From a virus (Duplodnaviria; Caudoviricetes), in IMG/VR virus record IMGVR_UViG_3300013121_000041, positions 46,966 to 110,965 of that record: a stretch of DNA of 64,000 bases; one strand, given 5' to 3'. Below the pieces are notes generated by a model. That model was not told the DNA's origin. It ran no database searches and saw nothing but the letters and a program-made list of their open reading frames with translations. The position numbers and the translations under genes are program-made. Positions 1 to 64,000 of the stretch are shown here, one piece after another; positions within the stretch are counted from its first letter, which is position 1; every line of letters starts with the position of its first letter.

Positions 1-9
1 TCCTTTTGC

Positions 10-2436
10 ATGGAGTTACCAATGTCCGACAAAATCGTCCCCCTTCCGCAAAACGCCGAATACCGGTCGCTTTATCCCGGTCTAGGTCAGGCCGTCGCTG
101 AAAGGACGATCCTGCGAAAGGGTGTGGACGGGGTTTTGGAAAATTGGGGAGAGGTCGCCCATCGGGTGGCCCTCGGCAATTCACTCCTCTGTCGCGATCT
201 ACAGGAACAGGCGAAGGAATATCAACTTCTTCGCAAGCACATCGCCAACGGGACGACGTTGATGAGCGGCCGTCACCTACAGCACGGTGATGAAACGCAG
301 CCGACGCGAACGGCCGACGTTTTCGTGAATTGCGCCACGTCGGCGACGAGTTTTTCGGCGTTCCTGTTATTGCTGTCCGGCGCTGGTGTCGGGAGGTCGT
401 ATGACGACGACATGATGCTCGTCGATTGGAATAATATGCCGAACCTTCGCGTCGTACTGTCACACACGCACGGAGATTTCGATTGGAGTGCTAATGAGAG
501 CGTTCGTGATGCCCTGCACAAATACGGTCCGCACTCGAAGCACGTGATGTGGTTCGAAGTGCCGGACACGCGCGAGGGATGGGCACAGGCCCTCGAAGTT
601 CTTGAAGTGGCGGCGTTCGAAAAAATTCATAAGGACAAGATGTTGATCTTGGATTTTTCGAACGTCCGACCGAAGGGATCGCCGATCGCCGGAATGCAGG
701 GGCGTCCGGCGTCCGGTCCGATCCCGCTGATGAACGCCTTCATGAAGATCGCCTCGATCAAGGGCGTTGGCTATGAACCTTGGCGACAGGCGATGTACGT
801 CGACCACTATGCGGCGGAGTGCGTTCTCGTTGGTGGTGCCCGTCGCGCCGCCCGCATGTCCACAAAGTTCTGGAAGGATAAGAACGTCGTCGATTTCATC
901 GGGGTCAAGAGGCCGATCGAGTTTGAGGGCAAGTCTCTCGACGAGATCGTCGAATATCGACGGGACAATCCCCCGGCGTTCGGCTTCCTCTGGTCATCGA
1001 ACAATTCAGTCACCGTCGACGAAGAATTTTGGAAGCTCGTCGATCTAAAGAGGACGGACGACGCCTACAATTCCGAGATCGCCAAGCACGCTCGCAAGGT
1101 CTGGAATGAGTTGACGAAGTGTGCGTTCGCCGACGGGACCGGTGAGCCGGGGATCATCAACGTGGACAAATTGGTCCGCAATGATGAGGGTTGGAACGAG
1201 ATGATCGGCGACGGCAATTTCATCGGATCGAAGAAGTACCACATTCGCGAAGAGACGGAACTGTATTTGAAGCGTCTCGCCAAGAGGGCCAAGGCGAAGC
1301 GTTATCCGATGATCGTTAATCCATGCAGTGAAGTGGCCCTCTCATTGCTCAGTGGATTTTGCGTCATCGCCGACGTCGTCCCGTTTCACGCCAACGATTT
1401 GTCCGACGCCGAGGAAGCGTTTCGCACGGTGACGCGGGCGCTGATCCGCGTGAATACGATGGATTCCATCTATCATCGTGAGGTCAAACGCACGAACCGA
1501 ATCGGCGTCGGGATGACCGGCGTTCATGAGTTTGCGTGGAAGTTTTTCGGCGTTGGTTTCCGCGATCTCATCGATCCAGATTTTGATGGGTTTGGTCAGG
1601 TGTGTGTAGAGACGTTCGAAGATGAAGGGAAAACCGTATCCGAAGTTATCTCCGATGTGACGAAACGAGTTCTCGCGGGTGAAAAATCCGGGTTGTCAGA
1701 TCGACAGATGGCGGCGGCATTTTGGCACACGCTTGAGAAATTTAACGCGGCCGTGAATGAGGAGGCGGAAGAATATTCGAAGAAACTCGGGATGACAATT
1801 CCGCATACAATTACTGTAATAAAACCGGCTGGCTCGGTTTCGAAGTTATTCGGCTTGACCGAAGGGTGGCACCTTCCATCGATGAAGTTTTACATGCGGT
1901 GGGTGCAATTTCGCCACGACGATCCGTTGATCGAAGTGCATCGGGCGAACGGTTATCCGGTCAAGGAGTTGAAGACGTATTCTGGGACGACGATCGTCGG
2001 TTTCCCGACCGCACCGACACTTTCAACGATCATGCCGGAAGATCGTCTTGTGACGGCGGCTGAGGCGACGCCGGAAGAACAGTACGAGTGGTTGCGCCTC
2101 GGGGAGCGATACTGGATTCGTGGTTATGGTGACGTTGATCGTGGCAATCAGATTTCATTCACACTTCACTACGACGCGAAAATAGTCGATCATAAAACGT
2201 TCAAGGATACGTTGCGGAAGCATCAGCGGACGGTGAAATGTTGTTCCGTCATGCCGAAGGGAGATTCATCGTCCTATGAATATCTGCCGGAGGAGATGAT
2301 CTCCAAGGCCGAATATGAGGCCGTGGCACAGGCCATCGTCAATTCTGGTGTGACGGAAGACGTCGGGTTCGAGCATGTGGACTGTTCGACGGGGGCGTGT
2401 CCGATTTCGTGGAAGGACGACGCGGCGTCAGCCTAG
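10..2436 (+). CDS. nrdJ: Class II (adenosylcobalamin-dependent) ribonucleotide reductase
   Basis: NC.., GAGVG, GGARRAA, GEPG, NPCSE, RIGVGMTG and KPAGSVS motifs, C-terminal CxxGACP; no nrdB adjacent; start may be 22. Confidence 0.9.
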   Translation: MELPMSDKIVPLPQNAEYRSLYPGLGQAVAERTILRKGVDGVLENWGEVAHRVALGNSLLCRDLQEQAKEYQLLRKHIANGTTLMSGRHLQHGDETQPTRTADVFVNCATSATSFSAFLLLLSGAGVGRSYDDDMMLVDWNNMPNLRVVLSHTHGDFDWSANESVRDALHKYGPHSKHVMWFEVPDTREGWAQALEVLEVAAFEKIHKDKMLILDFSNVRPKGSPIAGMQGRPASGPIPLMNAFMKIASIKGVGYEPWRQAMYVDHYAAECVLVGGARRAARMSTKFWKDKNVVDFIGVKRPIEFEGKSLDEIVEYRRDNPPAFGFLWSSNNSVTVDEEFWKLVDLKRTDDAYNSEIAKHARKVWNELTKCAFADGTGEPGIINVDKLVRNDEGWNEMIGDGNFIGSKKYHIREETELYLKRLAKRAKAKRYPMIVNPCSEVALSLLSGFCVIADVVPFHANDLSDAEEAFRTVTRALIRVNTMDSIYHREVKRTNRIGVGMTGVHEFAWKFFGVGFRDLIDPDFDGFGQVCVETFEDEGKTVSEVISDVTKRVLAGEKSGLSDRQMAAAFWHTLEKFNAAVNEEAEEYSKKLGMTIPHTITVIKPAGSVSKLFGLTEGWHLPSMKFYMRWVQFRHDDPLIEVHRANGYPVKELKTYSGTTIVGFPTAPTLSTIMPEDRLVTAAEATPEEQYEWLRLGERYWIRGYGDVDRGNQISFTLHYDAKIVDHKTFKDTLRKHQRTVKCCSVMPKGDSSSYEYLPEEMISKAEYEAVAQAIVNSGVTEDVGFEHVDCSTGACPISWKDDAASA

Positions 2437-2928
2437 GAGATCGCCGAAATTTTTAGCGATGGCCCGGCCATCGACGATCCGCTGCGTCTGCGTTCGATAT
2501 TTTCCGATCGCATCGTTGTACCAACGGCCGTCGATGAGGGAGACGTGGGCAAACTGATACCGTAATTCGGTGAAATTGGTGTCGCCGCGCGTTAGGTGGA
2601 GCGAGAGGATGTGGCGTTCGTATTCGGACGCCCCATTCTTCTCGATGTCACTTTTCAGGCGGGTACTGGAACCCCAATAGGTCTTCCAATCTGACTCCTT
2701 CCTCGTTCGCCTCCTGTCGGTTTTTTTCTTTCGAACGACGTTGTAGAAATACTTCCGACCGATGTACCGGCGGCCGGTTTCCTTGTGAAGGATGAGGTAG
2801 ACGAAGCCTTCGAAATCCCCGATTTGGTCTTCGGTGAAGGGGACACCACCGTACAGCCACGGCGGTTCGACGGCGTCAATCTTCTTCAATTTCTTCGTCC
2901 TTTTCGACGAACGTTTCGTTCGAATCAT
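2428..2928 (-). CDS. GIY-YIG family nuclease
   Basis: GFVYLI..RRYIGRK motif, ESDWKTYWGSS, WYN; start uncertain. Confidence 0.75.
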   Translation of the reverse strand: MIRTKRSSKRTKKLKKIDAVEPPWLYGGVPFTEDQIGDFEGFVYLILHKETGRRYIGRKYFYNVVRKKKTDRRRTRKESDWKTYWGSSTRLKSDIEKNGASEYERHILSLHLTRGDTNFTELRYQFAHVSLIDGRWYNDAIGKYRTQTQRIVDGRAIAKNFGDLLG

Positions 2929-3043
2929 CTAGAGAAATTCCACAAAAGGGGCACCAATCCGGCGTTTCCACTTCATTTTCGGACTTCCACGATACCGTGT
3001 ATTCGTAGGAGCCGCAGGGACATTCGACGGTCCTTTTCTTCAT
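2876..3043 (-). CDS. Small zinc-ribbon protein (55 aa, not in ORF track)
   Basis: Manual translation MKKRTVECPCGSYEY...WCPFCG...acidic tail. Confidence 0.6.
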   Translation of the reverse strand: MKKRTVECPCGSYEYTVSWKSENEVETPDWCPFCGISLDDSNETFVEKDEEIEED

Positions 3044-3105
3044 CTGTTGACTTTACTCCATTTATGGGTCAGAATCCCTTTACTTATAATTTTCAGGAGA
3101 TTGCC

Positions 3106-3381
3106 GTGGCCTCGTCAGCGTCGTTCGCCGCCAATACCGTCTTCAAAATCGAATACGGTGATTCCGTAGCCGTTTTGGACCTCGATGAGGTTTCGATGAT
3201 CGTCTGTACCGACACGGCGTTCATCGTCTATTTCAAGACGGGACAGGAATTCGAGATTACGATTGAGGAGATCGAGGTACGGGAATATTTCAATACGGCG
3301 GTGAAGGATATGTATTCAAGAATGAAGAAACGTCGGGAGATCGACGTTGAAAATTTCGGAAAATTCATCGTTGGAGGTTGA
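3106..3381 (+). CDS. Hypothetical protein
   Basis: GTG start after AGGAG; 3' part of ORF 2785..3381. Confidence 0.5.
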   Translation: MASSASFAANTVFKIEYGDSVAVLDLDEVSMIVCTDTAFIVYFKTGQEFEITIEEIEVREYFNTAVKDMYSRMKKRREIDVENFGKFIVGG

Positions 3382-3734
3382 CCGTGCGTGTTATTATCGC
3401 TGGTTCTCGCTGGATCGGTGATCAGCGTTTCGTTGATGAAGCTGTGAGCGAGAGTGGTTTCACCATCGACACCGTCGTTTCTGGTGGTGCCCGTGGCGTC
3501 GACCGTCTAGGTGAGCGCTGGTCGAAGGTTAATGGGACGAAGCTGTCCGTATTCCCCGCTGATTGGGCGAAGTACGGGAACGCCGCAGGGCCTATCCGTA
3601 ATCGTCAGATGGGCGATTATGCCGATGCCCTGATCGCAGTCTGGGACGGTAAGTCTTCGGGGACGAAGGACATGATCGATTACATGAAGAAATTGGGCAA
3701 GCCGGTGTACGTCAAGGTGATGGGTGATAGATGA
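3378..3734 (+). CDS. SLOG/YspA-like (DUF2493) protein
   Basis: IIAGSR, VSGGARGVD, AGPIRNRQM, WDGKSSGTKDMI. Confidence 0.85.
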   Translation: MTVRVIIAGSRWIGDQRFVDEAVSESGFTIDTVVSGGARGVDRLGERWSKVNGTKLSVFPADWAKYGNAAGPIRNRQMGDYADALIAVWDGKSSGTKDMIDYMKKLGKPVYVKVMGDR

Positions 3735-3893
3735 TTGACGCCGACGAAGCGACCGTCATTTTTGGATCGCCTGCCGGTGGGGTCGTGCGTGTGATGCCGG
3801 TGATGTTGCCGTTTCCGTCGGAGTCGTGTCTGACGATCGCCGTCATGGATTCAGATGGAAACGTGACGATACGAACGGAAGTTCCGAAGGGCG

Positions 3894-4436
3894 ATGACGA
3901 TGACGAAGGTCATTAACTTCAGCGGTGGCCCGGCCGCTGGTAAGACGACGATGGCAGCCGAACTTTTCGGCCACATGAAGCGAAATCGTCTTAACGTCGA
4001 GTACGTTTCAGAATTTGCCAAAGACTTGGTGTGGCGATCGTCGAATTCTTTGGAAGATCAGGTTTACGTTTTCGGACAGCAACATCATCGTCTGTACATG
4101 TTACTAAATCGCGTTGATTGGATCATCACAGACTCCCCCCTTTTCCTATCGGCGTTTTACGTGTCGGGAGCGATGGGAAAATTTGGTCATAAATTGGATG
4201 AATGGAAGGACGAATTTTCCAACGTCGTCTTTCACACTTTCAATCTATATGAAAATCTAAATTTTTTCGTCGATCGTGTTGGCCGTAAATTCATTCAGGC
4301 TGGTCGCAACGAAGACGAGGAAACGTCGAAGTCGTATGACGTTAAAATACGACGTATGATGGACGATCGGGGCATACCGTACACGGTCGTCCGCACCGTC
4401 GAAGAGGTCGTAGATCGAATCGGTCCGGTGATTTAA
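3894..4436 (+). CDS. P-loop NTPase / NadR-like nucleotide kinase (AAA_28)
   Basis: Walker A GGPAAGKTT, EFAKDL, ITDSP. Confidence 0.8.
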   Translation: MTMTKVINFSGGPAAGKTTMAAELFGHMKRNRLNVEYVSEFAKDLVWRSSNSLEDQVYVFGQQHHRLYMLLNRVDWIITDSPLFLSAFYVSGAMGKFGHKLDEWKDEFSNVVFHTFNLYENLNFFVDRVGRKFIQAGRNEDEETSKSYDVKIRRMMDDRGIPYTVVRTVEEVVDRIGPVI

Positions 4437-4452
4437 TTCAACAGGAGATAAC

Positions 4453-4755
4453 GTGAAACAGAAAGCAAAATCTAGGCGCTTCGATCCGAGAACGAGTCGG
4501 GCCGCCGCCCGTTCCGTCAGGGACGATACCGTCACCCGTCTTGAGGGCATGATTCACAAGGCCATCGCCAAGCGCGGTAAGAAGGGGGCCACTTGGGACG
4601 AGGTTCATCGTCTCACGAAAATCGACAAGGCGTCGATCTCCCCACGCTTCAAGCCGATGCGTGACAAGGGTCTTATTTTCGCCAAGGAAGACGACGGCGG
4701 TCCGATCAAGCGTCCGGGAAATTCCGGTCGTGGTCAGATCGTCTGGTTTGCCTGA
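4453..4755 (+). CDS. Winged-helix DNA-binding protein
   Basis: DPRTSRAAA, SISPRFKPM..KGLI, SGRGQIVW pattern; AGGAG RBS. Confidence 0.55.
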   Translation: MKQKAKSRRFDPRTSRAAARSVRDDTVTRLEGMIHKAIAKRGKKGATWDEVHRLTKIDKASISPRFKPMRDKGLIFAKEDDGGPIKRPGNSGRGQIVWFA

Positions 4756-4788
4756 TCATCGTCAAGATTTGCCTGATCATCGTCAAGA
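4747..4788. repeat. Perfect 21-bp tandem duplication tttgcctgatcatcgtcaaga x2
   Basis: Directly visible. Confidence 0.9.
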
Positions 4789-5035
4789 TGGGTCGTGGCG
4801 TTCGTTACGACCCATCGCAACTCAAGGAGATCGCGATGTACTATGTGATGAACGATGATAATGTGTCGTCATGGTCGGACGAAGTTTTAGATAAGGCCGA
4901 GATGTTCGAACGGGAAGAGGCGGCCGTGGCGCGGGCCAAAGCATTGTCGAAGGATTGCCCCGGTAAGGAATTTTTCGTCGCCAAACGGATCGCGCGGATT
5001 TTCACACCGATCGGCGATACGATGGTCGGCGTCGT

Positions 5036-5851
5036 ATGAGACTTTTCGTTGGGGTATCTCCCGATGGACAGGATGCGGAATCGCAGGCGGTCCTTGAGTG
5101 GACCGTCAGGAAATGGTCGTCCGTTCCGATTGACATCGTCTGGATGACCGTTTCCCGCGATCCGAATTCTTTCTGGTATTCGGAACCGGAGAAGGGGGCC
5201 GGGTGGCAGACGCAGCTTTGGTCGACGCCCTTCTCTGGATTTCGTTGGGCGATACCGGAGTTTTGCGGTTTCGAAGGCCGGGCGATGTATTGTGACTCCG
5301 ATTTTATCTTCATGGCCGATGTTGCCGAATTGTGGCGACAGCCGATGAAAGGGAAAGTCGTCATTGCCAAGGGCGGGGACAACGGCTGGCGTTTTTGTTC
5401 CTGTCTGTGGGATTGTGCGGCGGCGAAGGGTCACGTCCTTCCGTTGGCGGCATTGAAGAAGGCTGATGGACATCGTCGGATGATCGCCCATTTCAGTGGT
5501 AATCGGGATTTGGTGGAACCTTTCATCGGAAACTGGAATTGTGTTGACGTGGAGGGTTACGAGGACGTCCTCGATCCTGAAATCAAGGCACATCATTATT
5601 CGTCCATGAACCATCAGTTGCACGTCAAACATGCCCTCCCCCGTCTCACCGCAGAAGGACGGAGACACTGGTTCGATGGTGTCGTCACCCCTCATTGGCG
5701 GGAGGATTATCAGAAGTTGTTCGACGACCTTCTGGTTGAAGCCACTGAAAATGGATACGGCATCGAACGTTACACTGCCGTCGAGCCTTACGGTAAACAG
5801 ATCAAGTTGACGCAGGCCGACTATCGTCATGCACATGAATGGGTCAAATGA
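5036..5851 (+). CDS. Glycosyltransferase, GT-A fold
   Basis: STPFSGFRWAIP, AMYCDSDFIF (DxD), WN, HY. Confidence 0.75.
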   Translation: MRLFVGVSPDGQDAESQAVLEWTVRKWSSVPIDIVWMTVSRDPNSFWYSEPEKGAGWQTQLWSTPFSGFRWAIPEFCGFEGRAMYCDSDFIFMADVAELWRQPMKGKVVIAKGGDNGWRFCSCLWDCAAAKGHVLPLAALKKADGHRRMIAHFSGNRDLVEPFIGNWNCVDVEGYEDVLDPEIKAHHYSSMNHQLHVKHALPRLTAEGRRHWFDGVVTPHWREDYQKLFDDLLVEATENGYGIERYTAVEPYGKQIKLTQADYRHAHEWVK

Positions 5852-6005
5852 TGAAACTCCCCATCGAAGATCGTTTTGTTCGTATGGCCGATGAAGAGGA
5901 TTTGGATCGACGGTGGCCGTTCGACACTCCAATCGTCATCCGCGAATTGCGTGAGTTGAGTTTTTGGGATAAGGTGAGACTGACGTTGATCATTTGGAGG
6001 GCATC

Positions 6006-6470
6006 GTGAAATCAAAGTTCAAGGTCTATCTCGCCGGGGCCATCTCAGGACAATCGTGGGGTGTTTCGACGGACTGGCGCAATGACGCCGTCCGCCTTCT
6101 CGATGATTACAGTGGTGGTCGTATTGAGGGGTACTCGCCTTTGAGGGCGAAGGATTTTCTCAAGAGCGTCGACGCCATTGCCGATAGTTACGCCGATCAT
6201 CCGTTGGCTACGTCCAGAGGGATCATGACGCGCGACCATTACGACTGTCAATCCGCCGATCTGGTTTTCGTTAATCTCTCGGGGGCCAGCAAGGTTTCCA
6301 TCGGTACGGTGATGGAAATCGCGTGGGCATATGCCTATCGAACGCCGATCATCATGGTGCGCGATGAGAGCGGGGCGCACGATCATGCGATGATCAACGA
6401 GGCCGTCTGTTATTGGGCCGATGACGTTGAAGATGCCTGTGCCCTCGCTGCGAAGATATTGTTGCCCTGA
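6006..6470 (+). CDS. Nucleoside 2-deoxyribosyltransferase / nucleotide N-glycosidase family
   Basis: VYLAGAI, RDHYD..ADL, SIGTVMEIAWAY. Confidence 0.8.
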   Translation: MKSKFKVYLAGAISGQSWGVSTDWRNDAVRLLDDYSGGRIEGYSPLRAKDFLKSVDAIADSYADHPLATSRGIMTRDHYDCQSADLVFVNLSGASKVSIGTVMEIAWAYAYRTPIIMVRDESGAHDHAMINEAVCYWADDVEDACALAAKILLP

Positions 6471-6721
6471 TGCCGTACATCAAAGAGGAAGATCGTGAAC
6501 GACTCGCGTCCGGGTTGCCGATGTTGCAACCCGGAGAGTTGAATTACGCCATCACGATGCTCGTCGATGAATATATAAAGACGCACGGCGAGAGTTATCG
6601 AATTTTCAACGACGTCATCGGGGCGCTCGAATGTTCGAAACTTGAGGTCTATCGTCGTCTGATTGCTCCTTATGAAAATGGGAAGATCGAGGAAAATGGA
6701 GACGTGTTCGATGACCGATGA
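6470..6721 (+). CDS. Conserved phage hypothetical protein
   Basis: MPYI..R, GELNYAIT, GALECSKLEVYRR..PYE..KIEENGDV. Confidence 0.65.
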   Translation: MPYIKEEDRERLASGLPMLQPGELNYAITMLVDEYIKTHGESYRIFNDVIGALECSKLEVYRRLIAPYENGKIEENGDVFDDR

Positions 6722-7085
6722 TCACATTAAGTTAATCGATGAAGTTACGAAGGATCACCCTCCGGTAAAGGATGGGTATGTTAGAATCTACGAGGACCAC
6801 ACGTATCGCTATTATACGGATTTCACAAAGGAAGAAATTCAGACGATGGTGGACGATCCTCTGTACAAACTTTTACAGGAAGAAATTACGAAAGTGATTA
6901 ATGAGGAAATCATCAAGAAGATGATGGGTGTGAATGATGAAAAAGTTTGATTTCGAGAAACATCTATACAGACAGCGTGAATTTTCCGAGAGAACTTTTG
7001 GTCCCGGAGCGAGGACCGCTGGCGTCGTCGATTGGAGAACGGCACCCGCTGATAAGGCGATCGAACATGTCGACGATGGTGCACG

Positions 7086-7829
7086 ATGAAACCGACGTTG
7101 TACGCCGCCTGTGATTTTTCATATTTTTGTGATCATGGTTACGCTCTGGCGAAGTCGGCGGCCGATAACAACATGAAGATCGTCATCGAAATGTTCCCGA
7201 CGCTCGACGGTGATTATGTTTCCATGTTCGACCGCTTCTTCGCCAATTGGGTGACGAAACGCGACGAAGCCATATTTGAACACGTCGATCTGCGTGGGGC
7301 CGACGAGAAATTATTCACCGATCTTCTCACGACACTGACGATCGAAGATCGTAGGGCATTTTACGCCTGCTATCGTTTTCTCGCTGCCCCGAGGTGGTTG
7401 CACGACGACGACAACATCCTCATCATCGATGCTGATTCGATCATTCGAAATCCCGTTGAGTTGCCGGACGGTTTCGACCTAGGTCTGTATCTTCGTGAGG
7501 GTAATGTCGTCGGTGCTAACACGTGGGAAGTCGAGGGGATGAAGGTCGCCGCCGGGGCCGTGTTCTTGACGCGGCGGGCGTCGGCGTTCGCCGTCGACGT
7601 CGCCAATCACATCATCTATAATCCGGTCAAATGGTTCGCAGATCAGGCCGCCCTTTGGGCTGCCTACGGCAAATACAAGGATACGTTGAATGTGGTTCGG
7701 CTCGACGAGTTGCCGGTCGTCGATTGGGATTTCATTGATGGGACCATGATCTGGACGGGGAAGGGGCGGAGAAAATTCGATGATCCTAAGTATGTAGCGG
7801 CGAAGGCGACGATCGATGCCCTTGAGTAA
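7086..7829 (+). CDS. Glycosyltransferase, GT-A fold
   Basis: YACYRF, IIDADSII (DxD), WFADQAAL, WTGKG. Confidence 0.7.
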   Translation: MKPTLYAACDFSYFCDHGYALAKSAADNNMKIVIEMFPTLDGDYVSMFDRFFANWVTKRDEAIFEHVDLRGADEKLFTDLLTTLTIEDRRAFYACYRFLAAPRWLHDDDNILIIDADSIIRNPVELPDGFDLGLYLREGNVVGANTWEVEGMKVAAGAVFLTRRASAFAVDVANHIIYNPVKWFADQAALWAAYGKYKDTLNVVRLDELPVVDWDFIDGTMIWTGKGRRKFDDPKYVAAKATIDALE

Positions 7830-9177
7830 ACGTGATTTCCTGAAAACTGGATTTCTTTCTATCATTGCCGCTCCGTTTATAGGTGGGATGAAACTGCCGC
7901 CAGCACCGTCTCCCGTCGTTGCTCCTCCTCCTCCGTTGCCTTCCGACGTCAATCCCGTTGAAATCGTCGCCAACAAAATTTCACGAGAACAGCGGTATTG
8001 GCGCGAACAAATCATCAAACAGTACGGATCGATGGACGCCTACAAGGCGGAACAGCAGCGGAAGATGTTGGTGTCGTTCGAAGAGGAATATGGTATTCGT
8101 GGTTGTGATGATGGTGCATTGCGATTGATGGATGATGAGACGCGCAAAAAAGCCGAAGCTTTCATGATGGAATATGATGAAAAACTTATGAAAGCAAAGA
8201 TGATGAAGATCGTCGTCAAATTTCCAAAACTGAACGAGCCGTTCAAGAACATCGGTGGTGGCGACCCGTCAAAAAACTATTCACGCGAATCCCTCCCAGA
8301 GATCAGGCGTCATTGGTTCGATTTCCGCACTGCCATCTCATCTCGCGGTGGCGTGACGATCGATGAGCGTCCCCTGTGGCAGTTTGATGGGGATACCTAC
8401 GATCCCAATGTCGTCTATTTGATCCCCCACAAATGCAAGACCGACGGTGCGTTTCCCCCCTCCTGTCTGTTTTATGCACAGACGGTTTTCCCAAATTATT
8501 TTACGATCGATCCAGATGGGTGGGGGGCCGATCTATCGTTCCTTTCCGACAAAAATTTTGGAAAAATGTCGTCCTTGACGACAAAAAAGCTGTCGTTGGC
8601 GGCGTCCGCACGGGAACGCACGTCGTCGGGAAATTCCAAATTCAGTCAGCCAGCAATCCGAGGGAGTATTTCTAAAACTCCCTACATCCTGTTCGTCTGT
8701 CAGATACCGCACGACGAGGCGATCGTCAGATTTTCGAAAGTGTCGGTGGCCGATGCCCTGCGTGATGCGATCCGTCTGTCGCGCGCCGTGGGCATCGACC
8801 TGATCGTCAAGGGCCATCCCGTCAATCCGGGGGCCATGATGCCGTTGTGGGAGATCGCCGCCGCCGCTGGCGTCCGATGGGTCGACGATATATCCATCCA
8901 CGACTGTCTGACGGCACCGTGCGTCGCCGCTTTTATGGTCAATTCTGGTGTGGGGTTTGAGGCCCTTTTGATGGGGGTGCCCGTCTATCATTACGGGCGG
9001 GCGGAATACGCCAAAGTGGCCACGTTCGTTACTCCCGGCGACCTCGGGGATGGATGGTGCCCCACCCCAGTCGTCGATGCTGAGGTGGATATTTTCGTGG
9101 GGTCTTTTCTGGAACGATGTTTCGATGTGAAGGATTTCATCAGTTTTCAACAGGTCGAGAAATTATTCTTGAAATAA
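7816..9177 (+). CDS. KpsS/KpsC-like capsule-synthesis glycosyltransferase with N-terminal Tat-like extension
   Basis: LFVCQIPHD, LIVKGHP, VNSGVGFEALLMGVPV..YG; N-terminus SKRDFLK plus hydrophobic stretch. Confidence 0.7.
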   Translation: MPLSKRDFLKTGFLSIIAAPFIGGMKLPPAPSPVVAPPPPLPSDVNPVEIVANKISREQRYWREQIIKQYGSMDAYKAEQQRKMLVSFEEEYGIRGCDDGALRLMDDETRKKAEAFMMEYDEKLMKAKMMKIVVKFPKLNEPFKNIGGGDPSKNYSRESLPEIRRHWFDFRTAISSRGGVTIDERPLWQFDGDTYDPNVVYLIPHKCKTDGAFPPSCLFYAQTVFPNYFTIDPDGWGADLSFLSDKNFGKMSSLTTKKLSLAASARERTSSGNSKFSQPAIRGSISKTPYILFVCQIPHDEAIVRFSKVSVADALRDAIRLSRAVGIDLIVKGHPVNPGAMMPLWEIAAAAGVRWVDDISIHDCLTAPCVAAFMVNSGVGFEALLMGVPVYHYGRAEYAKVATFVTPGDLGDGWCPTPVVDAEVDIFVGSFLERCFDVKDFISFQQVEKLFLK

Positions 9178-9180
9178 ATA
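9173..9180 (+). promoter_or_regulatory. T4-type late promoter (aataaata)
   Basis: TATAAATA variant immediately before gene start. Confidence 0.55.
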
Positions 9181-9184
9181 GGTG

Positions 9185-10105
9185 ATGCGATTCAGATCAT
9201 TCATCACCGAACGGGCGTCCAAGGACATCACCGAAGTTGAGTTGAGTAACGACGTCTTCGATGCGATCCTGAAACTTCTCGGCGATATTGGCGGTCGCCG
9301 CAGGGACGGTGAGGTGAAGAGGGGGGAGATCACAATCAACGGGAGCCGCGTTCCCGCAATCGTCAGTTTCTTTTCGAACCAAGCGCAGATGAATAGTGTT
9401 TCCGATTCGCCGATGTTCGGCCGTCTGGAAACCGAACCATCGACCGGTTTCATGCACGCAGTTGTCATTAATATTGGCGATCTCATTTCCGTTTCTTTCG
9501 AATACATCACGTCCGGAACGAGAGGTTCGTTCTCCCCGTCAGAACGTCACATTACGCTCAACGTCAATCCCGTGGCGTTCGATTTTGACGATGAGATGGT
9601 GGACGTCGATCGTCTCGTCAAATTCCTTTCGAGAGAGCGAACGATCGTTCGCTCCACGTTCGTTCACGAATTTCAGCATCTCCGTCTGTTCGCCCGTGCT
9701 GTAGGGGCTTTTGATCGTGGTGCGATCACAAAAATCAATGACAAATTGTTCTCGGCGAAGACGGCGGACGATCAACGGGCGGCGTTCGTCGACTATCAGT
9801 CGAACCCAAACGAATTTAACTCACATTACGAACAGATGCTCCACACCATCCTCGATGACGTCCGTCGCATGGTGAACCTCAAGGTTTCACCACCGCGTTT
9901 CGACGAATTGTTCCCGACGCGACACGCCTTCGAAGATTACGTGAAGAAATATCACGTCGCTAAAGTGTTTTTACATGGGTTGAAACCGAATATCGCCGAT
10001 AATTTGGATCGGAGGATACGGGGTCTTTACGACGAACTGTCGAAGGCCGGGGACGGTCCGTCCTTGAAGAAAAAACTGAATGACGGGTTCTTTCGTGGAA
10101 AATGA
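9185..10105 (+). CDS. Putative internal head protein with HExxH motif
   Basis: MRFRSFITE capsid-targeting-like N-terminus; HEFQH. Confidence 0.5.
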   Translation: MRFRSFITERASKDITEVELSNDVFDAILKLLGDIGGRRRDGEVKRGEITINGSRVPAIVSFFSNQAQMNSVSDSPMFGRLETEPSTGFMHAVVINIGDLISVSFEYITSGTRGSFSPSERHITLNVNPVAFDFDDEMVDVDRLVKFLSRERTIVRSTFVHEFQHLRLFARAVGAFDRGAITKINDKLFSAKTADDQRAAFVDYQSNPNEFNSHYEQMLHTILDDVRRMVNLKVSPPRFDELFPTRHAFEDYVKKYHVAKVFLHGLKPNIADNLDRRIRGLYDELSKAGDGPSLKKKLNDGFFRGK

Positions 10106-10478
10106 TGCCTTCAAAAAGTTAACGGTCAAGTTGGCGGGGCGTTACGAGATTCCCACGGAGGCGGCGGCGTTTTGCGTGGGGGTCGTTTTCAACGTCCTTA
10201 AAAAGCGGGTCGGAAAGGCCGCCGATCCGGTGGTGGCTGCATATCCCGGAATTGGCCATTATATGGCCTCGGCAAGGGCTTCTGAGGGGTGGTCAATTTT
10301 CGGCGACCTGATGGTGGCGGCCAATCAGATGGCCACCGTTGGCCTTCCTATGGGCACCATAGAGGCGTTCTGCACGACGGTATTGGTCGACGCCAGAGCG
10401 CGGGTCGGAAAGGCCCCTGTAGATGCGATTTTGTCGCAAATACCGGAGTTGAAAGGCCGTTTGCCTGACTTTTCTTAA
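10080..10478 (+). CDS. Hypothetical protein
   Basis: ORF track. Confidence 0.45.
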   Translation: MTGSFVENDAFKKLTVKLAGRYEIPTEAAAFCVGVVFNVLKKRVGKAADPVVAAYPGIGHYMASARASEGWSIFGDLMVAANQMATVGLPMGTIEAFCTTVLVDARARVGKAPVDAILSQIPELKGRLPDFS

Positions 10479-10484
10479 ATTCTC

Positions 10485-10513
10485 TTGACAGGGGCTTGAG
10501 TCGCCTGTATGGT
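10485..10513 (+). promoter_or_regulatory. sigma70-type early promoter
   Basis: TTGACA-N17-TATGGT. Confidence 0.7.
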
Positions 10514-10541
10514 CCTCCCACGATTAACGGGGAGCACCGTC

Positions 10542-11198
10542 ATGGCGAAAACGAAGCCCAATCTCTTTGCATCTGCACAGAAGATCGAACCGAAGGCATC
10601 GAAGGCGAAAGCCAAGAAGGCCGAAGTCAGGATCGATGGTCTCGCGGAATTGGCGTCCATCGCCGCCGTGGTCGAATCTCTCTCTTCCCTGAAAGAAACG
10701 TTCGAAGCGCAGGTGAAATCCCGGATGACGGAGTATTTCGTCGAAGTCGGAACGGCGACCGGCGAACGTCCCGATAATTTCTACGGGTTCGATGATGCTG
10801 CGACGGCCTCCTGTGAATTGCGTCGGCGGTCGAGTGCGTCTGGCCTCACTGACGCCGAGGTCGATCTCCTCGTCCGCGTCGGTATTCCGACCGAACAGAT
10901 CGAAGATCGCCCGGACACGTTCATCATCAATCCGGTTTACAAGGAAGACGCCGCCCTGATGGATCGGGTCGGCAAGGTGCTCGGTGGCATCAAGGACATT
11001 CCAGAGGATTTCATCCAGCATCAGGTGTCGCGTAAGAAGACGATCGTGAACGATCAGTCTCTCAGCGCCCTGTTCAAACTCGACGCGAATCAGATTCGTG
11101 AATTGATCTCCGTCGTCGGCACGCTCGCCGTCAAGCCGAAGATCGATGAAGAACTGTCGATCACCCTCAACCGCGTTCGCGCAATCCTCGGAGTCTGA
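10542..11198 (+). CDS. Hypothetical early protein
   Basis: GGAG RBS, downstream of promoter. Confidence 0.65.
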   Translation: MAKTKPNLFASAQKIEPKASKAKAKKAEVRIDGLAELASIAAVVESLSSLKETFEAQVKSRMTEYFVEVGTATGERPDNFYGFDDAATASCELRRRSSASGLTDAEVDLLVRVGIPTEQIEDRPDTFIINPVYKEDAALMDRVGKVLGGIKDIPEDFIQHQVSRKKTIVNDQSLSALFKLDANQIRELISVVGTLAVKPKIDEELSITLNRVRAILGV

Positions 11199-11199
11199 C

Positions 11200-11532
11200 A
11201 TGGGCGTTCTCTGTGATGATTTCATTCCGCCTCGGGCATGGGCAACGATCCCCGAACACATGGTCGAAGCCACCCGTCGTTACATCGAACGGGGCATCCC
11301 ACCGGGCGGATTTCTCACGGCGGTCATCTGCAACGATCTCGTCGGTGCCGTAGCCCGTGCCGATGAAATCAACGCCGTCCGCCTCGTCGATTGGGTCCGT
11401 TTCTTTCATATGTACGCACCGGCAACGTGTTGGGGCGACGAATACTGTTTCGACAAGTGGGTGGAAGCCGGTGGTCTCTCTGGTATGAAAATGGAGAAGG
11501 GTGATGAAGACGCTCGTCGAACGCCTGAATGA
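11200..11532 (+). CDS. Conserved phage hypothetical protein
   Basis: YIERGIPPGGFLTAVICNDL..A..RAD..N. Confidence 0.6.
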   Translation: MGVLCDDFIPPRAWATIPEHMVEATRRYIERGIPPGGFLTAVICNDLVGAVARADEINAVRLVDWVRFFHMYAPATCWGDEYCFDKWVEAGGLSGMKMEKGDEDARRTPE

Positions 11533-11695
11533 ACGGACCGACGAACCCATTTGTGTCGAAGCGGCGGCGGAGATCGAACGGTTGCGTAAGGTCATCATGA
11601 GTCTGGCCCATACCATTGCCGCCGCCCGCCGGGTATTGAAGGAATCTTGATACGAGACGGAAAACGGTCTCGTTAAAATATGGAGGAGAAATTCA

Positions 11696-12169
11696 ATGAG
11701 CACTCGTGCTGACATCATCGTTCGCCGCACCGACGACAAGTGGGCGCGCGTCTATCTGCATTTCGACGGTTATCCCGATGGTGCCGGTCGAACGTTGTTC
11801 GAAAGTTACAACGATCAGGACCGGGCCGAACTCCTCGTTTCCGGCGGTGATATGTCGTCGCTCGCCGAGAGTTGCGATTGTCCCGAAGGACATACGTTCG
11901 ATACGCGAGTCGATGGATATACGGTTTATTACGGTCGTGATCGTGGCGAGACCGATTGTGAGGCCAGCGTGTTCGACTCAGTTTCGGAGGCGTGGCCGCC
12001 GAAAGACACGTGGACGGAATTTACCTACGTGTGGGACGGCTATCGTTGGTGGGTCGGCGATCCGGATGAAGGATTTCAGACAGTCAAACTGCTCGAAGAT
12101 GTCTTGAGTGGGACCGCAACTATCCATCCTGACATCAAGGCGTTCGGTGTTGCAATTGGGAAATGGTGA
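11696..12169 (+). CDS. Conserved phage hypothetical protein
   Basis: MSTRA, YLHFDGYP, GDMSSL, YYGRDRGE. Confidence 0.7.
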   Translation: MSTRADIIVRRTDDKWARVYLHFDGYPDGAGRTLFESYNDQDRAELLVSGGDMSSLAESCDCPEGHTFDTRVDGYTVYYGRDRGETDCEASVFDSVSEAWPPKDTWTEFTYVWDGYRWWVGDPDEGFQTVKLLEDVLSGTATIHPDIKAFGVAIGKW

Positions 12170-12178
12170 CGTCAAATC

Positions 12179-12781
12179 ATGAAGTACGACAAGTTCGCTT
12201 TCATCACACCGCCGCGCGCGGAAAACCGCATACCGCCGGGATTGCTCGACGGTTACGAGGCGCGCGGATGGTGGGCACAGAGGAAATTGAACGGAACGAA
12301 TTCCGTGATCTTCGTGTCGCCGGAGAAGACGTTGCGGGCGATGACACGCCACGGTGAAGATCATAAGATGTGGTCGTTCTCCGACGACTCTGCGGCCGTC
12401 TTCCGAAATCTCCCCGGAAGGGGATGGTGGGTCATCAACGCGGAGTTGATGCACTCGAAGGGTGGTGGTATGAGGGACGTGAATTACGTTCACGACGTTC
12501 TCGTTGCCGACGGTGACTGGCTGTTGGGTTCGACGTACCAGCAACGATGGGGCATCCTCTCGTCCGTGTTGCCCGGCAAGGAAGACGGATGGCGGCGCAT
12601 CGTCAACGCGAAGACGTGGCTCGCGAATAACGTCGTTTCCGGGTTCAAGGATGCTTTCAGTTCTCTCGTCGGGGTCGAATTTGAAGGTCTCGTCCTCAAA
12701 GACCCTCTCGGCAAATTGGCCACGAAGGGGGTGCCGTGGGCAGTGAAGTGTCGCCGTCCGGCGAAGAATTACGGCTTCTAG
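12179..12781 (+). CDS. Stand-alone ligase/capping-type nucleotidyltransferase domain
   Basis: Motif I QRKLNG, III NAEL, IIIa VHDVL, IV EGLVLKD, V WAVKCR; no OB domain. Confidence 0.7.
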   Translation: MKYDKFAFITPPRAENRIPPGLLDGYEARGWWAQRKLNGTNSVIFVSPEKTLRAMTRHGEDHKMWSFSDDSAAVFRNLPGRGWWVINAELMHSKGGGMRDVNYVHDVLVADGDWLLGSTYQQRWGILSSVLPGKEDGWRRIVNAKTWLANNVVSGFKDAFSSLVGVEFEGLVLKDPLGKLATKGVPWAVKCRRPAKNYGF

Positions 12782-13079
12782 GAGGCATCATGTTCGGGGG
12801 GAGAAAAGATCGGTTCGAAAAACGGGAGACCTCATTGGAGAGTGGAGATGTATAAGTTGCCTGAGTTGCGACGCATCGCGTTGCTGTTGGAAGATCATGA
12901 GAACGGCGTCGAAGTGTCGTATTATCACCTTCGAAAACTCGTCGGCATGGGTTTCCTGATCGCCGTCGACGAGAAGATTGAGATGGGACGGCCGCGCAAG
13001 GTGTACGTTAAATCCGGCAATTATGCCGCAAAGATCGAGAGACTCCGCGAGGAAATCAGGAAGTTGGAAGATGGCGGGG

Positions 13080-13634
13080 ATGAAGCGAAGTAAAACGATA
13101 ACTCTCACGATCCTGACGGCGAGCACGGCGTCCGTTCTGGCGGCCTGTCACGATACTTCGATTCCGCCACCGTCAACACTCGTGATGGACGTTCCGGCGA
13201 ATTTCTCAGACGTCGGTGCCTGTGAGAAAATCCACGGGTCGGGATCGTGCGTCGCTCCCTCCGTCATGACGGACGGGGAACACCCGCGCTTTCGTTCGAT
13301 GGAAGAATGTGAGGCCGTGTTTCCCGGAGACTGTCGGCCGAAATTTCTGACGGCGGAGAACGATTTCACGTTCGTCGACGGTGGCCGCATATCGGAGGCC
13401 AATCGAAGTGGTGGTGTCTACGTATATTATCACCCGAATTACATTTCTGGCGTGACGCATTATTATGCGCCGGTTTACAGTGGTGGTCATTATACCGGTG
13501 GTTATGTTGGCGGTAGTTTGAAGGCCGCGTCGGCTCCGGCCGCGAAGGTGGCCGTGGTCCCCGGACGGATCGTTCCGTCGACGATCGGACGTGGTGGTTT
13601 CGGTGTTTCGGCACACGGATCGGTCGGTGGGTGA
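13080..13634 (+). CDS. YgiB/DUF1190-like lipoprotein
   Basis: Signal peptide with lipobox LAAC; PRF.S.EECEA.F; C-terminal RGGFG. Confidence 0.7.
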   Translation: MKRSKTITLTILTASTASVLAACHDTSIPPPSTLVMDVPANFSDVGACEKIHGSGSCVAPSVMTDGEHPRFRSMEECEAVFPGDCRPKFLTAENDFTFVDGGRISEANRSGGVYVYYHPNYISGVTHYYAPVYSGGHYTGGYVGGSLKAASAPAAKVAVVPGRIVPSTIGRGGFGVSAHGSVGG

Positions 13635-14794
13635 TGGAACGGTTAAAGACGCCGCCGCGCGAGAATTGGCAGGAGAAGGTTGAGTCCGTCGGCCTTACGT
13701 TTCATTCCAACGGCATCAGGCCGGTGAATGACGGTGGAACGTGGTGGGACGAAACGGCATATTACGAATTTACGTCCGCAGAGGTCGATGAACTCGAAGT
13801 TGCGACGGAGACCCTCCATCAGATGTCGATCGAAGCCGCCGAGAGGATCATCGGCGATCCGTCTCTCATGGAACACATGATGATCCCGTTCGAATATCGG
13901 GACATGATCAGGGCGTCGTGGGAGCGACGAGACCCGCACGTGTACGGACGGTTCGACGTCGTTTATGACGGCAATGGTCCGCCAAAACTCCTCGAATACA
14001 ATGCCGACACGCCGACGTGTCTCATCGAATCCGCCGTCGTGCAATGGTATTGGTTACTCGATAAATTCGGCGACGCCGATCAATTCAATTCAATCCACGA
14101 GAAGCTGCTCGTCCGTTGGAATGAGATCGCCGCGATGACGGTTGCACCGATTTACTTTTCTTCCATCAAAGATAACCTCGAAGAATTTGCCACCGTCGAG
14201 TACATGCGTGACGTGGCGACACAAGTCGGGATCGACGGTCGTTTCATCCACATGGAGGACATTGGGTGGGACGGCGTGCGGCGACGTTTCGTCGATGAAA
14301 ACGCCTCTCCGTTCGTCCACTGGTTCAAACTCTATCCGTGGGAATGGCTGGCGCAGGAGGAATTCGGAAAGTATCTGCCGGAGGTCGCCGACGTCCTCGG
14401 GATCATCGAACCGCCGTGGAAGGCCGTCCTGTCCAACAAGGGCCTCTTGCCGGTGCTGTGGGAGATGTTCCCCGGTCATGATTATCTCCTCCCGTCGTAC
14501 TGGTCTCCCGGCCCTTTGGAAGGCCGTGGGAAAGTGTCCAAACCTCTCTATGGGAGGGAGGGAAAGAACGTCGGAATACATCACGGGGGCGCTGCGTCCG
14601 TTTCTGGCGGTCCCTATGGGAGTCGGACCATTTGGCAGGAGGCGGCCAACGTTCCGAATTTCAACGGCAATTACGCGATCCTCGGTTCGTGGGTGATCGG
14701 AGATAAAAGTGCTGGGATCATTGTGCGTGAGGATGACGCCCCTTTAATCGTCGGAGGTAGTCGGGTCGTTCCACATATTTTCCGTCATAAATAG
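13634..14794 (+). CDS. Glutathionylspermidine synthase family ATP-grasp (YgiC-like)
   Basis: YGRFD, KLLEYNADTPT, QFNSIHE, FKLYPWEW, EPPWK..LSNK, KPLYGREG. Confidence 0.92.
   Translation: MERLKTPPRENWQEKVESVGLTFHSNGIRPVNDGGTWWDETAYYEFTSAEVDELEVATETLHQMSIEAAERIIGDPSLMEHMMIPFEYRDMIRASWERRDPHVYGRFDVVYDGNGPPKLLEYNADTPTCLIESAVVQWYWLLDKFGDADQFNSIHEKLLVRWNEIAAMTVAPIYFSSIKDNLEEFATVEYMRDVATQVGIDGRFIHMEDIGWDGVRRRFVDENASPFVHWFKLYPWEWLAQEEFGKYLPEVADVLGIIEPPWKAVLSNKGLLPVLWEMFPGHDYLLPSYWSPGPLEGRGKVSKPLYGREGKNVGIHHGGAASVSGGPYGSRTIWQEAANVPNFNGNYAILGSWVIGDKSAGIIVREDDAPLIVGGSRVVPHIFRHK
14786..14793 (+). promoter_or_regulatory. Late promoter (cataaata)
   Basis: Directly before the gp3-like gene. Confidence 0.6.
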
Positions 14795-14797
14795 AGG

Positions 14798-15358
14798 ATG
14801 ACCGATGAACCATCCAGAACGACGGCCGGGGGAGCCTTCGCCCCACCCGAATCTGTGAACAATCTGTACACGAACAAATTTCGTCTCGTCTTCCTCAAAA
14901 TTCCGACGACGACGTTTTTTTGTACGGACGCCGCTCTGCCCGACCTGTCCCTCAATTCCATCCCGATCACGACGCCGTTCAATCCCCATTTCGTGGGTGA
15001 TACGTCCGTCACGTACTCCGATCTGACCGTGAGATTTCAGGTCGATGAGGATTTGAAGAACTACAAGGAAATTCACAAATGGATGGTCGGCATCGCTTCG
15101 CCGGAACGTTACCCGCAATTCACCGATCTGATCAATTCAAACACACCGTCCGGAACGTCCACCGGATACCACATCTATTCAGACGCCCGTTTATTGACGT
15201 TGAAAAATTCCCACCTCTATAATCTGTCCATCGTCTTTAGAGACGCTTTCCCAATTCGTTTGACTGGCATCCGTTTTCGCACGGGCGAGAACGTCGTCGC
15301 CACGGCCGACGCGACGTTCAAGTATAACTACTATGAGTTCGAGGACGGCTTGGCTTGA
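14798..15358 (+). CDS. Tail tube terminator / tail completion protein (T4 gp3-like)
   Basis: YSDLTVRFQVDEDLKNY.EI..WM, FRDAFP, ATFKYNYY; gp3-uvsY-uvsW-gp55 synteny. Confidence 0.75.
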   Translation: MTDEPSRTTAGGAFAPPESVNNLYTNKFRLVFLKIPTTTFFCTDAALPDLSLNSIPITTPFNPHFVGDTSVTYSDLTVRFQVDEDLKNYKEIHKWMVGIASPERYPQFTDLINSNTPSGTSTGYHIYSDARLLTLKNSHLYNLSIVFRDAFPIRLTGIRFRTGENVVATADATFKYNYYEFEDGLA

Positions 15359-15389
15359 CGCCGACCGTTCGAATTTGTTATGATGGGCC

Positions 15390-15824
15390 ATGAAATTATC
15401 GGATTTACAGACAGAGTGGAAGGCCGATTCCAAGATCGAGCCGATGACGATCGCGGAGTCGGCGATCGGCGTCCCAAACCTACATTCGAAATACCTGACG
15501 TTCCTCTCTTCTGAGAGGGTGCGTTTGCGTGCGCTCGTCGCCGAACGGGCGATCCTAGAGAAGAAACTCGAAGATTATTTCGAGGGGAGGATCGACGGTC
15601 GTGACATTGGGAGGGGACCGTTCCAGCACGTTGTTTCGACGAAATCAAAACTCGAAAAACTGATCAATTCCGATCCTGAGATGATGGCCGTCAATCTGGC
15701 GATGGTCGAGTCTGAGGAGATCGTCGGTTTCCTAAAAGAGGTGATCACGTCGATCAATGGCAGGAATTTTACGATCAAAAACTACATCGACTATCAACGG
15801 TGGCTCAATGGAGGATCGCTCTGA
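15390..15824 (+). CDS. uvsY: Recombination mediator UvsY
   Basis: WKADSKI, PNLHSKYL, INGRNFTIKNYIDY. Confidence 0.88.
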   Translation: MKLSDLQTEWKADSKIEPMTIAESAIGVPNLHSKYLTFLSSERVRLRALVAERAILEKKLEDYFEGRIDGRDIGRGPFQHVVSTKSKLEKLINSDPEMMAVNLAMVESEEIVGFLKEVITSINGRNFTIKNYIDYQRWLNGGSL

Positions 15825-17284
15825 CGGAGGTCATCGTCGAACGGGTGGATGAGAGTTTCATCAAGATCGATGCCCCAAGTTCCATCCTCATGGAATTGCG
15901 GGACAGATTTTCGTATGACCTACCGAAGGCAGAATACTTAAAACGGCGGAACAAGAAATATCGTTACTGGGACGGGAAGTTACGGATTTTCAAATTGCGG
16001 AGCCGGACGATTTACGCCGGTCTCGTTCATAAGGTCGCGGAATTCTGTAAAGAGCGTGGGTATGAGTTCATAGATCGCAGCGGCGTTTTTGTGGAAACGC
16101 CGGTATCCGTTCAAGCGGCGCGCGACGTCATGGCGACCGTCGTCCCTTCACTTGAAGGGCGCGATTATCAATGGGAGACGGTGGCACATTGTCTGTCGGT
16201 GCGACGGGCCGTCATCGTTTCACCCACGTCGTCCGGCAAATCCGCCATCATCTACACGTTGACCAGACATCTGAATCTACGGACGCTCATCATCGTGCCG
16301 ACGACCGGCCTCGTGCTCCAGATGGCCAAGGAATTCAATAATTATGCGACCGACTGGGGGACGTTCAAGGACGATATATCCATCGTCATGGAGGGATACT
16401 CGAAGGTTGACCTAAATCGGGTGGTTATCGGAACGTGGCAGTCGATCTTCCGGTTGCCGCACGAATGGTTCGATCGATTCGACGTCGTCATCATCGATGA
16501 GGCCCATCTGGCGAAGGCGGCATCTCTCGTTTCGCTGATGGAAAAATGTGTGAACGCTAACTGGCGTTTCGGTTTTACCGGCACGCTGGACGGTCTCGAA
16601 ATTAATGAGATGGTCCTAGAAGGGCTGTTTGGCCCGCCTCGGGCGATCATCAAGACGCGGGAACTCATCGAACGGGAGTTCATCTCGACGATTGAAATTC
16701 GTTGTATGATATTTTCCCACACTCCGACCGACCGTCGGGCTATGGTCGGGGCATCATATCAGGACGAGATCAATTTCATCGTCGGGTGTGACGCGCGCAA
16801 CGAGTACATTAAAGATTTGGCGATGGCCCTGCCGGGGAACACTCTCATCCTCTTTCAGTACGTCGAGAAACACGGGAAGATCATTTACGATAAGCTGAGG
16901 GCCGCCGGGGCCAAGACATTTTTCGTCGATGGTAGTGTATCCGCAGAGGAACGGGAGATCATCAGGGCGACGATGGAACGCGAAACCGGATGGATTCTCG
17001 TTGCCTCGTTCGGGACCACGTCGACCGGGTGGAACCTAGTCAATTTGAATAACATCATTTTTTCATCTCCGACGAAAAGCAAGATCAGGACCCTCCAATC
17101 GATCGGTCGCGGCCTGCGGCGTGGCGGGGAGAAGGATCATTTTACACTATTTGACGTGGCCGATGATCTGTCGACGCAGGGACATAAAAATCACACTATT
17201 CTGCATTTTTCCGAGCGTCTGAAAAATTACATCGACGAGGGGTTCCCTTATAAAATACACATAGTCACACGGAGAACCAAATGA
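15821..17284 (+). CDS. uvsW: SF2 DNA helicase UvsW
   Basis: WDGK, RDYQ, SPTSSGKS, DEAH, LQSIGRGLR; probable CTG start. Confidence 0.92.
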   Translation: MTEVIVERVDESFIKIDAPSSILMELRDRFSYDLPKAEYLKRRNKKYRYWDGKLRIFKLRSRTIYAGLVHKVAEFCKERGYEFIDRSGVFVETPVSVQAARDVMATVVPSLEGRDYQWETVAHCLSVRRAVIVSPTSSGKSAIIYTLTRHLNLRTLIIVPTTGLVLQMAKEFNNYATDWGTFKDDISIVMEGYSKVDLNRVVIGTWQSIFRLPHEWFDRFDVVIIDEAHLAKAASLVSLMEKCVNANWRFGFTGTLDGLEINEMVLEGLFGPPRAIIKTRELIEREFISTIEIRCMIFSHTPTDRRAMVGASYQDEINFIVGCDARNEYIKDLAMALPGNTLILFQYVEKHGKIIYDKLRAAGAKTFFVDGSVSAEEREIIRATMERETGWILVASFGTTSTGWNLVNLNNIIFSSPTKSKIRTLQSIGRGLRRGGEKDHFTLFDVADDLSTQGHKNHTILHFSERLKNYIDEGFPYKIHIVTRRTK

Positions 17285-17646
17285 CCGTCGAGAGTGTCAT
17301 TTCCATGATGTATATGACGACCGGAATCTACATTTTCGGCGAAACGACGTTCGAGCGGGACAAGGTCATTTGTCGCCATCCGATGGAGATCGACGTCGCC
17401 CGCAGTGGGATGGAGTACACGAACGTTTCGTTTCGTCAGTTGGTTCCGTTGGGAATAGATACGGTTATCGAGTTTGATCGGAAGAACGTCATTTTCGTCG
17501 TGGATAACCCATGCGAGATTCTGATCGACGCTTATTTTGACGCGGTTGAGGAGATCAACAAATCGTTGTCCGACATGATCGTGCGGCATCATGAACGGAA
17601 GGCGTCATCATCGAAGATGGTGGAACCAAAGAAGATGTGGAATTGA
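17281..17646 (+). CDS. Hypothetical protein
   Basis: ORF in usual position between uvsW and gp55. Confidence 0.55.
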   Translation: MTVESVISMMYMTTGIYIFGETTFERDKVICRHPMEIDVARSGMEYTNVSFRQLVPLGIDTVIEFDRKNVIFVVDNPCEILIDAYFDAVEEINKSLSDMIVRHHERKASSSKMVEPKKMWN

Positions 17647-17647
17647 C

Positions 17648-18175
17648 ATGAAGCGCGCTGTGGTGAAAAAGAAGGGGACGACGAATTACATTGATAATAA
17701 AAAGTTCCTAGCTGAATTAACGGAATATCGAAAAAATTACTATACGGAAGTCGATGCCGGGATGAGGCCACCGCGTTTGCCGGATTATCTCGCGACGTGT
17801 TTTTTACAACTCGCAGAAAAGTTTTCGAGACATAAGAAATATTTCGCATATCCGTTTCGCGATGACATGGTTTCCGACGCCGTTCTATGTTGCGTGAAAT
17901 ATGCACACAATTTCGATCCGGAAAAATCGTCGCAGGCGTTCGGATATTTTACGATGGTCGTGAAAATGGCCTTCCATCAGAGAATCGCCAAGGAAAAGAA
18001 GTATCTTTACACGAAATTCAAGTGCATCCAAGACACCGAACTCTTTTCGGAGACCATCATTCAGGACGGGTCGGAACATGCCACGACCATGGCGATTTCT
18101 CCCGAAAGTCGTTATAATATGGTCAGATACATCGAGCAGTGGGAATCGAAGAATCTAGTCCCGAAGAAAAAATGA
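17648..18175 (+). CDS. Late transcription sigma factor gp55
   Basis: NYIDNKKF, DDMVSDA, NFDPEKS..AFGYFT, RIAKEKK. Confidence 0.92.
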   Translation: MKRAVVKKKGTTNYIDNKKFLAELTEYRKNYYTEVDAGMRPPRLPDYLATCFLQLAEKFSRHKKYFAYPFRDDMVSDAVLCCVKYAHNFDPEKSSQAFGYFTMVVKMAFHQRIAKEKKYLYTKFKCIQDTELFSETIIQDGSEHATTMAISPESRYNMVRYIEQWESKNLVPKKK

Positions 18176-18217
18176 GGACAACGATGAGCGGCCGTAAATT
18201 ATTGAAGGGATGCTGAC

Positions 18218-19252
18218 GTGAAGATCGCCATCATTTCCGACCTGCATTTCGGAGCGCGCGGAGATTCCGTCGCCCACCGAACGTACATCGGTAGGTTTTT
18301 TTCGGAAGTTTTTTTCCCATATATCGATGCTAACAACATTGATCGGGTCATCAATCTAGGAGACACGTTCGACAAACGCCAGACGATCAATTTTGCTACG
18401 CTGAGCGCGGCCAATGAGTGTCTGTTCGTGCCATTGAAAAATCGCTTCATTGAATACACACAGATCGTCGGTAATCACGACGCTTTTTATCGCGACAGCC
18501 TTTCAATAAATTCTCCCGAACTGTTGTTACGCGGGTTTGGTTTTGACATCGTGAGTGCGCCTCAAATCAAGGTTTTTGATGGTCTGCGGGTTTTGCTCGT
18601 TCCGTGGATCACCGAAGAAAACAGGGAGGCGACGATCAAATTGATGGCGGCCGGGGCGGATCATCTGTTCGGACATCTTGAGGTCAACGGGTTTGAAATT
18701 TCCCGTGGGTCGGCGTGCGACCACGGGATGGATGGGGCGACGCTCGGTGGATTCCGCAGTGTTTTGTCTGGACATTTTCACATACGGGCGACGCGCGGCA
18801 ACATCACCTATGTCGGGACCCCCTATCAACTGACGTGGGAGGATCACGGACAACAAAAAGGGTTCCACGTTTTTGATACGGGAACCGGCGAATTGGAGTT
18901 CGTCCCAAATCCTCTTGAGTTGTTTCGCGTCATTGAATACGACGACAGTGGCAAGGTCACGATACCGGCAGATTTCGACGGGGGGTACGTCAAGGTTGTC
19001 GTCAGGAAGCGCACCGACCCGGTTAAATTCGACAGGATGATGTCATACCTCAATGGCGTGGGACTGACCGATCTGACCGTCGTTGATACGGAGACGGCCG
19101 TCGCCGACGTTGAGGTGTCTGCGTCTGAGTTAAGCGTCCGCGCTACCCTTGACATAATCATGGAAGTCGTCGAAAGTACCGACGTGAAGGTAGATAGGGG
19201 GCCGCTGTTGGATGAATTGTCATCCATCTATGCTGAGGCCGTGGCACAATGA
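18218..19252 (+). CDS. Recombination endonuclease gp47 (Mre11/SbcD-like)
   Basis: SDLHFG, LGD, GNHD, GHLE, SGHFH. Confidence 0.92.
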   Translation: MKIAIISDLHFGARGDSVAHRTYIGRFFSEVFFPYIDANNIDRVINLGDTFDKRQTINFATLSAANECLFVPLKNRFIEYTQIVGNHDAFYRDSLSINSPELLLRGFGFDIVSAPQIKVFDGLRVLLVPWITEENREATIKLMAAGADHLFGHLEVNGFEISRGSACDHGMDGATLGGFRSVLSGHFHIRATRGNITYVGTPYQLTWEDHGQQKGFHVFDTGTGELEFVPNPLELFRVIEYDDSGKVTIPADFDGGYVKVVVRKRTDPVKFDRMMSYLNGVGLTDLTVVDTETAVADVEVSASELSVRATLDIIMEVVESTDVKVDRGPLLDELSSIYAEAVAQ

Positions 19253-19655
19253 TGTACATCAAGGATGCGGAAAGATTGGCGACGATGAAAGGTAAAGTTC
19301 TGGCGGCTTTGAAATCCGGCGACGTCCGGCTTGCCAACGACATTCTGAGATGCGAGGAGGCGACTACTTTCACGTGTGGTGGACACATGAGCCTCAACGA
19401 GAGGATCATCACGGAAACCGTCGATCTCATTCGATCCGGTCTGATTGATGAAGCGATTTTCCGCATTTCTAAACTCTGATGACTGAAAAATTGATAATGC
19501 CGAAAGGTCGTCCACACCCTTCCGGCAGACCCCTAAAAGGCGGGAAGCCGACGCCGCTCCCCTTTTTCCGACCGCCGTTTCAAGGGTCGTTCACACCGAG
19601 GCTTCGTGAAGATACCACGGTCAAACGCTTCGGTTTCATTCATTGGAAATGATCG

Positions 19656-21365
19656 ATGTACGTGCAATTTCATCGGCTGATTTACCGCAATTTTTTATCG
19701 ACGGGGAACTCCCCGATCGAGATTGATTTTCGCAAGTGCCCGAAGACGTTGATCGTCGGGACCAATGGCGTCGGCAAATCGACGATCATTTCGGCACTTT
19801 CGTTCGCACTTTTCGGGAAGGACTTTCGGGGCATCAATAAGCCCGGTCTCGTCAATAGTGTGAATCGCCGCGAGTTAGAGACGATCGTCGAATTTTCCGC
19901 AGCGGGGAAAGAATATAAGATCGTCCGTGGTATCAAGCCGAATAAATTCGAAATATGGATCGACGGCGTCGAACAGCCGCAAATGCCCAACGTCAACGAA
20001 CAGCAGGAATGGTTCGAGAGTAACGTGCTCAGGGCATCGTTGAACAGTTTTCGACAGGTCGTGTTTTTGGGGACAGATTTCGTCCCCTTCATGAAACTCC
20101 CCGCTGCGATGCGCAGGAGCGTGATCGAAGACCTGTGGGATTTGACGGTCTTTTCTCGAATGAACGACGTCCTGAAAAAAAGATTGTCAGACACGAAGGA
20201 TCGACTGGCGACGACCGTTACCGGCGTGAGTGTGGCCCGCGCCAAGATCGACGTCATACGTGACCGTCTCGCGAGGGACCGCGCCCGTCTGGCGGAGGAC
20301 GTTGATCGCAAGCGTACTGAAATAGCGGAGATTGAGGGGAAAGTAGCGGAACTCGTCGGGTCGGCGGCGGAAATTGCCGCGACCATCGCGAAAATCGAAG
20401 CGAAGCACGCCGAACTAAATGGGAGGACCGCGACGCTCCCGAAACTGGAATTACGTCACCGCGAAATCAAGTTGGCGAGAGATCGCGTTGCGAGGGAATT
20501 GAAATTTTTCTCCGAACATGACGTCTGCCCAACGTGTACACAGGGTATCGACGCCGTCATTAAAAGCGAAAAGATGGAGGAATCGTCCGTCGCCGATGCG
20601 GCCTTGGCCACCGAATTTGACGAACTTGATGTGGAAATCGACCGCCTTAAAAAAATTCGCACGAAGATGGACGAACTGATGGTGGCCGTGAACGAATTGC
20701 GCAGGAACGCCGCGTCCGTGGACGCGGAAATTTCCGCCAATCGACGGGCCATCGTAAAGTTACAGACGGACATCACCGATGTAACGGCTCACAATACGAT
20801 CGATGCTGATGAGATTGAAGTCGCAAAATTGATGGATGGCGTCCGTGAACTGGAATGTGAACGGGAGACATTAACGCGCCAGCGGGACGTGCGTCTGGCC
20901 GCAGTCCCATTCCTTAAAGACGATGGTGTGAAGGCGAACATCGTCGATAGTTACATTCCCGTCGTCAATCGTCTGATTAACGAGTATCTGGCGAAGTTCA
21001 ATTTTTACGTACAGTTTGAATTGGATTCCGATTTCAACGAAACGATCCGCTCGCGGTATCGAGATGATTTCCAGTACGCCAATTTTAGCGCCGGGGAGCG
21101 ACAGCGCATCGATCTGGCGATCCTCCTCGCATGGCGGGAGATCGCCAGAATGCGTAATTCCGTGGCTACGTCCATCCTGTTTCTCGACGAGACGCTGGAT
21201 TCGTCAATGGACGCCAACGGCATCAGTGATCTGATGACCATTCTGGGTGAACGCCCGGACCTCAATCTATTCGTGATTTCGCATCGGGAGAACATGGAAG
21301 ATCAATTTGATCGGACCCTGCAATTTACGAAGAACGGCCATTTTACGACGATGACGGAGAAATAG
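19656..21365 (+). CDS. Recombination ATPase gp46 (Rad50/SbcC-like)
   Basis: GTNGVGKS, CPTC zinc hook, FSAGE, LDE. Confidence 0.94.
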   Translation: MYVQFHRLIYRNFLSTGNSPIEIDFRKCPKTLIVGTNGVGKSTIISALSFALFGKDFRGINKPGLVNSVNRRELETIVEFSAAGKEYKIVRGIKPNKFEIWIDGVEQPQMPNVNEQQEWFESNVLRASLNSFRQVVFLGTDFVPFMKLPAAMRRSVIEDLWDLTVFSRMNDVLKKRLSDTKDRLATTVTGVSVARAKIDVIRDRLARDRARLAEDVDRKRTEIAEIEGKVAELVGSAAEIAATIAKIEAKHAELNGRTATLPKLELRHREIKLARDRVARELKFFSEHDVCPTCTQGIDAVIKSEKMEESSVADAALATEFDELDVEIDRLKKIRTKMDELMVAVNELRRNAASVDAEISANRRAIVKLQTDITDVTAHNTIDADEIEVAKLMDGVRELECERETLTRQRDVRLAAVPFLKDDGVKANIVDSYIPVVNRLINEYLAKFNFYVQFELDSDFNETIRSRYRDDFQYANFSAGERQRIDLAILLAWREIARMRNSVATSILFLDETLDSSMDANGISDLMTILGERPDLNLFVISHRENMEDQFDRTLQFTKNGHFTTMTEK

Positions 21366-21366
21366 A

Positions 21367-21855
21367 GTGGATTTGAAGATCGTTGCCGACGCCCTCAATA
21401 CACCTACCGAAGATTTTAATTTTGCCTCGCCCCAGTATGATCCGATCGAATTGGTAGACGGGATGGTCGCCGTCGCCGTCGCGAACAGGGGTCTCGGTCT
21501 GGCGGCGAATCAGGTCGGTCTCCGTGTGTCCGTCCTCGTGTTCGGAGACCCCGGTGACCCGTCATCCTACGCGGCGTTGTTCAATCCGCGAATCATCGAT
21601 CTTGCCGGTGAGGCGTACTACGCTCAGGAGGGGTGCCTATCGTTCCCCGGTCTGTGGCCGAAGGTCAAACGTTCACCTTCCGTTCGCGTCCGCTACGCGG
21701 ATCGTTCGGGGGTCGTGACGACGGAGCTATTTCAAGGGGTTACGGCGAGGGTCGTCCAACACGAGATCGACCATCTGTTGGGGATCACGTTCATAAAACG
21801 GGCGACCAAGTTTCACATCGATCAGGCTCGTCGTCAGGCCAGACGAGTTAAATGA
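21367..21855 (+). CDS. def: Peptide deformylase
   Basis: GLGLAANQVG, EGCLS, QHEIDHL. Confidence 0.93.
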   Translation: MDLKIVADALNTPTEDFNFASPQYDPIELVDGMVAVAVANRGLGLAANQVGLRVSVLVFGDPGDPSSYAALFNPRIIDLAGEAYYAQEGCLSFPGLWPKVKRSPSVRVRYADRSGVVTTELFQGVTARVVQHEIDHLLGITFIKRATKFHIDQARRQARRVK

Positions 21856-21916
21856 AAAATATCTTGACATTTTTGCCGAAACCAGTTACGTGGGACTTCT
21901 TTCATCGGGGGTCATC

Positions 21917-23665
21917 ATGAAACAAAATTCCGGCGTCGTGGAAATGGGAGCACATTCCGTCTTCTCGCGGTTGCTCGCGGCCGAAGACGTCACCGTCCTT
22001 CACACCGACGATCCGACGGCCTCTTTTGACGTCGTGAAACGTGTTCTCCGTCTCCCACGCTGGGACGTGTCCGACACCGTTTATAGCTGGTTGATCGTTC
22101 ATGAGGTCGGCCACGCACTCCTGACGCCGCCAGACGAATTGCACACCGCGATCATGTCGAAAGAGAAATGGGAGCGGCCGATCTTCGCACAGGTGCTGAA
22201 CGTCGTTGAGGACGTGCGGGTTGACCGTCGCCAGAAACGGAAATTTCCGGGCGTGAAAACGTGGTACGCGGCGGCGGCCGAAGAGGCCGTCGCGGAAGAC
22301 CTGTTTCAGTTGTCGAAGGTAGAAGACGTCAACAAAATGTCCTTCGTTGATCGCATCAACCTGTACTTCAAACTCGGTATTTACGATCTTTCGGACGTGT
22401 CGTTCACGGACGAAGAGATTGAAATCGTCGAACGGATTCGCGGCCTCGAAGAATTTCACGAGGTCGTAGCCGAGGCCGAAAAATTGTTCGAACGCCATAA
22501 GCAGGACGCGCAGAAAATCCTCACTGCGTCCGACGATTCTGGCGACTCCGCTGGTGATGGTAAAGGCGTAGACGTGATCGAAGTGTCTGGCGACGAACTC
22601 ACAGACCTCCTGAAAAAAGCATTTCGTTATGGGAAGATGGACGTCAAATCACAGAAGAACCTTGAAAAGGCCGTCGCGGCGACGATCGTAAAATCGACGT
22701 CACACGTCGAGCACATCGTCGATCCTGTGAAAAATGTCGTCGTGACTAAATCTTATCTGGGCCTTCCAGATGCCGGGTGTTTCAGGACGGCTACAGATTC
22801 GGCCGCCAATATTTCGTTCATGGTGTCGTCCTTCGAACGACGGAAGCGGGCACGTGCACTTGAGAAGGTGGGCGAATCGAAGACCGGTTCAATCGACACG
22901 AAACGGTTGTGGAGTTTCATGACGGAGGACGACATTTTCTTGCGCCGGGCGACTGAACCGAAACACACGAATCATGGGTTCGTGTTGTTGATCGACATGT
23001 CCGGTTCGATGTCCGATTCACAACGCGGTGTTTTTTATCAGGCGTGGTTAACGGCCAGTTTCGCCCGCCGCATCGGCGTACCTTTTGAAATCTATGGTTT
23101 CTCCTCTGGCGGTGAAAACAAGAATGTTTTTGGATCACACCAACTCACGAAGTTTTGCACTAACCTCTCCACTCCAGAAGAGATCGTGTCTCTCCTGAAA
23201 GTGGCGACCGGTTCGTCGAGCATTGCACAGGGAGGGACGCCGTTGACTTCGACGATGGTGTCGATGGTGCATCTGGTTGATGATTTTCGCCGTCGTACTG
23301 GCGTCGATGTGATGAATTTCTTCCTCCTGTCGGATGGCGAGTGTGATATTTCTACCGACGACAAATCATCGTTCATCGATCAGAAGACGAAGGGTCGGTA
23401 TTCGGCCGAACTGTCGTATCACGGGGGCATGAACCTCGTTCCGGGGATGCTTCGTTTCATGAAGGATCACACGGGCGCTCGGGTGACGGTGTTCTACATC
23501 ACCGACGAACAGAAAAGTGAGGGGAAGAATTACGGCAATTTCACCACGGTCGAAGGAAAATACGGGGCCGACACGACGTTTTTCGTGCGGTCGGCGTCGT
23601 TTGGCCAATTGACCAATCGCAATAATAGGGTTATGTTCGACAAGATCGTCGAAGCCATGGCTTGA
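21917..23665 (+). CDS. CobT-like vWA protein with N-terminal HExxH domain
   Basis: HEVGHAL, NVVEDVR, DMSGSM MIDAS, GGTPL, SDGE. Confidence 0.8.
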   Translation: MKQNSGVVEMGAHSVFSRLLAAEDVTVLHTDDPTASFDVVKRVLRLPRWDVSDTVYSWLIVHEVGHALLTPPDELHTAIMSKEKWERPIFAQVLNVVEDVRVDRRQKRKFPGVKTWYAAAAEEAVAEDLFQLSKVEDVNKMSFVDRINLYFKLGIYDLSDVSFTDEEIEIVERIRGLEEFHEVVAEAEKLFERHKQDAQKILTASDDSGDSAGDGKGVDVIEVSGDELTDLLKKAFRYGKMDVKSQKNLEKAVAATIVKSTSHVEHIVDPVKNVVVTKSYLGLPDAGCFRTATDSAANISFMVSSFERRKRARALEKVGESKTGSIDTKRLWSFMTEDDIFLRRATEPKHTNHGFVLLIDMSGSMSDSQRGVFYQAWLTASFARRIGVPFEIYGFSSGGENKNVFGSHQLTKFCTNLSTPEEIVSLLKVATGSSSIAQGGTPLTSTMVSMVHLVDDFRRRTGVDVMNFFLLSDGECDISTDDKSSFIDQKTKGRYSAELSYHGGMNLVPGMLRFMKDHTGARVTVFYITDEQKSEGKNYGNFTTVEGKYGADTTFFVRSASFGQLTNRNNRVMFDKIVEAMA

Positions 23666-23678
23666 AGGGGAGAATATC

Positions 23679-24773
23679 ATGGAACTGGCAGTCGCTTTGA
23701 AGCGTCATTACAAGCGGGACGTCATCGATCAGAATGACGTTGAAAAATTCATCGCTGAAAACGGGATCGACGCCAAGAAGGCGTGGAAGTCTCTCTCTTC
23801 GTATCGGAAGCAGAAGACGGTCGATCTCACTGACATTGAGGGTTCGATGATCGAAGAATACGCTGAACAGATGTACGTCCCCGAAAAGGAAGACCTGTAC
23901 GTCGTCACGACGTATCACAACGAGATCAAGAACATCATCGAGTCGAAGATTTTCTTTCCGACCATGATCACCGGACCTTCCGGTGTGGGAAAGACGATGA
24001 CCGTCAGGCAGGTGTGTGCGGAACTCGGTCGTGAGATGATTCGCGTCAACATCACGATCGAAACCGACGAGGACTCCCTGATGGGTGGGTTCCGTCTCGT
24101 GAACGGTTCGACCGCGTTTCACAAAGGTCCTGTCATCACCGCCATGGAACGTGGTGCCGTCCTCGTTCTCGACGAGTACGATCTGGGATCGCCGACCCGG
24201 ATGATGTGCCTTCAGTCGATCATGGAAAATCAGGGCTACCTGATCAAACGGACGGGTGAACTCGTGAAGCCCGCTCCGGGGTTCATGATCTTCGCCACGG
24301 CCAACACGAAGGGCGCGGGTGACGTTGACGGCCGTTACATCGGAACGCAGATTTTCAACGAAGCGGCCCTCGACCGCTTTCCCTGCACGATCACCGCCGA
24401 CTACCCGTCGCGGGAACACGAGAAAGGCGTCCTTGAACGGGCTTTCTCGGCGTATAACGTCGATGATGCGGGGAAGATTGAACTTCTTTTGAACTGGGTG
24501 GAGCAGGTTCGAAAATTGGGTGAAAAGAACGCTAATCTCCGCGATCTGTCGATTTCCACCCGTCGCCTCGTGGACATCAGCAAGGCCGCCAAAATCTTCG
24601 GGGGAGACCTTCGGGCGGCGATCGAGGCTTGCATCAACCGATATACGGAGGATCAGGTCGTTTCTTTAATGAAAGTCTACGATTCCTTGATTCCGACCAC
24701 CGACACTCCGGAGGCTAAACCCAAGCGTCGGACCAAGTTGGATGAGACCCTTGAATCGCTCGAAGCGTGGTGA
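23679..24773 (+). CDS. CobS/MoxR-like AAA+ ATPase
   Basis: GPSGVGKT, LDEYD, ATANTKGAG, NEAALDRF, ISTRRL. Confidence 0.88.
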   Translation: MELAVALKRHYKRDVIDQNDVEKFIAENGIDAKKAWKSLSSYRKQKTVDLTDIEGSMIEEYAEQMYVPEKEDLYVVTTYHNEIKNIIESKIFFPTMITGPSGVGKTMTVRQVCAELGREMIRVNITIETDEDSLMGGFRLVNGSTAFHKGPVITAMERGAVLVLDEYDLGSPTRMMCLQSIMENQGYLIKRTGELVKPAPGFMIFATANTKGAGDVDGRYIGTQIFNEAALDRFPCTITADYPSREHEKGVLERAFSAYNVDDAGKIELLLNWVEQVRKLGEKNANLRDLSISTRRLVDISKAAKIFGGDLRAAIEACINRYTEDQVVSLMKVYDSLIPTTDTPEAKPKRRTKLDETLESLEAW

Positions 24774-24785
24774 TATAAGAAGATG

Positions 24786-24812
24786 AAAGGGGGCGGCTTC
24801 GCCCTCTTTTTT
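24786..24812 (+). terminator. Rho-independent terminator
   Basis: aaagggggcg-gctt-cgccctcttt followed by T run. Confidence 0.75.
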
Positions 24813-24822
24813 CAACTAACCG

Positions 24823-25698
24823 ATGGGAATATTTTCACAAATGCAGATCGATCTAGTCAAGCTGCGGTCGAAGAAAATGATGATCGCAACGCCGATGTAC
24901 GGGGGACAGGGGCACGGTCTTTATTTTGATTCCATGTTGAAATTGAAGTCTCTCGTGAGAGAATTGAATCTACCTGACTTCATTTTTTACTCTCAATTCT
25001 CGGAATCGCTCATCCCGCGAGCGAGAAACTACTGTGCGGCGGATTTTCTCGACACCAAGGCGACCCACCTCCTATTCATCGACGCCGACATCCACTTCAA
25101 TCCGCAGGATGTGATCGCACTTCTGCACCTATCGGAACAGGACGGTCCATACGACGTTCTCTGTGGACCATATGCGAAGAAACACGTCGCATGGGAAAAA
25201 ATCCGCGAGGCCGTGAACAAAGGGGTCGCCGATAAAGACCCGACTGTCCTAGAAAAGCTGGTCGGCGATTGTGTTTTCAATCCCATCAAGGGCGGTGAAT
25301 TCAAGGTTTCGGAATTGATGGAAGTGGCGGAATCCGGCACCGGGTTCATGTTGATTAAACGCCACGTTCTGGAACGAATCGCCGAACAGAGGCCAGACCT
25401 ACGATACAAGCCGGATCACGTCCGCTCGTCCTTCGACGGGTCGAAGGAAATCACCTGTTTCTTCGATGCCGGTATCGATCCCGACAGTCGTCGCTACCTC
25501 AGCGAAGACTATTCTTTCTGTAAAATCGTCAGACAGCTTGGTATGAAAATCTGGATCGCCCCGTGGATGAAGACGATCCACATCGGGCAGATGTATTACC
25601 ATGCCGACATCACTGCACAGAGTGCGTTGAACTTGACGCCGACCGTCGATGCTGAAAAGATCGGCAAGAAACACCTCGCGTCGAAGGTGAAGAAATGA
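24823..25698 (+). CDS. Glycosyltransferase-like protein (GT-A)
   Basis: IATPMYGG, ESLIPRARN, FIDADI, GTGFMLI, YLSEDY.FC. Confidence 0.75.
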   Translation: MGIFSQMQIDLVKLRSKKMMIATPMYGGQGHGLYFDSMLKLKSLVRELNLPDFIFYSQFSESLIPRARNYCAADFLDTKATHLLFIDADIHFNPQDVIALLHLSEQDGPYDVLCGPYAKKHVAWEKIREAVNKGVADKDPTVLEKLVGDCVFNPIKGGEFKVSELMEVAESGTGFMLIKRHVLERIAEQRPDLRYKPDHVRSSFDGSKEITCFFDAGIDPDSRRYLSEDYSFCKIVRQLGMKIWIAPWMKTIHIGQMYYHADITAQSALNLTPTVDAEKIGKKHLASKVKK

Positions 25699-26006
25699 CC
25701 GACGGAGATTTCAAATTTCGATTTGGCGAGGGGGAATTGCTCGCTCGCGTCGAGGAATACGTGAGAAAAACTTACGGTCAACACTATGCGGCCGGGAATC
25801 ACAAGATACAGGCCATTGAATTCATCATGGATTCGTGTGAAGGGGGGATCGATTTCCTGCGCGGTAATGCCTTGAAGTACATCGCTCGATGGGGGAAGAA
25901 GGACGGTCGCAACGAGAAGGACCTTTTCAAAGCGATCCACTACATTATCCTCATGCACCACTATTCACAGAGAGACGAAAATGAAACTATCTCCGACGAC
26001 AATTGA
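25695..26006 (+). CDS. DUF3310-like protein
   Basis: TYGQHY, GNALKYIARWGKK, DLFKAIHY. Confidence 0.75.
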   Translation: MTDGDFKFRFGEGELLARVEEYVRKTYGQHYAAGNHKIQAIEFIMDSCEGGIDFLRGNALKYIARWGKKDGRNEKDLFKAIHYIILMHHYSQRDENETISDDN

Positions 26007-26652
26007 AGTTCTCCAGTCGTTCGCTGGCATCAACAACTCCATGTTGTTTTACGGTGGGACGAAACAGCGTATCCTCACACCGACGCAAACGCTCATCGCC
26101 GAAGTTGAGTTGGCAGATTCGTTTCCGATGGATTTCGGCATTTACGACCTGTCACAATTTCTCGGTCTGATCTCCCTGTTCAAGGACCCGGAATTTGAAT
26201 TTGGTTCGGGGAACGTCACCATTCGTGAGGGTGGGCAGGAGGTCAATTATCGGTATTGTAATCCAGACTTGATCAAGACCATCCCGAAGGACAAGAACGT
26301 CGTCTTCGGAACGACGGCCGTGGCCATCACACTCACCAGAGAAATTCTCAATCGGCTGATGAAGATGACCCGTCTTCTCGGGATCGACCACATTGCCATC
26401 GTCGGAGACGGAACGAAGATCGTTGCGAAGACGTTGAACCTAAAAGACCCCAACGCTTCGAACGCTTCGTTCGACGTCGGCGAGAGCGACCTTCGTTTTA
26501 CGCTCGTCGTGTCGGCCGACAATCTGCGGATCATGCCGCATGATTATGACGTGAAGATTTCGAAAAGCAGTCTCCTGCGTTTCGAGTCCAAGACGATGCC
26601 CCTGACGTACACGATGTCGGCGGAGAAGAAACACTCGTCGTGGAGTGAGTGA
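25981..26652 (+). CDS. Sliding clamp gp45
   Basis: MKLS..T..L..FAGIN, FGIYDLSQFL. Confidence 0.92.
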   Translation: MKLSPTTIEVLQSFAGINNSMLFYGGTKQRILTPTQTLIAEVELADSFPMDFGIYDLSQFLGLISLFKDPEFEFGSGNVTIREGGQEVNYRYCNPDLIKTIPKDKNVVFGTTAVAITLTREILNRLMKMTRLLGIDHIAIVGDGTKIVAKTLNLKDPNASNASFDVGESDLRFTLVVSADNLRIMPHDYDVKISKSSLLRFESKTMPLTYTMSAEKKHSSWSE

Positions 26653-27590
26653 TGGACGTCCGTGAGACCATCTGGTTTCAGAAACATCGGCCGAAGACTA
26701 TCGACGATTGCATCCTTCCGGCGGACCTCAAGGACCTGTTCAAGAAGTTCGTCGCGAAGGGTGACATCCCCAATCTGATTTTTTCCGGGCCTTCCGGTGT
26801 CGGTAAAACGACCGTCGCGAGGGCGATGTTGGAGGAAATGGGATTGGAGTATTACTTCATCAACGCCTCGTTATCGGGAAACATCGACACTTTACGCAAT
26901 GAGATCACCCAGTGGGCGTCATCCGTGTCGTTCAATGGAAAACGCCGTTTCATCATCCTCGACGAGGCCGATCATCTGACGGGGGCGACGCAGGCGGCGT
27001 TGCGGGGGTTCATGGAAGAATTTTCCATGTCTTCGGGATTTTTGCTCACGTGCAACGCTCTCCCTCGAATAGTCGAACCAATCCAAGGACGTTGTGCGAT
27101 CGTCCATTTCACCGTTCCCGACTCCGAGAAGAACGACATGCTCAAGGCCACGGCTCAGGCTATGTTTAACGTTTTAGATATGGAGGGCGTCGATTACGAT
27201 CCGAAGGCCGTCGTCAAACTCGTCAAGGGATTGTTCCCGGACGTTCGGCGGATCGTCAATGAATTGCAACGACACGCTTCGCGCGGACCCATCGATGATG
27301 GTGTTCTGGCGTCGTTGCGTGACGGCAAGATGGAGGAACTCGTCGGCGCGCTGAAACGGGGAAAGTTCAATGACATGCGCAAATGGGTGACGGATAACGC
27401 TGACGTCGAGTTTAACGTGTTGTGCGAACGTCTCTACGGGGCCATCGTCAACGTGGCACAGCCGGAGTCCATTCCCGCTGCGATCATGATCCTCAATCGC
27501 CACGATTATCAACATTCTTTCGTCGCCAACAGGGAATTGAACCTCGTGGCGATGCTCACGTCCCTGATGATCGAGGTTCAATTCAAATGA
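26652..27590 (+). CDS. Clamp loader large subunit gp44
   Basis: KHRP, GPSGVGKTT, DEAD, Q.ALR, FPDVRR..NELQ. Confidence 0.94.
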   Translation: MDVRETIWFQKHRPKTIDDCILPADLKDLFKKFVAKGDIPNLIFSGPSGVGKTTVARAMLEEMGLEYYFINASLSGNIDTLRNEITQWASSVSFNGKRRFIILDEADHLTGATQAALRGFMEEFSMSSGFLLTCNALPRIVEPIQGRCAIVHFTVPDSEKNDMLKATAQAMFNVLDMEGVDYDPKAVVKLVKGLFPDVRRIVNELQRHASRGPIDDGVLASLRDGKMEELVGALKRGKFNDMRKWVTDNADVEFNVLCERLYGAIVNVAQPESIPAAIMILNRHDYQHSFVANRELNLVAMLTSLMIEVQFK

Positions 27591-28054
27591 CCGGGGACAT
27601 CCGCGCCGAGGACCTGATCGTCGATATGTCGGCGGACGCCGATGAAGGCGGTCCGGTCATGAAAGCACCGTCGAAGAAAAAGAAGAAAGAGGGGCGTCGT
27701 CCATACTGGTTCTACACGGATTCCATCGATAAGGGTAATTATGAGTGGGATTCCGCTTCTGCCGTTGAGTACAATCAATTTGCCGTCGGGCAGCATTATT
27801 CCTTCTTCAAAGATACGGTCATGCTCGCAAACGTCATGAACGTCACGCAAACTGACGTCCCTAAGAGACATTATGATTTCCTGTTTCATTCCGTTCCCCA
27901 CAAGAAACGGTGGTATCCCGCAGAGGACAAAAAACGTGGCGTCGTGGATCGAATTGACGAAATCAGTCACTTCCTCGAAGTGTCGCGGTCGCGTGACAAT
28001 ATTTCACCCACTCCCCTTGTGCCCGACCAGGGTCGCCACCACATCGTTACCTGA
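27587..28054 (+). CDS. Clamp loader small subunit gp62, copy 1 (C-terminus replaced; possibly pseudogene)
   Basis: Paralogue of 28874..29359; similarity ends after ISHFLEVSR. Confidence 0.7.
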   Translation: MTGDIRAEDLIVDMSADADEGGPVMKAPSKKKKKEGRRPYWFYTDSIDKGNYEWDSASAVEYNQFAVGQHYSFFKDTVMLANVMNVTQTDVPKRHYDFLFHSVPHKKRWYPAEDKKRGVVDRIDEISHFLEVSRSRDNISPTPLVPDQGRHHIVT

Positions 28055-28079
28055 AAGGTAACAAGGAAGCAAACAATGC

Positions 28080-28137
28080 CCTTTTCAAAGCGATCCACTA
28101 CATCATCCTCATGCACCACTATTCACAGAGAGACGAA
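28080..28137. repeat. 58-bp copy (1 mismatch) of 25922..25979
   Basis: ccttttcaaagcgatccactacat(t/c)atcctcatgcaccactattcacagagagacgaa at both sites. Confidence 0.9.
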
Positions 28138-28141
28138 CTTG

Positions 28142-28855
28142 ATGTGGCCATTTTTCACATTCTACGGCAGTAAATGGCGCGCTGCGCCGCGCTATCCATC
28201 TCCCGCCTATAGCACGATAATTGAGCCTTTTGCGGGCGCGGCAGGCTATGCCGTTCGACACTACGACCACGATGTCATATTGGTCGAGAAAGACCCTGAA
28301 ATCGCAGCGTTGTGGCGCTACCTGATCGCGGCGACCCGCACGGAGATCGAGGCGCTTCCGCTGATAGAAATGGATCAGTCAGTAAACGACTTGGCGGTCT
28401 CGCCAGCAGCGCGAACCTTGATCGGGTTTTGGTTAAACAAGGGAACCGCCTCGCCATGCAAGACGCCGGGCGCTTGGATGCGTGAGGGACTTAGACCGAA
28501 GTCGTTTTGGGGTCCTGAAATACGCGCCAGAATTGCGGATCAGGTGGATCGCATTTCACACTGGCGCGTGATTGAAGGTTCTTATGAGAACGCACCAGAC
28601 ATTAAGGCTACGTGGTTTATCGACCCTCCCTATAAGGGCGCGGGAAAGCTATATCGCCACAACTCCAAAAGCATAGATTTTGCCGATCTGGGTCGGTGGT
28701 GCCAAGAGCGGCGCGGTCAGGTCATGGTGTGCGAAAACGATGGAGCTGACTGGCTTCCATTCGAACCGTTCATTGAAATCAAATCGACCGAAGGAAAGCG
28801 CGGAAAGGCCAAGAGCCGTGAGGCCCTTTGGACTAGGGATAGCGGCAATGGGTGA
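28142..28855 (+). CDS. Orphan DNA amino-methyltransferase (Dam/D12-like)
   Basis: YGSK, EPFAGAAG (SAM binding), FIDPPY; alternative start 28076. Confidence 0.82.
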   Translation: MWPFFTFYGSKWRAAPRYPSPAYSTIIEPFAGAAGYAVRHYDHDVILVEKDPEIAALWRYLIAATRTEIEALPLIEMDQSVNDLAVSPAARTLIGFWLNKGTASPCKTPGAWMREGLRPKSFWGPEIRARIADQVDRISHWRVIEGSYENAPDIKATWFIDPPYKGAGKLYRHNSKSIDFADLGRWCQERRGQVMVCENDGADWLPFEPFIEIKSTEGKRGKAKSREALWTRDSGNG

Positions 28856-28873
28856 AAACCGAAGAGGCGTGAA

Positions 28874-29359
28874 ATGAGTGACGACGTTCGTGCCGAAGAC
28901 CTGATCGTCGACCCATCGGCCTCTCAGGACGAAGGTGGGCCTGTCGTCAAGTCAACGCGGAAAAAGAAGAAAGAGGGGCGACGGCCCTATTGGTTCTACA
29001 CGGATTCCATCGACAAGGGGAATTATTCATGGGACGGTGCGTCGGACGGGGAGTACAACCAGTTTGCCGTCGGACACCATTACTCCTTCTTTAAGGACAC
29101 CGTTCTACTCGCCAATATTTTGAACGTAACGCAGTCCGACGTTTCGAAACGGCACTACGACTTCCTGTTCCATTCCGTGGCCCATCGGAAGCGGTGGTAT
29201 CCGGCGGAGAATAAAAAGCGGGGGGCGATCGACAGGATCGACGAGATCAGTCATTTCCTGCAATTATCTCACGCCCGCGCCGTGGAGTTCATCGGCATCC
29301 TCACGGAAGGACAGTACGTCGATTTAATTGCAAAAATCGACGAGGGGGGTCGTTCATAA
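28874..29359 (+). CDS. Clamp loader small subunit gp62, copy 2 (intact)
   Basis: YNQF, DTVLLAN.LN, HYDFL, KRW, C-terminal GG; between gp44 and regA. Confidence 0.8.
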   Translation: MSDDVRAEDLIVDPSASQDEGGPVVKSTRKKKKEGRRPYWFYTDSIDKGNYSWDGASDGEYNQFAVGHHYSFFKDTVLLANILNVTQSDVSKRHYDFLFHSVAHRKRWYPAENKKRGAIDRIDEISHFLQLSHARAVEFIGILTEGQYVDLIAKIDEGGRS

Positions 29360-29384
29360 ATACACCGTAACCATTCGGTGTGTG

Positions 29385-29843
29385 ATGAAAATTGATCCCC
29401 CTTCGGTGAAGGTCGCCTCGTTCATTCAGGTTCGTCTCGCGGCCCCCGACGATTTCCTGAAAGTGAGGGAGACCCTCACGCGAGTCGGCAGATCGTCGGT
29501 GCCGAAAAAGACGTTATGGCAGGCGTGCCACATCCTTCACAAACGGGGCAATTATTACATCGTCCATTTCAAGGAGATGTTGGGTCTGGACGGAAAGCAG
29601 ATCATCCTCACGGAGGAGGACGTGGCGTGGAGGAATACGATCGCCAACATGCTGGCGACGTGGGGCCTCGTCGAACTCGTTGATCCGCCGAAATCGGCGT
29701 TTCCGACGGTACCCATATCCAAAATAACGGTCCTCCCCTTCAAAGAGAAGGCCCGTTGGCGGATGGAATCGAAGTACACGGTCGGTCGTAAGGTGAAACA
29801 ACGAGGTCCCCTGCACGATTTCGACGATTTCACCGCTATTTGA
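29385..29843 (+). CDS. regA: Translational repressor RegA
   Basis: DDFLKVRETLTRVG, CHILHKRG.YYIVHFKE, RNTIA.ML..WGL. Confidence 0.93.
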   Translation: MKIDPPSVKVASFIQVRLAAPDDFLKVRETLTRVGRSSVPKKTLWQACHILHKRGNYYIVHFKEMLGLDGKQIILTEEDVAWRNTIANMLATWGLVELVDPPKSAFPTVPISKITVLPFKEKARWRMESKYTVGRKVKQRGPLHDFDDFTAI

Positions 29844-29859
29844 TTTTTTCTCCCGGCGA

Positions 29860-29867
29860 TATAAATA
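29860..29867 (+). promoter_or_regulatory. Late promoter TATAAATA
   Basis: Exact T4 consensus upstream of the Hsp20 gene. Confidence 0.7.
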
Positions 29868-29919
29868 GTGGCGACTGGCCTACGGGCAGTCCATCATCTC
29901 GCTAGTATAGGAGAAAACC

Positions 29920-30360
29920 ATGACTAAGAATTTTTTTGATTTTGGCGACGTCCTCAAGAATGATCGCTTCCTCATCGGATTTGACGACATCTTCAAACGG
30001 CTGTCTGATTTCAATACGACGGTCGCCAAGAACGTCGCCGACACGTATCCCCCGTTTAATATCAAGAAAATCGACGAAAATCACTTCGTCCTTGAGGTTG
30101 CCGCCGCCGGATTTGGGCGCAGTGACATCGACGTTCAGATCGATGGTGGAACCCTCACGATTTCCGGAAAGATGAAATCGGATGGAAAGGACGAGGATTA
30201 TCTGTATCGGGGCATCGCTGGCAGGGCATTCACAAGGTCGTTCAGTCTCGCCGACACAGTGCAGATTAAAGACGCCGAGTTGTTTAACGGACTCCTCAAA
30301 GTCTATTTCGAGAACCTCGTTCCGTTAGCGAACGCAGCCCGCAAGATCGAGATCAAGTGA
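29920..30360 (+). CDS. Small heat-shock protein (Hsp20/IbpA-like)
   Basis: YPPFNI, AAAGF, YLYRGIAGRAFTRSF, NGLL. Confidence 0.92.
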   Translation: MTKNFFDFGDVLKNDRFLIGFDDIFKRLSDFNTTVAKNVADTYPPFNIKKIDENHFVLEVAAAGFGRSDIDVQIDGGTLTISGKMKSDGKDEDYLYRGIAGRAFTRSFSLADTVQIKDAELFNGLLKVYFENLVPLANAARKIEIK

Positions 30361-30506
30361 TGAGAAAGTTCCTCGCACTTCTTCGAAAAATTTGGCGTCG
30401 GGCGTTCCCGACCGACCTCGATCGTTACATGCGTGGCGTCAAGACTCACAGTGACATCGAATATCGAATGGACAGGTTTCTTCGCGGAAGCCGTGGCTTT
30501 TCATGA
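30360..30506 (+). CDS. Small protein (DUF3563-like, 48 aa; not in ORF track)
   Basis: Manual translation MRKFLALLRK..DLDRYM..SDIEYRM. Confidence 0.5.
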   Translation: MRKFLALLRKIWRRAFPTDLDRYMRGVKTHSDIEYRMDRFLRGSRGFS

Positions 30507-30512
30507 CGACGG

Positions 30513-30546
30513 CAGCCGGGGAGTTTTCTCCCCGGTTGACTTTTTT
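30513..30546 (+). terminator. Rho-independent terminator overlapping a sigma70 promoter (TTGACT-N17-TACACT, 30536..30564)
   Basis: cagccggggag-tttt-ctccccggttg followed by T run. Confidence 0.75.
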
Positions 30547-30587
30547 AGAAAAAGCTGATACACTTGACTCCTTCAACGGAGTGTATC

Positions 30588-30824
30588 ATGATAGATAAAT
30601 CTGAGATCGTCCTCGTCAAACGTGGAAAGCGGGAGACGGAGACGCAGATCATTGAGGTCGATGGCATCGCCTGCGGCTTCAATGAAGACGGTTCGGTTAC
30701 GATCGAACTGTACGGTGACGATCCCCGCTCGAACGGAGTTCGCGTCAGGATCGCCGCAGAAGACGTCAAATCGCAGATCGCCGTTTTTCAACGTTGGTCT
30801 CGTAACGGTGGGCTGGCACAGTAG
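30588..30824 (+). CDS. Hypothetical protein
   Basis: GGAG RBS after promoter. Confidence 0.55.
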   Translation: MIDKSEIVLVKRGKRETETQIIEVDGIACGFNEDGSVTIELYGDDPRSNGVRVRIAAEDVKSQIAVFQRWSRNGGLAQ

Positions 30825-30857
30825 GTGCAAACTAGTCCCACAGAATGGAGAGAGAAA

Positions 30858-31606
30858 TGATGAAACTACCAGAAGCGTTCCCAGATGGAACGGTCGTCGC
30901 CGTTGCTGGCGGCTCGAAGATGATTTCCCCCGGCATGGGAGGAAATTTAGCGGTCTTGATCCTCGACGAATCGGGATCGATGGCATCGCAACGAAATGAC
31001 ACGATCGGTGGCGTCCGTTCATTCGTCGAAAATCTGGCGGATGGGACGTTGGTGACGATCGTGAATTTTTCATATCACAGTCGCAACGTTGTCGTCACAC
31101 GGCCGAAAGGGTCCTTCTCTTTCGGTCCCGGAGATTATAATCCGTCCGGTGGGACCGCGCTCAACGACGCCCTCTGTTCGACGATCCTCCGAACTAACGA
31201 TCATCTCGCCAGTCTTCCGGCAAACGAGCGACCGTCCGTCGTCTTCTGCGTCGTGACGGACGGAGAGGAGAATTCATCCTCCAAATTTTCCACCGAAGCC
31301 GCGAGGAAGATGGTCGGAGAGTGTAAGGACGCCGGATGGGGGTTCACGTTCCTCGGTGCCGACATCGATTCTTTTCAAAGTGGAGCGCAATATACGTTCT
31401 CCGCTCAGGCGACGGCGAACGTCTCGAAGGCGAACATCGGGGTCGGTCTCCGCAGTGCGTCGGCGTTCGCGAATCGATTCGGCTCGACTTACGCCAATTC
31501 CCTCGCGTCCGGCGATACGATCCATCAAGTGAGGGCGAATTGCGACGCCGTCGGTTATACCGATGAGGAGAGGACGAAGATGGGAGGCGGCCATGATAAG
31601 CGTTGA
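30858..31606 (+). CDS. vWA-domain protein
   Basis: DESGSM, GGTALNDA, TDGEENSS, FLGAD. Confidence 0.85.
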
Positions 31607-32231
31607 TGTCCTCGTCAAAAATCGTCCGATCCGTCGTTACGTGGATCGTGCTGGAAATTCCTTCGTCGAAGGGCGGCGTGGTTCCGCCTACAAACTACAC
31701 ATACGAAACGGCGGTCTCGATCGCATCAAAGCCGTCGTCTCCGTCGATGGGTTGAATATCTTGACCGGCGACCACGTGTGGGATCGCGGGTACGTCGTCG
31801 AACCCAGATCGTCGATCGATGTCCCCGGCTGGCGGATAGACCGACGCACCGCCGCCGAATTTGTTTTTGGCGACGTCCGTGAGGCATACGCGAGCGATCG
31901 TGAAAATTTCGGCGTCATTGGCGTCATGGCGTTCCGTGAAAATGTCCGGTATCCCCCATTGAGGGGAGGCATCATCTTTGTTAATACGTCATATTCGCCG
32001 TCGAGTCTCGGAACAGGATGGGGTGAGGAAGTCTCTTTCGAAACGAAGGAGACGACGCACCAATTCGAGGTCACACCGTTCGAAAGGGTCGTCGTGTATT
32101 ATGATGATGCCAAGGGATTGGCTCGGCGGGGGATAATCGTCGGGTGTGATCCCCTGCCTCAAGACCCGTTCCCGAATTACGTTGGAGATGATTATGGATG
32201 CAAACCCCCGCGAAGTCGAGGACGTGGTTGA
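31593..32231 (+). CDS. Conserved hypothetical protein
   Basis: VVSVDGLN, GYVV, PGWR, GVIGV..FRE, LGTGWG. Confidence 0.65.
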   Translation: MISVDVLVKNRPIRRYVDRAGNSFVEGRRGSAYKLHIRNGGLDRIKAVVSVDGLNILTGDHVWDRGYVVEPRSSIDVPGWRIDRRTAAEFVFGDVREAYASDRENFGVIGVMAFRENVRYPPLRGGIIFVNTSYSPSSLGTGWGEEVSFETKETTHQFEVTPFERVVVYYDDAKGLARRGIIVGCDPLPQDPFPNYVGDDYGCKPPRSRGRG

Positions 32232-32666
32232 AGGACGCAAGATTTTAGGCGTTCTATCTGCGATCGTCAGCACCGCGAAACTCGTCGGTGCTGGCGTCGC
32301 CGGTATTGCGGGCGTTCTCGTCGTGAATGACCGTAACAATAGAAAGACCGAAGTGACGTGTCGATGTGATCGACAGTGGTTGGTGAAGACAGACAACGAT
32401 GTACACAAGGTCATCGACAACAGTGAACAATATCGTCTGGAATTTATGCGGAGGAACGGCCGATGAAAACGATCCGCGAATTTTATGATAAGTGTGAGTG
32501 GGAAGGTGGTCTTTCGGAGTTTGTATTTGGATATGGCGTCGATACGTCTGGATTTGTCGGGACGGACCTCGAAACGCTGATCGCTCCGATAGAGAAACTG
32601 AAAGCCGCAATGGAAGAACTTGAAACGGCCCTCGAAAAACTCGGGTATTTTGATTTGGAATAGGGG

Positions 32667-32695
32667 TTGACGGCCGTCGAATCCCCCTGTATGAT
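32667..32695 (+). promoter_or_regulatory. sigma70-type promoter for the Y-RNA/Ro60 unit
   Basis: TTGACG-N17-TATGAT; predicted +1 near 32702, the first base of RNA copy 1. Confidence 0.75.
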
Positions 32696-32701
32696 GTTCG
32701 A

Positions 32702-32767
32702 ACGATGGTGAAGTTAACGGATACTTCTGCTGTTGAAAGTAAGACGCCGTTAGCGCCCGTTCCTCGT
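32702..32767 (+). ncRNA. Putative Y RNA-like RNA, copy 1
   Basis: 5'/3' pairing acga/tcgt, ggtg/cgcc, ttaacgg/ccgttag with bulged GGTGAAG; directly upstream of Ro60. Confidence 0.65.
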
Positions 32768-32777
32768 GTCAAATTTC

Positions 32778-32838
32778 GTGTGATGGTGAAGTTAACGGTT
32801 ACTTCGCCTAAGATACCGTTAGCGCCAGTTCCTCACAC
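32778..32838 (+). ncRNA. Putative Y RNA-like RNA, copy 2
   Basis: Same core; compensatory terminal stem gtgtga/tcacac; shorter loop. Confidence 0.65.
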
Positions 32839-32858
32839 ACTACTTTGGGAGACGGCCG

Positions 32859-34250
32859 GTGGCCCGCAAGAACGTAAAGGCGAAGGAAGTTTTTGACGCC
32901 ACCACTCACGGTGGGGCATCGACGAAAAGTGTCTCGAACGAAGATCAATTGCGTCGTGCCGTCCTCTCATGCCTCCTGTGGGAGGATCAGTTTTATGAGG
33001 ATGGACAGAAGATCGCTGATCGGATCGTCCAATTGGCGTCGACCTGTTCGCCGGAATTCGTCGTCGATCTGGCGATCGAGGCCCGGTCGAAGTTTCACCT
33101 CAGACACGTCCCCCTCCTGCTTTTGACGGTCGTTGCAAAGACCGGGGCGGGTAAGCCCGGCCTCGTCGCCAACGCCGTTGAGACCGTCATCAGCCGCGCC
33201 GATGAATTAGGCGAGTTGCTCGCCATCTATTGGCGTGACGGTCGCCGTCCCATCTCCGCTCAGTTGAAGAAGGGTCTTGCACGCGCGTTGCGGAAGTTCG
33301 ATGAGTACGCCCTCGCGAAGTATAATCGTGATACGGTCGTCAAGTTGCGCGACGTCCTGTTCTTGACCCACGCGAAGCCGAAGGACGACGAGCAGGCGGC
33401 CCTGTGGCGAAGGCTCGTCGATGGGAAACTCGTGACCCCCGATACGTGGGAAGTCGCACTGTCGAAGGGCGGCGATAAGAAGGATGAGTTTTCCCGTCTC
33501 CTCGCGGAAGGCAAGCTCGGGTATCTCGCATTGCTCCGCAATTTGCGGAACATGGTCGATTCCAAAGTCGAGCGTAAGTTGGTTCGCGATGCCATCCGCG
33601 CGCGTAAGAATGGGGCCGACAGGGTTCTTCCGTTCCGTTACGTTGCCGCAGCGAAGCACGCACCGTCGTTCGCCGATGACATCAGCGATGCGTTCTTGCA
33701 ATCGTTCGAGGGACAGCCGAAACTGCCGGGGAAGACGGTCGTCGTCATCGACGTTTCGGGTTCGATGTATGGTGGGGTCATGTCAAAAAAGAGTGACATG
33801 AACCGAGCCGACGCTGCCTGTGCACTCGGTGCCATCATGCGGGAAGTTTGCGAAGACCCGATCATCTATGCGACCGCCGGTAACGATGCTGTGCGGAAGC
33901 ACAAGACCGTTCCCGTCGCAAATTACCGGGGGCTTCCGCTCGTCAAGTCGATCTATGATATGTGCCATCCTCTCGGCGGTGGTGGAATCTTCCTCAAGCA
34001 GGTGATGGATTTCATCCATGCTGATGTGGGTGAAGACATCGATCGTGTCGTCGTCATTACGGACGAGGCCGATTGTGGAATTGGCGTTGAAGATTCTCCG
34101 TTGCGTGCACGTGCACTCGGAAAGCGGAACTACGTCATCAACGTTGCGTCCTATGAACACTCGATTACGAACGGGGCGTGGACGAAGATCAACGGATTTT
34201 CCGAGAGCGTCGTCCGTTACATCATCGAGAATGAAACGCCGAGAAATTGA
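32859..34250 (+). CDS. Ro60/Rsr (TROVE + vWA) RNA-binding protein
   Basis: LLWEDQFYE, TWEVALS, YLALLRNLRN, VLPFR, DVSGSM, ITDE. Confidence 0.9.
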   Translation: MARKNVKAKEVFDATTHGGASTKSVSNEDQLRRAVLSCLLWEDQFYEDGQKIADRIVQLASTCSPEFVVDLAIEARSKFHLRHVPLLLLTVVAKTGAGKPGLVANAVETVISRADELGELLAIYWRDGRRPISAQLKKGLARALRKFDEYALAKYNRDTVVKLRDVLFLTHAKPKDDEQAALWRRLVDGKLVTPDTWEVALSKGGDKKDEFSRLLAEGKLGYLALLRNLRNMVDSKVERKLVRDAIRARKNGADRVLPFRYVAAAKHAPSFADDISDAFLQSFEGQPKLPGKTVVVIDVSGSMYGGVMSKKSDMNRADAACALGAIMREVCEDPIIYATAGNDAVRKHKTVPVANYRGLPLVKSIYDMCHPLGGGGIFLKQVMDFIHADVGEDIDRVVVITDEADCGIGVEDSPLRARALGKRNYVINVASYEHSITNGAWTKINGFSESVVRYIIENETPRN

Positions 34251-34428
34251 TATGGCCTCCAAGGAAAGATTTTGCTGGTATTGTGGCGAATCTCTCGGTG
34301 TGATCGAGGATAAATTTTACGATCGTGATGACGTGTGTGGTGCCGTGGAATGTCATCGGGCGCTTCGGGACGTCTATCGTGAAGAGCACGCCGATCTTGA
34401 TCGTGGCTGGATTGGAAATGAACGTCGA

Positions 34429-34436
34429 TATAAATA
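34429..34436 (+). promoter_or_regulatory. Late promoter TATAAATA
   Basis: Exact consensus. Confidence 0.65.
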
Positions 34437-34527
34437 ATTGGTTCGACGGTTGACACCGTCGTTTTTCTGGGGCAAGTCCCCGGTTTCCGACGGAATCAGC
34501 CGTCAATCAAAAAGAGAAGGAAAATAC

Positions 34528-34818
34528 ATGGTCACTCCTTTGGCCGCAGTTCTCATTGTCGGTGCCTCGTTGTTCGGCACGGGCGTCGTCGTTCACCCGC
34601 AGGATCGTGTTCTCGGTAACACGTTGATCGGTGCCGGTGTTGGGACGATGGTCGGCGGTGCAGTTGGTGCCGTCGGCGGCGTCGCTACTGCCGTTGGTGT
34701 TACGACGGCGACCGCCGTTACCGGCGGTGCCATCATCGGCGGTGTTGCCGGTGGAACCATCGGGTACACGACGAAGACCGCGAAGCGTGGTCGTGCGTTC
34801 GCCGATCAGCAGTATTGA
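34528..34818 (+). CDS. Small glycine-zipper membrane protein
   Basis: Hydrophobic GxxxG repeats; AAGGA RBS. Confidence 0.65.
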   Translation: MVTPLAAVLIVGASLFGTGVVVHPQDRVLGNTLIGAGVGTMVGGAVGAVGGVATAVGVTTATAVTGGAIIGGVAGGTIGYTTKTAKRGRAFADQQY

Positions 34819-34824
34819 TGGAGT

Positions 34825-34848
34825 GGGCGGGGGAAGCCCCGCCCTTTT
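34825..34848 (+). terminator. Rho-independent terminator
   Basis: gggcgggg-gaag-ccccgccc-tttt. Confidence 0.75.
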
Positions 34849-34863
34849 CACTTTGGTGGAATA

Positions 34864-35031
34864 ATGATCATCGATCGATTTACCGAGGAAAATTCGTTCC
34901 TCTCAAATTTTCACCGTATTCCAGTCGTGGTCCGTGGAACGACGTATAAAACGGCAGAACACGCATATCAGGCTTTGAAGGCGGCGACCAAACGCGATCA
35001 TGATTGGGTGACGTTACTGAGGTTGGATTGA
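34864..35031 (+). pseudogene. Truncated NADAR (YbiA-like) gene, N-terminal ~50 aa only
   Basis: Manual translation MIIDRFTEENSFLSNFH...YKTAEHAYQALK then stop. Confidence 0.7.
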
Positions 35032-35050
35032 AATTCGTTTGACTGAATGC

Positions 35051-35167
35051 AGTTGGGGTGCCGCTCGCCAGTAATGGATTGAGCCTTTGTGGAAAGACAC
35101 GATTGAACCCTCTCGTACCACAAACTGGTGTGTCGTTGTGGGATCGGACACACCCACCCCTACTTTT
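35051..35167 (+). ncRNA. Putative structured RNA upstream of the release factor gene
   Basis: Nested stems ggggtg/cacccc, ccagt/actgg, ttgtgg/ccacaa, acga/tcgt, gtgtgtc/gacacac; possible gctcg/tgagc pseudoknot. Confidence 0.5.
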
Positions 35168-35185
35168 CTAATGTGAGGAACGGTT

Positions 35186-35857
35186 ATGAAACGATTGGTT
35201 ACGATCAGACAGGCCGAAGGTGGGAAAGATTCCCGTCTATTTTGCGATGACCTACGCGACGCATATGTTCGCATGTGTCGCCTGAACGGATGGGACGTCG
35301 GTTGACTCACGGACGACATGACACAGGTGTCGTTCGTCGTCAGTGGTGCAGGTGCTGATTCGTTCGATCGGGAGGCCGGTGGTCATCGTATTCAGCGGGT
35401 TCCGCCGACGGAGCGGAACGGCAGGGTCCACACGTCCACCGTCGTCGTATCGTCCATAGATCAGCTATTGCCGGAAAAGATCACCGTCCGAGACGGTGAT
35501 CTTCGCGTTGAATTTTTCTCCGGAACCGGTAAAGGCGGACAGAAGCGCAACAAGTCCCAGACGTGCGCTCGCGTCATCCACATCCCTACAGGCACCATCG
35601 AAACGAGACAGGGACGATCCCGAGAGGCCAACGTCGGGGCCGCGAAGGCGGCGATCGTCCGCCGCTTGAACGACGGTGCGGATGCCATCGCAGCATCGTC
35701 GAGGTTCGCCGAGAAGCGCAGACAGATGGGGTCTGGTGAACGCGGCGACAAGATACGGACGTATCAATTTCAGCGTGGGGTCGTTAAAGATCATCGTACT
35801 GGAAGGCGGGCGCGTATCGATGACGTCCTCGTTGGACACTTCGATCTTTTGTGGTAA
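35186..35857 (+). CDS. RF1-like class I peptide chain release factor lacking domain 1, with in-frame UGA at 35303..35305
   Basis: GAGGA RBS + ATG 35186; EGGKDSRLF..DL..AY upstream of the stop, in frame with EAGGHRIQRVPPTE (PxT), GRVHTST, GGQ, KIRTY. Confidence 0.85.
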
Positions 35858-35910
35858 GGGGGTCGATGTGACATTGATCCGGGCGTTCATCACATTCATG
35901 AAAGTATGAA

Positions 35911-37377
35911 ATGACATATTGTTACACGGCGGCGAACCTACGTGGGTCGAACGTCCTATTTCGGGGATATAAAGACGGGAAACTATTTTTCCGTAAAGAA
36001 AAATGGGAACCAACCGTTTACGTTCCGACGAATCGTGACGCCGGTTGGCACGATCTCAGTGGTCGAAAGCTAGAACCGAAAAAATTCCAAGACGTTCAAT
36101 CGTATCGTAATTGGATCGACCAGAATTCCGGGATCAGTAATTTCGAGTATTTTGGTTTTGAAAATCACAAGACGGCGTTCCTATCCGCTGAATTCCCCGG
36201 AGAGATCACCTACGATCCCGAAGAGATCATCGTCGCTTTCATCGACATCGAAACGGATTCGGCAGACGGGTTTCCGAACGTCGCTCTGGCAGATAAGGAA
36301 ATCACCGCTATTACCGTGAAGGTCGGGGGGTCCTACGTCGTGTTCGGCGTCGGGGATTATACGCCCCATCGACCGGACGTTGAATACAGGAGATCGTCGG
36401 ATGAAAGGACGATGCTCCGCGACTTTCTGAAATTCTGGGAGGAGATCGTCCCTGACGTGGTGTCGGGGTGGAATTCCGAGGGTTTCGACGTCCCCTACAT
36501 TATCCATCGTCTACAACGACTGTTTGGAGAAGATGAGGCGAGACGCCTATCTCCGTGGCGGATTTTGAAGTCCCGCGAGGTCCACGTTTCCGCGACGGAG
36601 ACGACCATCGTGTGGGAAATCTTCGGCATCGAACACATCGACTACCTCCTTCTTTACAAGAAATTTTCCGGCAAGATGCAGGAGTCCTATCGACTGGACT
36701 ACATCGCCCACGTCGAAAAACTCGGTTTCAGGAAGATTGATTATTCAGAGTACGGGAGTCTTCATAGACTCTATCGCGACGATCATCAGAAATTCATCGA
36801 GTATAACGTTCGTGACGTCGAGATCATCGATAAACTGGAAGAAAAAACCAAATTGATCCGGATGGCGATTAACATCGCCTACTCGTCGAAGGTTACGTTC
36901 GGCGACGTGTTCATGACGACGCGCGTGTGGGACGGAATCTGCTACAATTATTTGAACGAGCGGCGGATCGCCGTGCCGACCAAACGCCAGTCTCAGAAGT
37001 CGTCGCAATTCGCCGGAGCCTACGTCAAGGAACCGAAACCCGGTGTCTATGGATGGATGATGACGTTCGACGTGGCGTCGGAATATCCGTCGTTGTTCAT
37101 GCACTACAACACGTCTCCGGAGACGTTCGTTGAAGTTCTCCCGGTCGATACCGACAGATTGTTGAGTGGTGGGGGGCACGATCATCTCCCCCATCTTCTC
37201 GAAAAGAACCTGTCGATGGCCGCCAACGGGGCGTGTTTTCGGCGTGACGTTCGGGGATTCATGCCGACCCTAGTCGATAAATTTTTTGAAGAACGTCAGA
37301 CGTATCGTAAACAGGCATTCGCGGCCAAAAAATTACTCGAAGAAGTTGAAGAGGAAATCCGACGTCGTGGAATTTGA
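35911..37377 (+). CDS. DNA polymerase gp43, N-terminal subunit (exonuclease + palm motif A)
   Basis: DIET, GWNSEGFDVPY, YNVRDV, GAYVKEP, FDVASEYPS; ends in fingers coiled coil. Confidence 0.92.
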   Translation: MTYCYTAANLRGSNVLFRGYKDGKLFFRKEKWEPTVYVPTNRDAGWHDLSGRKLEPKKFQDVQSYRNWIDQNSGISNFEYFGFENHKTAFLSAEFPGEITYDPEEIIVAFIDIETDSADGFPNVALADKEITAITVKVGGSYVVFGVGDYTPHRPDVEYRRSSDERTMLRDFLKFWEEIVPDVVSGWNSEGFDVPYIIHRLQRLFGEDEARRLSPWRILKSREVHVSATETTIVWEIFGIEHIDYLLLYKKFSGKMQESYRLDYIAHVEKLGFRKIDYSEYGSLHRLYRDDHQKFIEYNVRDVEIIDKLEEKTKLIRMAINIAYSSKVTFGDVFMTTRVWDGICYNYLNERRIAVPTKRQSQKSSQFAGAYVKEPKPGVYGWMMTFDVASEYPSLFMHYNTSPETFVEVLPVDTDRLLSGGGHDHLPHLLEKNLSMAANGACFRRDVRGFMPTLVDKFFEERQTYRKQAFAAKKLLEEVEEEIRRRGI

Positions 37378-38440
37378 TTTTGTAAAAGCATTGATAGATA
37401 AATCATCATATGACAAGAAACGAGAAATTGTCAGGTATGTACGTTTCGTATTATCAGCAACTGTCGAATATTCGGGCACGTTCGAGAAACATCATATATT
37501 ACCCGTCGCACTCTTTCCAGAATATAAAAAATCGAGTTGGAATATTGTTTCTATTGATGCTAGAGTTCATTATATTGCGCATTATATGCTCGCTAAAATT
37601 TTTGGGGGTAAAATGTGGTTCGCCTTTAATAATATGCGACGAATTTTCCGACTGGATGTACATCGAAACCCCGGAAAATCATCAAATATGTTGTATTCAT
37701 ATGCAAGAAAATATCTCGCCGAGGAACTTCGAAAAATAAATCTCGGAAGAAAATTTGACGAATCCCAAAAGAGAAAAATGTCCGAGATGAGGAAAGGCAC
37801 TATTGTAGTTCGGGATGAGACGGGTAAAAAATTCAGAACATCGGTATTTGACGAACGGTATTTGTCCGGGGAACTAATACCACATCAAACGGGAAGAAGG
37901 CACGGCGCAGAGACAATACAAAAAATGTCCGTCAATAACGGTGTCACCGGAAAATCTCTATATACGGATGGCTCCAAGTTTATATTCTTGAAATCGACTG
38001 ATAAAATTCCGTCTGGTTTCGTTCGCGGGCATTCAACAGAAATGAAAGAAGCGATGTCGCTGCGGGTAAAAGATACTATCTGGATCACAGACACTTTAAC
38101 CGGGAAAAAATTTCGAACTAAAGACGAAGATATTTTAAGCAATCCGAGATATGTGCGTGGGCGTGGTGAAGACGGTGGGTTTAATTATATTAATAGTTTG
38201 ACTATGGTCATAAACCTGATCACGTTGAAATATGAAAGAGTATCCGTGCTCGAACAATGGCACTATCCATACAGTGGACACCGCATTCATAATATTACAT
38301 GTTTTACCGATAATGGATTTGTTATGTTAGGGCGCAGTGTTTTAAGTAGATACCTGAAGATTAGTGGTAGATCGATGGAACATGTGATAGAGGTTCCATT
38401 ATTGCAGTTCAAATATGGAGATGAGAAACCGTGGAAATAA
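37367..38440 (+). CDS. Free-standing HNH homing endonuclease with NUMOD3-like repeats
   Basis: EKHHILP...N...VHYIAHYML; GRKF.E..KRKMS, GRRH..ET..KMS; AT-rich relative to flanks. Confidence 0.8.
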   Translation: MEFDFVKALIDKSSYDKKREIVRYVRFVLSATVEYSGTFEKHHILPVALFPEYKKSSWNIVSIDARVHYIAHYMLAKIFGGKMWFAFNNMRRIFRLDVHRNPGKSSNMLYSYARKYLAEELRKINLGRKFDESQKRKMSEMRKGTIVVRDETGKKFRTSVFDERYLSGELIPHQTGRRHGAETIQKMSVNNGVTGKSLYTDGSKFIFLKSTDKIPSGFVRGHSTEMKEAMSLRVKDTIWITDTLTGKKFRTKDEDILSNPRYVRGRGEDGGFNYINSLTMVINLITLKYERVSVLEQWHYPYSGHRIHNITCFTDNGFVMLGRSVLSRYLKISGRSMEHVIEVPLLQFKYGDEKPWK

Positions 38441-39523
38441 AAAATATATCTAACGCGGACCTTTTGGATTTGCGTAAAAAGGCGATGATGGAATATACGA
38501 AATATGACATCATGCAAAGAACCAAAAAGGTGTTACTTTAACGGCTTCTATGGGGCGACCGGTACGCCGTCGTTTCGTTTCTTCAATCTCATTCAGGCGG
38601 AGGCGATCACCCTGTCTGGACAGTTCACCGTGATGACGGCTGAACGCACGTTGAATGATTTGATGAACGCCCTGTTGAAAACGAGAGGCGTCGAGTACGT
38701 CGTCTATGCCGATACGGATTCTTGTTTTCTCTCTGTCGAAACCCTCGTCGAGAGAGTGTGTCCCGGATGGGAGAATGGTGACGTCGTCGATTTTCTCGAT
38801 ACGTTCGCGCGGGAGAAAATTCAGCCGACGTTGGAGGCGGCGTTCGAAAAGATGCGCGCCGACATGAACGCATACGATCAGCGGATTTCGATGAAACGGG
38901 AGAAGATCATCGACAAGGCGATCTTCACGGCCAAGAAAAGGTACATCCTCTCCGTCCTCGATGAGGAGGGTATCCGATTTTCAGAACCGGAGATTAAGGT
39001 CACTGGCCTTGAATCCGTGAGATCGACGACGCCGGAAGTGTGTCGAGATTATCTGAAAAGATCGTTCAAGGAAATTCTAACTGGAGACGTGGACCGGGCG
39101 CGGTCGTTCATCGATGCCGTGAGGGCCGAGTGGGCGGACATCCCAGTTGAAGACATTGCCCTGACCACGTCCGTAGATGGTCTCGACGTTTATTTCGACG
39201 GGCAGACGTTGTACCGAGATCGGACACCGATGCACGTCCGCGCTGCGATCCTTTATAATCACAAGATCGCCGAGGATGGACTCCAAAATAAATACGAGGT
39301 CATTAAAAATTCCGACAAGATCAAATACACGTATTTGACGATGCCGAACCCGACGGGAGAGAACGTGATGGCGTTCGTCGGCATTTTGCCACCGGAGTTC
39401 GGGTTGCACGATTACGTGGATAGGAATAAGATGTTCGAGCGGTCATTCTTGTCGCCCCTCGATAAGATTTTTGAATCCATCGGTTGGTCGATCGAAGAAA
39501 GATCGGCATTAGAGTTTTCGTGA
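38431..39523 (+). CDS. DNA polymerase gp43, C-terminal subunit; needs a +1 frameshift at 38536..38542
   Basis: GTG 38431 gives MEIKN...QRTKKVLL*; +1 frame continues NGFYGA, AEAITLSGQ, YADTDS, KKRY, GLESVRSTTP. Confidence 0.85.
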
Positions 39524-39670
39524 AAGGAGACGATGATGAGCGTTGAGGAACCTGTGCGCCTCGCCCCCGGAATGAACGCCGACCCCGGACATTGTGGCTC
39601 GTGTAAGATACGTGCAGGATCGCACGACGGCGGACGGGTCTCCCGTTGGTCGGAAATTGTAGGGTGACGC

Positions 39671-39943
39671 ATGACCGACACGTCGAAGATCATCGAAGAA
39701 TACTTAAATCACGGCCATGACTTTGGATTTACCGGCGTTTCCGAGGTCCCGTATCAGGAGGAAATCCGCAGTCGCGAGTTGACACTCGACGAGTTGAAAT
39801 CCAGATTGATGAAGGTCGAACAACTGATCATGCCCCTCATCGGGAACCTGATCAAAACGTCGGAGTCCGAGTACATCAAGTGGCCGGGGAGAGAGAAACC
39901 CCTGCGCGATCTGGCTGATAAAATTCTGAAATTGACGCGGTGA
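39671..39943 (+). CDS. Conserved T4-like hypothetical protein
   Basis: DFGFT, IMPL..NL, YIKWPGR. Confidence 0.65.
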   Translation: MTDTSKIIEEYLNHGHDFGFTGVSEVPYQEEIRSRELTLDELKSRLMKVEQLIMPLIGNLIKTSESEYIKWPGREKPLRDLADKILKLTR

Positions 39944-40282
39944 TCCATGAACAGGGGCACTAAGGAAGTCGTCGTCGATGCGGTCGTTGCCGTTGGTGGG
40001 ATCGTGGAAGATGCGATGGCCGTGATTGATCGTGGTGATGGTTCGTGGTGTCGTGGGCTTAATTTTCACACATTGTTCACGGCCAGCGATTTCGATGCGT
40101 AACCCAATCCCATACCCACTGAGGGCGGCGAAGATCACTCTCTCGATCCTGCCGTTCGGAATCTGGCTGAGACCTGCGTTCGTCTGGCGACGCGATTTGA
40201 CGGAGATGGCTAAGACTAACGGCGAAACCATCTGGTGGGCACGCTGGCTGTGGTTTCAGATCAGCTATTCGAGGTGGGTCTG

Positions 40283-41194
40283 ATGTTCGTGGGAATCGTC
40301 ACGGTCATCGTGGCGCTCGCCCTTTCCGCCGTATCGGCATATTACGGCGTCTATGGTCTCGTTTCGATCTTTGCCGGGGCGGCCATTCCAGTTGCGATCA
40401 TGGGGGGCGTGCTTGAGGCGGCGAAACTGGTCGCAGCCTCGTGGCTCTACCGTAATTGGAGCGTGGCACCGACATTCCTGAAAATATATCTGACGTTCGC
40501 CCTCGTCGTCCTGATGGTCATGTCGTCGGTCGGCATTTTCGGTTTCCTGTCGAAATCCCACATCGAATCGTCGGCGAACGCCGTCGTCATCTCCGGGGAG
40601 ATGCGCGCTCTCGATACTCAGATTGACGTGAAGAAGCGGGAGATCGCCGGGATCGATGCTAACGTCAAGAACGCCGACGACCTGTTGAAGGCCCTCTACG
40701 CACAGAACCGGGCTGTGCGGGGGGCCACAGAGTTGCAGCGGCAGGAGAAGAATCGCGAACGGTGGATGGCCGACGCCAAGCGGGTCGCGGACGATGTGCA
40801 GGCCCTCGAATTGAAGAAGAACGCCCTCCGTTCTACGTTGAACGAAGAGAAGATGAAGGTCGGCCCGATCCGTTACGTTGCGGAATTAATCTACGGTGAA
40901 TCAACGGAAGAAATTTTAGAGAAGTCGATCCGATATTTGATCGTCCTCATCGTAGTTGTCTTCGACCCGCTGGCTGTGATATTACTCGTCGCCGCCAACA
41001 TTTCATTCGTCGGACGGCGTTCCGATGAAATTGAAATAAACGAAAGTGACGTGGCGACCATCGCCATAGCCGAAACCGACGACGATGGGCGGCGCTGGCG
41101 TTCTCGAAAGATGCGTGCTAAACTCGTTAAAGATGAGGAGAAGACAGATGGCAAAAAAGTCAAAAAAAGTGGTAAAGGACGATCCGTTCCTTGA
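40283..41194 (+). CDS. Membrane protein with coiled coil
   Basis: Three N-terminal TM segments, GIFGFLSK.H, VGPIRY, VFDPLAV. Confidence 0.7.
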   Translation: MFVGIVTVIVALALSAVSAYYGVYGLVSIFAGAAIPVAIMGGVLEAAKLVAASWLYRNWSVAPTFLKIYLTFALVVLMVMSSVGIFGFLSKSHIESSANAVVISGEMRALDTQIDVKKREIAGIDANVKNADDLLKALYAQNRAVRGATELQRQEKNRERWMADAKRVADDVQALELKKNALRSTLNEEKMKVGPIRYVAELIYGESTEEILEKSIRYLIVLIVVVFDPLAVILLVAANISFVGRRSDEIEINESDVATIAIAETDDDGRRWRSRKMRAKLVKDEEKTDGKKVKKSGKGRSVP

Positions 41195-42206
41195 CATCAT
41201 TAAGGGCGTTGATCCGAATTACGAAGAAGTCGAAATCATCACGACAGGTTTCCTAGACACAGGTTCCTACGCACTGAACGCCCTCCTATCCGGGTCGATT
41301 TACGGAGGTCTTCCAAATAATCGGACGTCGATGTTCGCGGGTGATCCGTCGACAGGTAAGACGTACCTAACGTTATCCGTCGTCAAACACTGGATGGATG
41401 AAATACCAGAAGCACGCATCCTCTGGTTCGACACGGAATTCGCACTCGACAGAGAGATGCTGGAACGGCGTGGTATCGACGCATCGCGCTTCTACATTCA
41501 ACAGCCAGACACGTTGCAGGAATTTCGAACGAAGGCCCTCAAGATTCTCGAAGATTACGATGGGATGTCCGAACGCCCTCCGTTGATGATGGTCCTCGAT
41601 TCTCTCGGCAATTTGCCGACGGCGAAAGAGGTCGAAGATTCTCTCTCCGGTTCTGAAACGAGGGACATGACGAAAGCGCAGATCATCAAGTCGATTTTCC
41701 GTCTTTTGACGTTGAAGTTGGGGAAACTCGGCGTACCGATGGTGATCTGCAATCACACGTATGATTCGATGTCGGCTTACACGCCGAAGGAAATCAGCGG
41801 AGGTTCTGGGAGCAAGTACGCCAGTAGTACGGTAGTTACACTTTCCCGGTCGAAGGAAAAGGACGGCGACGTCGTCGTCGGCAATATCATCAGGGCCACG
41901 ACGTACAAGAGCCGGTATTCCAAGGAACATCAGCAAGTCGAATTGGAATTGAACTTCGATACTGGCCTCGACAAATATTACGGTCTGTTGGACATGGCCG
42001 AATCTGCGGGCATATTCAAGAAAGTCGGTAACAAATACGAGTTGCCCGACGGTTCGACCGAATTCAAAAAGACGATCAACGGCAATCCACGGAAATTCTA
42101 CACGAAGGAAGTCCTCGATCGTATTGACGCCTTTGCGAAGGAACGTTACGGCCTTGGCACCGGCTTCATTCACACCAACGTCGATGCCGACGGAGAGGAT
42201 GAATGA
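41148..42206 (+). CDS. uvsX: RecA-like recombinase UvsX
   Basis: DTGSY.LN.LLSG, GDPSTGKT, DSLG, DMTKA, NHTY, GGSG. Confidence 0.93.
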   Translation: MAKKSKKVVKDDPFLDIIKGVDPNYEEVEIITTGFLDTGSYALNALLSGSIYGGLPNNRTSMFAGDPSTGKTYLTLSVVKHWMDEIPEARILWFDTEFALDREMLERRGIDASRFYIQQPDTLQEFRTKALKILEDYDGMSERPPLMMVLDSLGNLPTAKEVEDSLSGSETRDMTKAQIIKSIFRLLTLKLGKLGVPMVICNHTYDSMSAYTPKEISGGSGSKYASSTVVTLSRSKEKDGDVVVGNIIRATTYKSRYSKEHQQVELELNFDTGLDKYYGLLDMAESAGIFKKVGNKYELPDGSTEFKKTINGNPRKFYTKEVLDRIDAFAKERYGLGTGFIHTNVDADGEDE

Positions 42207-43582
42207 GGGTCAGTGAAATTCTTCTGAATAATCTGATTCGAAACGAAGATTTCATCCGTCGCGCCAATCCGTACTTCAAGGAAGAATACTTCGAGACCGC
42301 TGCGGAACGGGCGACGTATCGTCACGTCGATCAGTATATCGCGACGTACAACGTCCCCCCGACGTTCGACGCCATTCTCGTTGCGATGTCTCAAGACAAG
42401 GCGATTTCCGAAGTCGCGGAAAAGGAGATCGACGCTCTCGTCGGGCGGCTGAAGACGGCGACCGAAAAACAGGAGCTAAACTGGCTCCTGACGACGGCGG
42501 AACATTTCTGCCGTCAGCGGGCGCTGTATAACGCCATCATGTCCTCGATTCAGATTTATGAGGGGAAGGACAAGACCCACGATTGGGGGGCGATCCCATC
42601 GATCTTGAACGAGGCGCTCGCCGTGTCGTTCGATAATTCCGTCGGCCACGACTGGATGTCCGATGCCCCAGAGAGGTTCACGTATTACAACACGGTCGAG
42701 GACAAATTTGAGTTCGACGTCGATTTCCTCAACAAAATTACATTGGGGGGCGTGGCAAAGAAGACCCTCAATGTCCTCGTGGCAGGACCCCACGCCGGTA
42801 AGACGGCCATGTTATGTCACCTCGCAACGGGATACTTGAAAAAAGGATTGAACGTCCTCTACATCACGAATGAAATCGCAGAGAAGGAGATTGGACGCAG
42901 GATCGACGCCAATTTACTCGACGTGAACATCGAGGATTTGGCCAACGTGCCGAAGTCGTTGTTTTTCTCGGGCATCGATGCGATCAAGCAGAAGACCGGG
43001 GGGACGCTCAAAATCAAAGAATATCCCGCAACGCACTGTCACGTTGGTCACATCGCCGCTTTGTTGGATGAACTTCGCCTGAAACAGGGGTTCGAACCTG
43101 CGATCCTCATCGTCGATTATCTCAACATCATGTCGTCGAACAGGATCAAGTTGGGCCAATCGGTGAATACTTACGTCTACATCAAGTCCATTTCCGAAGA
43201 ACTACGGGGTCTCGCCACGGAACGACAGTTGCCAGTATGGACGGCGACGCAGTTCAATCGCACGGGGGCGAAGTCGTCCGATCCTGATATGGATACCGTG
43301 AGTGAATGTGTCCACGTCGATGAATTGGTCACATTGAGTTCCGGCGAAATGCGGCGCATCGTCGACGTTCAAATCGGCGACGGTATAATGTCGCACGACG
43401 GGATTAGGACGATCCTCAACAAATCAGACGTAAAACGCAAACGCTGCTTTCGTGTTGGGACGAAATCCGGGAGGAGTATCGTCGTTAGCGGTGAACACGT
43501 CATCCCCACCGCGCGCGGTCGGCTGTCGATCGTCGGTGGACTGTGTGTGGGCGATAAAGTAAGGTCGGCCGATGCTGGATGA
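42203..43582 (+). CDS. Replicative helicase gp41, N-part fused to split intein N-fragment (43307..43579)
   Basis: GPHAGKT, VDYLN, EELRGLA, TATQFNR, then C-VHVDE...SGEH. Confidence 0.92.
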   Translation: MRVSEILLNNLIRNEDFIRRANPYFKEEYFETAAERATYRHVDQYIATYNVPPTFDAILVAMSQDKAISEVAEKEIDALVGRLKTATEKQELNWLLTTAEHFCRQRALYNAIMSSIQIYEGKDKTHDWGAIPSILNEALAVSFDNSVGHDWMSDAPERFTYYNTVEDKFEFDVDFLNKITLGGVAKKTLNVLVAGPHAGKTAMLCHLATGYLKKGLNVLYITNEIAEKEIGRRIDANLLDVNIEDLANVPKSLFFSGIDAIKQKTGGTLKIKEYPATHCHVGHIAALLDELRLKQGFEPAILIVDYLNIMSSNRIKLGQSVNTYVYIKSISEELRGLATERQLPVWTATQFNRTGAKSSDPDMDTVSECVHVDELVTLSSGEMRRIVDVQIGDGIMSHDGIRTILNKSDVKRKRCFRVGTKSGRSIVVSGEHVIPTARGRLSIVGGLCVGDKVRSADAG

Positions 43583-44009
43583 GCGCCGATGTTTAGGTAT
43601 TTTGGGCGTTTCTGACCGGGCTTCATTCGAGGACGTCGTTCGAGCGTATCGTAAAATTGTGAAGGCCGTCCATCCAGACCTCAATGGTGGCGTCGGTGAT
43701 GTGGATAGACTGAGGACCGTTGTTGAAGCGTACAATTTTCTCAAAAAGCGCCATTGGAAAATCCATCAACGGAGTTCGCCGCAGAGTGGGATAAACATTT
43801 TCAGAATTTTGGACAGCACGTTCAAAATTCACGTGGCGGTGGAGATCATCGAAGAAGATGACGTGATCTGTCATTGCATGAAAGATGATAAGGAGTTTAG
43901 ATTTAGGATTCCGAAATCAACGACGTTGCCGACGAAAGCGACGATCCGCATTGGTTCTGAAACCATCGTGTTGAACATTTATGATGAGGCGTTGAACTAT
44001 GATCGATGA
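43572..44009 (+). CDS. J-domain (DnaJ-like) protein
   Basis: ILGV...AYRK..KAVHPD...EAY..L. Confidence 0.8.
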   Translation: MLDERRCLGILGVSDRASFEDVVRAYRKIVKAVHPDLNGGVGDVDRLRTVVEAYNFLKKRHWKIHQRSSPQSGINIFRILDSTFKIHVAVEIIEEDDVICHCMKDDKEFRFRIPKSTTLPTKATIRIGSETIVLNIYDEALNYDR

Positions 44010-44412
44010 CTTGAAATACAACGATGAGATCGTGACCATTGAAGAAATTGGTGAAATGGACACCGTGGATATTTCAGTTACCGGAGATCAGCTATTTTAC
44101 TGTTCCGGCGTCCTCGTGAAGAATTCCTTCGGTCTGAATTTTACCGCCGACCTTGAGTTGGCGATGATCACCACGCCGGAAATGCGACAGAACGGCGTCG
44201 TCTTAATCAAACAATTGAAGAACAGGTACGGCGATTACAACAAATACCCAAAATTCTACGTCGGCTTCGACCGCAACAAAATGCGTTTCTACGATCTCGG
44301 CGACGCGGCAACGCAGGGCGTCGGAGAGGAGGCGACCGCCACCCCACGACAACCGACGGAGACGAAGCTGCCGGAACGGAAGCGGCCGATCAAAAAACTG
44401 GATTTCACATGA
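43999..44412 (+). CDS. Split intein C-fragment (43999..44124) fused to gp41 C-part
   Basis: DEIVTIEEIG...DISVTGDQLFYCSGVLVKN|SFGLNFTADL, KQLKNRY, MRFYD. Confidence 0.9.
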   Translation: MIDDLKYNDEIVTIEEIGEMDTVDISVTGDQLFYCSGVLVKNSFGLNFTADLELAMITTPEMRQNGVVLIKQLKNRYGDYNKYPKFYVGFDRNKMRFYDLGDAATQGVGEEATATPRQPTETKLPERKRPIKKLDFT

Positions 44413-44732
44413 TGATGACAGAAGAGGAAGTGCGGGCAACGTTAGAGACCGGCATCTGTCGGGTGGAATATACGACGTTAAAATGTCGTCGTGTCTCCAT
44501 GTATTGCACGCTGTCAAAAATAATGATCCCCTCCACCGTCCCCGATCTACCTCGTGAGGAGGGGACTTTCCTCGGTGAATTGCAGAAATACGTCGATGGG
44601 CGGAGGCCGAAGGGTTTCATCGTAGCGTGGGTAGTCCCGGCACCGAAAGCTTCATTCACGACCATCGGCGGCTGGCGCTCGTTTTACGTCGATCGTCTCC
44701 ATTCCATAACCGTCGAGGTTCCCCTTGGATGA
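44409..44732 (+). CDS. SH3-fold/WYL-like hypothetical protein
   Basis: MYCTL, GWRSF. Confidence 0.5.
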   Translation: MMMTEEEVRATLETGICRVEYTTLKCRRVSMYCTLSKIMIPSTVPDLPREEGTFLGELQKYVDGRRPKGFIVAWVVPAPKASFTTIGGWRSFYVDRLHSITVEVPLG

Positions 44733-45102
44733 AATGACTTTCGTCGATGGGGTCCGTTCATTTCTCGGTCTTCGTGATGTGAGGGTGATCGTGACCGACA
44801 GGCCGTTCGACGAAGATTACGTTGGTTACATTCTGGAGGGGGCGTGCGACGCGAAGGAGGGCGTCATCTATCTCTACAGACCGTTCACCGAACGAATTTA
44901 CGACGTCATCGTCCATGAACTTCTCCACGTTCGACAGGCGAGGGATTGGGGGATGACGGCCGTGGGTGAGATCGTCATTTATAAGGGTGGTATTTACAAC
45001 GTTTCTGAATTGGATTATGAGGACAGACCGTGGGAGAGAGATGTCATCTCTATGGAGGCCGCCGTCAAAGAGGCCGTCCTTAGACGAATGGGTGAGACGT
45101 GA
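44725..45102 (+). CDS. Small zincin-like protein
   Basis: HELLHVRQ, Y...PWE. Confidence 0.55.
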   Translation: MDEMTFVDGVRSFLGLRDVRVIVTDRPFDEDYVGYILEGACDAKEGVIYLYRPFTERIYDVIVHELLHVRQARDWGMTAVGEIVIYKGGIYNVSELDYEDRPWERDVISMEAAVKEAVLRRMGET

Positions 45103-45339
45103 TAGTTACGGTGTTTTTCGGGGATAATAAATGGAAGGTGATTGGACCCCCCGAATGCCCGCTCGTTCGCGTCGGCAATTACGATGAGATGATGGCGTTC
45201 GTCGCTGTCGGTGGGTGGGAGGTCCTTTCACACGACGGGACGCCGATCGACCTGAGAGACCTCCGTTACTGGTCGGTCGATGATCAGGTGGCGTTCGTCG
45301 ATCCCGCCGACGCGGTGAAATACATGATGAGAAAAGGAG

Positions 45340-47055
45340 ATGATGGTGAAGTCCGGAAAATCGATCGAGAGGATTGAAGAAGATCGCGATCTCGCGAGGG
45401 GCGAGATCATCGCCGCATACCTAGAATTCGTGAAAAAAAGCGGGAAACTTCCTAATTTCAGCGATCTCATGGCTGCCGGTATCAGCCGCGCCAAAGTTCG
45501 TCATCATTTTTCAAATCTTGACGGTCTGCACAACGAGATCGTCGATAATTATGCCGCCGATCTGGCAATGTACGTTGCCCACGAGGCGGTCGTTTTTTCG
45601 AACGACAAACTCGACGAGTTACGTGAGGAGATCGGAAAGTACAAGCGGTTCGTCATTACGACGGCGGTCAACGCGAAGGCCGTGTTCAAGCCTTTCTACG
45701 ATTCCATCGTCAGTTATTGTGCGAAGAAGGAGGCGAAACTTTTGATCATCCCGTGCGCCGACATCTGGGATCGGTCGGCGTCGATGGCATGGACGTTCGA
45801 TCCTGCCCTCGGTGGGGAGTCCTTCATTTTCGTCGATACGAAACTCAACGATAACCTATCGATCTCGTCGATTCGGATGTCGGCCAAACAGATCAATCCG
45901 GTGACGGGGATGTCGCGCTTGGGGCAGCGTAACGGGTCTTTCATCTTCGCGTCGCCGAAGCAATTTTTGGAATTTGTGATGGGGTCTCCGGACCCCGATC
46001 GTCTACCGCACGCGATCATGACTACGGGGACGATCACGATCCCAGACTATAACACCGATCGTTATATGTCGGAACGCATTTCCTATATTGCCGAAAACGA
46101 TCATACTATCGGGGCCGTGATCGTTGAAATTGAAAATGATCGGATTTTTCATTTTCGTCAAATGCAGGCAGACGCCGACGGTTCGTTCATCGATCTCGGC
46201 GTGCGGTACGCTCAAGACGGATCGACGAAAAAGGTTACGACCGACATCGTATTGGGTGACTACCACGCTGGTGTGACCGACGAGGTCGTCAAGAAGTGCA
46301 CCGCCGAAATGTGCACCGAACTAGAAGTGGAAGACATGTTTCTTCACGACTTTTTTGACGGGAAGTCAATATCACACCACGATTTGGCCCAGCCGTTGAA
46401 ACTGGCGATGAAGGCGGATCGCGACAATCAGCAAAACGATCTTTTGAAAGAGATCAAGATCGGCGGCGCTGAGATCAATTGGCTGCACGGACTGATCCGT
46501 GGTGGCATCGTCATGGTTCGCGGCAACCACGACGAATTCCTCGAACGGTATCTGTATCGGGGGACGTACATCAACGATCCGACGAACCATCGGCTGTCCC
46601 TCGAATTGGCCGCGAAGTTGCACGATGGGGTCAATCCCCTCGAATACGCATATCTGACTTACGGTGACATCAAAGACGTGGATCGGGTGATCTGGCTCGA
46701 TCGTGATCAGGAATACAAGGTCGGTGGCGTCGAATTGGGACAGCACGGCGATCTTGGGTTTAATGGCTCCCGTGGGTCGCTCCTGTCGGTTGAAAAGGCA
46801 TACGCAAATTGCGTCGTCGGTCACACACATTCTGGGGCGATCCTACGCGGCGTTTTTCGTGTCGGTACGTCTTCGAAACTGCGCCTCGATTATAATCGCG
46901 GTCCGTCGTCGTGGACGCAGACGCACTGTCTCGTTTATCGTAACGGCAGTCGACAATTGGTGAACGTCATCGACGGCAAGTGGAGGCTTCCCACTGTAGC
47001 GACGACGGGTAAGGTAAAGACGAAGAGGCGACGGGCCGATGCTGTATCGACATAG
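45340..47055 (+). CDS. Calcineurin-like metallophosphoesterase with N-terminal HTH
   Basis: GDYH, GNHD, HGD, GHTH. Confidence 0.75.
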   Translation: MMVKSGKSIERIEEDRDLARGEIIAAYLEFVKKSGKLPNFSDLMAAGISRAKVRHHFSNLDGLHNEIVDNYAADLAMYVAHEAVVFSNDKLDELREEIGKYKRFVITTAVNAKAVFKPFYDSIVSYCAKKEAKLLIIPCADIWDRSASMAWTFDPALGGESFIFVDTKLNDNLSISSIRMSAKQINPVTGMSRLGQRNGSFIFASPKQFLEFVMGSPDPDRLPHAIMTTGTITIPDYNTDRYMSERISYIAENDHTIGAVIVEIENDRIFHFRQMQADADGSFIDLGVRYAQDGSTKKVTTDIVLGDYHAGVTDEVVKKCTAEMCTELEVEDMFLHDFFDGKSISHHDLAQPLKLAMKADRDNQQNDLLKEIKIGGAEINWLHGLIRGGIVMVRGNHDEFLERYLYRGTYINDPTNHRLSLELAAKLHDGVNPLEYAYLTYGDIKDVDRVIWLDRDQEYKVGGVELGQHGDLGFNGSRGSLLSVEKAYANCVVGHTHSGAILRGVFRVGTSSKLRLDYNRGPSSWTQTHCLVYRNGSRQLVNVIDGKWRLPTVATTGKVKTKRRRADAVST

Positions 47056-47080
47056 AATGGATAGAAGGGAGAACCCCTCG

Positions 47081-47638
47081 ATGCGTGCGAAGATACCGGT
47101 GGTCGTCGTCTTATTCTTCGTCGGTCTCATCATTGGGTTGTCGTGGTCGACGAAATCACATCCGACGGGCGTAGTGCCAACAAATATAGAATGGGAAGTC
47201 GGGTTCTCGCCACGTCGAGGGTCGCAGGATGCGGTCATTCGTGTCATTAATTCGGCCACCAAAGAGTTGAGGATGGCGACGTACTCGTTCACGAACAAAG
47301 AGATCGTCGCGGCGCTCATCGCTGCGAAGGCCCGTGGCGTTGACGTGAAAATCGTCTCCGACGAGAAATCTAATGGCGGCGATGGGAGTGCCGTGCGGTC
47401 GACGGCCGCCAAAGGAATACCGACGAGGTTGAACGGCAATTACGCGATCCACCACCACAAATTCATCGTGGCTGACGGGACGACGGTTCAGACCGGGTCT
47501 TTCAATTACTCGCGTGCGGCGTGGGTCTCGAACGCCGAAAACGTCATCGTCCTCAGGGGTGTACCGGACATTGCGACGACGTACATCACTGAATGGAATC
47601 GTCTGTGGGAGGAATCTTATGATTACGTTGGACAGTGA
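47081..47638 (+). CDS. Phospholipase D family nuclease (Nuc-like) with N-terminal signal/TM
   Basis: FSP, YSFT, HHKFIVADG..TGSFN, NAEN. Confidence 0.88.
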   Translation: MRAKIPVVVVLFFVGLIIGLSWSTKSHPTGVVPTNIEWEVGFSPRRGSQDAVIRVINSATKELRMATYSFTNKEIVAALIAAKARGVDVKIVSDEKSNGGDGSAVRSTAAKGIPTRLNGNYAIHHHKFIVADGTTVQTGSFNYSRAAWVSNAENVIVLRGVPDIATTYITEWNRLWEESYDYVGQ

Positions 47639-47758
47639 ACCTAAATTTCTCGTCGGTGACACCGTTGAAAAGGTCTCCGGCTACGTGGAGGACGACTTGG
47701 GGTTCGTCCACGTTTTCAACGGCAACCAGTTGCGCCAGAGAAACCCTTACGTCGAGAC

Positions 47759-47787
47759 TTGACGGCCGACCCCATTTTCGATAGGAT
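47759..47787 (+). promoter_or_regulatory. sigma70-type promoter
   Basis: TTGACG-N17-TAGGAT. Confidence 0.6.
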
Positions 47788-47820
47788 CATTTTCCCATTA
47801 ACAACCAGACGGATCGTCCG

Positions 47821-48174
47821 ATGACGAACAAGAAACACAGACTAGTCCTACAGGCAATTTCCCACTGGGAGAAAAACGCCAATATTTCACATATTAGAGA
47901 GGCGGATATTTCCCCAAAATCGTGCCCGTTGTGCGTAAAGTACATGGAGACCAGATGTGGGGGCTGTCCCGTGGCGGAGAAGACCGGTGAGGCCCTTTGC
48001 GTGGGCACCCCCTACTATGCCGCCCACGATATTGTCGAGCGCTACAGGACCGCTACGACGGTTTCTGGGGCCGATCTAGGGAGGTTCTTGACCGAATTCC
48101 AAGAGATTGCGATCCGTGAAATCGCCTTCCTTCAAACGGTCCTAACTGGGGAGGACGCCAGTGCGCCAAGGTAA
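47821..48174 (+). CDS. Cys-rich hypothetical protein
   Basis: CPLC...CGGCPV...C..TPY. Confidence 0.55.
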   Translation: MTNKKHRLVLQAISHWEKNANISHIREADISPKSCPLCVKYMETRCGGCPVAEKTGEALCVGTPYYAAHDIVERYRTATTVSGADLGRFLTEFQEIAIREIAFLQTVLTGEDASAPR

Positions 48175-48565
48175 AATATGGGGCGTCACCAGTCCCGTCC
48201 TCATGACGCCGATGATTGAAATTCACGCTATCTCCGTTCTGCCGAAATCCCACTGTTCGCAGCACCGCCATCAGTTCAAATGGAACGGGTTCTACGTCCT
48301 GTCCGGGGAATTGGACGTACTCGTTCAAAAAAATGATTACGATCTGATCGACCGGACCCGCCTGTCGGCGGGGGAATTTACGACGGTCACTCCGGGGGAA
48401 CTTCATTGGTTCGAATCGGGAGACACTGCCGTCGAAGCTCTCGAAATCTACTACATCGAACCGATCGACGGACATGACATCGTGAGGGAGAGCGTCGGTG
48501 GTCGCGACGACCGTGTTCTGAACGTCGTGAACGTCGTTCATTCCAAACGAAACGGGGGGGAATGA
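48161..48565 (+). CDS. Cupin-domain protein
   Basis: GKIWG, CSQHRH, FYVLSG, PGELHWF, EIY. Confidence 0.75.
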   Translation: MRQGKIWGVTSPVLMTPMIEIHAISVLPKSHCSQHRHQFKWNGFYVLSGELDVLVQKNDYDLIDRTRLSAGEFTTVTPGELHWFESGDTAVEALEIYYIEPIDGHDIVRESVGGRDDRVLNVVNVVHSKRNGGE

Positions 48566-48724
48566 TGTGGTTCATTTTGACGTGGGTCGTCAGTATTTTT
48601 TATTTTTGGATGGCCGTCATGGCGTTTTGGGTGAGCGTCGTGGTGTTAAACTCGTCGCTCACCGTCGGTTTTATGAGGGCCGCGTTCTGGCCTCTGTGGT
48701 TCGTGACGAGGTGGTTGAACTTCA

Positions 48725-48976
48725 ATGAAACCAGAAGATATTAACGTTACGAAAGTGACGCGCGACGACTTTTCGATGCGCGTCAAGAGTCGGGTGGCCG
48801 AAGACGGGTCGGATTGGTTGGACGCAATCCTATCTGTCGCCGCCGAGTGCAAGATCGAAGTTGAAAGTGTGCCCCGGCTGCTCACGGTGGACATCAAGGA
48901 AATGCTGGAAGATGAGGTCAGTGGTTTGAACCTCATCAAGGGCGGTGAACGCCACGATAAATTGTCGTTCAAATGA
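48725..48976 (+). CDS. Late transcription coactivator gp33
   Basis: DAIL...IEVESV..LL...KE.LE.E...LNL; gp33-gp59-gp32 synteny. Confidence 0.75.
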   Translation: MKPEDINVTKVTRDDFSMRVKSRVAEDGSDWLDAILSVAAECKIEVESVPRLLTVDIKEMLEDEVSGLNLIKGGERHDKLSFK

Positions 48977-49623
48977 CGGACGCCGTGACGCCGGAAAGGG
49001 CGAGGGAGATTTTCATCGCCGTGTCCCTACATTTCCGAACGGATTATGACTTCTTCAAATACGGTGGTAAACTGCGACGGCCGCTGAAAGATGATCAGAG
49101 GGACGTCCATCGAATGAACGCCATGATACGGAAAACCGGCGGGAGCGAGGCGGCCGTGATCCAGTGCATCGTGGCCAACGTTTTGGAACGGAAGAAAATC
49201 AGTGGTAGGTTCCCGATGTACGTCGGCGACATTTGGAATCCGGACACGATCGTCGTTTGGAGACGGTGGCAGGAGCGGATTGGACGTATGGGTGAGGTGG
49301 CGGAGGTGGAATTGAAGAAGGTCGGTCTGTCGTTTTCAAAATGTTTCGGTATCACCGGCAACGCCGTCCACCCACCGATTTACGAAGAATATATAAGGGG
49401 CGTCGTTTCAATGGAGACGATGTGTTGCGTCGTTGGGGCGATCCCCGGCATCACAGATTATTGGGCGGCGGCAACGTCGGACCCTATCCTGTTTCCGGAG
49501 GACGTCAGGTTCTTTCGGAAATATTCGCCCTTTTTGCCGATCGACGGCAAAATCAAGGGGCGGATCGCCGCCGTCAAGGCGGCACTTGATGATGATAAGA
49601 TGACACGAAAGATAGGAGCATAA
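48973..49623 (+). CDS. Helicase loader gp59
   Basis: LHF..YDFFKY.GK, HPPI, SMET, KYSPFL. Confidence 0.8.
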   Translation: MTDAVTPERAREIFIAVSLHFRTDYDFFKYGGKLRRPLKDDQRDVHRMNAMIRKTGGSEAAVIQCIVANVLERKKISGRFPMYVGDIWNPDTIVVWRRWQERIGRMGEVAEVELKKVGLSFSKCFGITGNAVHPPIYEEYIRGVVSMETMCCVVGAIPGITDYWAAATSDPILFPEDVRFFRKYSPFLPIDGKIKGRIAAVKAALDDDKMTRKIGA

Positions 49624-49626
49624 TAT

Positions 49627-50556
49627 ATGTCAATGTCACTCGCAGAACTAAAGAAAACTCGTCAACAGAGTCTGGAAATCGCGAAAGAGGGTACGCGCTC
49701 CGAACGGAGTGAGAATCGAGATGAACGTTTCTGGCGTCCGATTCTGGACGACGCCGGGAACGGCAATGCCATCATCCGTTTCCTCCCGTCTCCCGACGAA
49801 GGGGCGCTCCCGTGGGCGAAATTCTGGGATCATTTCTTCAAGGGGCCGACGGGTCGGTATTACGCCGAGAAGTCCAGAACTTCCTTGGGGAAGGGGAACC
49901 CCGATCCGGTGTCCGAATACAATTCGAGGCTCTGGAACGCCGGGCAACAGGATGAGGCGCGCAAGCAACGTCGTCGTCTCGCCTACATCTGCAATATTCT
50001 CGTCATCAATGATCCGGCAAAACCGGAGAACAACGGGAAGGTCTTCCTCTACCGATTCGGGGCGAAGATTTTCGACATGCGGATCAAGCCGCTTTTGAAA
50101 CCCGACGAATCCGATCAGGCGCTCGGGGTCGAGGCGTCGAACCCGTTCGATCTGTGGGAAGGTCGTAATTTCAAGCTCAAGGTCAAGCAGGTTGGTGGGT
50201 TTGCGAATTACGACGAATCGCAGTTCGGCAATCAGGTTCCGGCTGCAAAGACCGACGATGAATTGGACGCCATTTGGAAACAGGTGTATTCACTCAAGGA
50301 ATTCACCGATCCCGATACGTTCAAGTCTTACGCGGAACTCAAGGTGTTGTTCGACGAAGTGATGGGTTTTGATACGGCCAGCGGAACGGCGTCGCGAGAA
50401 ATCGATCCGACGACGATCCCCGTCGGCCGTCCGCCGAAAGTCGAGAGCATCGTTGAAACGGGTCCCGTGACTCCTGCGGCAACGGTGGCGAAAGCCGCGT
50501 CGAAAAAGAACATTGACCTCGATGCACTGCTGAAGGGTCTCGACGGCGACGAGTGA
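49627..50556 (+). CDS. Single-stranded DNA-binding protein gp32
   Basis: DERFW, GNG.AIIRFLP, NILVINDP..PENNGKVF, PFDLWEG.NF, NYD.S.F. Confidence 0.94.
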   Translation: MSMSLAELKKTRQQSLEIAKEGTRSERSENRDERFWRPILDDAGNGNAIIRFLPSPDEGALPWAKFWDHFFKGPTGRYYAEKSRTSLGKGNPDPVSEYNSRLWNAGQQDEARKQRRRLAYICNILVINDPAKPENNGKVFLYRFGAKIFDMRIKPLLKPDESDQALGVEASNPFDLWEGRNFKLKVKQVGGFANYDESQFGNQVPAAKTDDELDAIWKQVYSLKEFTDPDTFKSYAELKVLFDEVMGFDTASGTASREIDPTTIPVGRPPKVESIVETGPVTPAATVAKAASKKNIDLDALLKGLDGDE

Positions 50557-51033
50557 TCAGTCGTCCTGAGGCGGGGGAGTTTCCCCCGCCTTTCTTTTGT
50601 TCACGAGATCACGTAATTGTTTCGGCGTTCCCGTGAACACCGCTTTATCGATGTTCATCGTGGTGTTTCCGCCCCCAGCGCTGGCGGTCGGTGCCGATAT
50701 TTCCTTGAGTTCTTTGTGGACTTTGACGAGATCGAGGGACGTTTGACTGATCGTCTTGAGGAGGCCGTTGAGGGCTTGGAACGACTGGGCGTCTTCCTTG
50801 TCCTTGGCGATTTCGAATGCGATGACCATCGCCTGTTGGGCGTTTTCGAGGACGGACGTGATGTTGTCCCGCGCCCTTTCGAAATCGGATTGTAATTTTT
50901 TTGGATCGACGGAAAGAGTTTCCGTCGCCGTCACTGACTTCCCTTCTACGGTCGCAGGTAGCCGCGCTGTTCGCGGAGTTTCGTCGATCTCTAGGATTTC
51001 GGAAAACGGTTTGTCGGTGTGATAGTCGGTCAT
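50557..51033 (-). CDS. Terminase small subunit gp16
   Basis: DF..AR.N, L...HK, NIDKAVFTGTP.QL; late promoter aataaata at 51038..51045 (-). Confidence 0.78.
   Translation of the reverse strand: MTDYHTDKPFSEILEIDETPRTARLPATVEGKSVTATETLSVDPKKLQSDFERARDNITSVLENAQQAMVIAFEIAKDKEDAQSFQALNGLLKTISQTSLDLVKVHKELKEISAPTASAGGGNTTMNIDKAVFTGTPKQLRDLVNKRKAGETPPPQDD
50569..50598 (+). terminator. Rho-independent terminator after gp32, inside the 3' end of antisense gp16
   Basis: aggcggggga-gtt-tcccccgcct-ttctttt. Confidence 0.75.
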
Positions 51034-51087
51034 CGTGTATTTATTGTTTGTGTGCCAGACGCGCGTGTGTCCAGACACTGGTCGAAT

Positions 51088-51601
51088 CTATGACCGGACT
51101 TTTGTTTCACCCTGCGACCGGACCTGTGACCGGACCTGTGACCGGACCCGCCACCCGACCTGTGTCCAGACATGCCACCCGACCTCGTCGATGTGTTCCA
51201 AGACCTGCCACAAGACTCGTGACCGGACATGCCACCCGATCCCTGTCGAAGCCTGTGACCGGACCTGATCCCGGACCCGTGTCTTCACACTAATCACGTG
51301 ACGTTCCTTCGTCGATGCATGGCCAGACATGGAACAAGAGTGGCCCGACCTGCCGTCCGACTCGCTGCTCGACCTGTTCCCAGACCTGCCGCCCGACCTG
51401 TGACCGGACCTGCCGCCCGGCCTGCGGCCAGACATAGACCTGTGTCTTCACACTAATCACGTTGTATCCCCTCGTCGATGTGTTCCCAGACCTGCCACCC
51501 GACCTCGTCGATGTGTTCCCAGACCTGCCACAAGACTCGTGACCGGACCCGCCACCCGACCTGCGGCCAGACATAGACCTGTGTCTTCACACTAATCACG
51601 T
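51088..51601 (-). repeat. Three coupled micro-ORFs (51599-51453, 51460-51290, 51297-51088) built of QVxx repeats, each starting in a 21-bp direct repeat
   Basis: gtgtcttcacactaatcacgt at 51279, 51442, 51581; 12-bp internal units. Confidence 0.8.
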
Positions 51602-51620
51602 TGCAATTCCTTCGATCTAT

Positions 51621-52478
51621 TCACGCGGCTTCCCGTTGCACGTCATTGGTGATCTTACCGCGCAGGTAATCGACGGCCTTCTGTGCCGCCGACGCTGCGG
51701 TGAAAATGGCCCGCACGTCGTTTTGCAGCACTTTGATCCACGATTGCAGATACGCAGCGTGATTCGACGTGTTGTCGAAGCCGAATTCGGCACAGAGGAA
51801 CGCGGCGGCCAGTTCAGCCACCAGTTCTTCGACGGCGTATGCCTCCTCTTGGAAACGGTGGGTGAGATTGCGATCGAGACGATCTTTGTGTCCGGTCCAA
51901 TGGGCCAGTTCATGGAAAGCCGCTGCATAAAACGACGTCCGTTCGTGAAATTGGTCGAAGGGGGGGACGACGATTTCATCCCGTCCCGGACGGTACATCG
52001 GGGTCTCCGTCGCCCCCTCGATGAAATTCGCTCCGGTGCTGCGAATGAATTGATCGGCCAATTCACAGCGGGTCTGGTGGTTGACGGGAATATTGGGGCC
52101 GACGACGACTTCTTCCGGGAGGCCCTCACACTGCTCCACGTTGAACACCGTGTAGTGCGTCAAGTAAGGAACCTTCTTCTCCTCGCCGCCAGAATCCTCG
52201 ATCGTGATCGGTTTGAAGAAGTAGATTCGCGACCCCTTCTCTCCGGCGCGCACCTTACCACCAGCGGCGGCGGCCTGCTTGTACGTCAGGAAACGCATCG
52301 TCTTCCAGCGGCCGACGTTCGTCAAAAACAGGAGCGTGTTGATCCCCCGATACGGCTTCTCCGTCGTTGCGTTCACGGGGACGGCACCCCCAGCGGAGAA
52401 ATTGCCGGACCACGGTAACGTGCCGGATTTCAGGAGATCGACGATCCGGTCGGTGACTTCTGCGTAAAGTTTGGACAT
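51621..52478 (-). CDS. ardC: ArdC-like antirestriction / ssDNA-binding protein
   Basis: PW, YRGIN, FLTYKQA..GG.V..GEKG, VFNVEQ, HELAHWTGH..RLDR, YA.EELVAE. Confidence 0.88.
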   Translation of the reverse strand: MSKLYAEVTDRIVDLLKSGTLPWSGNFSAGGAVPVNATTEKPYRGINTLLFLTNVGRWKTMRFLTYKQAAAAGGKVRAGEKGSRIYFFKPITIEDSGGEEKKVPYLTHYTVFNVEQCEGLPEEVVVGPNIPVNHQTRCELADQFIRSTGANFIEGATETPMYRPGRDEIVVPPFDQFHERTSFYAAAFHELAHWTGHKDRLDRNLTHRFQEEAYAVEELVAELAAAFLCAEFGFDNTSNHAAYLQSWIKVLQNDVRAIFTAASAAQKAVDYLRGKITNDVQREAA

Positions 52479-52503
52479 GATTTTCCCCTCTGTGTGCGGA
52501 CTT

Positions 52504-52532
52504 ACAGTATGGGGAAATTTCAATAAAGTCAA
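52504..52532 (-). promoter_or_regulatory. sigma70-type early promoter for ardC and the repeat ORFs
   Basis: TTGACT-N17-TACTGT on minus strand. Confidence 0.6.
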
Positions 52533-52535
52533 GGA

Positions 52536-53282
52536 TTAAATTTCGACGATTTTTACGTCGAAATCGGGTATTTCGCCCGGATACCCCCGTTGATTCGACA
52601 CGAATCGGCACCCTTCGAAGGTGTAATCGCACGAATTATGAGTGTGTCCGGAAATCCATAATTTAATTTGGGGATTGTCGAAGATGAACTCACTGAGATC
52701 GTTACAGAAATATGGAGTGAGTTCGTTTTCCGGGTATTTCGGGTTGTTCGACAGACGGAGGGGCGGGAAATGTGACGCCACGACGTCCGGTTTGAACGCC
52801 GCGATGGACGCCAGCGAATTGCGGTGCATCGTCGTCACGTCTTCGGGCGTCAGTTTCCACGATCCATCATCGTCCGTCGTGCGAATGAGACGAAAATCGT
52901 TGATGTTTGTTTGTGCAAAAAAAGCGTCGACCGGATTGGAGAGGTCGGACCAGAGGGTTCCGGCCCATATCTTAACGCCACCGATTTCAATCGTCTCCCA
53001 AAGGGGACCGGCGTCACTGGACCAGTCGGGGATGTTGGGATCGGCGTTCTGCGCTCGTTTGATGATGATGTCGCCATAAAAATCGTGGTTGCCCAGAACG
53101 TCGATGTACGGGCGTTCAATTTTTGCGGCAAGTGCTTTACGTAATTTGGGTCCGCCGGTATCGCCAGCGTTGATGACAATATCGGCGTCACGACACCGGT
53201 CGGCGATGTTCGCGATCATCCGATCGACCATCCGTGGTTTTAACCATTCGAGATGGACGTCGGAAAAAATGGCTATCTTCAT
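52536..53282 (-). CDS. Metallophosphoesterase
   Basis: SDVH, AGD, GNHD, GHTH, NQRGY. Confidence 0.85.
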   Translation of the reverse strand: MKIAIFSDVHLEWLKPRMVDRMIANIADRCRDADIVINAGDTGGPKLRKALAAKIERPYIDVLGNHDFYGDIIIKRAQNADPNIPDWSSDAGPLWETIEIGGVKIWAGTLWSDLSNPVDAFFAQTNINDFRLIRTTDDDGSWKLTPEDVTTMHRNSLASIAAFKPDVVASHFPPLRLSNNPKYPENELTPYFCNDLSEFIFDNPQIKLWISGHTHNSCDYTFEGCRFVSNQRGYPGEIPDFDVKIVEI

Positions 53283-53326
53283 ATCATACCTCGACGAGAA
53301 TATAATTGGAACCACCCGGCCGGTCA

Positions 53327-53334
53327 ACTAAATA
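53327..53334 (+). promoter_or_regulatory. Late promoter (actaaata)
   Basis: Variant directly before gp15 RBS. Confidence 0.5.
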
Positions 53335-53338
53335 GAGG

Positions 53339-54220
53339 ATGCTCGGTCACACGTTTTATCATTCCCTGTTGCGACAATATTCGATCATGACGGGGAACCT
53401 GTTTAATGACATCGTCGTCCGTCGGACGGACCCCGGTGGAAATGCGGTAACGGTCATTCAGGTCCCCATTCAGTATGGTCCGAAACGCAAGTGGGCCGTG
53501 GCTCTGGCGACAGACCCGACGGCGCGGACGGTCGCCGTCCAGTATCCCCGTCTGTCCTTTTTCTTCAATTCCGTGACGCCAGATTTGACCCGGCAATTGA
53601 GTCCATTGAATAGACTCGCCAACATCACCGAAGACAAGAATACGATGTATTCGATGTTCCAGCCGTTGCCCGTGACCATCGACATGGAACTATGTGCCGT
53701 TGCGAAGAACATGGACGACGCCGCACAGATCGCCGAACAGATTTTTCCATACTTCTCCCCCGACTTTACGCAGAGCGCCAAATTGGTTCCGACGATCAAT
53801 AAAGTGTGGGACGTGGTGTTCCGCCTGCGCGAAAATCAGATCGAGGAAATTTATGACGGTGCTTTCGACAAGAGACAGTCCATTTTATGGACGTTCCATT
53901 TCAACGTCGACGCTTGGATGTTCGGACCCGTGCAGAAACAGGGGGTCATCAAGAGGGTGCAGGCGGACATCATGGCCGTTCCCGGCGACGGACCGGTGAC
54001 GGCGGCGGAAATTCACAAATATGGTCGTGTGTCTCGCATCGAAGTGACCCCCGGTCTAACGGCCGACGGCAAGCCGACGACGGTCAGGAGTGAATCCGTA
54101 CCGTGGGCGTCCATCAATCAGGAGGACGATTACGGGTTCTGTGAAACCATCACCGAATACACCGATGGGTTGAAGTATGATCCTGTGAGTGGTGACGATC
54201 GGGTCGTGAAAGACGTTTAA
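53339..54220 (+). CDS. Tail sheath stabilizer / completion protein gp15
   Basis: FYH, G.LFNDI, VPI.YGPK.K, PR.SF, QI.EQI.PYF.P. Confidence 0.88.
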   Translation: MLGHTFYHSLLRQYSIMTGNLFNDIVVRRTDPGGNAVTVIQVPIQYGPKRKWAVALATDPTARTVAVQYPRLSFFFNSVTPDLTRQLSPLNRLANITEDKNTMYSMFQPLPVTIDMELCAVAKNMDDAAQIAEQIFPYFSPDFTQSAKLVPTINKVWDVVFRLRENQIEEIYDGAFDKRQSILWTFHFNVDAWMFGPVQKQGVIKRVQADIMAVPGDGPVTAAEIHKYGRVSRIEVTPGLTADGKPTTVRSESVPWASINQEDDYGFCETITEYTDGLKYDPVSGDDRVVKDV

Positions 54221-54241
54221 TCGGTCGTCGTGCCACGATAA

Positions 54242-55387
54242 ATGGTGTATCATCATGGTCCGTCAGTACGGACATTGGAGGTCGTCGTGACATCCCCATA
54301 CTCTTCCAACAAGATTGTCCACCATTGCGAACGGGTGGACGTTTTGCGTTCTGGTGAGCAACCAAAGCCAATCCACGTTCAGGTGGTCATCTCCGACCGG
54401 TGCAATCATTCCTGTCATTTTTGCGCCTATCGTTCGGCCGGATACACGTCGAATCAGTTGTTTGGGGTCATCGATCCAGAGACGGGGACCGTCGATAACA
54501 ATCCGAACAGGATGATCCCGTTTGAAAAGGTCGTCGAAATTCTCGATGATTGTAAGGCGATGGGAGTCGGGGCCGTTCAATTTACCGGAGGTGGGGAGCC
54601 GACGGTCCATCCGAAACACCCGGCGATTTTTCAACACGCTCTTGATCTTGGTCTCGACGTCGCCCTCGTGACCAATGGCGTTGGTCTCGTCGAAAAACAC
54701 GACGATCTGATTTTGAAAATGTCGTGGGTGCGCGTGTCGTTAGATGCGGCGACGGCGGACACGTACACTGCGATCCGTCGCGTTCACCCGTCGCACTTCC
54801 ACAGAGTTACGGAGAACGTCGCCAGACTCGCCGCGACAAAAAAGAGGACCGGGTCTCGGACGACCATTGGCGTTGGTTTCGTCGTCACGCCGGATAATTT
54901 CTCGGAAGTTTACGATGCCGTGAGACTCGCCCACGATCTTGGTGTCGATAATATCAGAATTTCGGCGGAATTTTCCATCGGTGGTCGTGGCCGCCATCTC
55001 ACGTATTATGATGAAGTGCGGGGAGCGATAGTAAAGGCCATTAGAGATTTCGATGACCCCGAATTTAAGGTTTTCGATCTGTTCGAAGATCGGATGGGGG
55101 ACCTTTCCGAAGGTCGCCCTCAATATGAGCGATGTGGGTACATGCACTTCACGACGTACATCGGCGGCGACCAGAACGTCTATACGTGTTGCGTTAATTC
55201 TTACAATGAGCGTGGTCTCGTCGGGTCATTGGATGGAATTAGTTTCAAGGATTTGTGGCGATCTCCCCACAAAGAGGAGATGTATCGCAATTTCAGGGCC
55301 AGCGATTGCGAACGTTGTCAGTTTAACGCCAAGAACAGGTTCATCGCCGAATTGATCGAAGAACCGACGCACGTGAATTTCGTATGA
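54242..55387 (+). CDS. Radical SAM protein with SPASM/twitch domain
   Basis: CNHSCHFC, GGGEP, VTNG, RVSLDA, C-terminal CC...CERC. Confidence 0.9.
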   Translation: MVYHHGPSVRTLEVVVTSPYSSNKIVHHCERVDVLRSGEQPKPIHVQVVISDRCNHSCHFCAYRSAGYTSNQLFGVIDPETGTVDNNPNRMIPFEKVVEILDDCKAMGVGAVQFTGGGEPTVHPKHPAIFQHALDLGLDVALVTNGVGLVEKHDDLILKMSWVRVSLDAATADTYTAIRRVHPSHFHRVTENVARLAATKKRTGSRTTIGVGFVVTPDNFSEVYDAVRLAHDLGVDNIRISAEFSIGGRGRHLTYYDEVRGAIVKAIRDFDDPEFKVFDLFEDRMGDLSEGRPQYERCGYMHFTTYIGGDQNVYTCCVNSYNERGLVGSLDGISFKDLWRSPHKEEMYRNFRASDCERCQFNAKNRFIAELIEEPTHVNFV

Positions 55388-57198
55388 TGAACGTCAGCAT
55401 CGTCATCGCCCACTGGAACAGGTTTCCCCTCCTGTATGAAACTCTTCGATCGATCTACGATAGGCCGTCGGCGTCGTGGGACGGCATTCAGGTCGTCGTC
55501 GTCGATGACGGGTCGACGGTCCTCACCGGGAAAGATGAAATTTTCGAGTGGCCGATACAATACGTTCAATTGCCAGAGCGGAAGTGGTATCGAAATCCCT
55601 GCATCCCGTTCAACGTCGGCGCGACATACGCGGAGTACGATGCGATCATTTTACAAAATCCCGAATGTTGGCATCATGACGACGTCATCTCTCGTGTTCG
55701 CAGTGAATTGAAGGACGACAATTACATCACGTTCTCCTGCTATTCTTTACCGGAAGGCGTCGATCCGAATACGTTTGACGTATCGACGGCAGAGCCGAGG
55801 GCCAATCGTTTCGACGGCGACGCCGGATGGTACAACCACCCGGAACACAGACCGACGAAGTATCACTTTTGTTCGGCGATAACGCGGGCGAATTTTGAGG
55901 CCATCGGAGGATTTTCGCGGGCATATGCGAAGGGTCGGGGGTACGACGACGACGATTTTCTACGCAAGGCGATTGATCTTGGACTGGACGTTCGCATCGA
56001 TCCAGCGACGGTCTTGCATCAGTGGCATTATACACAATCCGAACCGGACGCGGTGGTGAGACCCCTCATCGACCGCAATCACCGGATTTTCGCGGCTGGA
56101 AATCCTAAGGGCGACGGGTTGAAGATCGCCGTTTACGCTATCGCCAAGAATGAGGTCGGGCACGTCGAACGGTGGCTGGCGTCGGCGGCGGACGCCGATC
56201 ACATCCTGCTGGCGGACACCGGTTCGACCGATGGGACCTCCGGTCTCGCCAGACGGCTGTCTTCCGACGTGGTCAATTTCGACTACCGGGAGATCGTCGT
56301 ATCGCCGTGGCGTTTCGACGTGGCCCGCAACGCCGCTCTCGCCATGCTCCCCCGTGACGTTGACGTGGCCGTCGCCCTCGATCTGGACGAGATGCTCCAG
56401 CCGGGCTGGCGGGAGGCGATCGTCGCCGCGTGGAAGCCGGGGACGACGCGCCTGCGCTATCCGTACACGTGGAGTTGGAACGCCGACGGTTCGCCGAAAC
56501 TCGTTTATTACGGGGATAAAGTTCACGCTCGTCACGGGTATCGTTGGCGACATCCGGTCCATGAAGTGTGTTACCCATATTTACGGGCGGAGGTCGAGGT
56601 GTGGACCGACGATTTGAAGGTCCATCAGCACGCCGATGATACGAAGTCTCGGGCACAATACCTACCGATGCTCGAATTGGCCGTCGTCGAAGACCCGACG
56701 AACGATCGGAACGCTCACTATCTAGGGAGGGAGTATTTTTACGGCGGTCGATGGAACGAGGCCGTCGCCGAACTTGAGAGACACCTGAATCTCCCGACGG
56801 CGGTCTGGAAACCGGAGAGGGCGGCGTCGATGCGCATGATCGCCAAGGCCAAGGCCATGATGGGGGACAGGACGGCGGCCGAGTGCTGGCACTGGCGGGC
56901 GATCGCCGAATGCCCGGATTTCAGGGAACCGCTCGTCGACGCCGCGAAATTTTATCAGGATGGGGGCGATTGGCCGACGGCGAAGTCCCTCCTCCTGAGG
57001 GCGATCTTCATCCCCGAACCGCCGAAGTCGCACATCATCGAAACGGAATATTACCGGGGGCTTCCGCACGATCTCCTGTCGATTTCGGAATATTACCTCG
57101 GCGATCGGGCGGAGGCCCTGAAAAACGTGGATATTGCCCTCTCCTTCACGCCGGACGATGAACGGCTGGTCAGGAACCGCAGTTTCATGATCGACTGA
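55384..57198 (+). CDS. Tandem GT2 glycosyltransferase domains + TPR
   Basis: VVDDGS, GYDDDDF; YAIAKNE, DTGSTDGT, WRFD.ARN, LDLDE, VHE; TPR-like C-terminus. Confidence 0.85.
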   Translation: MMNVSIVIAHWNRFPLLYETLRSIYDRPSASWDGIQVVVVDDGSTVLTGKDEIFEWPIQYVQLPERKWYRNPCIPFNVGATYAEYDAIILQNPECWHHDDVISRVRSELKDDNYITFSCYSLPEGVDPNTFDVSTAEPRANRFDGDAGWYNHPEHRPTKYHFCSAITRANFEAIGGFSRAYAKGRGYDDDDFLRKAIDLGLDVRIDPATVLHQWHYTQSEPDAVVRPLIDRNHRIFAAGNPKGDGLKIAVYAIAKNEVGHVERWLASAADADHILLADTGSTDGTSGLARRLSSDVVNFDYREIVVSPWRFDVARNAALAMLPRDVDVAVALDLDEMLQPGWREAIVAAWKPGTTRLRYPYTWSWNADGSPKLVYYGDKVHARHGYRWRHPVHEVCYPYLRAEVEVWTDDLKVHQHADDTKSRAQYLPMLELAVVEDPTNDRNAHYLGREYFYGGRWNEAVAELERHLNLPTAVWKPERAASMRMIAKAKAMMGDRTAAECWHWRAIAECPDFREPLVDAAKFYQDGGDWPTAKSLLLRAIFIPEPPKSHIIETEYYRGLPHDLLSISEYYLGDRAEALKNVDIALSFTPDDERLVRNRSFMID

Positions 57199-57206
57199 CG
57201 ATTTTC

Positions 57207-57214
57207 TATAAATA
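57207..57214 (+). promoter_or_regulatory. Late promoter TATAAATA
   Basis: Exact consensus before the head module. Confidence 0.75.
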
Positions 57215-57245
57215 TCGGGAGGACAATAGAGGATTCCCCCCGAAA

Positions 57246-58331
57246 ATGAACAAGATCGTCCAGAGAATCATCGCCGAGACTTCCGCCAAGGAGTGGAAGC
57301 GGCGCGGCGAGACCCCCGGCCACCGGAAGATGGTCGACGACGCCGACGAAAATACCGAAATCAAAGATTATCCGATCCCCTCTGGTGTCACCGAAGACCA
57401 TCAGGTGGATTTCACCGCCGACAAAGCCCGGTCGCTCAAAGCCGCCTACGATGCGGCAGTGGCGAAGGGCGACGATACGTTCGTCTGGTCAGACGGAGAG
57501 AGGGAAATTACTTTCCTCGCTGCATACGCAGAGTGGGTCCTCGGCGTCCTTCGTGACAAGGGTATTCTAACCGAAGACGCCATCTCCGACCTAGAACAGG
57601 ACAAGGCCGAACTCGAAGGCCGACTTCGTGACATCAAGAAGAGCCTCAAGGACGTTAAGCCATCGAAGGGTCGCGGCGGCCTCAAAGAGTCGGATGACGA
57701 CGATGCCGACGACGATGAGGAGAAGACGTACAAGATCGTCCGCACATATTTTGATGGCCATAAACCGAAGGTCATGGAAACTGGCCTGAGTCTCGCCGAC
57801 GCTCGGGAATGGTGTCGTGACCCGGAAACGTCGTCGAGAACGGCGACCAGTAAAGAGGCCGTCGCCCACACGGCGAAGTACGGTCCGTGGTTCGACGGGT
57901 ACGATCTCGAAGAATCCGTCGTCCTCCCCACACATTATACGACCATCCGCGAATCCGTCGCTATCGTCACCGAACGTCCGGCGAAGTTCGTCGAGACGAC
58001 GAAGAAGACGCTCGACGAAAAGCTGGTGAGTTTGATCAGGCGGCGGACGCCCGACGTTGGCCGTCGATTTTTCACGAAGGACGTCGTCGTCGAATCCGAC
58101 CGATGGTCTGGGCCACTTCCAGACATTGACTGGATCATGGCGTTCGAAGACGGTTCGCTCGATCGGGATGACGCCATCGAAGGACTCCAACATCTCATCG
58201 ATACCCGTGGCTGGCGACACTTGCAGGGCTTCTACGGCCGCACTTGTCGCAACGCGATCATGAACGGGGATTGCACGGACACGCACGGAGATTTCACGGG
58301 CAAAGCCGGGTTCTCCGGGGAGGGCGAGTGA
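57246..58331 (+). CDS. Putative internal head / prohead core protein (modular)
   Basis: Late promoter, upstream of gp21, repeated [ILV]xE sites. Confidence 0.55.
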   Translation: MNKIVQRIIAETSAKEWKRRGETPGHRKMVDDADENTEIKDYPIPSGVTEDHQVDFTADKARSLKAAYDAAVAKGDDTFVWSDGEREITFLAAYAEWVLGVLRDKGILTEDAISDLEQDKAELEGRLRDIKKSLKDVKPSKGRGGLKESDDDDADDDEEKTYKIVRTYFDGHKPKVMETGLSLADAREWCRDPETSSRTATSKEAVAHTAKYGPWFDGYDLEESVVLPTHYTTIRESVAIVTERPAKFVETTKKTLDEKLVSLIRRRTPDVGRRFFTKDVVVESDRWSGPLPDIDWIMAFEDGSLDRDDAIEGLQHLIDTRGWRHLQGFYGRTCRNAIMNGDCTDTHGDFTGKAGFSGEGE

Positions 58332-59977
58332 TGGGACGGAAAAAACTCATCGTCGAAGGAACCTCTCTCGCCGACTACCAGTCGATGCTGGACTCCCACG
58401 ACTGGTATTACAATTATTCCGACGATCCGGGCGTGTGGAAACGTGGTTTTGACAGGCAACGGGAACTCGAACGCATTTCGAAGGAATCCCCCGAACACGA
58501 GAAGATGTGGAACGACAACAAACTCAAGGTGAACGAGGCCAATCGAACGACCGTTGAATTCGGTGAGTACGTCGGCGTCAACGAAGGCAGTCGCACGTAT
58601 TGGACGCTGGCCGTAAAGGAACTGGGTGGAAAATGGACGCCCCAATTCGGCGATTATGATCGCGCCGTCGTCCAACAGGAATTGGAAGACACCAAAGACG
58701 ACTGGTCTAAAGGATCGCAGTTCAAGATCATAAAGTCAGGTGGGGGACGGAAGGAAATCGACGCGGCAGTCGCGTCGATGAATGAGGGGACCATCAACGA
58801 AATGAAGATGTCTTCCGATGATTATGAATCGCTCAAGCGCGACATTTATACGATCGTCGACAAGACAGGTGCCAAACCCAAGAGCGTTGCTGATGTTTGG
58901 AAGTTGGCATGGATCGTGTGGCAAAACCGTCAGTATGACGACAACCATCCGGGGTTTCGTGACGGGCATTGGGAGCGTCTCCTTCCCTTTATAGATCGAA
59001 AAGCTGGTGTCAATAAGTTTTACGACGCTGGAATGAACGACGATCATATTGCCACTGCTATTCGGCGCATTTGGAAGACGTTCGAGGGTGCAAAGTTGAG
59101 GGAAAGTGAGACCATCATGAAAGTTGACGTCCTACGATCGCTCGTTGAGGGTGATGATCCGACGGCCTTCATTAAGGAAATCGATGGCCGTCTGACCGCC
59201 AAATTCGACCGCACGCTGGACGAGCGCCGCAAGGTCGTCGCCGGTCCGCTCGTCGGTGGAAATTCAAAATCATTGGCCGAGGCATTTTCAGATGATGACG
59301 TTCGTGAACTGATGTTGTTCGCCGACAACGACGGCGACCTCTACCGTCAGTCGTACACCCCGCTCATGCAGAACCTCATCAAAAAGAAAGAGAAGGGGGT
59401 CTATGAACCCGAGAAGGCCGTCACCCTCTGGAAGTATCACGCCGACCGGGCGGCGAAGAAGTACGTTAAGGACGTCGCCTATGGAAAGATGTCTCAGTTT
59501 TCGCCGGACACGAGACGGGAGGCAGCCCGTCGGTGGGAGGAACGGACGCGGGATTACAAGACCGTCGATGAAAGTGTCAAGCGAAACCCAGCGAGAGAGG
59601 CGTTGACGCGGGCCGTCAACAAATCGATCGCCGACGGAAACCCGGTTTTCGTTAACAACATCGAGTGGGGGTTCGATCTGACTTCCTTCACTCCGACCAA
59701 CTGGGAAAAATTCCTCTCACAGACTGGACTGAAGTATTACGGTCGAACGGCCGATGGAAATTTCGAGTGGCGGGCCGGTGATTCACTCAAGCTCGTTACT
59801 GGCAACAACCCGACTACCGGTGAGTATTGGAAGCCGAACCGTCGCGAGAATGAACCCGGTTACGCATCGTACATGGGGTTCACTGGAACCGACGACGCCG
59901 TTCGTGTGGCCGTGGAAGCCGTCAAAAAACTGGCCGATTACAAAGGTGAGTCGCCGAACAAAAGGGAATTCATCTAA
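58331..59977 (+). CDS. Putative internal head / prohead core protein (modular)
   Basis: Coupled to gp21; many [ILV]xE sites. Confidence 0.55.
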   Translation: MGRKKLIVEGTSLADYQSMLDSHDWYYNYSDDPGVWKRGFDRQRELERISKESPEHEKMWNDNKLKVNEANRTTVEFGEYVGVNEGSRTYWTLAVKELGGKWTPQFGDYDRAVVQQELEDTKDDWSKGSQFKIIKSGGGRKEIDAAVASMNEGTINEMKMSSDDYESLKRDIYTIVDKTGAKPKSVADVWKLAWIVWQNRQYDDNHPGFRDGHWERLLPFIDRKAGVNKFYDAGMNDDHIATAIRRIWKTFEGAKLRESETIMKVDVLRSLVEGDDPTAFIKEIDGRLTAKFDRTLDERRKVVAGPLVGGNSKSLAEAFSDDDVRELMLFADNDGDLYRQSYTPLMQNLIKKKEKGVYEPEKAVTLWKYHADRAAKKYVKDVAYGKMSQFSPDTRREAARRWEERTRDYKTVDESVKRNPAREALTRAVNKSIADGNPVFVNNIEWGFDLTSFTPTNWEKFLSQTGLKYYGRTADGNFEWRAGDSLKLVTGNNPTTGEYWKPNRRENEPGYASYMGFTGTDDAVRVAVEAVKKLADYKGESPNKREFI

Positions 59978-61683
59978 TGAAACTACTCAGGGAATTCGTT
60001 GAAAACACGGAGATCACTGCGGACAAGAGCCACCACATCAATGGCGTCTTCATGCAAGCCGAGATCGTCAATCGTAACGGTCGCATCTACCCGATGGCCG
60101 TGATGGAACGTGAGGTCGATAAGTATCGAACCAATTTCATCAATACTCGTCGGGCACTAGGCGAAGCCGAACACCCGCAATGTTGTCATCCCAAGACAAA
60201 GATTTTGACGATTGATGGGTGGAAGTTCATCAAAGACATCAATGATGATGAAATCGTCTTTACGCTCAACATGGAAACTGGCGTAGCTGAGAAAGAACGT
60301 ATTAAAAAGAAGATTGCCTCCCCGTACAAAGGGAAAATGATAAAACTGTCCAACGGGAGGGGCGGGTTTTACACGGTCGTCACTCCAAATCATCGGTTCG
60401 TTTTGCGCGATAGGCGCGGCAAATTGTCATTCATGACCGCCGCCGACATTCATTCCGGCGAATTCAAACTCAATCATCATTCGATACCGAAGACCTTCGG
60501 GAATGGACTCGTTGCCGAAAGTCCGAAAACTATCGAAGTCGGTGGATACACATGGTCGTTCGACGATTACGTATCGTTCATGGCCCTGTGGTTGGCGGAA
60601 GGGAGCGCAACCAGAAATTCGTCAAAACCGGGAACATATAAATTTCAAATATCACAGAATGAAGGCGATAAGGCCGACCGCATTCGTGAGTTGTTGGATC
60701 GTCTTCCGATTAAAATGAATGAAACTTCCAAAATACGAGAATATTCCGGGAAGGTGTGTGTTTTATGGCATAAGGGAAATTATGATCTCGGAACATATTT
60801 AGCGCAGTTTGGGAAGTCCCATGAAAAGTTCATCCCGGATGAAATCCTTCAAAATTTGGATGCGCGGACCGCCGATCTTTTCATTGAATGGTATCATCTG
60901 GGAGACGGTCGAGGTCCGTTCCGTGCTGAACCCGGTACTGCCAGAATGAAGACCGACGTTTTCACTGTGTCTGAACGTCTCGCTACTGATTTGTCATATG
61001 TAGCGACGTTGGCCGGATATTCGGTTCATCTGTCATACGAAGATCGTGACGAAGACTGTATCATTGAAAATCGCATCATCAAAGCCGCTAATCGGAGGAG
61101 AATATACTACGTTCTTCTTGGGCGGACGGCTGGAGTGTATCTCGACGACCGATGCTTTAAGACTGAGGAAATCGAGTATGACGACATGGTTTATTGTGTC
61201 GAGACCGAAAACGGTAACTTTATGGCCATGGATGAAACCGGATACACCTTCTGGTCTGGAAATTCACCAGCAGTCAACATTGACCGGGTCTCCCATCTCG
61301 TCACCGAACTGCGCCGCGACGGAAATAATTTCATCGGCAAGGCTAAAATCCTAGACACTCCGATGGGCAGGACCGTCAAGGCCCTCGTTGAGGGGGGAGT
61401 ATCCTTCGGCGTGTCGTCGCGCGGTCTCGGGACCATCCGCGAACAGGCCGGGGCGAAGATCGTCCAGAACGATTTCATGCTGGCGGCCATCGACATCGTG
61501 ATCTCCCCATCGGGACCGGACTGTTACGTCGAGGGTCTGATGGAAGAGGCCGAATGGGTCTGGGACGGGCGTGACTGGCGTCCGCTCGAAGAATCCCGCG
61601 ACCGCATCAGGAACGCCAAGCGGACCGAATTGGAGGCCGTCATGGCCGAGGAATTTGATCGGTTCCTGAAAAACCTACGCTGA
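59977..61683 (+). CDS. Prohead protease gp21 containing an intein (60181..61263)
   Basis: GVFMQAE..NRNGRIYP, GE.EHP | SP..N.DRVSH, GKAKILDTP.G, GVSSRG.G. Confidence 0.92.
   Translation: MKLLREFVENTEITADKSHHINGVFMQAEIVNRNGRIYPMAVMEREVDKYRTNFINTRRALGEAEHPQCCHPKTKILTIDGWKFIKDINDDEIVFTLNMETGVAEKERIKKKIASPYKGKMIKLSNGRGGFYTVVTPNHRFVLRDRRGKLSFMTAADIHSGEFKLNHHSIPKTFGNGLVAESPKTIEVGGYTWSFDDYVSFMALWLAEGSATRNSSKPGTYKFQISQNEGDKADRIRELLDRLPIKMNETSKIREYSGKVCVLWHKGNYDLGTYLAQFGKSHEKFIPDEILQNLDARTADLFIEWYHLGDGRGPFRAEPGTARMKTDVFTVSERLATDLSYVATLAGYSVHLSYEDRDEDCIIENRIIKAANRRRIYYVLLGRTAGVYLDDRCFKTEEIEYDDMVYCVETENGNFMAMDETGYTFWSGNSPAVNIDRVSHLVTELRRDGNNFIGKAKILDTPMGRTVKALVEGGVSFGVSSRGLGTIREQAGAKIVQNDFMLAAIDIVISPSGPDCYVEGLMEEAEWVWDGRDWRPLEESRDRIRNAKRTELEAVMAEEFDRFLKNLR
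60181..61263 (+). mobile_element. Intein with LAGLIDADG-type endonuclease domain (361 aa)
   Basis: C1 (CCHPKT), VTPNH block B, LWLAEGS and YHLGDG helices, VYCV.T..GNF block F, GN|S end. Confidence 0.9.
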
Positions 61684-61734
61684 CCGCCGAAAAACGGCAG
61701 TTTGATAAATAAAAATCAGAGGAGATACTGGCAA

Positions 61735-62811
61735 ATGCCGAAACTCGTGGAAGACATCAAGAAGCGCCTCATCAAGGAGGCCGACGATGAAACCAAAATT
61801 GCCGCCCCGTCGCCCGAAAAGGAAGATGAGGACGAAGCCAAGGACGAGGTCGTTCTGACCGCCGAGGCCGACGACAAGGAGGACGACTCCCTTCCGTTCG
61901 ACGACGAGAAGAAGGCCGAGGTCTCCGAATCGGACGACGCCGACGCCGACGATGCGAAGTCCGACAAAGAAGATGAAAAAGAAGACGACGAAAAGGTCGT
62001 CGCCGAGGAGACCGTCGAACCGACGATCGCCCCGCTGAAGGTCGAGGACTACAAGATTTCCGCCAAGGACGTTGACGTTACGGAAGACGTGGCGGCGATC
62101 CTGACCGGCGGAAAGAACCTGTCCGAGTCGTTCAAGAAGAAGGTTGCGACCGTCTACAAGAGCGCCGTCGTCGCCAAGATCAACGAGACGATCGAACGCC
62201 TCGCCGAAGACGCCAACAAGGCGATCGGTGAGGAGCGTGAGAAAATCTATGAGGGGATGGTCGACAAGATCGACCTCTACATGGATAAGGCCATGACCGA
62301 ATGGTACGAAGCGAACAAAGTGGAAGTCGAGGGTAAAATCCGACTCCAGATCGCCGAGTCCTTCATGGCCGGTCTCAAGACGCTCTTCGAACAGCATTAC
62401 ATCGACATGCCGAAAGGCAAGGAAGACATTTTCGAGTCGATGGTTCGCGAAAATTCGAAGCTCGAAGAGGCCGTGAATGCGGAGGCGGCGAAGAACGCCC
62501 GCCTGTTGCGCGAGATCAACGACATCAAGCGCGATGCCGTCATTCGGGAAAGCACCGACGGACTTTCCAAGAATCAGGCCGCCAAGCTGGCGACGCTGGC
62601 TGAATCGGTCGATTTCGTCGACGAACATTCCTTCAAGGAGAAGGTCGTGGAACTTCGCGAGGCTTATTTCGCGAAGCCCAAGCCGACGAAGGGAACCATT
62701 GAAAATGACGCGAAGGAACCAGTGACCTTGCAGGAAAAGGTCATCGATCGTCGCGAACGGTCCACAGTGGCCACCGTTGAAACAATCTCGAAATTCTTCG
62801 GCAAGAAGTGA
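61735..62811 (+). CDS. Prohead core scaffolding protein gp22
   Basis: LSESFK.K, ESFM.GLK.LF..HYI..P, KL..LAE.V; late promoter gataaata 61704. Confidence 0.88.
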   Translation: MPKLVEDIKKRLIKEADDETKIAAPSPEKEDEDEAKDEVVLTAEADDKEDDSLPFDDEKKAEVSESDDADADDAKSDKEDEKEDDEKVVAEETVEPTIAPLKVEDYKISAKDVDVTEDVAAILTGGKNLSESFKKKVATVYKSAVVAKINETIERLAEDANKAIGEEREKIYEGMVDKIDLYMDKAMTEWYEANKVEVEGKIRLQIAESFMAGLKTLFEQHYIDMPKGKEDIFESMVRENSKLEEAVNAEAAKNARLLREINDIKRDAVIRESTDGLSKNQAAKLATLAESVDFVDEHSFKEKVVELREAYFAKPKPTKGTIENDAKEPVTLQEKVIDRRERSTVATVETISKFFGKK

Positions 62812-62836
62812 TCGAGTAAACAGGAGACTAAAAACA

Positions 62837-64000
62837 ATGGAATACGAAGTTTCTCAACTTCTCGAAAAGTGGGCACCGGTCCTCGATCACGACGACCTGC
62901 CGAAGATCAAGGACCTCCACCGTCGTCAGACGCTGGCCGTCCTATTGGAAAACCAGTTGAAGTCGAACATGGAGACGGTCCGTCGTGATCCGACGAACTC
63001 GTTGACGTACCTCTTCGAAGCGGCTCCGGCCAACTCGATGGGCGCGTCGTCCTCGACGGCGTCTTCCGGTTCCGTGGACATCTACGACCCGGTCCTCATC
63101 TCGATGGTCCGCCGTTCGATGCCGAACCTATTGGCATATGACGTTTGCGGCGTCCAGCCGTTGACGATGCCGACCGGCCTCATCTTCGCTCTCCGCAGCC
63201 GTTACGGCTCGCAGACGAGCGCGGAAGCCCTGTTCAACGAGGCGAACACGTTCTTCTCGACGAACTCCAACACCGCTCAGGTCGCCAACGACCCGTCGCT
63301 CCTCATCTCGTCGGGCAACACCGCCTACACGCGGTCGACCGGCATGACGACGGCGGCGGCGGAAGCCCTCGGCGATACGTCCGGCAACCCGATCCACGAG
63401 ATGTCGATCTCGATCGAAAAGGTTTCCGTCACGGCGGTTTCGCGGGCGCTCAAGGCTGAGTACACCCACGAACTCGCGCAGGACATCAAGGCCGTTCACG
63501 GTCTCGATGCCGAAACCGAACTGGCCAACATCCTGTCGGCGGAAATTCTCGCGGAAATCAACCGTGAGGTCATCCGTTCGATCTACACCACGGCTACCGT
63601 CGGTGCACAGGAGAACGTCCAGAATGCCGGTACGTTCGACCTCGACGTCGACTCCAACGGCCGCTGGATGGTTGAAAAGTTCAAGGGCCTGATGTTCCAG
63701 ATCGAACGTGAGGCCAACGCGATTGCGAAGGCGACCCGTGCCGGTAAGGGCAACTTCATCATCACGTCGTCCGACGTTGCGTCGGCCTTCGCGATGGCCG
63801 GATACCTCGACTACAACTCCGCTCTGTCGGGCGAGAAGTTGAACGTCGATGACACGGGCAACACCTTCGCTGGCGTCCTGTTCGGTCGCTTCAAGGTGTA
63901 CGTCGATCCGTACTTCTCGTCTTCGGCCGGTGCACAGTACGTCGCCGTCGGCTACAAGGGTACGTCGCCGTTTGATGCGGGTATGTTCTACTGTCCATAC
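62837..64000 (+). CDS. Major capsid protein gp23 (runs off the window end)
   Basis: Manual translation: KWAPVL, LLENQ, DPVLISMVRRSMPNL.AYD.CGVQP...PTGLIFA, SRALKAEY, EINREV. Confidence 0.95.
   Translation, partial: MEYEVSQLLEKWAPVLDHDDLPKIKDLHRRQTLAVLLENQLKSNMETVRRDPTNSLTYLFEAAPANSMGASSSTASSGSVDIYDPVLISMVRRSMPNLLAYDVCGVQPLTMPTGLIFALRSRYGSQTSAEALFNEANTFFSTNSNTAQVANDPSLLISSGNTAYTRSTGMTTAAAEALGDTSGNPIHEMSISIEKVSVTAVSRALKAEYTHELAQDIKAVHGLDAETELANILSAEILAEINREVIRSIYTTATVGAQENVQNAGTFDLDVDSNGRWMVEKFKGLMFQIEREANAIAKATRAGKGNFIITSSDVASAFAMAGYLDYNSALSGEKLNVDDTGNTFAGVLFGRFKVYVDPYFSSSAGAQYVAVGYKGTSPFDAGMFYCPY

Follow-up and report, generated by a model that had tools for sequence, protein, structure and literature searches.

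How is a complete protein made from a phage release-factor gene whose reading frame contains a stop codon? This question was raised by a locus at 35186–35857 (plus strand) of the window, the 64,000-nt stretch of DNA analyzed here, which is part of a single 110,965-bp contig. The locus is an RF1-like frame of 223 codons that encodes domains 2–4, with the PPT and GGQ motifs, and is without domain 1. A Shine-Dalgarno-like GAGGA (35175–35179, plus strand) lies 6 nt upstream of the ATG at 35186, and the first 39 codons (35186–35302), which include a TGG at codon 36 (35291–35293) and match the PCRF profile, are followed by a single in-frame TGA at 35303–35305 (codon 40) in the context GGT TGA C. The frame is unchanged beyond this stop (GGT TGA CTC, with no shift), and the remaining 183 codons (35306–35857, with the TAA at 35855–35857) encode the rest of domain 2/4, domain 3 and a C-terminal FDLLW, with PPT at 35402–35410 (residues 73–75), GGQ at 35534–35542 (residues 117–119, domain 3) and no further stops or frameshifts. 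The ORF listing of the window gives this gene as two pieces only, 35186–35305 (39 aa) and 35318–35857 (179 aa). The initial annotation had joined the ribosome-binding site, the ATG, the 39 codons, the TGA and the downstream release-factor motifs in one frame, and both its coordinates and its sequence were confirmed. Upstream, an intrinsic-terminator-like hairpin at 34825–34844 (plus strand; eight G-C pairs followed by a T run) probably closes the preceding transcription unit, so that the release-factor unit would start 3′ of it.

The identity of the protein obtained by reading through the stop was analyzed with profiles, sequence comparison and structure prediction. It matched Pfam PCRF (profile positions 103–194; 67.5 bits) and RF-1 (4–116; 72.9 bits) without a break across the stop, and the 39-aa piece alone matched PCRF (E 1.8e-5). 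The NCBIfam RF1 match covered positions 107–333 of 347 (E 1e-48); the RF2 model matched more weakly (2e-27), and the PrfH model (2.5e-12) only over the GGQ domain (residues 96–195). Against the RF1 equivalog models TIGR00019 and NF001859 the protein scored below the cut-offs (165.8 bits vs 400, and 160.9 vs 423). Domain 1 (about 105 residues) is missing, given that the match begins at RF1 model position 107, where the whole family begins. The window protein fits the gathered family of short RF1-like proteins, which are about 222 residues long, start at domain 2, carry GGHRIQRVPPTE and GGQ and end in FDLLW. In sequence comparison with PDB entries, RF1 scored 116–126 bits and RF2 55–69 bits. When the protein was aligned to the RF1 of E. 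coli and Thermotoga, the RF1-type decoding string GGHRIQRVPPTERNGRVHTS aligned with its E. coli counterpart, and the RF1-type elements for reading stop codons (Q-R-V-P-P-T-E...H-T) were found to be kept, together with the catalytic GGQ. A PxT tripeptide goes with RF1-type reading of UAA and UAG, and here the PPT and the RF1-like switch residues argue against reading of UGA by the factor itself. The AlphaFold (AF2) model (pLDDT 88.2) consists at its N-terminus of a strand (residues 2–11), a helix (13–34, with the AEGGxDS motif) and a second strand (37–43), which places codon 40, and with it the stop, inside a predicted β-strand of domain 2. The model superposed on ribosome-bound RF1 at TMq 0.86–0.89 and on RF2 at about 0.80. 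The proposal of an RF1-like factor without domain 1 was borne out by these comparisons.

The conservation of the stop was determined in 160 genes from 80 IMG/VR and 80 metagenome loci. Exactly one in-frame stop was found in every one of the 160, and it was always TGA. It is located at codon 36 in 157 genes, where it takes the place of a conserved RF1 tryptophan codon, and at codon 40 in the window and in two relatives, L111 and L139. In these three genes codon 36 is TGG and the TGA lies four codons downstream, so that Trp 36 either reverted to TGG or stayed TGG in this lineage. All other tryptophan codons of the gene family are TGG. In the tree of the part downstream of the stop, the three codon-40 genes form one deep clade (SH-aLRT 88); L111 and L139 are diverged, at only about 48% identity, and although the synonymous sites of the trio are saturated (pS about 0.8), the stop has been kept. 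Codon 40 is normally a hydrophobic position and encodes Leu in 72% of the relatives. Among 95 representatives, the base 3′ of the TGA was A, G or C and never T, and the codon before it was Gly in 93. The terminal stop was TAA in 152 of the 160 genes. Purifying selection was observed on both sides of the stop, with a median dN/dS of 0.075 for codons 1–35 and 0.117 for codons 41 to the end (192 unsaturated pairs); no part of the gene is more constrained than its first 39 residues. Both halves are therefore under selection as one protein. Conservation of the TGA among the relatives rules out chance, and, as read from the sequences, the internal stop is a built-in expression gate and not damage.

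According to these results, the gene probably encodes a phage version of RF1 without domain 1 whose full-length form is made by programmed UGA readthrough, in an amount set by RF2 on the one hand and readthrough on the other. Continuity of the 0 frame and selection on both halves, together with the lack of a restart codon or a suppressor tRNA described below, point to readthrough as the route to the functional protein. The earlier claim that the full-length protein arises only in this way is well supported by the conserved stop, the purifying selection on both of its sides and the lack of a suppressor tRNA.

Four other explanations of the stop were weighed. UGA might be a sense codon: the whole genome might be recoded (code 4), or the phage or its host might supply a dedicated suppressor tRNA. 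RF1 genes are known from recoded phages (bioRxiv 10.1101/2021.08.26.457843), and the public databases contain 222–226-aa versions of the protein with Trp at the stop position. Under code 11, however, the greedy ORF density of the genome was 0.90 and TGA was the commonest stop, ending 87 of 134 ORFs, whereas translation of TGA as sense fused ORFs and lowered the coding density. Code 4 was rejected on these two counts, and the phage uses the standard code. Moreover, the restriction of TGA to one fixed position in a family whose other Trp codons are all TGG is not what recoding would give. A survey of same-frame ORF pairs split by one stop was also made across the genome (235 pairs) and was uninformative. 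The scan for a UCA-anticodon tRNA proposed in the initial annotation was run with ARAGORN: neither the window nor the 110,965-bp contig yielded any tRNA gene, only a permuted tmRNA, and no UCA anticodon was present among the 619 tRNAs that flank 80 of the relatives. Recoding or a dedicated suppressor is thus considered improbable.

The database versions can be accounted for in another way. The protein search gave about 1,600 relatives. The best of them measured 222–231 aa, had Trp where the stop lies and came mostly from contigs of about 1 kb. The database protein P0022, which corresponds to L111 475–1140, has 339 aa and runs past the true TGA stop of L111 at codon 224, so that the full-length database proteins look like code-4 gene calls on these contigs of about 1 kb. 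The two closest relatives were shorter proteins of 172–175 aa on longer contigs, P0095 (60%) and P0113 (53%), which correspond to the downstream piece. The database copies are therefore either code-4 translations with Trp at the TGA (P0002, P0088, P0022) or truncations of 172–179 aa, a systematic annotation artefact.

Several RNA genes were observed in the same analysis. The tmRNA is located outside the window at about 22144–22530 on the minus strand of the contig (G000:C1; L208 645–1031), with the ARAGORN tag ANDNGVLNEVRLAA. It is of the alphaproteobacterial two-piece type (Rfam RF01849, 134.6 bits), which hints at an alphaproteobacterial host. In the flanks of loci L001–L160, 15 distinct tRNA-Trp(CCA) genes were found near the release-factor genes, and ten of them have a U11:A24 pair, a count that stands without a background frequency for comparison. 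A U11:A24 pair also arises by the classical Hirsh UGA-suppressor mutation.

An equally improbable explanation is that readthrough is not required and that the gene yields either two products, a 39-aa peptide and a 179-aa protein started at ATG 35318, or the downstream protein only. This in-frame ATG lies four codons past the stop, and gene callers give proteins of 172–179 aa for the relatives (P0095 and P0113 among them). But an ATG within 15 codons past the stop was found in only 3 of 141 distinct relatives, and any of ATG, GTG or TTG in only 29, which makes a conserved restart unlikely. In addition, no Shine-Dalgarno sequence was seen before 35318, and the ATG is buried in a predicted hairpin. 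The upstream part is also the one under the strongest constraint, and it supplies a strand, the long AEGGxD helix and part of the second strand of domain 2.

Translational bypassing, in which the ribosome would hop between two Gly codons as it does in T4 gene 60, or insertion of selenocysteine is still less probable. The Gly that precedes the UGA in nearly all representatives would be the take-off codon, a later Gly lies 10 codons on in the main lineage and 14 codons on in the window, and a hairpin follows the stop. However, in none of the 160 genes does the stretch that would be skipped contain another stop. Each of its three indels is a multiple of three, RF1 residues align with it, and the frame is the same on both sides of the stop. 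The site is a conserved Trp rather than Cys or Sec, and neither an RNAalifold consensus nor an Rfam match in the window was obtained. Least credible of all is a dead gene, with a sense codon changed to TGA by a recent nonsense mutation or misread as TGA in sequencing. Pseudogenes are usually marked by just such a lone in-frame stop, and the Leu codon found at position 40 in most relatives is one step from TGA. But codon 40 is likewise TGA in L111 and L139 at saturated synonymous divergence, and all 160 genes have their one TGA within 4 codons. Both halves of the gene are under strong purifying selection, and it has no other stops or frameshifts.

RNA folding was analyzed downstream of the stop in the window and in its relatives. 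In the window, a hairpin was predicted at 35302–35343 (plus strand; dG −19.6 kcal/mol), whose inner 11-bp stem pairs 35309–35319 with 35327–35337 and begins 3 nt after the UGA, while the outer stem (35302–35306 with 35339–35343) covers the UGA; ATG 35318 lies inside. By shuffling, this hairpin was not exceptional (z −1.2 to −1.8), and no comparable hairpin was found in L111 or L139, which also have the stop at codon 40. Over codons 35–46 of the main lineage, synonymous variation dips. A hand-set hairpin 6 nt after the UGA was 69% paired in this lineage, compared with 30–44% when the partner was slid, and its covariation score was 0.299 compared with 0.189 in shuffles (reached by 0 of 500), in a test that is biased given that the hairpin was taken from one of the tested sequences. 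The average folding energy after the UGA was below that of the rest of the genes (mean z −0.8), but dips of this size occur at other positions too, which makes the hairpin a lead and not a finding. RNAalifold on 49 diverse sequences returned no consensus pairs and no family-wide structure, and an Rfam search of the window gave no match at gathering thresholds. A stimulatory hairpin behind the UGA is plausible.

A mechanism can be proposed for readthrough at this gate. UGA is read by RF2 only. Most ribosomes would stop at the UGA of codon 40 through the host RF2 and release a fragment of 39 residues; on a minority, the UGA would be decoded by a near-cognate tRNA (most probably tRNA-Trp) and translation would continue to the end of the 223-residue factor. 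Trp is the residue usually inserted at UGA in bacteria, where the reader is the near-cognate tRNA-Trp, and the TGA of the main lineage stands at a conserved Trp; Trp is thus probably the residue inserted at the gate, which in the window would sit at the normally hydrophobic position 40. The yield of the factor would be set by competition between RF2 and readthrough at the UGA and would rise when termination at UGA is slow, and the hairpin right behind the UGA may raise readthrough. As only RF2 reads UGA, we infer that output must depend on RF2 activity at the gate codon. Since the decoding residues are of the RF1 type, specific for UAA and UAG, the UGA gate is not obviously self-sensing, and these residues favour a factor specific for RF1 codons, which would be under cross-regulation, over a UGA-reading factor, which would be under true autoregulation. 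A guess at the purpose of such an arrangement is that it may keep the supply of a factor for termination or rescue self-limiting, as part of a phage kit for maintaining translation.

More distant relatives were collected by a scan of species-representative genomes, mostly MAG contigs with a few isolates (Jiella, Pararhizobium, Thiobacillus denitrificans, Achromobacter anxifer and Novimethylophilus). Against GenBank phages, the best tblastn hit had 37% identity, and megablast of 12 kb gave no match. Where the distant relatives have an in-frame stop, it is TGA in 13 of 13, at codons 34–36 or 50–51. In 19 others a +1 frameshift site was found instead, with CUU UGA C/G in 17 and CUU UAG C in two (L170 and L183), and in several of these GGGGG lies three nt upstream in the arrangement of prfB, for example GGGGG CAC CUU UGA C. 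Such sites occur in L174 (7859–8519), L180, L181, L192, L194 and others, including Thiobacillus denitrificans DSM 12475, Achromobacter anxifer, Novimethylophilus kurashikiensis and many MAGs. Every member with a readable N-terminal region has a gate, either a TGA or a +1 site, within codons 34–52. The tree of the downstream part is divided into a frameshift-rich clade and a readthrough clade (basal split support 100%), with the codon-40 trio inside the latter, and the type of gate has changed at least seven times on it. The independent prfB-like CUU UGA C sites point to the same coupling to RF2, and the UAG at the frameshift site of two relatives indicates that the RF2 link is not universal. 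That the gene may sense RF2 shortage across factors, as the initial annotation suggested, fits the data, and this putative role gains weight from the frameshift sites of the distant relatives.

The neighbourhood of the gene was also examined. About 0.9 kb upstream, the window carries a TROVE (Ro60-like) gene of 463 aa (32859–34250, plus strand), and no TROVE homologue was found near any of the relatives. In Cluster C mycobacteriophages, a Ro-like protein, an RF-1 gene and a tmRNA are annotated (PMC9583779). Between the terminator-like hairpin and the release-factor gene lies a 55-aa ORF (34864–35031, plus strand) whose match to the start of the NADAR domain is sub-threshold (21 bits, cut-off 35). 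About 150 nt with no ORF separate it from the release-factor gene, and it may be what is left of a gene. Downstream, a family-B DNA polymerase was found in two ORFs (35911–37377 and 38504–39523, plus strand), the first with the exonuclease and the start of the polymerase domain and the second with the rest. A 384-aa ORF without a Pfam match (37286–38440, plus strand) lies between the two pieces and overlaps the end of the first, so that the polymerase looks like one split by an inserted element. A Pfam scan of the nine neighbouring ORFs at this locus revealed no RtcB.

Among the relatives, the gene is located among tRNA arrays, to which the 619 tRNAs in the flanks of 80 loci belong, and in two loci a tmRNA adjoins it. 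An Rnl1-type RNA ligase lies within a few kb at about 30 phage loci (for example, L047 3706–4596 and L030 7375–8265), which links the gene to RNA repair. In Novimethylophilus, directly 5′ of the short release-factor gene (L194 5530–7740, plus strand), a 737-aa protein is encoded in which a kinase and a phosphoesterase are fused to a T4 Rnl1-type RNA ligase. In many phages, the neighbourhood of the release-factor gene is thus one of translation maintenance, of which the genome of the window has only the tmRNA.

Control of a release-factor gene by recoding is a textbook case for bacterial RF2 and has been demonstrated once for the eRF1 of a giant virus. The RF2 gene prfB is autoregulated by a +1 programmed frameshift at CUU UGA C with an SD-like element (PMC12421855, PMC5009743). 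Like prfB, the window gene encodes a class-I release factor and has, early in its frame, a UGA that needs recoding, with output that would rise when UGA termination is slow, and its distant relatives carry what looks like the prfB cassette itself (GGGGG, 3 nt, CUU UGA C). It is unlike prfB in that readthrough stays in the same frame, with neither a CUU slippery codon nor a +1 shift with an SD-like stimulator, in that the protein is of the RF1 type by sequence and fold, and in that the site lies in domain 2 (codon 40) rather than in domain 1 (codon 26). With bacterial RF1 (prfA), it shares domains 2, 3 and 4, the PxT motif (as PPT), GGQ, the Q...E...HT decoding residues and the fold; unlike prfA, it lacks domain 1, is interrupted by UGA, is borne by a phage and scores below the model cut-off. 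A 2025 survey of prfB and prfA reported no evidence of recoding in bacterial prfA (PMC12421855).

Among viruses, the class-I release-factor gene of Mimivirus (R726) and Megavirus (mg280) needs both stop-codon readthrough and a frameshift, which has been shown experimentally and was read as tight self-limitation (Jeudy et al. 2012, PMC3521657). There too, a termination factor is encoded by a virus and its own gene needs readthrough of a stop. Those factors, however, are of the eRF1 type with unrelated sequence, belong to giant viruses of amoebae and depend on two recoding events, whereas recoding at the gate in the window is predicted from sequence. In the recoded Lak, Jade and Agate phages, RF1 and RF2 genes have been reported as tools of code change that are themselves encoded in the standard code (bioRxiv 10.1101/2021.08.26.457843). 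These class-I release factors, too, are encoded by phages and are thought to alter how termination proceeds in the infected cell, but those phages reassign a stop genome-wide, whereas in the phage of the window the code is standard and only its own factor is gated. The comparison with PrfH (RF-H; TIGR03072), which pairs with RtcB2, held in one respect: domain 1 is absent from both. There is also a link to RNA repair, through the TROVE gene upstream and Rnl1 near the relatives. In other respects it is an analogy only, given that the PrfH model scored 46.7 bits against a cut-off of 166.65 and that the codon-reading domain of the window protein is canonical and RF1-like. Full-text literature searches turned up no RF1-type or phage release-factor gene described as interrupted by UGA. 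New in the window are the displaced stop (codon 40), the hairpin lying correspondingly further downstream, and a carrier genome that has an alphaproteobacterial-type tmRNA but no tRNA genes.

A more specific role in infection can be put forward tentatively, as a possibility that is less likely than not. The gene may be a sensor of termination stress, the short factor being made only when UGA termination by the host RF2 falters, as in late infection or when the translation machinery is damaged by host defence or by the phage. In that case it would work independently of RF3, as a ribosome-rescue factor or a backup terminator, together with the phage tmRNA and the tRNA arrays and Rnl1-type ligase of the relatives. 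The gate itself would be the selected trait, kept while it moved between codons (36, 40 and 47–51) and between mechanisms (readthrough and a prfB-like +1 frameshift).

A large, purely metagenomic family of phage RF1-type factors thus displays the logic of prfB through plain UGA readthrough, with a gate that is conserved across sequences only 45–50% identical and that has moved by four codons in the window. If readthrough is true, the annotation of these genes can be corrected, as gene callers now split them or mistranslate them with code 4, and a natural, compact cassette for UGA readthrough would be available for study. It would also be direct evidence that phages tune translation termination in hosts whose genetic code is the standard one.

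Follow-up and report, generated by a model that had tools for sequence, protein, structure and literature searches.

A probable prfB-like +1 frameshift site at the end of a homing-endonuclease cassette in the split DNA polymerase gene of an uncultured T4-like phage

How does a phage make its DNA polymerase when a stop codon cuts the reading frame in the middle of catalytic motif B? This question is raised by a 64-kb stretch of DNA (the window, whose positions are used below unless stated otherwise) from a 110,965-nt IMG/VR viral contig with 53.6% GC and an estimated completeness of ~61%. The contig belongs to an uncultured, T4-like phage, and the gene in question encodes its only family-B DNA polymerase, which an endonuclease cassette divides into 43A and 43B. 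The gene order on the plus strand is 43A (35911-37377), a free-standing HNH homing-endonuclease gene (37367-38440) and 43B. The gp43A product has 488 amino acids and contains the N-terminal part, the exonuclease and the first part of the palm (Pfam DNA_pol_B_exo1, 1.5e-20, and DNA_pol_B, 3.4e-11); in split relatives 43A has 489-501 amino acids.

The 43B gene is itself in two frames. Its head (38431-38538) starts at a GTG that overlaps the endonuclease stop codon and is preceded by GGAG, and its 36 codons are translated as far as ...MQRTKKVLL before TAA at 38539-38541. Its body (38540-39523), in the +1 frame from AAC 38540, reads NGFYGATGTPSFRFF...AEAITLSGQ and comprises 327 amino acids with the rest of motif B (NGFYGA), the fingers, the palm (DTDS) and the thumb (Pfam DNA_pol_B, 2.1e-11), with 42-47% identity to gp43 of cyanophages and metagenomic phages. 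The junction, both frames and the stop codon are as given in a preliminary description of this DNA, which proposed a prfB-style +1 frameshift here. We compared the head and the body separately with other alleles. The head aligns without gaps with the N-terminus of intact split 43B proteins and is likewise collinear with other frameshifted ones; head and body join without a gap to 363 amino acids, and intact split 43B proteins have 363-372.

A split polymerase gene is not in itself unusual. In metagenomic T4-like phages the order 43A, intervening ORF and 43B is common, and there 43B is one intact ORF. Split gene 43 was also reported in Aeromonas phages 25 and 44RR. There the dividing element is an untranslated insert or the gene of a seg-type endonuclease, and the 43A and 43B chains purify together as an active polymerase (Petrov, Ratnayaka and Karam 2010, as described in PMC2988022). 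The phage of the window resembles these in having a T4-like PolB in two cistrons, but no frameshift is described for them. Among the open-access papers searched, none was found to describe a frameshift in gp43.

The junction reads AAG GTG (38527-38532), TTA (38533-38535), CTT (38536-38538) and TAA C. A single extra T sits within the DNA for motif B (K-x-x-L-N-S/G-x-Y-G), at the right-hand end of the cassette. The slip site CTT-TAA-C (38536-38542) places a Leu codon in the P site ahead of the stop codon, and the Shine-Dalgarno-like hexamer AAGGTG lies 3 nt 5' of the slip codon. A single copy of the composite motif AGGTG-NNN-CTTTRAC is present in the window, and 100 shuffles gave none. The +1 site of Escherichia coli prfB, the gene for release factor 2, is AGGGGG-UAU-CUU-UGA-C. 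Like prfB, the 43B site has CUU in the P site followed by a stop codon and then C, with the hexamer at exactly the same distance. The stop codon is fixed by its place: with the extra T directly before AAY, the essential Asn codon of motif B, it must be UAA. In E. coli, C as the fourth base is a weaker termination context than U. UAA is read by RF1 as well as by RF2, and termination may therefore compete strongly with the shift. We found no structured RNA stimulator at the slip site (z = -0.46), and an Rfam search of the window gave no matches.

In order to see how far this arrangement extends, we searched IMG/VR with the degenerate pattern AAR-RTN-NNN-CTT-T-RA-Y-...-TAY-GGN-GC. It returned 27 loci, 18 of them 43B genes broken in exactly the same way as in the window, and AAG-GTG, TAA and C are found in 18/18 though the pattern permitted alternatives. 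A second pattern, unconstrained upstream of CTT, recovered 17 NSAYGA-type 43B loci again together with one chance hit; AAGGTG is present at all 17 of these 43B sites. A scan of metagenome contigs added 17 more true loci with nine new alleles. Taken together, IMG/VR and the metagenome contigs hold 22 distinct 43B alleles with AAG-GTG-nnn-CTT-T-AAC besides that of the window, from many metagenomes, and the element is invariant in 23/23, with diverged heads, bodies, flanking codons and spacer codons. The proposed prfB-style site is borne out by this junction in 22 other alleles, and the alignment of related 43B genes that the preliminary description had called for gives CTT-TAA-C with AAGGTG in every one of the 23. 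That description had also allowed for relatives that are all in frame. This is true of the closest whole-protein relatives of 43B (identity of 46% or less) and ceases to be true once the site itself is searched for.

A single ancestral cassette could lie behind the 23 alleles and account by inheritance for part of the invariance; their diverged flanks argue against common inheritance as the whole explanation. The window's own junction, with or without the T, has no exact match in IMG/VR or the metagenome contigs, phage GenBank records hold no DNA nearly identical to the window, no exact-protein matches for 43A and 43B were found, and scans for close relatives with 43B and with the endonuclease gene returned nothing.

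As controls we took the best 160 IMG/VR relatives of 43B, which are almost all unsplit and in frame. In a set of 68 distinct relatives that are in frame, the motif-B Lys is mostly followed by ATT or ATC and never by GTG, so that AAG-GTG occurs in 0/68. At 50 distinct in-frame sites that encode the same K-V-x-L-N, Val is written GTT, GTA or GTC (GTG in 0/50), Lys is AAG in 14/50, Leu is CTT in 10/50 and Asn is AAC in 31/50. Across both control sets CTT makes up 20-26% and AAC 62-75%, and AAGGTG is missing from all ~118 sites. The reservation that AAG GTG merely encodes a suitable Lys and Val can thus be set aside. In all frameshifted alleles the hexamer pairs with the anti-Shine-Dalgarno sequence at -5.9 kcal/mol; the corresponding 10-mers of in-frame relatives average -1.96 kcal/mol, and 3/43 of them reach -5.9. 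The element of E. coli prfB is stronger than that of 43B, at -10.7 kcal/mol, and the best pairing register in 43B, AGGUG with CACCU, is not that of prfB.

The anatomy of single alleles adds to these counts. Two alleles come from complete genomes of 149 and 164 kb that have terminal repeats, and the PolB matches in both genomes are 43A and the frameshifted 43B only. In five alleles (L090, the L099 group, L102, L105 and L115) a stop codon interrupts the +1 frame 6-18 nt 5' of the Asn codon, and neither ATG nor GTG nor TTG lies in between. There is therefore no start in the +1 frame before motif B in these five alleles, and the conserved NSAYGA can be reached there only via a +1 shift.

Another question is why such a site should stand in the most conserved part of a polymerase. 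What the preliminary description did not contain is its context: the site is the right-hand end of a homing-endonuclease cassette, as in T4 mobA/gene 60. The endonuclease of the window matches PHROG 655 (homing endonuclease, 1.6e-25), PHROG 12434 (HNH, 1.8e-21) and, weakly, NUMOD3. Its frame is open from 37286, and its start, judged from the sequence, is likely GTG 37367, a codon that overlaps the 3' end of 43A. With an HNH homing endonuclease at the same position in another locus, L006, it shares 36% identity (E 7e-43). A low-GC island in the composition profile (37280-38540; GC 0.33-0.46 vs 0.50-0.58 in the flanks) covers the tail of 43A, the endonuclease gene and the 43B head, and ends at the slip site; we presume that it is the mobile cassette. 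The sequence CGTGGAA occurs at both ends of the endonuclease gene (37360-37377 and 38425-38440). For the endonuclease gene as for 43B, the apparent start is a GTG lying across the end of the gene before it, and this arrangement suggests coupled translation or the signature of an insertion.

In the relatives, the genes found between 43A and 43B encode homing endonucleases of Vsr-like, GIY-YIG or HNH type. A Vsr/DUF559-like gene of ~260 amino acids with HTH motifs lies there in seven frameshift loci (L090, L096, L102, L104, L107, L112 and L115), and no gene lies there in the L092 group, L095, the L099 group, L105 and L113. The HNH gene of the window differs from the Vsr-like one that is usual at this site. 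Between other phages, the head and slip site are 92-100% identical next to polymerase bodies that are ~70-80% identical. For example, L099 and L106 share 100% identity from -141 to +29 and 70-88% outside, and L197 and L220 share 85-98% over 800 nt upstream and 60-77% downstream. Segments of head plus site appear from these comparisons to have been exchanged between backgrounds. Mobility of the cassette is seen in this way in the relatives; at the DNA level no other allele is close to the window head, and for the window it is the composition that points to mobility. In two frameshift-bearing phages, L112 (11250-13137) and L110 (387-2250), 43A is split again by a second, HNH-type gene, and the 43A of L113 (748-3282) is unusually long at 844 amino acids, which may reflect an intein or other insertion.

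We consider it likely that 43B is expressed by an obligatory +1 frameshift of prfB-like type, the site of which a homing-endonuclease cassette carries, in analogy to T4 mobA/gene 60. We infer that the peptidyl-tRNA-Leu on CUU would re-pair with UUU when the slowly decoded UAA-C stands in the A site, and that the AAGGUG three bases upstream would aid the shift, like the internal element of bacterial prfB. A +1 shift at CUU-UAA-C would yield the full-length 43B of 363 amino acids, with the predicted junction peptide VLLNGFYGATGTPSFR, and ribosomes that do not shift would release a peptide of 36 amino acids. The reason for the site is most likely not regulation. The extra base would interrupt the target of the endonuclease in the motif-B DNA; by analogy with MobA and gene 60, it would travel with the cassette, protect the carriers and persist after the endonuclease gene is lost.

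The proposed shift shares with prfB the move to UUU, a collinear product and a short peptide as the non-shifted product. Unlike in prfB, the stop codon of 43B is a UAA forced by the Asn codon in every allele, and not the RF2-specific UGA, which removes the autoregulatory logic; the Shine-Dalgarno-like element is weaker, the gene is that of a phage polymerase subunit and the site rides on a mobile cassette. A closer likeness of context is offered by T4, in which mobA splits gene 39 from gene 60, and the 50-nt bypass of gene 60 was reported to travel with MobA and proposed to protect from self-cleavage (Bonocora et al. 2011, as cited in PMC5009743; Manning and Atkins, bioRxiv 10.1101/2022.08.31.505936). 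In both systems an essential replication gene is split by the gene of a free-standing HNH endonuclease, recoding takes place ~40 codons into the downstream gene (codon 36 in 43B and 46 in gene 60), a stop directly follows the take-off codon, and some elements have lost the endonuclease. In both, the recoding element moves with the cassette, to judge in 43B by the identity of head and site between loci and by the GC island of the window. However, the 43B event would be a slip of one base and not a 50-nt hop; 43B lacks matched GGA codons for take-off and landing, we identified neither a nascent-peptide signal nor a stem-loop, and the host gene and the endonuclease families differ. The case can also be set beside corrective or 'savior' frameshifting, in which translation makes up for an indel in the DNA (Atkins et al. 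2016, PMC5009743). As there, the non-shifted product is useless; unlike there, the 43B site has dedicated and conserved stimulatory signals and spreads horizontally.

Motif B is a target of other mobile elements too in related split 43B genes. In L006 (4720-4933), and likewise in L007, a group I intron (RF00028, 92.4 bits) lies between KIL and LNSLYG; its boundary is the codon boundary of the window's extra T, and it adjoins the homologue of the window's endonuclease gene. Two loci from two samples, L004 (4950-5010) and L005 (1470-1530), have an 11-nt insert, GGT TAG CTCCA GGT, after NS.YGALG, and L008 (1400-1460) has a 10-nt insert, GGA TGA CTAT GGT, at the same place. In all three the stop comes first, directly after GALG, with Gly codons on the flanks, and the conserved GN.YFR.F continues past the insert in another frame and without a start codon. 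Both L004 and L005 adjoin a GIY-YIG gene, which in L004 is located between 43A and 43B. From their sequence these inserts are candidates for short ribosomal hops, like miniature gene 60 gaps.

Can the interrupted frame be explained without a programmed shift? The simplest option is that the extra T is an assembly or sequencing error, as the preliminary description had warned, or a mutation that disables the gene in a defective phage. Only one base is involved, beside a TT run, and the closest whole-protein relatives are in frame. Yet the identical junction with its conserved hexamer recurs in 22 other alleles from independent assemblies, two site-bearing complete genomes have the frameshifted gene as their only polymerase, and the site coincides with the end of a compositional island; an artefact or dead allele is highly improbable. 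It could also be proposed that no frameshift takes place and that the polymerase assembles from three pieces, with the 36-residue head and a body started at ATG 38504. This ATG is in the +1 frame, 36 nt upstream of the Asn codon, and chains of a split polymerase do assemble, as reported for Aeromonas phage 25 (PMC2988022). But no Shine-Dalgarno sequence precedes it, the N-terminus it would give, MTSCKEPKRCYF, lacks the conserved motif-B Lys in register, five alleles have no +1-frame start codon before motif B at all, and conservation of the head in the zero frame extends all the way to the slip codon. We regard this reading as very unlikely. Some other route over the extra base, such as decoding of the quadruplet CUUU by a special tRNA or slippage or editing of the mRNA, would be expected to give the same product. 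Here a Shine-Dalgarno-like element conserved at the prfB spacing would not be expected, and known transcriptional slippage requires a run far longer than three T. We rejected a special tRNA because ARAGORN reports no tRNA gene anywhere in the 111-kb contig. These routes are extremely improbable. In the same contig ARAGORN reports a permuted tmRNA-like gene with the tag ANDNGVLNEVRLAA (G000:C1:22095-22507, minus strand), outside the window.

The remaining alternative concerns the purpose of the site more than its working. The preliminary description had noticed a release-factor gene upstream of gp43 and suggested that release-factor availability gates the output of polymerase. Such a gene was found: an RF1-like gene without domain 1 (35186-35857, plus strand) that ends 53 nt upstream of 43A and has an in-frame TGA at 35303-35305. 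The ORF at 35318-35857 matches Pfam RF-1 (1.5e-20) and PCRF (2.9e-10) and has PxT and GGQ motifs, and the gene scores 166 bits against the prfA equivalog. Reading through GGT-TGA extends the PCRF match from 152-194 to 103-194 of the profile and raises it from 40.7 to 67.5 bits. GGT-TGA also stands at this position in a 56%-identical RF1-like gene of another T4-like contig (L227, 3860-4528); many of the homologues in databases have ~175-185 amino acids, and others have ~225 without the stop. GGT-TGA may thus be a conserved read-through site. A recoding of TGA as the explanation for this gene was rejected, since TGA ends 161/274 long open frames. Further upstream, a 463-residue ORF (32859-34250) has a TROVE (Ro60-like) domain (Pfam 1.5e-11), and no Y RNA was found in the window by Rfam at gathering thresholds.

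That the site serves mainly as a termination-sensing switch, with the phage RF1-like factor as its regulator, can be argued from the neighbourhood of this gene, from its own conserved in-frame UGA and from the fact that the shift must compete with termination at UAA. However, five other site-bearing records, two of them complete genomes, are without an RF-1-domain gene, so that a link to a release factor does not belong to the conserved parts of the system. In addition, the UAA is dictated by the Asn codon and not chosen, no RF2-specific UGA is used, the site tracks homing-endonuclease cassettes, and RF1-like genes with the same UGA also occur in another T4-like contig. The suggestion of gating is not supported, and we find such a switch quite unlikely as the main role of the site. 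A specific form of it is that the factor without domain 1, made via UGA read-through, acts on the 43B UAA and sets the ratio between the 36-residue peptide and the polymerase. This coupling is quite unlikely; if it were true, genome replication would be tied to the state of the host termination machinery.

We therefore return to the frameshift on a homing-endonuclease cassette and to what it means. To our knowledge, natural obligatory prfB-type +1 frameshifts are essentially known from one gene family, and bypassing from T4 gene 60. Here a prfB-like signal arose independently inside a catalytic motif of an essential phage polymerase and was kept in many diverged phages, with homing-endonuclease cassettes spreading it. 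In practice, gene callers truncate such polymerases, and pipelines will score them as broken or misassembled. Taken with the intron and the hop-like short inserts that related phages carry in motif B, the 43B site suggests a general rule, by which selfish nucleases may drive the appearance of recoding sites. Recoding sites in the most conserved parts of essential genes may be the immunity marks of such nucleases, an idea by which the origin of recoding signals is explained in a testable way.
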